DNA of 27,330 bases from positions 1 to 27,330 of the IMG/VR virus record IMGVR_UViG_3300014158_000007; one strand, written 5' to 3'. A program made the translations under genes and the position numbers. Shown one piece after another: positions 1 through 27,330 of this stretch; positions within the stretch are counted from its first letter, which is position 1, and every line of letters begins with the position of its first letter. The stretch comes from a virus. Taxonomy: Duplodnaviria; Caudoviricetes. The notes under the pieces are model-generated. The model was not told the origin of the DNA, made no database searches, and saw only the letters and a program-made list of their open reading frames with translations.

Positions 1-273
1 AGGCAACATGAGCACGCCTATAGTGGCACGGGTTATATGCTTAAGATCAAATTCAAAAACATGTTTCGCATGCAGTCCACGAATTGCTTCGAGATACGTT
101 CTCCCACGCTGTTGTTCATACTCTTGCCATTCGGTATCGGCATTTGATCCCGCAGCGTGCCAGTCCTCCACAACATCAAATCCGCCAAGTGCTCGAATTT
201 TATTCCCTAAGGTCCGTATTTCAGGACTACGCAAGGAACCAATCAAGTAGAGGGTTTCAACAGCACTGGCCAT
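1..273 (-). CDS. Nucleoside 2-deoxyribosyltransferase-like protein (3' end runs out of window)
   Basis: Not in the ORF track. Hand translation from ATG 273 gives MASAVETLYLIGSLRSPEIRTLGNKIRALGGFDVVEDWHAAG...FEFDLKHITRATIGVLMLP, open to base 1. The YLxGS ... D-xxx-I-xxA-xxx-VL pattern resembles NDT-fold phage proteins. The start overlaps the polymerase 3' end. Confidence 0.65.
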   Translation of the reverse strand, partial: MASAVETLYLIGSLRSPEIRTLGNKIRALGGFDVVEDWHAAGSNADTEWQEYEQQRGRTYLEAIRGLHAKHVFEFDLKHITRATIGVLMLP

Positions 274-2138
274 AGCTGGGTCCTCCTTTGATATCGGCAT
301 TGAGTGGGATATCGGGTGCCCAAGAGGGAGGGCGACACAGTTCCTTATAGAGAAGTGTTTTCACTTTGTCAACTTCTATTTTCTTAACCACGTAGCCCAA
401 GCTGTCATGAACCTGAAGCGCCCAGTTGTAACCGTTCGCTGCCATCCGTAGAGATACGTTACCGATCACGAAAATGCGGTCAAGAAACTGAATGATGTTC
501 TCAAGCATCTTGCCGCCGTACATCTTATAGGTGCCATAGCCGTACGTGTAAACGTACTCACCGTTCGCAAGTTGTCGCGGATTATGGTACTTCATCTTCA
601 AACCGCCCGGCCCTTCGATCTCGCCGTACCGTATAGTGATAGGTCCAATCCGCATCTGACCACCAGCCCGCTTAGACCACACCGTTTCAATCGCTTGCTG
701 CAACAAGTACCACATAGCCTTGATCTGATGATAACGGCTGCGATAGTCTCCCACGATCTTACCAGCAAGCTGGGGCGTCCAAGGTTTGCCTAAGGATTTC
801 TCGATATCAATCCCCTGGAGCCGGACCTTAGTGGCAATCAAGTTGTAAAACTTGTCCACACCACACTGGAAACCTAGTCCAAGCACACTTTCTTTGCCTA
901 TGAACCGATGGTCAGGGTGCTCTTTCTTGTTCACCGGGAACCCGAACACAATCGATGCGAAGGCCGCGTACGGGTCTCCCCCTGGCTTCCTAAATTCGGT
1001 TAACAGTGGTATGCACTTACACAACCATGCATTCAATCGGGCCTCGATTTGGGCAGCGTCACCTTCCACTAGCTCTTCATCTTCCTCCACTTCCAGCGCA
1101 TCACGAATACGTGATCCACCGGGAAGGTTCTGCATATTCAATTTCCAATCACCTGAGAAGCGATGGGTGTGGGCCCCTGAGAAGCGTAGCGGGACCGGCA
1201 TGAGATGCCGGCCATCTGGATAGGTTAAATCAGCCAGCTTAATCAGCCGTTGCGTTCGGGTTTCCTCGATAGTGCTCTTGAGCCCTAGACGGGCGCACGC
1301 TAGCGCTTGCACACGTAGGTCTGGATCGTTCTGTAGATCATCCATGAACGTGTCAGTCTTGGCGAACGCAGGGATATTCCCATCCCCTGTAGGAGAGGGC
1401 TTGTATTCTATCTCCACCCCAAGGGCTTCCAATGCCTTTTGGAAGCCGTCTGTGGACATTAGCGTACTTTTATCGATATTAGCCGCCGCTAAAAGCTGCT
1501 GCTTCTTTGCACGTACATCTGTAAGATGGGCTTCCAACATGGGCTTGTTAATCTTGAGCCGCGGCTGCACGGTAGCACGGATGCACAGGTCCATCACGCG
1601 ACGTTCTGACGCAGGTAGCTCACCAATGAGAAGCTTGAAGATATCGCGCGAAGCTTCATTGTCGGTGTTAGCATAACGGCAAAAATCATTCCACATCCCT
1701 TTTTCCATGAGGGAAGTAGCATCCAGGCCAATCACTTTATGGATCATATCACCCTTCTGATGGGGTGTCTGTAGCACCTTACATACCGTTTCCAAGTTTA
1801 GCTTCGGAAGGATATGGCCACGGAGCGCACGGGCAAGGTTCATGCTATCCATCATGAGTGCCGGCACCCAACCATAGCGCCATGCCAGGATAGCGTTGTC
1901 AAAAAGAGAATTGAATGTAACCGTCATAGTAGTAGCAGGATCGACTGTCTTGATCCAGTCGGCAAACGCTGGCCCATCTATAATGTGGCTCGGCTCATTG
2001 TCAAAAGCGACTGCACAAAGGATAACAGCAAACCGCTCATTATCAAGAATGTACTCCGCAGGTGTCATACTGCGAAGTGTATAACCCTTAGCGTAGAATC
2101 GTTTCGAAGTCTAAAAACAAAATACGTTCTATGCTCAT
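257..2138 (-). CDS. polA: DNA polymerase family A (3'-5' exonuclease + polymerase), with a 1-bp frameshift near 2099
   Basis: ORF 257..2068 has ExoII FNSLFD, motif A DAAQIEAR, motif B RFIGKESVLGLGF and motif C VHDS. ATG 2138 (ATGA overlap with the HNH stop, SD GGAGAG) encodes MSIERILFLDFET (ExoI DxE), one base out of frame with FYAKGYTLRS-MTPAEY. Confidence 0.92.
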
Positions 2139-2632
2139 GACTTCTCTCCACTCTCCGCGCGCCACCCTTCTCCTCGCACAATAAGTGAGATAGTGCGCTG
2201 ACAGACCCCATATTGTTTTGCCAAATCTACTTGGCGCACAATGCCGGATTTATAAGCTGCTCGTATCTCATTTGCCTTATCAAGCGTAAGCTTCACGTAT
2301 GCTCGGTTACGTGCTTGGGTCTGTCTTGTTGCCCAAATGCAATTATCCTTACAGTAAGACTTATCCCCATCCTTTCGTTCAAGTGTATGTTTTGGAGAAG
2401 GGCGTTTACCCATGTCTTCTAGGAAGTTTTCAAATACATACCATCGCAAGCAAATAGTAATTCCCCGCCCGCCATAATACACCCAATCATCAGCTTTAGG
2501 ATTACGGCAGCGATTTGTCATCATAGACCATGAACGATATTCTGGAATATCTCGCAGTCTGTGGCCTAGTCCTCCTACCCACCTAGGATGGGAAGCGCCA
2601 CGCGAATGATTGGTGTGCACACCCTTAGGCAT
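2135..2632 (-). CDS. HNH homing endonuclease-like protein with C-terminal HTH
   Basis: YRSW..M..RC.NP....YGGRGITIC.RW..FENFLEDMG.RP....TLER.D....Y..DNC.WAT...Q..NR signature, followed by an HTH (RQVDLAKQYGVCQRTISLIVRG). Confidence 0.85.
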   Translation of the reverse strand: MPKGVHTNHSRGASHPRWVGGLGHRLRDIPEYRSWSMMTNRCRNPKADDWVYYGGRGITICLRWYVFENFLEDMGKRPSPKHTLERKDGDKSYCKDNCIWATRQTQARNRAYVKLTLDKANEIRAAYKSGIVRQVDLAKQYGVCQRTISLIVRGEGWRAESGEKS

Positions 2633-2817
2633 TACTTCTTCCTTTGGCCCTTTCGGGCCTCCATCATCAGGCGACGCTCGCGCATGAATTGTTCTCGACG
2701 CGAAGCCGTCTCTTTGGTTCGCACCTTATAGTGCGGTCGGCGCATCGGTGCCATATGCTTATAGCCATTTACGGATTGCTTTCGGCGTCTTCGTGCGGTA
2801 GCTGCTGCGCAACCCAT
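2632..2817 (-). CDS. Small basic hypothetical protein (61 aa)
   Basis: AGGAG SD upstream; stop overlaps the HNH start (TAATG); Arg/Lys rich. Confidence 0.6.
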   Translation of the reverse strand: MGCAAATARRRRKQSVNGYKHMAPMRRPHYKVRTKETASRREQFMRERRLMMEARKGQRKK

Positions 2818-2840
2818 CTTATTCTCCTGTTAAAGGGAAA

Positions 2841-2878
2841 TGGGTGCAACCGGAGAGGGTGGAGAGCGGTTGCACCCA
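2841..2878 (-). terminator. 12-bp hairpin with C/U-rich loop (terminator-like or sRNA 3' end)
   Basis: TGGGTGCAACCG (2841-2852) pairs with CGGTTGCACCCA (2867-2878); followed on the minus strand by TTTCCCTTT. Confidence 0.5.
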
Positions 2879-2982
2879 GAGCCAGCCTAAGTACCGTATG
2901 TGAACCCCAGCCAGTTATGCGTTGTCGGCGCTGTCTGGGCACACTTCCTCAAGCTGTCTCACCCGCTGCGGCGACAGCGGGG

Positions 2983-3444
2983 TTAAAACTCAATATCACA
3001 GGCATCGGCTGCTTTACTGATATCAGCCATTGCCTTAGCTTCTACTTCTTTAGGGTCTACTTTGTCAATCAACTCCGAAGGGGAAACCGCCTGCGAAGAC
3101 GCCGGCGACGCACCATATTCCGGGTCTTTCCGTGTCTGTTTTTTCTTCGCAGGCGGAGCAGGTTCACTCGCCTGCACCAAGCCTCCACGGGAAGGGTGCA
3201 CTACAGTCCCGCTTCTACGACTAGGTGCAGGCGACTGAACCTCTTTCTTTTTAGGTCCTTTTGGTGCGTTCTTGATTGCCTCTAAGGCGGCTTCTACCGG
3301 GTCCGCATGGTGCGCATGCCCTGAGCCCCATATTGCAGCCGGACAGAAGGTCGCATGAAAACCACCACCGCTAGACATGATTGATAGATGCGAGAAGTTG
3401 CCGGCATCAACGAGCCCACGAATTGCGATATCAAGGACGCTCAT
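2983..3444 (-). CDS. Hypothetical protein (153 aa)
   Basis: Start moved to ATG 3444 (MSVLDIAIRG), behind a GAGGAG SD. Confidence 0.7.
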   Translation of the reverse strand: MSVLDIAIRGLVDAGNFSHLSIMSSGGGFHATFCPAAIWGSGHAHHADPVEAALEAIKNAPKGPKKKEVQSPAPSRRSGTVVHPSRGGLVQASEPAPPAKKKQTRKDPEYGASPASSQAVSPSELIDKVDPKEVEAKAMADISKAADACDIEF

Positions 3445-3454
3445 GTTTCTCTCC

Positions 3455-3541
3455 TCAGAAGTGAAACACCGTGCACATGGTAAGGACAAATAGGGCGCAC
3501 AGAACAAACGCCAGCGAATGCCAAACCAAAGTGGGGTTCAT
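3455..3541 (-). CDS. 28-aa hydrophobic membrane peptide
   Basis: Hand translation MNPTLVWHSLAFVLCALFVLTMCTVFHF; fills the gap between two co-oriented genes, with TAAGGTG upstream. Confidence 0.45.
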   Translation of the reverse strand: MNPTLVWHSLAFVLCALFVLTMCTVFHF

Positions 3542-3553
3542 CCATGCACCTTA

Positions 3554-3769
3554 CTAGCGCTTTTTGGGATTGTCAATCGCTATTTGATCTAGTGTTTTAC
3601 CGTCCGTGAGGTATCCGACTACATCTGTCACACCACCTAAAAACTGTTCGGAGGTGATATGGGCGCCAGCCATATACTGGCACAACGTCGCCAGATACAT
3701 AATAGCGTGAAAGAGTGACGGCTTGTCACGGTAGCGGGTATAGGCGACGTCTAGCGTTAATGCACTCAT
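3554..3769 (-). CDS. Hypothetical protein (71 aa)
   Basis: AGGAG SD; co-oriented in the operon. Confidence 0.65.
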   Translation of the reverse strand: MSALTLDVAYTRYRDKPSLFHAIMYLATLCQYMAGAHITSEQFLGGVTDVVGYLTDGKTLDQIAIDNPKKR

Positions 3770-3803
3770 GATTTTCTCCTGTTAAGTGCGTTTTGTTGCG
3801 GCG

Positions 3804-3998
3804 TTACCCAACGGACGCTGTTAATAATCCACGCCAGTAGCTAGGCGAATGACCGAATGTCTCTACAAGATATAGAATTATTTCTTCTATATCCAGTTCA
3901 GGATCAAAGTCAGCATCGACTTGTTCCGTGAAGCCCCCATAACGCGGCTCATGTCGAAGTGTTCGCTTATCAACCTGTCCATCTTTTCGTAGTTTCAT
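3804..3998 (-). CDS. Hypothetical protein (64 aa, MKLRKDGQVDKR...)
   Basis: ATG 3998 overlaps the TGA of the upstream gene (ATGA coupling). Confidence 0.55.
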   Translation of the reverse strand: MKLRKDGQVDKRTLRHEPRYGGFTEQVDADFDPELDIEEIILYLVETFGHSPSYWRGLLTASVG

Positions 3999-4297
3999 GG
4001 CCGAACGCGCGAGGTATAGACGGTTGCCGGATACTCGGTGCTGTCTGCCAGCTTGCGATACTCGGTGCCGGGCACGGCATCGTAGAGCGCTTCCATGATA
4101 TCCTTGCCACGCTCCACATATCCCACGATCCCCGTACGGATATGGCACATAGCTCGTGCGAGCGCGAAGGGGTCGGATGGATCCGCAGCGGCATATCGCT
4201 GTGCAGCGGCTGTAAGGCGTGCCATTCGAACGGGCTCATTGTTCGGGTTCACCCGTGTAGGCTCACCCTTGTGATTGATGTACTCTTTCATACTCAT
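3995..4297 (-). CDS. Hypothetical protein (100 aa)
   Basis: AGGAGG SD; coupled to the downstream gene. Confidence 0.65.
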   Translation of the reverse strand: MSMKEYINHKGEPTRVNPNNEPVRMARLTAAAQRYAAADPSDPFALARAMCHIRTGIVGYVERGKDIMEALYDAVPGTEYRKLADSTEYPATVYTSRVRP

Positions 4298-4429
4298 TCC
4301 TCCTGTGAATTAGTGCACGGGTTGCTATCCTTGAACGGCATGTATAACCACCACTGGCGGACGCCACCACAGGATAACTTTCTGGGAGCAACCGTCGCCC
4401 GCGCTCCACGGCTGGGAGGTTAGGCGTCC

Positions 4430-4564
4430 TTAGCTCCTATACAGGTCCGACCGTGCCACCGTAATAGCCGCGACAAATTGCCGCAACCACCAACGCCACC
4501 ACGGGATGGTAGTTAGTTCAATCGTTTGCGGGAGGTGACTAGAGCGTAGCGTGATCGTTGTCAT
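4430..4564 (-). CDS. Small Trp-rich hypothetical protein (44 aa)
   Basis: Hand translation MTTITLRSSHLPQTIELTTIPWWRWWLRQFVAAITVARSDLYRS; starts 4 nt after the upstream stop, with AGGAGG in the upstream gene end. Confidence 0.45.
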   Translation of the reverse strand: MTTITLRSSHLPQTIELTTIPWWRWWLRQFVAAITVARSDLYRS

Positions 4565-4568
4565 TGCC

Positions 4569-5051
4569 TTATTCCTCCTTGTTTCCACCCGTTGCACCTT
4601 CCCACGGTTTCAACGCTGTGTCAAGCTCTTTGTCGCTCATTACAGGCGCGGTCACCGTGAAACCATGTTGCTCTAGCTGTTGCTTCATGACGTGCAACGC
4701 TTTAGTTAGAACCGGGAACCGCAATGCGACGGGCAACGGCTCTTGTCGCACGATACGGAATGTGCTTGTTATGATTGAGAGCGACGATACAAGCGAACGC
4801 TCTTCCAGCTTGAATGCATTAACATGTTCAGCAAGCGCAACCAGATATTGAAAATGGTAAGGCCCAAGGTAAGGCCCAAGGGGAGGCCCACCTTTCGCGC
4901 TGATGTAATAATCGCTCGCGCGTGCGTTCCATTCAAGTTCGCGGTAAGGAACAAGGTTCGCTAGGCGGCGGCGAATGCGGCCCACAATCGCAGTCACTGT
5001 GACCACATTTTGGCCCTCATGATTATGAATGAACGCTGTTGCTGTTTTCAT
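4569..5051 (-). CDS. Hypothetical protein (160 aa)
   Basis: ATGA overlap with the upstream gene; co-oriented. Confidence 0.65.
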   Translation of the reverse strand: MKTATAFIHNHEGQNVVTVTAIVGRIRRRLANLVPYRELEWNARASDYYISAKGGPPLGPYLGPYHFQYLVALAEHVNAFKLEERSLVSSLSIITSTFRIVRQEPLPVALRFPVLTKALHVMKQQLEQHGFTVTAPVMSDKELDTALKPWEGATGGNKEE

Positions 5052-5230
5052 AGTTCTAACCTTTCTTTAGCTTTAGCGGCAGCTTTCTGAGCACGGAACA
5101 GCTTGCGCTTGAACTTCGCCTCAGGACTATCCGGTGCGTTTCGTTTTATATTTGCGGCGCGCGTTATGGTACCTCTTAAATAGGCCCTACGCTTTAACGC
5201 GCGCCGCTCGGCTGCTAGCCGTGCTTTCAT
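5048..5230 (-). CDS. Small basic hypothetical protein (60 aa)
   Basis: ATG 5230 overlaps the TGA at 5227-5229; MKARLAAERR... Confidence 0.55.
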   Translation of the reverse strand: MKARLAAERRALKRRAYLRGTITRAANIKRNAPDSPEAKFKRKLFRAQKAAAKAKERLEL

Positions 5231-5979
5231 GCAGCTAACCCACACTTGCGCAAGAGGTAGCGGCGCAACGCGCGCTTGATTATGTCGGGCTTCTCGCCAC
5301 GGTCAAGCTTCGTGTTGCCCAGTTGCCAGATAAAGCTAAGGTTAGTGTAACCCGCCCACACAAGCGCGTTATATATTAGGCTACCGTGCAAGTAGCCCTC
5401 CTTGATGTGTTTAAGGATATGGTCATTGCCCGCCGAATGGTCACCCCATGTCTTGCCGTTTTGATCCCGCATGCAACACAGCCAACAATTACCCCCGTTT
5501 GGCTCGGGTAGCTTACGCAGTTTGTCAAGCTTGTTTACAAACTTTGTGATTTGCTTGCGCAGCTTCGTTTCCTTATCGGCCAACATAACGCCTTCCATAT
5601 GTTTGCCGAGTGTTGGATTGAAGCAATCGGGCACCACGATCCCGTCGTAATATGGCACCTCAATTCGGTCCTCATTGTGAGCTTTCCATACATACCACAA
5701 ACCTTTTGTTTGTGATATTCCATAACCGGCCGGCAAGCATTGGTTCATGCGGTCTTTAGTTGTGACGGTTTTCCAGCCGCCGCTATGCAGTACGATTGAC
5801 CCATTGGATAGGCGCCGTACAATATCTGTATGGTGCAGCCGTGTCACCGTTTCACCGTTCACGCTATCATCCGGCCCATCTGGGACGAAATAACGGAACG
5901 TGTTGCGTGCGATGATTTTAGGTTTCCAAGTCGCGCGTTGCTCGGGAGTAAATTCGTCGCGCAGATTTGTCCGTGGCAT
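5227..5979 (-). CDS. Phage hypothetical protein (250 aa)
   Basis: Start moved to ATG 5979 (MPRTNLRD), behind GGAGG. The RLHHTDIV...SGGWKTVTTKDRMN motif recalls a recurrent phage early-protein family; also CWLCC. Confidence 0.75.
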   Translation of the reverse strand: MPRTNLRDEFTPEQRATWKPKIIARNTFRYFVPDGPDDSVNGETVTRLHHTDIVRRLSNGSIVLHSGGWKTVTTKDRMNQCLPAGYGISQTKGLWYVWKAHNEDRIEVPYYDGIVVPDCFNPTLGKHMEGVMLADKETKLRKQITKFVNKLDKLRKLPEPNGGNCWLCCMRDQNGKTWGDHSAGNDHILKHIKEGYLHGSLIYNALVWAGYTNLSFIWQLGNTKLDRGEKPDIIKRALRRYLLRKCGLAA

Positions 5980-5990
5980 GGTTAGTCCTC

Positions 5991-6194
5991 CTATGCTGGT
6001 AGTTCGACGGGCGCAAACATGGTGCACCAATGCCGGCCTACAACGTAGCCTATATGTACCGCACTCCCATCCTTTTTGTCAATATACATTTTGGTAGGTC
6101 GACGGCCGCCAAGCTTGCGATATAATTCACGAACGCTGCGGGCGTACCAGTGTTCCCCGTACTGGTCCATATAAAGCATTAGTTTCCCGTTCAT
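5991..6194 (-). CDS. Hypothetical protein (67 aa)
   Basis: ATGA overlap and GAGGTG SD. Confidence 0.65.
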   Translation of the reverse strand: MNGKLMLYMDQYGEHWYARSVRELYRKLGGRRPTKMYIDKKDGSAVHIGYVVGRHWCTMFAPVELPA

Positions 6195-6724
6195 GATTGC
6201 ACCTCTTGATTATTGTCCACGCGGTATACGGGATATGGCACTTTCCCACCGTCAAACCAATCATGGCCAAGGCAGTAGGTTCTCGCGCCCTCAGGCATGG
6301 GATAGTCGAGATTGCCCGCACCTGGAACACAAGGCGAGCAAAATTGCGCGTGCGTGTAGTATGGGCTTTTCAGCACCATGATATCAATGTCTAGACAATC
6401 GACAAGGTGATAGCCTTCCGCATCGTAAGAATAGCCTAGAGGCTCTTCCGGGAAACAATCGCAACTATCCCAAACGAGTTCACAATCGGTGCAAGCATAG
6501 TCTGCGCAGCCGCAACTGCAATGGTAGTCGCCGTGCTCATCGCTATCGTATTCTACAACGGCATTGCCGCATTTCGGGCATGTCTGCTCACCATACTCAG
6601 GCTCAGAGCTATCAGCCCATGCCTGCAAAACACTATGCTGCGATATGCAGCCATAGTGAATACCTGTGGCAGGGTCGCGATTAGTGCTGCCGATGCGGCC
6701 GTAGTCAATTCCAGCGTATGACAT
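6191..6724 (-). CDS. Acidic Cys-rich (putative Zn-binding) hypothetical protein
   Basis: AGGAGG SD; CPKC, CSCGC, CTDC and CSPC motifs. Confidence 0.75.
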   Translation of the reverse strand: MSYAGIDYGRIGSTNRDPATGIHYGCISQHSVLQAWADSSEPEYGEQTCPKCGNAVVEYDSDEHGDYHCSCGCADYACTDCELVWDSCDCFPEEPLGYSYDAEGYHLVDCLDIDIMVLKSPYYTHAQFCSPCVPGAGNLDYPMPEGARTYCLGHDWFDGGKVPYPVYRVDNNQEVQS

Positions 6725-6809
6725 ATTAGTTTCCTCCTGCTAGGCATGATTGCCGAATAGTGCGCGCTAGTGATCGGGTGATAACTCTCTAGTGCGCACT
6801 ACGCTGCAA

Positions 6810-6974
6810 TCACCCGACTGCGAGCCTCTTTGCGCCGCTCTTGGTGCGGCAGTCATTCGCATGTTTCCAACTCTGATAGGCACCACTGTACTGATATGGC
6901 GCTTTGTTGTGTCGAGCGTAAGGCGACATACCGCCACGCCGATCACGCCGCTTAGGTAACGTTGCACGTTTCAT
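6810..6974 (-). CDS. Small basic hypothetical protein (54 aa)
   Basis: ATG 6974 overlaps the upstream TGA; GGAGG SD. Confidence 0.5.
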   Translation of the reverse strand: MKRATLPKRRDRRGGMSPYARHNKAPYQYSGAYQSWKHANDCRTKSGAKRLAVG

Positions 6975-7126
6975 TGTACCGCCTCCAAGCACGCGCGCCA
7001 AAAATCTACCTCTTTCGAGCTAGAATTGCCGGCATAGGCGCGTGCCAGTTGATATTGATAGTGTGCGACGCGATCAACGCGACGCCATTGACGATCTGAC
7101 TTGAGAAATTCTAGTACCAGTTTCAC
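6971..7126 (-). CDS. Hypothetical protein (51 aa)
   Basis: GTG 7126 overlaps the stop of the pentapeptide gene (GTGA); GAGGTG SD. Confidence 0.5.
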
Positions 7127-7878
7127 CGTTGCACCTCTTTCCATGATAAGCCGCGAATTGCGGCAATATCCCACAGGTTTTGGAGAATTGCAAAAGTTTC
7201 ATCCCCTAATGGGGTTCCTTTGCGCGTTGCTTCCCAATGGGATATCGCTTCATCCCAAGGGAAATTCCGGCAACCAGCTTTTACCCTTACACCTTCACCG
7301 AACAAATTGGAAAGAATGAATTGGTATCCGTCTGAACGTGCTGCCCCTTGTATAATCCATTGATTGCCAAGTTTCGCACCGGATAGGTGCGCACCGGATA
7401 GGTCCGCACCGGATAGGTTCGCACCGAATAGGTTCGCATGGGATAGGTACGTACCGGATAGGTGCGCATGGGATAGGTCCGCACCGGATAGGTGCGCATG
7501 GGATAGGTCCGCACCGGATAGGTTCGCACCGGATAGGTCCGCACCGGATAGGTCCGCACCGGATAGGTTCACACCGAATAGGTTCGCACCGAATAGGTAC
7601 GCACCGGATAGGTCCGCACCGGATAGGCACGCACCGAATAGGTGCACACCGAATAGGTGCGCACCGAATAGGTTCGCATGGGATATGTTCGCACCGGATA
7701 GGTTCGCATGGGATAGGTCCGCATGGGATAGGTCCGCACCGGATAGGTTCGCATGGGATAGGTTCGCATGGGATAGGTTCGCACCTAATAGGTCCGCACC
7801 GGATAGGTTCGCACCGAATAGGTACGCACCGCTAAAATCGCGAGTACCTGATTTGTATTCTGCTACTATATCTCTCAT
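7123..7878 (-). CDS. Pentapeptide-repeat protein with C-terminal globular domain
   Basis: About 30 tandem A(N/D/H/Y)L(S/F)(G/H) units, then RSDGYQF...AGCRNF...EAISHW; AAGGAGG SD. Confidence 0.92.
7373..7830. repeat. 15-bp coding tandem repeat (about 30 units)
   Basis: Variants of GCACCGGATAGGTCC; encodes the pentapeptide array. Confidence 0.95.
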
Positions 7879-8119
7879 GACTGTACCTCCTTATCGCGTA
7901 GTGTGTGCAACACTATCACATTATCGGGTGATAGTTCGATGCGGCGTAGTGTCGCACGAGAGAGCAACGCGCGTCGCACGTTGGTCTAGCTCAACAGCGC
8001 GTTGCGCGATTTCCCGGTAAGCCGCTTCGCGTGCGGCATCTAGTCGCGATCGTTCCATGTTTCATTCCTCCTTGCATTTCATGTGAGCGTAGTTCGCCTG
8101 CGGGTCGGCGCGCGCCGCT

Positions 8120-8150
8120 TAAGCCCTCAGTATCGCACACTGAGGGCTTA
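8120..8150 (-). terminator. Perfect 12-bp hairpin just after the DUF932 stop (processing/stability hairpin or terminator)
   Basis: TAAGCCCTCAGT / ACTGAGGGCTTA with a 7-nt loop; no U-tract. Confidence 0.5.
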
Positions 8151-8161
8151 GACTGCAAGCC

Positions 8162-9247
8162 CTAGACGGAGGCGAGAAGCTTAGCAACCGCGTCGGCGCT
8201 ACCGTCTATCGCGGGCGCGAGCTTAGCAGAAGCGGCTTCGAACCATTTTGCTGCGGCTTCGCTGCCGACACGCGGGCGAAGCAAGTCAACAGCCTTCGCC
8301 TTCATGGCGTCACCCGTGCCGAAATTTGCCGACACAAACCGCGCCATGTCTTGGTTACCGTCACTACCGCGTGCCGTTCGCTCGTGATCCACAAAGCGGG
8401 TGACCGCGTTTAGGGCGCACCATTGTGTGCCCGCGGGCGTGCCTTCCTGCACCGTATGCTTGTACGCCGCGCCAAGTTCTTGGAATTGATTGAGCTTATA
8501 CGTGCTGATATCCTCCGGCTTCGCTTCAAACGGGATATCCAGTACCTCTTTAAAAAAGAGCGATACATGCTCTTTCGGCATCTCGTGCGAAGCCATCGCG
8601 TCGCCCATCTCCTTGAACCTGTCGAATTGCTGCGCAAGATCGGCAAGCTCCCGTGCAACCCGATCCGCATCATAAGCGCTGCGATGCGTGCTGCGGACTG
8701 TAGGTGTCTTTTCGCCAACGGCGGCTTTCAGAGTATTGTCGCAAATTGCACGCGTCATGCATGTTTTAGTGATTGACGCAGCCGTTGTGTCAAAGCTAGT
8801 CGTGGCAAGCAAATATGCTTTATGCTTGTCACCACCTACGGTCATGTCACCGTTGAACTTTGCAGTAATCCAGATATGCGAGCCGCCCGCATAGTAACCT
8901 GCTGCATCGAATTGAAAACGGCTATCAACGCCAATATACCGTTCCATAAGCTCAAAAAATTCCCGCGGCTGATGTACCTTGTACTGCGGCGTAGCGTCGC
9001 CAAGGATGTAGCCATTGTCATTCCGGGCGAGGAATACTTTGTCTGGAACGGGCACATATACACCGTTTACAAGCGCATAAGCCGGCACCTTGACGGCTTC
9101 CCAAGGCAGGCCGGATTGCTCAATCCATTGATCCATTGTTTGCCCGGCTTTCATGGCATTGCCTAGGCGATGCCATATCGAATTGCGGTCTCCGGCGAAC
9201 GCAAGTTGCGCTTTGCCAGCTGCGTAATCCTGTACGATTTCACCCAT
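8162..9247 (-). CDS. DUF932 / TIGR03299-like phage-plasmid protein
   Basis: WHRLG, YLLATTSFD, RAICDNTL and WCALNAVTRFVDH motifs; start moved to ATG 9247 behind GGAG. Confidence 0.88.
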   Translation of the reverse strand: MGEIVQDYAAGKAQLAFAGDRNSIWHRLGNAMKAGQTMDQWIEQSGLPWEAVKVPAYALVNGVYVPVPDKVFLARNDNGYILGDATPQYKVHQPREFFELMERYIGVDSRFQFDAAGYYAGGSHIWITAKFNGDMTVGGDKHKAYLLATTSFDTTAASITKTCMTRAICDNTLKAAVGEKTPTVRSTHRSAYDADRVARELADLAQQFDRFKEMGDAMASHEMPKEHVSLFFKEVLDIPFEAKPEDISTYKLNQFQELGAAYKHTVQEGTPAGTQWCALNAVTRFVDHERTARGSDGNQDMARFVSANFGTGDAMKAKAVDLLRPRVGSEAAAKWFEAASAKLAPAIDGSADAVAKLLASV

Positions 9248-9282
9248 GACGATATCTCCAATGGGCAGAATTGCCCATGCAT

Positions 9283-9311
9283 GTTGTAATCCTGCAAGGG
9301 ACGAATAGCAA
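9283..9311 (-). promoter_or_regulatory. Putative sigma70-type promoter for the leftward early operon
   Basis: TTGCTA-N17-TACAAC on the minus strand, about 35 nt upstream of the DUF932 start. Confidence 0.45.
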
Positions 9312-9488
9312 CAGGTCATACAGGTTTTGTGTGATTTATGTTTAAGATATAGTGTCACACATAAACGTGTTTAGCTGTACCATATGCCGTTAATAAAGGT
9401 TTATCACTATAAAAACGATAGTGTGGTCATACAGTTTTTTCAAAAAGTGTCATAGAGTGGCACTATTGAAAACTGCCGGTTTCACTCA

Positions 9489-9843
9489 TTTTGCCCGCGC
9501 TCGCCCCTTGATTGGGCAGGGGAATTATAGACACGTGCACAAGCGTCAAAAATTTTCACATAGAGACCGATAATCCATTTCTCTATTAGTTAATTTTTTG
9601 ATTTTTGTTAAAGACTAGGTGTTATACACATATTGTTACGCGAGTGTAAAAGACTTATACTTTCACACCCTTATACCCGAAAGTAACATAGTTTTCTAGA
9701 GTAAAATTTTACCTCTCCAGGGTCTATACTTGTAGTACATATGTATGACGGGGTATCATTCTAACTTTTTCTGTCGATTTTTTTGCCGCTTGTGCACGTG
9801 ACGGTGAAACCGCTGCATTTTCAAAGCTCGACCGCGGGCAAAA
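9489..9843. repeat. Nested inverted repeats centred on 9666 in an AT-rich noncoding region
   Basis: 9489-9503 vs 9829-9843 (14/15) and 9532-9552 vs 9780-9800 (20/21); same symmetry axis. Confidence 0.85.
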
Positions 9844-10055
9844 CATGCCGAAAGCACAATCTGAAAATCAGGCAGTCTATGTGACAGTAGACCAAATCAT
9901 GTAAAATGGGTATCACAGGTTGAATAATTTTCAATACAACTTTTTCAGGGTGTATAAGATTATTGGTTAAAATTATGTACCATTATGGGATTACAACTGT
10001 GATAGGGTTGCACCGTCGAATTATCTAATGATTACAGATCTCGTTGAAGCCTAGG

Positions 10056-10135
10056 GTTGTACCGTTCTACCGTGCCAGGGTGCCACCGTGCCACCATTAA
10101 AAGTGCCCCCCGGTACCATGGACAGACGTGCCACC
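10056..10135. repeat. Degenerate octamer repeats (GTGCCACC)
   Basis: Tandem GTTGTACC GTTCTACC GTGCCAGG GTGCCACC GTGCCACC (10056-10095), plus copies at 10103 and 10128. Confidence 0.65.
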
Positions 10136-10187
10136 CTCGCGCGGCCGAAGAGGGGGTTTGAAAATATATAGCCCTCATTTTTGAACA

Positions 10188-10202
10188 TTAAGGTTCTGTT
10201 AA
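10188..10202. promoter_or_regulatory. CtrA-type binding box
   Basis: Perfect TTAA-GGTTCTG-TTAA, about 22 nt upstream of the tRNA-like element. Confidence 0.55.
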
Positions 10203-10224
10203 GGTCTAACGGTGAAACTCCTCC

Positions 10225-10326
10225 ATCGCCGTAGCTCAAAAAGGATTAGAGCAGGGAGCTAGGGGGCCGTACCATACGCACCCCGAAACCCCCAGGTTGC
10301 TGGTTCAAGCCCAGCCGGCGAAGACC
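10225..10326 (+). ncRNA. tRNA-like RNA with hairpin-expanded anticodon loop
   Basis: Acceptor TCGCCG/CGGCGA, U8A9, D arm GCTC-AAAAAGGATTA-GAGC, anticodon stem GGGAG/CCCCC around a 30-nt segment, variable loop AGGTT, T arm GCTGG-TTCAAGC-CCAGC. Confidence 0.8.
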
Positions 10327-10388
10327 GCAGTTGATTACTTTACAAGGCATTTTGGCCCCGTAAGGGCTCTTTTGCCTCATAAATTACT

Positions 10389-10465
10389 CAGGGCGTAGCT
10401 CAGCCTGGTAGAGCTTCTGGCCTGGGCCCAGAAGGTCGCAGGTTCAAATCCTGCCGCCCCGACCA
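10389..10465 (+). tRNA. tRNA-Pro(TGG)
   Basis: 77-nt cloverleaf with C1:G72, A73, encoded CCA and anticodon stem TCTGG/CCAGA around loop CC-TGG-GC. Confidence 0.93.
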
Positions 10466-10468
10466 AAC

Positions 10469-10500
10469 TTTTCGCTTGACAATGCCAACGCAGAGGAGTA
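10469..10500 (+). promoter_or_regulatory. 32-bp direct repeat copy 1, sigma70-like promoter
   Basis: TTTTCGCTTGACAATGCCAACGCAGAGGAGTA; TTGACA-N17-TACCAC. Confidence 0.7.
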
Positions 10501-10507
10501 CCACTAG

Positions 10508-10683
10508 CCAGGTAGAGAGGAAGGCCGGCTGGAACGCTCTTGCCTTCATCACCCGCGTGCGGCAGATGCTGCTGGCGTCGGGGTGAAGACATGGCCTCCA
10601 GAACGCTAACGTACTCCCTCACTACAGCATACCCGGGCACCGGGTTGGATCGTAGGCCAATACCGGACCCGGTTTTCTTTTTT
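10508..10683 (+). ncRNA. Candidate structured small RNA (about 170 nt) ending in a hairpin plus U-tract
   Basis: Nested stems 10512-20/10617-25, 10522-26/10593-97, 10544-50/10582-88 and 10559-63/10568-72; 3' hairpin 10633-10672 followed by a T-run; lies behind a promoter. Confidence 0.55.
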
Positions 10684-10711
10684 CGCTTGACAATGCCAAC
10701 GCAGAGGAGTA
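10680..10711 (+). promoter_or_regulatory. 32-bp direct repeat copy 2, sigma70-like promoter
   Basis: Identical to 10469-10500; TTGACA-N17-TAAGAG, just upstream of the ORF at 10725. Confidence 0.7.
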
Positions 10712-10724
10712 AGAGGGTGACACC

Positions 10725-10913
10725 ATGACCAAAACCCATGCCGACCCCGAAGACAAAGATATTGACTGCACGCTGTTCCGTCAGTTGCAGGTGTTCCTGA
10801 TTGAACATGAGGAAGTATCTGAATTTGACGCATTGGAAATGGCACGGGACTTCATGCGGAACTATTGGATACCATTCTGCCACACCAAATACCCGGTGAA
10901 GGAGCAATCATGA
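10725..10913 (+). CDS. Hypothetical protein (62 aa)
   Basis: Follows promoter copy 2; ATGA overlap with the next gene. Confidence 0.6.
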   Translation: MTKTHADPEDKDIDCTLFRQLQVFLIEHEEVSEFDALEMARDFMRNYWIPFCHTKYPVKEQS

Positions 10914-11341
10914 ACCGTCGAATGACCTTGCGTGACGTGCTCGAATGGTTTGGCGTATTAATTGCTGCCGCAGTAATATTCGCGGTTGCGTATATTCTGG
11001 TTTCATACGGACTCGCGCATGCACGCCAGATAGACCAAATACAGTTCACGCCGGCACAGCAGGAATACATCAAAGGGTTGCACAATCAACATTCGATACC
11101 CTGTTGCGATGACGCTGATGGCACGGGAGAGTTTGATTGGGACTATGCGCCTACCGGTACTACATTTTACGGTGCTCCGGTCCCATATATCGTACACTGG
11201 CACGGTGAAACGGTAGCGGTCCCTGACTATACAGTAATTACACCGAACTTGCTGAAAGAACCACGATTATGGATTGTTGATGCGCGAGCTAGTGGTGGAA
11301 GTTTATACGTGCGTTGTTTCTTGCCAGGAGCCGGGATATGA
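10910..11341 (+). CDS. Membrane-anchored/secreted Cys-containing protein
   Basis: Start 10910 behind AAGGAG; N-terminal TM helix; CCDDADG ... CFLPGAG. Confidence 0.75.
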   Translation: MNRRMTLRDVLEWFGVLIAAAVIFAVAYILVSYGLAHARQIDQIQFTPAQQEYIKGLHNQHSIPCCDDADGTGEFDWDYAPTGTTFYGAPVPYIVHWHGETVAVPDYTVITPNLLKEPRLWIVDARASGGSLYVRCFLPGAGI

Positions 11342-11562
11342 AATTCTTTTTGGTAGTATGGCTGCTTGTGGCACAAGGAAATACGCCTGCGAAAGTTGTG
11401 CTGGAAGATACTTTGGTGGTTACCAAGGATGCTTGTGTAACGGCAATGAGTGAGTCACTTGAGAAGGCGGTTCCGTTTGTGGCGGCACACAACGAGATTA
11501 TCGAGTTTCACGCCGAGTGTGTTGGGGAACATGTGGTTGAATATCCAGCCAAAGGAGGTTGA
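11338..11562 (+). CDS. Small protein with hydrophobic N-terminus (MKFFLVVWLL), two Cys
   Basis: ATGA overlap; AGGAG SD. Confidence 0.65.
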   Translation: MKFFLVVWLLVAQGNTPAKVVLEDTLVVTKDACVTAMSESLEKAVPFVAAHNEIIEFHAECVGEHVVEYPAKGG

Positions 11563-11563
11563 T

Positions 11564-11767
11564 ATGTGGGTAGTTGTTTTACTTGTTCTTGAGCTTGCCA
11601 CTGGCGATGTTCACCCGCTGATTTGGCCGACACCGTTCGAAACACAACAGATGTGCCGGGACTTCTTGCCACAGGCAGAGAAGAACGCTGATAGTCAATT
11701 CAGTCTGCCGAAGTATTCTATCTCGGTTGACTGCCACAAGACACCTAAGACAGGAGCACCAATATGA
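11564..11767 (+). CDS. Small protein with hydrophobic N-terminus (MWVVVLLVLE), two Cys
   Basis: AAGGAGGT SD; layout similar to the preceding gene. Confidence 0.65.
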   Translation: MWVVVLLVLELATGDVHPLIWPTPFETQQMCRDFLPQAEKNADSQFSLPKYSISVDCHKTPKTGAPI

Positions 11768-12135
11768 GCTATGATCCGCAATCTAAGTATCCCGGCTTCA
11801 AGCTGTACGAGAGTGTCAAACTTGTAAAGGCCGCAAAGATAACCCATCTGGAACCATTTAAGGATGGCCAGACTAAGTACAGTATGCGGGTCAATGGTGC
11901 GACGGATGGACCCCATATCCTGGTGGAAGCCAAAGGGCGGCCATGTCCTGAAGTGGAATGGTATGTAGTTATGTATCCGAATGGGTATATTTCCTTCAGC
12001 CCCCCGAAGGCATTCGAGGAAGGACACATCTGTATGGATTGGCTCACTGAGGATGCGGTGGCTCATGAGCACCCGGAGCACGATGATCATAAAGCATCCG
12101 ACGATGGTATGCCGGTTCCGGAGAAGATCAAGTGA
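11764..12135 (+). CDS. Conserved phage protein (YVVMYPNGYISFSP..AFEEG motif)
   Basis: ATGA overlap; AGGAG SD; recurrent phage motif. Confidence 0.7.
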   Translation: MSYDPQSKYPGFKLYESVKLVKAAKITHLEPFKDGQTKYSMRVNGATDGPHILVEAKGRPCPEVEWYVVMYPNGYISFSPPKAFEEGHICMDWLTEDAVAHEHPEHDDHKASDDGMPVPEKIK

Positions 12136-12341
12136 AGCTGCACGATTACCCCGATACGTTGTCCCCTGCTGCTGCGAAGACCTTGGCGTTGCGCATCCAG
12201 CAGTATTGGAGGATGAAGGGTAATGCGGGCATAATCGTCTGGTCTGAACCCAGTGCCAAGGCTACCGCTGTAAACCCACGGCCTTACCATGTAGTTAGGA
12301 GTAACTTGATAAATGGATTGCCTCCGGTTACGCCCGGTTAA
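12132..12341 (+). CDS. Hypothetical protein (69 aa, VRSNLINGLP motif)
   Basis: GTGA overlap; GGAG SD. Confidence 0.65.
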   Translation: MKLHDYPDTLSPAAAKTLALRIQQYWRMKGNAGIIVWSEPSAKATAVNPRPYHVVRSNLINGLPPVTPG

Positions 12342-12433
12342 TCCACCGGGCACCCGGAACGTGAGAAGCACAGCTTCCCAGCTAAGGGCGGTTGTCGGTG
12401 ACAAACACGTAAATAACACAGTGGAACCGTCAT

Positions 12434-12601
12434 ATGTTTTTACCAACGAAGGTCAAAGTAGTAACAACGAAAGACGAAGCTAACAGGCTCGGTGTTAAGA
12501 TGCACGATCAAGTTAGGGAATACTATCCCCCGCTTGACGAGTATAAGCTGAACAAACTGCTGGAGTTGTACCATGACAAATCAACGGGCTCGAACAGTTG
12601 A
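12434..12601 (+). CDS. Hypothetical protein (55 aa)
   Basis: Hand translation MFLPTKVKVVTTKDEANRLG...KSTGSNS; below the ORF-track cutoff; weak SD. Confidence 0.45.
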   Translation: MFLPTKVKVVTTKDEANRLGVKMHDQVREYYPPLDEYKLNKLLELYHDKSTGSNS

Positions 12602-12680
12602 CCCCTCCGGATCGCTTTGTGCCCGAGAGCCGCTGGCATCAGTTCGGGCCCGTTGACTTAGGCAAATATAGGAGTTCTCA

Positions 12681-13436
12681 ATGTTCGTAATAGACACCGC
12701 AGAAGACCTGAGCAATAAAGCCGACAGCATCAAGAAGATGGGTGCCACTGGCATCATGCGGTATTTTAACCCTCTCAGCAACGGCCACGACAGCGGTAAA
12801 TCCCTGACCACTGCTGAGGCTAAGCGGTGGGCCGAAGTAGGGCTCCCTGTCGGGGTCGTTGTTGAGGGTTACGGTCTGGCCAACGGTACCGGGGTCGATG
12901 GGCCGTCAGGCTCCCGCGATGCACGGGAGGTCTTGCAGTGGTTGCCCTCTGTTGGCCTTACACAAATACCTGTAGTTTGGTTCGCAGTAGATACGGATGC
13001 CTCTGCCGACCAGATCAATCACAACGAAGTGGAGTATTTCGACGCGATAAAGTCGGCGTTCAACGCCGCGCCGTTTAGCTCGCGGCCGCAAATTGGTATT
13101 TATGGTTCGGGCTGGTCTTGCATGAGTATGGTTGGAACCAAGCGTGCCGACAAGGCATGGGTTGCCGGCTCCCCAGGCTGGTCGCATTACAAAGATTACG
13201 TGGCCGCAAACGGTTGGACCCTCTTACAGAAGATATATCCCGGTGAAAAGTGGAACGGGTTACCGGCCGACACTGACACCGTGAACCCGAAACTCACACT
13301 GGCCGGTGCTGGACTAATTATCCCCTTCGCCTCGGCGCAGTTGCCGGCATGGAATGCGCCGTCCACGCCAGCAAAGCCGGGTATTCCCACCGGTACTGCA
13401 TCTCCTAGCTTGTGGTCTCGGTTCTGGAATGCATAA
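12681..13436 (+). CDS. DUF1906 / GH25-like TIM-barrel peptidoglycan hydrolase (probable endolysin)
   Basis: IDT...IMRY...KSLTTAEA...VWFAVDTD...YF...IGIYGSG...LLQ...DTD pattern; AGGAG SD. Confidence 0.8.
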   Translation: MFVIDTAEDLSNKADSIKKMGATGIMRYFNPLSNGHDSGKSLTTAEAKRWAEVGLPVGVVVEGYGLANGTGVDGPSGSRDAREVLQWLPSVGLTQIPVVWFAVDTDASADQINHNEVEYFDAIKSAFNAAPFSSRPQIGIYGSGWSCMSMVGTKRADKAWVAGSPGWSHYKDYVAANGWTLLQKIYPGEKWNGLPADTDTVNPKLTLAGAGLIIPFASAQLPAWNAPSTPAKPGIPTGTASPSLWSRFWNA

Positions 13437-13437
13437 C

Positions 13438-13752
13438 ATGACAGTCAAAATTCCCCAAAAGCCTGAACTTCTTCTACCGCCAGGTGTGACCCGCCTGGAG
13501 CCGAAGAAAGTATCTGTGGATAGTATCACTCCTAAATGGGCGGACGCGGTAGCTTGCTTGAAGGAATTGATCGTCCACTTGGAAACCGAACGATTACCGG
13601 TACCCTGTATGATCTACATTGCCATGCAGGCTCACCATCCGGAGGATGATACCAAAAGCATGTATCCCAGCTATTCCTGGTCTGAAAGCAAGGTGGACCA
13701 AACACTTCGGTTTAGGGGACTGCTTGATAGACACAAAGCAGCTATGCCGTGA
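13438..13752 (+). CDS. Hypothetical protein (104 aa)
   Basis: ATG 1 nt after the lysin stop (MTVKIPQK). Confidence 0.6.
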   Translation: MTVKIPQKPELLLPPGVTRLEPKKVSVDSITPKWADAVACLKELIVHLETERLPVPCMIYIAMQAHHPEDDTKSMYPSYSWSESKVDQTLRFRGLLDRHKAAMP

Positions 13753-13845
13753 GGTTCTGGCCATATCCGGGGTGCCCGTGCCCGGAAGACTGCGATGACG
13801 AAGGTGAGTGTGAGGGTTTGTGTGCTGGGAAGGGTATGGGCTGTG

Positions 13846-14208
13846 ATGTTGAACAAAGATATTTTGCGTACCGCATATGCCTACTTGAACGAGACAGAGC
13901 CATTCGTGAAATGGAATTTACCAGACGCAGATGATGTAGATTTTTCGGTGAAGGATAGCAAGAAACACGCTGCTAAATGCCATCCTCCTGAATGTACTCA
14001 GTCCGGGAGGTATCTGATTGAAGTTGCTGAACGGCACCATGAGGGCACTTTGAATTTGATGGAAACTATGGCTCATGAAATGGTTCATATTCATGAGTTT
14101 CAAGCCTGTATTCCACGAACTAATGGAAAACATCTTCATGGTAAAGTGTTTAAGGCTTATGCTAAACAGGTATGTGAGGCTCATGGGTTTGACATAGCTC
14201 AGTTCTAA
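13846..14208 (+). CDS. SprT-like zinc metalloprotease-domain protein (start uncertain)
   Basis: TMAHEMVH (HExxH) plus HGKVFK. Confidence 0.8.
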   Translation: MLNKDILRTAYAYLNETEPFVKWNLPDADDVDFSVKDSKKHAAKCHPPECTQSGRYLIEVAERHHEGTLNLMETMAHEMVHIHEFQACIPRTNGKHLHGKVFKAYAKQVCEAHGFDIAQF

Positions 14209-14213
14209 GGAGT

Positions 14214-14813
14214 ATGAAAATGAAACGACTTGACATAATTATGGTTGTTGCCGCGGTCATCGTAGGATATGTTTGCACCCCCCCTATCCTGAATGCCATG
14301 GGCCAGTTTCCCGGATGGGCTGTTACGTCTCCAGGAACTGTACCATCTACGGACCTGAAGCCGATTGCCGTTATCACGCATCCTAAATCCACGAAGGTTG
14401 AGAAGCCTTCAGAAGTTCATTTACCTTCTGTTAACCCCCCGGCGATAACGTCGGATGTAACAGTTGTTCAGCCGACAAAAGCTATCGTCACGACTTCTGA
14501 AAGGGAGAGCAAAATGGACTGGTTTGATATTTTCCTGCGGACCTTTGCTGTTGTGGGCGCTGTAGTGTTCGTGGTCTATCTGTTCAACCATGGCGTCAAG
14601 CCTGCTGGCGCCAAGGTTGCATCCTGGTTCACTGTCCTGAAGAGTGACTTCACGTCACTGGTCGCCCGGGTCGAGAACCTTGAGACTACCGTCGCCGGTA
14701 CGGCTGTGACGCCCACTGTGGCAGTCGCCGCTAAGGCTTCGGCTGTCAAGGCCGCTACTGCTCCCGCCGCACCCGCGGCTCCTGCTACCCCGGCCGCTAC
14801 TCCCGCGGCCTAA
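14214..14813 (+). CDS. Membrane protein with Ala/Pro-rich tail; probable internal start at 14514
   Basis: TAAGGAG SD; two hydrophobic segments; second ATG behind AGGGAGAG. Confidence 0.65.
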   Translation: MKMKRLDIIMVVAAVIVGYVCTPPILNAMGQFPGWAVTSPGTVPSTDLKPIAVITHPKSTKVEKPSEVHLPSVNPPAITSDVTVVQPTKAIVTTSERESKMDWFDIFLRTFAVVGAVVFVVYLFNHGVKPAGAKVASWFTVLKSDFTSLVARVENLETTVAGTAVTPTVAVAAKASAVKAATAPAAPAAPATPAATPAA

Positions 14814-14884
14814 TACGGACCCGTGCCCTGACGCTCTCCACGGGGTAGGGGTCCTTTAACTTATCAAGAGTACCAGTGTAAGCG

Positions 14885-14953
14885 GGTCCGTCGCCTGCAC
14901 TGGCCTTGAGCGATGCTCGGCCGTCTAGTGGGGGTGTAGGCGGCGGACCTTTT
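14885..14953 (+). terminator. 16-bp stem plus TTTT immediately upstream of the CtrA-like gene
   Basis: GGTCCGTCGCCTGCAC (14885-14900) pairs with GTGTAGGCGGCGGACC (14934-14949), two G-U pairs. Confidence 0.55.
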
Positions 14954-14962
14954 GAGTGACCA

Positions 14963-15502
14963 ATGGATTTATCAGTTTTAGTTGTTCGTGCTGCTGACGA
15001 GGGAATGCCAATAGCAGCCCTTAAGCGGGTGTTCAATAATACTCCTGATGGTGAACCACTTCCCATCCGCAACATCCTTCACGATGCTGTGACACATGGG
15101 CGCCTGGTTCAGATGCCTGCGGAAGACTGGCCTGTGAATACCCGTCGAGAAGATCGGGTCCCCACAATCCCTGTGCACGAGCTTCGAGAAGATGAAGCCG
15201 GCCTGCTGATGAAACTTGCTCGGGTATTCCGTACAACCCGTCTTGAAAGTAGCATTCTGCTGGTTGTCCTTCGCCGGCACTTCGCCACGCGAGAGATGCT
15301 TCACGATGCCGTTGAGGCTAACCGTGGAAACCCGGACGAACCTACGGACAAGAAGATTGTAGATGTGGTAGTGTGTAAGTTGCGTAAGAAATTAACCCCA
15401 AAAGGGCTAAATTTACACACAGTTCACTCGCAAGGGTATGAAATGAGTGAGATTGACAGACAGAAAGCCTGGGACCTAGTGCGGGAAGCATTTCCATCAT
15501 GA
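14963..15502 (+). CDS. OmpR/PhoB-type winged-helix protein with CtrA-like DNA-binding domain and no receiver domain
   Basis: DEPTDKKIVDVVVCKLRKKL...LHTVHSQGY resembles CtrA DEPELKIIDVFICKLRKKL...IETVWGRGY (recalled). Confidence 0.85.
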   Translation: MDLSVLVVRAADEGMPIAALKRVFNNTPDGEPLPIRNILHDAVTHGRLVQMPAEDWPVNTRREDRVPTIPVHELREDEAGLLMKLARVFRTTRLESSILLVVLRRHFATREMLHDAVEANRGNPDEPTDKKIVDVVVCKLRKKLTPKGLNLHTVHSQGYEMSEIDRQKAWDLVREAFPS

Positions 15503-15837
15503 CCACAGTGCAGTTTGACCGGGAAGATATGAGAAGTCTTGGGGCCCAAGTCAAAAATGACATATTTCAGGCAATTCTAGGCACAAAAGACGTAAAAATA
15601 CTCCCAGAAGCGTACGGTGAATTTATACTTACCGCCGTATCTTTGTATGGAATTGTAGTACGTGCAGAGCTTCTGGAGACCATGAGTGGCCTGTTGGAAC
15701 AGCAACAGTTGACGGAAGAAATTATTAACAAGGCTATTGTGTACTTGTGTCGGGAATGTGACCTGAAAGCCGCTAAACTTGGCAATCAGGTAGAACTAAT
15801 TGGCGAAGTCCGTGATGCTCCCGAGGTACGACACTAA
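15499..15837 (+). CDS. Hypothetical protein (112 aa)
   Basis: ATGA overlap with the wHTH gene. Confidence 0.65.
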   Translation: MTTVQFDREDMRSLGAQVKNDIFQAILGTKDVKILPEAYGEFILTAVSLYGIVVRAELLETMSGLLEQQQLTEEIINKAIVYLCRECDLKAAKLGNQVELIGEVRDAPEVRH

Positions 15838-15887
15838 CTATTTATATAGAACCCCCTGCTATCGGTTAATAAACAGAGGGTTTTTCC

Positions 15888-16181
15888 ATGGCTCGCCGCC
15901 CATCTTCTCAGAACGACTTCCCCTTGTCGGATGATGCCAAGTTTATGCTTGGCGAAATCAGCGCCATCGTAAAAACGCTGCCATCTCGGATGGATAAATT
16001 TGAGCAAAAAATGGATAACGCAGTTATCAGTCTAGATAACCGAGTAGCCCATCTTGAGGAATTGAACGCTAATCGCAGTGGTTCCGTTAATACGATGCAG
16101 CGCATTGGAACTTACGTGTGGGCATTTATTTCAGCTACTGTAAGTGGCTTCCTAGTGTGGTTCCTTGGGCGGCATAGTTAA
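15888..16181 (+). CDS. Coiled-coil protein with C-terminal TM helix (possible holin/lysis accessory)
   Basis: Heptad region RMDKFEQKMD..LDNRVAHLE followed by a hydrophobic C-terminus. Confidence 0.65.
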   Translation: MARRPSSQNDFPLSDDAKFMLGEISAIVKTLPSRMDKFEQKMDNAVISLDNRVAHLEELNANRSGSVNTMQRIGTYVWAFISATVSGFLVWFLGRHS

Positions 16182-16200
16182 TCCCACACGTTAGGTGGTT

Positions 16201-17655
16201 TCATGTCCATCCTCCACTTGGCATGGGCGGCGTGGGCTGTTTAATACGTGGGGAGAAGACACGGCCGATTGCCTGAAGCATACCGCCATGGCAGACCAGG
16301 CAGACGTATTCGAGACAGTCGGAGACGTGTGAAAATTCATCCTTGCGTGGGACCGGTTTTCTCAAGCCCGACACCTTCATAAATTCGAACCTGTAGCCCC
16401 CGTTGAGGGCTCTCACTAGGTGTGGACAACCCTCCCGGTTGATAAGCATGCTAGGGCCGCCATTTGTATGGCGACCAAGAAAACTCTCTACCGCACGTAG
16501 TCTCGGATCGAGGTCGTTGGTGGGAGCCGGAAAGCAAGGAAATCCCAGACGTGACAGAAGATCGAAGCTGGTTTCCTCGCTGTGGGTGCTCCGTGCTACC
16601 CCAGCAGGATCGCCCACCAGGACAATCTTGCAGCCCATATACTTTGACTGCATCAATCGCCCGCGAAGGCTCTCTTGACAATGCTTCTCTAGTCCAATAT
16701 TGTTCGCTGGCACTTCCTCGTGGACCAGGAGGCGGCCCAAGTGATCCGGTTGACATATGAGGCTCCACGGGTCGCGGCCGAAGTCTTGTCCAACTACGAT
16801 TGGATATCCGGGAATAACATTCGTGTTGTCTACAACATGCCAATTTAACCGGAAGGTTTCACGGAAGACGGCGCGCCCACTCGGATCGTCTCCGTACTCT
16901 GCCTTGACATAGCGTTTTACGAAGTCACTATCAATCCCATGCATACGCACCATGCGGTTATAATACTCGCGTCCACGGGCAATTCGGTCTGGATGGTTGA
17001 ACGGTAGCTTCTTGGTTTCTTCTGTCTGTAGCAGATAGTTGAGGTTCTCGGCGTTCCACGCGAGCCCAGAGGGTTGCTTGAATATTTGCCAGTCAGCCGG
17101 GGGGTTCTCCATGAACTTGTGCCATGCGGTCATTTCTGCGGGGAAGTTAGTGTCCGCCACTATGCCGTTCCATGTGGGGGAACCTTTGGCAGCGCTTGGA
17201 TATCGTCCGATGCGGCCTGACAGCGGGCCCAGGATGTCTATATCCATTTCAATTGCTTCACTCAACCATGCACCGGTAAGCTGCATGGAGAGGAGCCGCC
17301 CTTGATCTGCGGCGTCTTCGAGTGGAAGAAAAACCCACTCACTTCGTATATCATCAAAGTTGATGTAATAGGTACCGTCAGAAACTTTCCACTGTCCCAT
17401 GCGGTTGGCGGCAAGCCATGTATCGCAATCCTTGAGCACCGTGTCTTTAAGCTGCTTCAAAGTTTGCCGGACTACAGCATGACGTGTATATCGAAGTCCA
17501 TCGTCGCCCGGATGCTGTTCGATAGACCGGCGCACAAGTTCTACAATGACCCCGGTAGTCTTACCTGATCCAACAGGACCGGCGACAAGACGGCCGAAAG
17601 CATCGCTCTTAGAGAACGATGCCATAGTGGGGGAAGCATCGTATTTGAAAGCCAT
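16201..17655 (-). CDS. terL: Terminase large subunit
   Basis: Walker A GPVGSGKT, Walker B-like GAWLSE, coupling motif DTN, RNase H-like GQDFG and SHVSDCLEY. Confidence 0.93.
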   Translation of the reverse strand: MAFKYDASPTMASFSKSDAFGRLVAGPVGSGKTTGVIVELVRRSIEQHPGDDGLRYTRHAVVRQTLKQLKDTVLKDCDTWLAANRMGQWKVSDGTYYINFDDIRSEWVFLPLEDAADQGRLLSMQLTGAWLSEAIEMDIDILGPLSGRIGRYPSAAKGSPTWNGIVADTNFPAEMTAWHKFMENPPADWQIFKQPSGLAWNAENLNYLLQTEETKKLPFNHPDRIARGREYYNRMVRMHGIDSDFVKRYVKAEYGDDPSGRAVFRETFRLNWHVVDNTNVIPGYPIVVGQDFGRDPWSLICQPDHLGRLLVHEEVPANNIGLEKHCQESLRGRLMQSKYMGCKIVLVGDPAGVARSTHSEETSFDLLSRLGFPCFPAPTNDLDPRLRAVESFLGRHTNGGPSMLINREGCPHLVRALNGGYRFEFMKVSGLRKPVPRKDEFSHVSDCLEYVCLVCHGGMLQAIGRVFSPRIKQPTPPMPSGGWT

Positions 17656-17656
17656 A

Positions 17657-18640
17657 TTAGACCTTGATTATTTTTCCGCGAAACTGGAAATGTTCTTCGT
17701 CCCATTTTATTACAAGTTCGGGATACAGCAGTTTGCCATCTAGGAATGTAAACACTCCGAAGGCGGAACGCCAGTTCTTAGGGTTGTCTTCGGTATAATC
17801 AAGAAAGGCCCGGTGACCGGGTTCAGCCACGCATCCGGTATCGACGCCGTAGCGTGTCCCATTATAATCGGTGTAAGGGATGACTTTTGCGCTATGCAAA
17901 TGTCCGGTGATAGTCGTGAGCCCGGATCGCAATGTGTTGTTCCACGGTGCATGGTCGCCTCCCTTGAAGCGATGTTTGACTACAACATTGCCATTGATCC
18001 AGCAAGACCAACAAGGTTCCCAGATCGGAAAGTGATCACGAAGATGAACACCGTGAAGTTTGGCATACTCCGGTGCAACGGTGGCAAGTCTTGTTTCAAA
18101 ACGTCCGTCATGATTTCCTAGGGTCCACACTTTTAGTGTCCCACCTGGAAGTGCCCTACAGATTTCATCCAACCGGGCTTGAGCCGTTTCTATTTCCTCT
18201 TTAACGGTGGGTTGTTTCTCCCAACCAATCGGCGGATGCCGACTGACTGCCGCCATATCAACCACGTCACCATTTGCGATGAAAAGTTTTGGTTTTAATT
18301 CCTTGCACATCATCACCAAGGCACGATGCATTGTGGACTTGGGGCCTGGCCAATAGTGGAAGTCGGACCCAATGATGACTACGCCATTCGGCACATTGTA
18401 TTCGATGCGGCCAGGATGTTGTTCCAGACCGGGGATTATTCGTTCGGCCGATCTCTTGGGGTTTAGAACACCGGAGGTTATAATAATATCACGTTTTCTT
18501 TCCAGTCTGTTTCTTCGCCGTGTAACATCACGTTTTTGTATGTTTAGTTTTCTTGCTGTTTCTGCTGGACCAAACTGTTGGTACATTTCGATGAAGGTAT
18601 CATCGTCACAGCGTGGGGCACCACTATTGACACCACCCAT
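17657..18640 (-). CDS. Calcineurin-like metallophosphoesterase with N-terminal HTH-like segment
   Basis: SDFH, NGDVVD, GNHD, KH and GHLH motifs. Confidence 0.9.
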   Translation of the reverse strand: MGGVNSGAPRCDDDTFIEMYQQFGPAETARKLNIQKRDVTRRRNRLERKRDIIITSGVLNPKRSAERIIPGLEQHPGRIEYNVPNGVVIIGSDFHYWPGPKSTMHRALVMMCKELKPKLFIANGDVVDMAAVSRHPPIGWEKQPTVKEEIETAQARLDEICRALPGGTLKVWTLGNHDGRFETRLATVAPEYAKLHGVHLRDHFPIWEPCWSCWINGNVVVKHRFKGGDHAPWNNTLRSGLTTITGHLHSAKVIPYTDYNGTRYGVDTGCVAEPGHRAFLDYTEDNPKNWRSAFGVFTFLDGKLLYPELVIKWDEEHFQFRGKIIKV

Positions 18641-19146
18641 TACACTCTCTCCGTTGCTTCAATGGCTTGGATCATTGGGTCGCCTGGCATCATATCGATG
18701 GTCTTTTCAAAAGACAAGCGGGTATCGGCACCGAGGTTAATTTCAATTTTGAACCGCTCACCGGGCTCGCTTGACCCCGGCACTTTCTTTAACCCTGCCA
18801 TGTCGGCCAACCATTTGCCAGCCTCTACAGCATGGTTAAGAGGTTCCTTAGGGTCGATCATGCGTGCATAAATATGGGGCATTGCCGCTTCAACTGCCGC
18901 GGCGGCTTCTAGCTGGGTTCGGGCCACCGTGTTGAGAGCACTTTGCCACTCAATTCTGGCTGCGTCCACAAGCTTTTGAAAGAGTTCATCTTGTTTAAGC
19001 TTTTCGTAACTGACTTGAGAGACCTTATAGGTCGCCAATATGTCCGCTTCCTCGCGGAGCCCTAAGGCAGTCTCGCGCGCAAGACCGGTAACGATGTATG
19101 GGGTTAACGGTGTCTCAGGTTCTGGTGTGGTAAGTGATTGATCCAT
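18640..19146 (-). CDS. Probable terminase small subunit
   Basis: 168-aa helical protein leading the terL operon; C-terminal GERFKIEINLG strand; AGGAAAG SD. Confidence 0.6.
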   Translation of the reverse strand: MDQSLTTPEPETPLTPYIVTGLARETALGLREEADILATYKVSQVSYEKLKQDELFQKLVDAARIEWQSALNTVARTQLEAAAAVEAAMPHIYARMIDPKEPLNHAVEAGKWLADMAGLKKVPGSSEPGERFKIEINLGADTRLSFEKTIDMMPGDPMIQAIEATERV

Positions 19147-19189
19147 GGCCGCTCTTTCCTAAAGCAGTTTCATTAACAGGTTGCTACTT

Positions 19190-21589
19190 ATGGCCGATAT
19201 AGGACAAGAAGGGGTGCTCCAGGTAATACCTGAAGCGGTTTTGCAAGCCCAGCAACAGCAAAAAGCAACTGCTCTTGCCCAAGCTCAGGATGCGGCCAAG
19301 AACAACGCCCAACAGGATGTTTCAACGCTGGTCTCCTATGTTAAAGGCCAGTACGAGATCATGCGAAACCACCGGAATATACAAGCCGGCTGGTCCGAAC
19401 GTTTGCTTATAGCTCTTCGAGCCTACAATGGACAGTATGATGCCACGAAGCTCCAAGAAATTCGCATGTGGGGTGGCTCCGAGCTTTATATGCGGAGCAT
19501 AGCACAGAAATGCCGTGCCGCTAGTTCACTTCTTCGTGATATTTATCTCGGCCCCGACCGCTGCTGGGGACTCAAACCCCCTGTTGCTCCTCCTATTCCG
19601 GATGATGTAACCCAGAAAATTGATCAGTTAATGCAGACTGAGGCACAATTTGTCCAGCAAATGGGGGCACCGCCACCTTCACCGCAAGATTTGCAAAGTA
19701 GAAAACGTGCCCTTTTAAGTAGTGCTTTTGAGGCTGCAAAAAAGAAAGCGGCTGATGAAGCCAAGACTAGCGAAGATAAGATAGATGAAATCTTGCTAGA
19801 AGGAGGGTTTTACGATGCCTTGGCCCAGTTCCTTGTTGATCTTCCAGTGTTCCCTTTTGCTTGCATTAAGGGACCAGTGGTTCGAATGGTTCCGACTATC
19901 ACTTGGCCTCAGCAGGGGCAAAGTGGCGTACAGCCCGACCAAAGTGGCGCACAGCCCGGCCAAAACCAAAGCGGACAACCTACAATTCAGATGAAGGCCA
20001 CGCTGACGTGGGAACGGGTGTCACCGTTTGATCTATGGTGGACGCCTGGCGTGGCGTCTATCGAGAACGCCAGCATTATCGAGAAGAGCCAAGTCACGCG
20101 AGCACAACTGAATGAATGCCTTGATCTGCCTGGATATAATCAGGATGAACTTAAGGCGGTACTTGATGAATATGGTCGTGGCGGCTTATATGATAACTGG
20201 GACTTGACTGATGCCGAGCGTAGTGTCCTTGAAAGCCGGGAGAACCCAGCATGGAACCGGTCAGCCCTTATCTCTCAGATGGAGTTCAATGGGAACGTCC
20301 AGGGGCGTGTGTTGCAGGATTACGGACTTGCTGTGGCGGACGAGCTTCGGGATTATCATGTTCAGGTTTGGCTTATTGGTTCGCACGTAATCAAAGCCCA
20401 ATTGTCCCCGTCCCCCCGTATGCGGCATCCCTATTTCATAACATCATTCGAGAAGGTTCCAGGGACACCAATCGGTAACGGTTTAACGGACATTCTTACG
20501 GACATTCAGGAAGCTTCGAATGCAACCCTGCGGGGTCTGATTAATAACTTATCTATCGCATCTGGGCCTCAAGTTGTAATAGATGATGATCAGATCGATC
20601 CCTCAGAAAACAGTGAGAGTTTATTCCCATGGAAAAGGTGGCATGTTCGGAAGAACCTGTTGTCCGGTACGACAAGTACGCGGCCCGGCGTGGAGTTCTT
20701 CCAACCTCAGGACAATTCCGACAAGTTGATCAAAGTTCTGGAATTTCTGGACAGCAAAGCGGACGACGTGTCAGCTATTCCGAAATACATCGGAGGAGCG
20801 GCCGGTGGGAATGCGGGGCGGACAGCATCTGGGCTTGCGATGCTGATGGGCAATGCATCGAAAATCTTACAGACTGTATCAGCGAACGTAGACCGCGAAG
20901 TAATGAAGCCGGCTCTCTTGCAATTGTTAGATTTGATCCTGCTCACCGACACCAGCGGGCTATTAACCGGGGAGGAAAAAGTTAGTGTCCAAGGTGTCAA
21001 TGTTGCAATCCAGCGTGAAACTCAGCGCCAACGCCAGCTTGAATTTCTTCAGGCGACCGCGAACCCGCTTGACCAGAAAATCGTAGGGATCAAAGGTCGC
21101 GGACTTATTCTACGGTCAGTTGCTTCTACAATCGGCCTTCCAGGCGATGAAATTGTCCCGCCAGATGACAAGCTTGATCAGATGCAACAAGCCGAAGAGG
21201 CTCAAGCACAGAACGCCGGGGCAATCGAAGCTATCAATAAAGGGGTTGATGCCGGTGTTAAGGCAGGCGTTCAGCGGGTCACGACAGAGTTAACAGCCGC
21301 TGGCCTTGGAATGCAAGAACAGATGCCGATGGGGGCACCGACCCACATTGGTACTCCAGGAGGGCCTCCAGGTGGCCAGCCGCAACCCGGTGGTGCGCCG
21401 ATGGGTCCAGGAGGGCCAGGACAGCCCGGTGCTCCTCAAGGCGCTCCAGCGAACGCGGCTCATGCAGCAGCACGGGCTCAGGGCGCTAAGCCTAGTCCAT
21501 TAACCACACAACATTTAGGTCCGCAAACAGCCTTAACGGGAAACACAAAAGGGCCTAATGCTATTCCTGTGCAAGGAGGCGCAGGATGA
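19190..21589 (+). CDS. Portal protein with long Gly/Pro/Gln-rich tail
   Basis: About 800 aa next to the terminase operon; RVSPFDLWW, HPYF..SFEKVPG..IGNG, NNLSIASGP and RTASGLAML motifs typical of podovirus-like portals; ATG at 19190. Confidence 0.88.
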   Translation: MADIGQEGVLQVIPEAVLQAQQQQKATALAQAQDAAKNNAQQDVSTLVSYVKGQYEIMRNHRNIQAGWSERLLIALRAYNGQYDATKLQEIRMWGGSELYMRSIAQKCRAASSLLRDIYLGPDRCWGLKPPVAPPIPDDVTQKIDQLMQTEAQFVQQMGAPPPSPQDLQSRKRALLSSAFEAAKKKAADEAKTSEDKIDEILLEGGFYDALAQFLVDLPVFPFACIKGPVVRMVPTITWPQQGQSGVQPDQSGAQPGQNQSGQPTIQMKATLTWERVSPFDLWWTPGVASIENASIIEKSQVTRAQLNECLDLPGYNQDELKAVLDEYGRGGLYDNWDLTDAERSVLESRENPAWNRSALISQMEFNGNVQGRVLQDYGLAVADELRDYHVQVWLIGSHVIKAQLSPSPRMRHPYFITSFEKVPGTPIGNGLTDILTDIQEASNATLRGLINNLSIASGPQVVIDDDQIDPSENSESLFPWKRWHVRKNLLSGTTSTRPGVEFFQPQDNSDKLIKVLEFLDSKADDVSAIPKYIGGAAGGNAGRTASGLAMLMGNASKILQTVSANVDREVMKPALLQLLDLILLTDTSGLLTGEEKVSVQGVNVAIQRETQRQRQLEFLQATANPLDQKIVGIKGRGLILRSVASTIGLPGDEIVPPDDKLDQMQQAEEAQAQNAGAIEAINKGVDAGVKAGVQRVTTELTAAGLGMQEQMPMGAPTHIGTPGGPPGGQPQPGGAPMGPGGPGQPGAPQGAPANAAHAAARAQGAKPSPLTTQHLGPQTALTGNTKGPNAIPVQGGAG

Positions 21590-21948
21590 GTTTTTTGAAA
21601 CACTTCAACGAGACAAACCGGGGCTCCAATTTGCCGTTGTATCAAGCACGCGACCAAGTTGTAACACAGATTAGAGAAACCTTGTTAGAAGAGCAAGGTT
21701 TTCATTGTGCTGCTTGTGGGAAGAGTAATTCAGGCACCACGCGTCCATGGCATCTAGATCATGATCACAGGACAGGAAATGTTCGCGGGGTTTTATGTTA
21801 CCGTTGTAATATCACACTTGGCTTCGTGCGCGATGATCCGTTTCACCTTATATCTTTAATCCAATATTTGGGTAAAACGCAAGGGTCATGTTTACCTACT
21901 CTAAGTCAAAAAATAGGACCCCGTGCCACACTTAGCGAGACTAGATAA
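21586..21948 (+). CDS. Endonuclease VII-like (His-Me) protein
   Basis: CAAC...LDHDHRTGNVRGVLCYRCNITLG. Confidence 0.9.
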   Translation: MSFLKHFNETNRGSNLPLYQARDQVVTQIRETLLEEQGFHCAACGKSNSGTTRPWHLDHDHRTGNVRGVLCYRCNITLGFVRDDPFHLISLIQYLGKTQGSCLPTLSQKIGPRATLSETR

Positions 21949-22026
21949 CGTTTTGTTTACGGTAGTACGCTAGAAGGAAAGTATGAATTTTGAGCCCAGT
22001 TTTTAGCGGGTTTAGGAGCGACGACT

Positions 22027-22647
22027 ATGCCTAATTTTCAAATCCGGTCTTCTCGGTTTTATGACCTGAACACGCTAGGTCCTGTACTGAAACAGGTCGT
22101 TGATATCGTTAACGCCGGGAACCTTGGCGGTCCGACTGGGCCGGCTGGTGGCGTAGCTGGTACTGGTGCGACTGGTCCGTCTGGTCCCGCAGCAGTTACC
22201 GGTATTACAGGTCCGACTGGTTTCACGGGAAATACTGGTCCTACCGGCCCGAGCCCGGCTACAGGTCCAACGGGTCAGACCGGCCCGACTGGCGCTACAG
22301 GGCTCGCGGGCGGCTATACTGGCCCCACTGGGCCTTCTGGTCCTACCGGACCTTCTGCTACAGGTGTAACCGGTCCAACTGGTCCTGCGGGTGCCGCAGC
22401 CACTGGTGGTATTACTGGACCCACGGGTCAGACTGGTCCGACTGGTCCGATCCTTACGAACACGGGTCCGACTGGCCCAACTGGCCTTTATGCGGGTCCG
22501 ACTGGTCCGACTGGTCTAACTGGTCCCGCAGGGCCACAAGGTCCCGCTGGTGTTGGTGCTTGGTTGTGGGTTGCTCCCACGTCCGATCCGCATATCCTTG
22601 GTGCGGGATGGAATAACGGTGGAACGCTCGTAGTGTCCGCTGGTTAA
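22027..22647 (+). CDS. Collagen-like (Gly-Pro-Thr) protein 1
   Basis: Interrupted G-X-T repeats; AGGAG SD. Confidence 0.88.
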
Positions 22648-22659
22648 TAGGAGCGTCCG

Positions 22660-23565
22660 ATGGGTTTTAATATTCTCGCTTCCCGGCACTATGATAAATG
22701 GGGCAAGCACCGCGACGTTTTGAAGCAGGTTGTTGACATTTTCAACCTTGGTGGATGCACTGGTGGGACCGCTATTGGAGGACCCACGGGCGCTACGGGT
22801 GCAGCTAGCCCTACTGGGCCAACTGGTCCTACTGGTGGAACGCCTGCTAATAAAGCAGGTTTTACTGGTCCGACTGGCTTTACCGGAAAGACAGGTGCGG
22901 CAACTGGTCCGACTGGTTTAATGCCTACAGGTCCACAAGGACCGACTGGTCCGACGTTTGCACTTGCGCCAGTTGGTGGTCTCTTTGCTTCTTCGGCTAC
23001 TGGCCTTCAGGGTCCAACTGGTATCCCTGGCACTGGTGGCACGTCTATGACCGGTGTAACCGGCGCGACTGGTCCGCAACCTGGTACGGGACCGACTGGG
23101 CCGACTGGTATTCAAGGTTGTTCCGGCATGCCTGGGACTGGTATTACGGGGCCAACTGGGCCTACTGGTCCTTCAACTGGTCCTACTGGTCCTTATGGTT
23201 GGACGGTTACAGGGGCGACTGGTGCGACTGGTATCACGGGTCCCGGCGTTTATGGGGCCTTCCCTGGCGCGACTGGTTGGACTGGTCCTCTGGCTCAGGC
23301 ATATCAAGGGGATAACGGCCTTGACCCGAACCAGCCTCTGTCGCCTCCGGGCCCGACTGGTGGACTTTTCCTTCCCCCATTCTATGATCCGCACGTTGCC
23401 AATGCGGTATGGTTCAAGCCGACATATATTACGCCGAATGTGGGTAATTCACCACCGGCCCTTGAGCCGCCTATCGGGACTACCGGGATGACTGGCATCG
23501 GTAAGACTGGCACGGCCGGTCAGGTCGTTGTCCTCTTAGGAAGTTGGCAGATTTCCAGCGGTTAA
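22660..23565 (+). CDS. Collagen-like (Gly-Pro-Thr) protein 2
   Basis: Interrupted G-X-T repeats; N- and C-terminal motifs shared with protein 1; AGGAG SD. Confidence 0.88.
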
Positions 23566-23573
23566 ATTAGTGC

Positions 23574-23627
23574 TTGACTTTTCCGATTGCGGAGAGTATC
23601 AGTAATCGATACTTTCCGCAACCGGAA
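23574..23627 (+). promoter_or_regulatory. TTGACT-N17-TATCAG promoter overlapped by a 20-bp inverted repeat
   Basis: 23581-23600 pairs with 23608-23627 (one mismatch, one G-U). Confidence 0.55.
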
Positions 23628-23641
23628 CATGGACCCCACCC

Positions 23642-25606
23642 ATGGCTCAACGTATCTGTCTCAATGCCATCGTACGCAACGAACTTGCGAACCTTCCTCG
23701 CATGCTCAAGTCTGTCATTCCTCATATTCACTGTGCGGTAATTTGTGATACTGGCTCTACCGATGGGACGCCTGAGTTCTGCGAAGCTATTTTTAAGGAG
23801 GCTGGTTTACCTTGTAAGATTGTCCACACCGAATTTAAGGATTTCTCTCAAGCCCGCAACTTTGCACTCTTGGCTGCGAAGACGTGGCATCAGCCATATG
23901 ACTACATTCTGCTGGTCGATGCCGATATGGAATTGGTGGCAGACAAGCCTCTGCCACAGTTGACGGCCGATGGATACTCGCTCATTCAGCGACAGGGTGG
24001 GCTGGCATATCACAATGTACGGTTGGTGCGGAAGGATAGTCCCGCTCTTTATCATGGTGTGACCCATGAATACATTGGAGTAAACAATCCCCCTCTTTTG
24101 AATGAATGGCACTTTGTGGACCATGCGACTGGTTCTAACAGACCGGAGAAAATTGAACGTGACACACGCCTCTTGGAAGGCTATCTTGCTACTCACCCTG
24201 ATGATGCCCGCTCTTTGTTCTACTTGGCCCAGACCCATAAAGATGCTGGCAAGTTTAAGGAAGCGATTGCGGCGTATGAAAAGCGCATCGCGGTAGGAGG
24301 GTGGGACGAGGAAGTGCTTCAAGCGCGGCTTAATGTCGCACGCTGTTATAGGTCCATGGGTGACGAGGCGACTTTTATACTCAAGTCGCTAGAAGCGTAT
24401 AACTCGCGTCCGAAACGGGCCGAGCCGCTGTATGATCTTGCCCACCATTACCGGTTGAAAGATAACCAGCAACAGACTGGCTGGCTCTTTGCAGAAGCTG
24501 GCTCCAAAATTCCATACCCCGACGATATGCTGTTCGTGGAACAGTATATGTACGACTGGGGGTTCTTGGAGGAAAAGTCGATACTGGGGTTCTATAGCGA
24601 TAAGACAAAGCCTATAGGCTTCGCAGCTTGTGATAAGCTTTCCCTTATGAAGGAAGCACCGCAGGGGGTGCGAGAAGGAGCCCGGACTAACCTGTTCCAC
24701 TATCTCCGACCCCTCAAGGATTATGCATCGTCGTTCAAGACTAAGCGCATTCAGTATGCGGGTAAAGATAAAGGTTACAATGAGAGCAATCCATGTGTCA
24801 CTGTCCATAACAACAAGATTTATCTGCTTTTGCGTACAGTCAACTACACGATAACGCCAGACGGTTGGTATGATATGCAGGGGGACACGTCCATCCGGAC
24901 AAAGAACCATCTGTTGCAGCTTGATGATAACCTTGAGCCTACTGGTGGCATTCCTGTTCTCATGCCAGTTGATTGGCCGGCACCACTACGGACCAATGTG
25001 ATGGGCTTCGAGGATATGCGTATCTTCTCCGCTGGGGGAGAGATGTGGACCCTATCCTGTTGTCTGGAACAGAATGAAGAATACTGGCGGGATCAGTGGT
25101 TTGCCCATCTCAGCCTTGATGGGCAGCTAGGAAGCGCACGGCGTATTGATGTTCTACCCAAGCAGAATGAGAAGAACTGGATGCCGTGGGTTGTAGATGA
25201 CCATGACTTTATGTTTGTCTACAAACCTGGGGTGATCATTAACAAAGGGGGCATTAAGATTGTTGAAAAGCCAACTGTTCAGCAGATAGACCACTTCAGC
25301 GGTAGCTCACAGTTGATCCCGTTCGATGCTGGCTACTTGGGCGTTGTGCACGAAGCCTGGAAATCTCCAGTCACCGGTAAACGGTTCTATCAGCACCGTT
25401 TTGCTTACTTTGATAGGGAAGCTATGCCGGTTAAGTATAGCATTCCTTTCTACTTCAATCAGAAAGACATTGAATTTGCTGTAGGTATTGCAAATCATCC
25501 TGATAATGCTGAACGGATCATCGTGTCCTATGGCGTGCTTGATCGGGCAGCATGGATTGGTGAACTGCATGCCAATGATATAAGGAAGGTACTATGGCGG
25601 ATATAA
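23642..25606 (+). CDS. GT2 glycosyltransferase + TPR + C-terminal beta-propeller (glycoside hydrolase-like) fusion
   Basis: IVRNE, DTGSTDGT, DFSQARN, VDAD, GVTHE; TPR (RSLFYLAQT, RAEPLY); C-terminal NP, GFEDMR, EKNWMP, IEFAVG. Confidence 0.88.
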   Translation: MAQRICLNAIVRNELANLPRMLKSVIPHIHCAVICDTGSTDGTPEFCEAIFKEAGLPCKIVHTEFKDFSQARNFALLAAKTWHQPYDYILLVDADMELVADKPLPQLTADGYSLIQRQGGLAYHNVRLVRKDSPALYHGVTHEYIGVNNPPLLNEWHFVDHATGSNRPEKIERDTRLLEGYLATHPDDARSLFYLAQTHKDAGKFKEAIAAYEKRIAVGGWDEEVLQARLNVARCYRSMGDEATFILKSLEAYNSRPKRAEPLYDLAHHYRLKDNQQQTGWLFAEAGSKIPYPDDMLFVEQYMYDWGFLEEKSILGFYSDKTKPIGFAACDKLSLMKEAPQGVREGARTNLFHYLRPLKDYASSFKTKRIQYAGKDKGYNESNPCVTVHNNKIYLLLRTVNYTITPDGWYDMQGDTSIRTKNHLLQLDDNLEPTGGIPVLMPVDWPAPLRTNVMGFEDMRIFSAGGEMWTLSCCLEQNEEYWRDQWFAHLSLDGQLGSARRIDVLPKQNEKNWMPWVVDDHDFMFVYKPGVIINKGGIKIVEKPTVQQIDHFSGSSQLIPFDAGYLGVVHEAWKSPVTGKRFYQHRFAYFDREAMPVKYSIPFYFNQKDIEFAVGIANHPDNAERIIVSYGVLDRAAWIGELHANDIRKVLWRI

Positions 25607-26262
25607 AGGTTGTAACGGGCTATATTCCAATCCCTGGATTTCATCGTGCTGATGAATACAAGGCACTTGGGGAAAAGCTTTTTGAAGCTATCATGCCTCA
25701 TGAAGCACTCGTGTTTGATGATGAACAACAGAAATGGGAAGATACATGGCTTGCGCAACAGGTTCGATCAATTGGGAATGTAACTCATTCTGTTGCTGAT
25801 AATCCAACCAAGAATACTTTAGCTTATCATGCGGTTCAACACCAAAAATTCGCATGGTTAACTATCGCTGCTGAGAATGATAATGGTCCAGCTGATATGT
25901 ATGTTTGGATAGATTATGGCATTTTTCATCTTCCTGACTTGACTGCTAAAGTGGTTAGTGACTATTTGAAACGGGCCCAAGATTATCCAATTGTCACGAT
26001 GCCCGGATGCTGGCCGAAGCGAAACGAAATTCCGCACGATAGCCCTTGCTGGCGATTTTGCGGCGGCCTTATGGCTGTGCCACGTACGCTAGTGAAACCA
26101 TTCACGCGGTTCGCTATGGCGACTGCACTCCGACAGATTATGACTACTAGAAATGTTGAGTTCGAGGTTAATACGTTGGCGAGGGTTGAGTTAGGTGGTC
26201 AAGTACCAATTCAGTGGTATCAGGCGGACCATAATGCCTCCATGTTTACAGGTGCTCCATGA
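25594..26262 (+). CDS. HtrL/YibB-like putative glycosyltransferase
   Basis: VVTGY...QHQK...WIDYGI...PGCW...WRFCGG. Confidence 0.65.
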   Translation: MADIKVVTGYIPIPGFHRADEYKALGEKLFEAIMPHEALVFDDEQQKWEDTWLAQQVRSIGNVTHSVADNPTKNTLAYHAVQHQKFAWLTIAAENDNGPADMYVWIDYGIFHLPDLTAKVVSDYLKRAQDYPIVTMPGCWPKRNEIPHDSPCWRFCGGLMAVPRTLVKPFTRFAMATALRQIMTTRNVEFEVNTLARVELGGQVPIQWYQADHNASMFTGAP

Positions 26263-26513
26263 AGAAAAAGAAGAATAAACATGGACAACTTTTGCGGGTT
26301 ACATGGAAAGATCATGCTGGATCAGCAGGATGGCGTGATGCGTCTGATATATCAATTAAACATGTGAGTGATTGCATAACAGTTGGTTACGTAGTTCACG
26401 AAACAAATAATTGGATTGTTCTAGCGCAAACACATCAAGTTAAGGATCATGATTACCACAGTAATCGTATGTATATCATTAAAAATTGCATCACTAAATG
26501 GGAGCGACTATGA
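26259..26513 (+). CDS. Conserved small phage protein (VTWKD..GW..CITVG)
   Basis: ATGA overlaps at both ends. Confidence 0.7.
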   Translation: MKKKKNKHGQLLRVTWKDHAGSAGWRDASDISIKHVSDCITVGYVVHETNNWIVLAQTHQVKDHDYHSNRMYIIKNCITKWERL

Positions 26514-27238
26514 AACCGCTTGTAGTTACCGGTTGGACGGATTTAGGGTTTAAGCCTCGTCCTGAGCAGCCCGCTTGTTTGCCACAGGAGAAATATGAAA
26601 TCCTGCGGGATGGTCTTGTGGAAGCGGTGGGAGTGGGAAACATTCACAACTTCTGGGAATACCCATACGAAGACCTTTGGGTGCCGAAGGAGTTTGATCT
26701 AACTACGTTGCGGCCGGATACACCTACACCGCAGGACCGGTTCGCGGATAGTTGGCAACACTTGCGCTGTAACGCATGGCAGCATGAGCGTACGACGTTC
26801 GCCATGAAGGCAATGAAAATCCACCCTGATCGTGACGTGATGATATGGCTTGATATCGGCATTCTCAAGCAGGGGTTCTGGAAGAACAACCCTGTCACAA
26901 AGGAAAGTATCACGTGGTTCTTTAATCGGGTGAAAAATACGCCCGGTATGGACATTATCCCGTTTCCTGGTATTCTGGATAAAGGCCCGGTGTATCCAGG
27001 TTTGAATTGCTGGCGTTTTTGTGGTTCGACCCACATCTGGCCTGTGAGGTTCTTACCACAGATTGATAAAACATACAAAGAACAGCTTCGCGGATGGGTT
27101 GAACGCCACCATACCCTGCCGCTTGATCTACCTATCTGGGCACTCACCGAACAACTCAGTGGCTTACCATTCAAATTTTATCAGGCGGAATATGATGACA
27201 CACAGATTTCTAATTATCGATATGGGAGTTTTTCATGA
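26510..27238 (+). CDS. Second HtrL/YibB-like putative glycosyltransferase (paralog of 25594..26262)
   Basis: VVTGW...QHER...WLDIGI...PG...WRFCGS...YQAEYD; start at 26510 by ATGA overlap. Confidence 0.65.
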   Translation: MKPLVVTGWTDLGFKPRPEQPACLPQEKYEILRDGLVEAVGVGNIHNFWEYPYEDLWVPKEFDLTTLRPDTPTPQDRFADSWQHLRCNAWQHERTTFAMKAMKIHPDRDVMIWLDIGILKQGFWKNNPVTKESITWFFNRVKNTPGMDIIPFPGILDKGPVYPGLNCWRFCGSTHIWPVRFLPQIDKTYKEQLRGWVERHHTLPLDLPIWALTEQLSGLPFKFYQAEYDDTQISNYRYGSFS

Positions 27239-27330
27239 GTGAAGATTTACTTAGCCAATTGGCTCGTAAACACCAAACGGACAAAGGTGGCAACCATTTA
27301 ATGTATGGTGGTCAGCCGAGCACTACCTGC
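27235..27330 (+). CDS. Partial gene, possibly a SAM-dependent sugar O-methyltransferase
   Basis: Hand translation MSEDLLSQLARKHQTDKGGNH...; L..LA.K..TDK is a typical N-terminus of such methyltransferases, but only 32 codons are visible. Confidence 0.45.
   Translation, partial: MSEDLLSQLARKHQTDKGGNHLMYGGQPSTTC

Follow-up and report, generated by a model that had tools for sequence, protein, structure and literature searches.

The locus and its tRNA-shaped element

The window (the whole stretch of DNA analysed here, 27,330 bases) is an entire virus record, 42% complete according to CheckV, and carries DNA polymerase and large terminase genes together with genes for a portal-like protein and for tail fibres. 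When terminases are compared, its nearest cultured counterparts are Rhizobium phages (e.g. RHph_TM27A, 50% identity). Because TTAA-N7-TTAA sites are enriched in the loci of terminase relatives (see below), we infer that the host is an alphaproteobacterium.

At the border of a non-coding gap that separates divergent gene blocks, a gene was found on the plus strand (10225..10323) for a tRNA-shaped RNA whose body is of class I. Numbering of its positions by script agrees with the first-pass annotation, which had described an intact D arm, T arm, D-loop GG, A15:U48 contact and acceptor, and places the end of the gene at 10323 instead of the 10326 given there. The acceptor stem (10225-10231/10316-10322) has pairs 2-7 intact and an unpaired A1·A72. 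G73 (10323) is followed by ACC, so that CCA is not encoded; the 1:72 mismatch and the missing CCA had both been recognised previously. The D stem (10234-10237/10249-10252) encloses an 11-nt, A-rich D loop with GG, the variable region is 5 nt long and the T arm occupies 10299-10315. The tertiary contacts of a tRNA (U8:A14, A15:U48, U54:A58 and A21) are all present. The element therefore has the acceptor, D and T arms and the tertiary contacts of a canonical tRNA, A1·A72 excepted, but not its 7-nt anticodon loop, which is replaced by 30 nt (10259-10288) reading CTA, a 23-nt insert and GAAA.

The extended anticodon arm (10254..10293, plus strand) is made up of a 5-bp stem (10254-10258/10289-10293) with an A30·C40 mismatch, an internal loop (CUA/GAAA) and the insert hairpin (10262..10284, plus strand), which consists of a 4-bp G-C stem, a 2x2 loop, a second 4-bp stem and a 3-nt loop. 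In the predicted fold the insert stems have pair probabilities of 0.77-0.99, which bears out the earlier proposal of a hairpin grafted into the anticodon loop; the mismatch in the anticodon stem had been overlooked, and the pairs of that stem reach only 0.30-0.44. The cloverleaf has a predicted energy of -36.7 kcal/mol, a competing fold that opens the D arm lies 0.2 kcal/mol lower, and the folding z-score is modest by itself (-1.6 to -2.4).

Standard tools miss the element altogether. ARAGORN and Rfam, run on the window, called the neighbouring tRNA-Pro alone, and no Rfam family matched the element above its gathering threshold, as the first-pass annotation had anticipated in not recognising a family. 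A contig from a second sequencing run (X3) spans 10219-10411 with 0 differences to the window, which argues against an assembly error; runs X5-X8 contained no contig covering the element. A scan for tRNA shapes in 78 related loci (969 kb) returned five ordinary tRNAs and no long-loop match, so the shape of the element is no common chance result.

Downstream, on the same strand, a terminator-like hairpin (10345..10377, core 10354-10368) stands between the element and an ordinary tRNA-Pro(TGG) (10389..10465). Terminator-like sites here are within chance, with one seen against a shuffle mean of 2.0. The tRNA-Pro has C33 and an A2·C71 mismatch. C33, which is likewise found in the tRNA-Pro of a related phage (L314), may be one of those changes in the anticodon loop that have been linked to escape from nucleases.

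Upstream lies a TTAA-N7-TTAA box (10188..10202, plus strand); the AACGGT motif behind it (10208-10213) is probably a -10 element. This arrangement is the CtrA consensus, and binding of CtrA to such phage sites is reported in the available part of PMC9437464. A lone box in the window is within chance (33/100 shuffles). Across the 78 terminase-relative loci, by comparison, 65 boxes (48 distinct contexts) were counted, where five shuffles gave 3-7 and other spacings (5, 6, 8 and 9) yielded only 4-12 sites. Two complete phages (L314 and L318; terminase 80-81% identity) carry the box and AACGGT at the equivalent place. Conservation of the box was read from the loci individually, as MAFFT did not align the boxes in register. 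The box noted ahead of the element in the first pass is thus confirmed, and its distribution in these sequences indicates that it belongs to the phage group and not to the element RNA.

Several other features were observed in the window. A plus-strand gene (14963-15502) encodes a protein of 179 aa whose DNA-binding domain is of the OmpR type (PF00486, E 9.5e-07) and which is kept in relatives at 45-65%. This protein may bind the CtrA-type boxes of the phage group, CtrA itself being a member of the same OmpR-type family. The non-coding gap contains a 64-nt inverted repeat (9489-9552 and 9780-9843) and short tandem repeats (10003-10093), the latter resembling short repeats that adjoin the tRNA cluster of the relative described below; the repeats of the gap probably mark a genome end or replication origin. 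A search for relatives of the neighbouring protein (8162-9358) found none.

A homologue in one relative and an exchangeable slot

A search pattern was built from the T arm of the element, the end of its D stem and both ends of its anticodon stem. In all of IMG/VR the pattern had one match (L126:2981-3078), and in the JGI metagenomes it had two, one being the contig of the window itself and the other a long-armed element unrelated to it. The record holding the IMG/VR match (G001) is 29% complete, and its terminase and portal are 64% and 70% identical to those of the window. Since a terminase search found 383 relatives among 2.9 million contigs, and the lone pattern match falls in a relative of this kind, coincidence is unlikely. 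In G001 the neighbours of the homologue are tRNA-Thr on one side and tRNA-Asn on the other, and the cluster as a whole is inverted with respect to the packaging genes.

A closer comparison of the two RNAs reveals that they also share features lying outside the search pattern: A1·A72, G73, the lack of CCA, G31-C39, C32, an internal loop of the form UA-G...C-GAAA and an insert of 23 nt. Among the pair cells of the two sequences 45/46 are standard, the sole unpaired cell being A30·C40 of the window. Six of the 23 pairs are changed on both sides (four in the acceptor, one in the insert and one in the T stem), although with two sequences and one comparison as much covariation arose in 7/500 shuffles. 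At the 15:48 contact, the window has A:U and the homologue G:C. An 8-bp acceptor stem (C-1:G73) was considered for the element and dropped, the homologue having G at -1.

The arm of the homologue has a fully paired anticodon stem and reads CAGUA/GAAA where the window reads CUA/GAAA. By sequence, AGUA opposite GAA is complete in the homologue, and the window has UA/GA alone. AGUA opposite GAA is what we take to be a loop E/sarcin-ricin-type bulged-G motif. The sarcin-ricin loop proper, described in the accessible part of PMC2896532 as a GAGA tetraloop next to a bulged G, was rejected for both RNAs, which do not contain the tetraloop. The insert length and its proximal stem are kept in the homologue; the apical sequence differs, as does the apical fold. 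With its apical letters not conserved, the insert appears to matter more for its shape than for its letters.

The element is thus real, and its shape is conserved in a single distant relative. The homologue is no ordinary tRNA lacking the insert, and the compensation seen in its acceptor, T and insert stems, together with the switch at 15:48, favours the original suggestion of a tRNA mimic over random decay. However, the family has only two members and its covariation amounts to one comparison, in which separately arisen tRNA bodies would look compensated too.

Further members were sought with a model (R1) trained on the element and its homologue, which score 115 bits by construction. No third member was found in 178 sources, where the next best match reached 57.6 bits. 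The best 80 of the 383 terminase relatives were kept, and 50 of their records plus G001 were searched whole. Among these 51 records, R1 found an element-type RNA in G001 only and no third member; it is absent from the remaining 50, and from 14/14 relatives at least 90% complete. The one match among these complete relatives, in G006, proved to be its tRNA-Met. RHph_TM27A contains no tRNA by ARAGORN and no R1 match, and tRNAs are absent from the examined flanks of 20 DNA-polymerase relatives. BLASTN of the element or the homologue gave short tRNA-arm matches alone in cultured phages and nothing in plasmids. A further search returned 13 matches, which comprise the known homologue, locus L144 and a remainder of intron tRNAs or chance matches. 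Although L144 agrees with the UA/GAAA pattern, it was not accepted, as direct pairing of its 5' linker is possible (4 central pairs). When 182 ordinary tRNA bodies were compared as possible parents, Lys and Asn bodies scored best (66.5), the homologue scoring higher (75).

The place of the element in the genome is variable. A contig from another run (X2) joins 10224 to 10389, so that the element and the terminator-like hairpin are missing as a unit; this is a modest observation from one contig of depth 6.5, with 37 letters on the short side and 80% likeness. In L314, a tRNA-Met occupies the place behind the box where the window has the element. The presence of the box in relatives without the element, and of tRNA-Met behind it in L314, suggests that the RNA is an exchangeable passenger, and these sequence comparisons indicate an accessory gene. 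Beyond the tRNA-Pro, perfect 32-nt direct repeats with TTGACA (10469-10711) flank a 211-bp cassette, which the X2 strain does not have. The cassette holds a hairpin (10530-10600, z -2.1) and a terminator-like end, and is possibly a small RNA cassette; loosely similar hairpins are found near the tRNAs of L314 and L318.

Resemblance to known tRNA-like RNAs

The nearest counterparts are RNA1 and RNA2 of phage T5, annotated as 'tRNA-like stable RNA with unknown functions' (NC_005859.1:30501-30644 and 32959-33083). Like the element, they are phage genes within tRNA clusters, and in their predicted folds a long irregular hairpin takes the place of the anticodon arm, next to acceptor, D and T arms. 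Unlike the element, which has 99 nt and a 5-nt variable region, they are 144 and 125 nt long with an extra variable-arm hairpin. At E 1e-4, R1 matched three ordinary tRNAs of T5 and neither RNA1 nor RNA2. As judged from sequence and predicted folds, the element resembles the T5 RNAs without detectable homology. The first-pass view that it belongs to no named family holds for Rfam, but tRNA-bodied RNAs with extended anticodon arms have long been annotated in T5.

The species 1 and 2 RNAs of T4 (rnaC and rnaD) are also small stable RNAs, encoded where a phage tRNA cluster ends, and rnaC has a T-arm-like hairpin in its predicted fold. They differ in that neither has a full cloverleaf in the predicted folds, and neither was matched by R1. 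They are late RNAs whose function is left unexplained, and whose Northern validation is reported, in the part of PMC9697503 available. In T4 rnaC (L408, 909-1047), AGUA and GAA flank a small hairpin, in an imperfect register that may be due to chance.

YrlA Y RNAs (RF02553) are non-coding tRNA mimics of bacteria and phages, but YrlA adjoins Ro60/Rsr and has the T and D arms in another order, according to the available part of PMC4201824. YrlA was rejected here, scoring 20.4 bits against a gathering threshold of 69 in a weak match that spans two neighbouring tRNA shapes. No TROVE gene was found in the element's own contig (0/1), in five relatives (0/5, four of them complete) or among 20 flanking proteins. 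A C4-type antisense RNA was likewise rejected, with no Rfam C4 match and a longest antisense match of 10 nt, both genomes being partial. Among artificial RNAs, the engineered tRNA scaffold also keeps acceptor, D and T arms and has its anticodon stem-loop replaced by a hairpin; being artificial, it shows only processability and stability in E. coli (PMC3753655, in part). A description of this RNA family was not found in the literature searched. Taken together, the element is probably a non-decoding tRNA mimic, a variant of long-known and unexplained phage tRNA-like RNAs.

Possible functions and alternatives

The observations on which an interpretation can be built are a tRNA body, a 23-nt hairpin replacing its anticodon loop, the same shape in one relative and a slot behind the box in which the gene is present or absent. 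We consider it probable that the element is a maintained non-decoding RNA. Our preferred, if tentative, explanation goes further: this tRNA-shaped RNA, likely non-decoding and processed by the host, may act as a decoy that engages a tRNA-binding or tRNA-cleaving protein of the host. Taken by itself, the decoy step is a more doubtful possibility.

Transcription would start from the CtrA-type promoter. RNase P would cleave at A1 and the 3' end would be trimmed, as for engineered tRNA scaffolds with anticodon inserts, so that the host's tRNA-processing enzymes are predicted to cut out a stable RNA. According to the accessible part of PMC3753655, E. coli factors recognise a tRNA scaffold in which the anticodon stem-loop serves as insertion site. 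Aminoacylation would be poor or absent given the lack of an anticodon, A1·A72, the lack of G3·U70 and the lack of a long variable arm. In the last and weakest step, a tRNA-targeting defence protein would recognise the elbow and stems, and the stacked UA/GA or AGUA/GAA segment would offer it no cleavable anticodon loop, so that the enzyme would be tied up. A decoy was chosen as the purpose because the elbow, stems and internal loop are conserved and the apical letters are not, and because the gene occupies an interchangeable slot next to ordinary tRNAs and phages are confronted with defences that cleave tRNAs. PARIS is one such defence (PMC11455837, in part).

Several points weigh against this explanation. 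The counter to PARIS described in the available part of PMC11455837 is a cleavage-resistant working tRNA and not a decoy RNA. The copy in the window gives an impression of relaxation (the A30·C40 mismatch, loss of AG from AGUA and a D loop of 11 nt that is rich in A), its anticodon stem is poorly supported in the predicted fold next to a near-equal structure with an open D arm, and the element is absent from all of the complete relatives and from all but one of the records searched.

Much of this would equally suit the main rival to the decoy, a decaying relic, i.e. a non-decoding RNA that is intact in the relative and is losing its function here or was never strongly selected. The A30·C40 mismatch, the truncated AGUA motif, the enlarged D loop, the competing fold and the loss of the whole module both in the close X2 strain and in the 14 complete relatives are all in keeping with it, and partial decay of the window copy is possible. 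However, acceptor pairs 2-7 and the D and T stems are fully paired although 4/6 acceptor pairs differ from the homologue, the 15:48 contact is changed on both sides and the insert length is kept, whereas random decay should have produced more than a single mismatch. We regard a relic as rather unlikely. If it is one, the element is one more of many long-armed viral tRNA shapes without a usable anticodon side. Long-armed tRNA shapes are common in viral contigs, with no fewer than 120 loci (about 690 estimated), and among the loci listed 42/84 distinct arms had no usable anticodon side.

The tRNA body might instead merely stabilise the RNA, with the extended arm serving as an aptamer for one specific protein of phage or host that is unrelated to tRNA defence. 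The conserved features that are not those of a tRNA are the internal loop and the insert length, as this would predict, and engineered tRNA scaffolds display protein-binding hairpins in the same manner (PMC3753655, in part). Against it, the apical sequence and fold differ between the element and the homologue, no antisense match exceeds 10 nt in either partial genome, and no neighbouring gene common to both loci was found as a candidate partner; such a carrier is decidedly unlikely. A processing or insulating spacer, which would supply RNase P and 3' cleavage sites or tune tRNA-Pro through the terminator-like hairpin, would suit an element that stands first behind a promoter-like box and is lost together with the hairpin in X2, but it is very unlikely, as the flanking tRNA-Thr and tRNA-Asn of the relative bring their own sites and a spacer has no need of the conserved arm.

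The first-pass annotation had also offered a tiny noncanonical intron, whereby the 23 nt would be spliced out to leave a working tRNA with anticodon AGA, AGG or CGA depending on the cut. Enigmatic tRNA introns have been predicted computationally in Lak phages (PMC6784885, in part), and these, like the 37/38-intron tRNAs of archaea and giant viruses, have a short anticodon-loop insert often ending in GAAA. The insert is 23 nt in both the element and the homologue, and its excision from the window leaves a normal-looking 7-nt loop (Y32, U33, R37) in 6/8 registers. In the homologue, however, U33 results in 0/8 registers. A control scan of genome contigs recovered at least 120 loci (about 1500 estimated), nearly all archaeal intron tRNAs, and 117/120 distinct arms among the matches listed have YU...R37 on the 5' side. 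Three or more central-helix pairs of the 37/38 bulge-helix-bulge are present in 114/117 of these control introns, compared with two in the window and one in the homologue, so that neither RNA keeps the YU-anticodon-R37 and paired central helix of such tRNAs. An insert of 23 nt is too short for a self-splicing intron. A serine tRNA would fit poorly with A1·A72 and the short variable region, and no splicing endonuclease (PF01974) was found in the window contig, which is 42% complete. Failure of the bulge-helix-bulge test and of every excision to give U33 in the homologue makes a protein-spliced intron unlikely, and the intron is the most improbable of the explanations considered.

To return to the decoy, a bolder version would see a family of uncleavable phage tRNA decoys, with an A1·A72 class I body and a 23-nt loop-E-type arm, expressed first from a promoter under CtrA control and directed against the tRNA-targeting defence nucleases of alphaproteobacteria. 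This is unlikely on present evidence; if true, it would represent an RNA-only anti-defence factor and would suggest a function for the tRNA-like RNAs of T5 and T4. The 99-nt element and its homologue form a natural variant pair (CUA/GAAA versus the full AGUA/GAA), accompanied by strains with and without the gene, and the element is small enough to be synthesised and tested directly for processing, charging and protection from tRNA-cleaving defences.

Other unusual tRNA shapes were observed during the searches. At L127:2981-3085, a tRNA-shaped gene stands alone, with an extended anticodon arm that is helical throughout (z -2.5), on a contig unrelated to the window and with no ordinary tRNA nearby; being a long-armed shape of another kind, this gene was rejected as a member of the family. 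G001 (L312) contains two further tRNA-shaped elements, both with a body that looks Glu-like by eye and both missed by ARAGORN, one with a 65-nt anticodon-loop insert (13288-13417), the other combining a D loop of 42 nt with an anticodon loop of 8 nt (13927-14033). Low-scoring tRNA genes (33-40 bits) are present in three relatives (G019:33254-33327 and 33410-33483; G020:1263-1336 and 1419-1492; G042:31240-31313), and these have in common with the element at 13927 of G001 a C-rich stretch of the anticodon loop that ends in CTCAG. The CTCAG-loop genes are possibly a second mimic family or an extended-anticodon tRNA.
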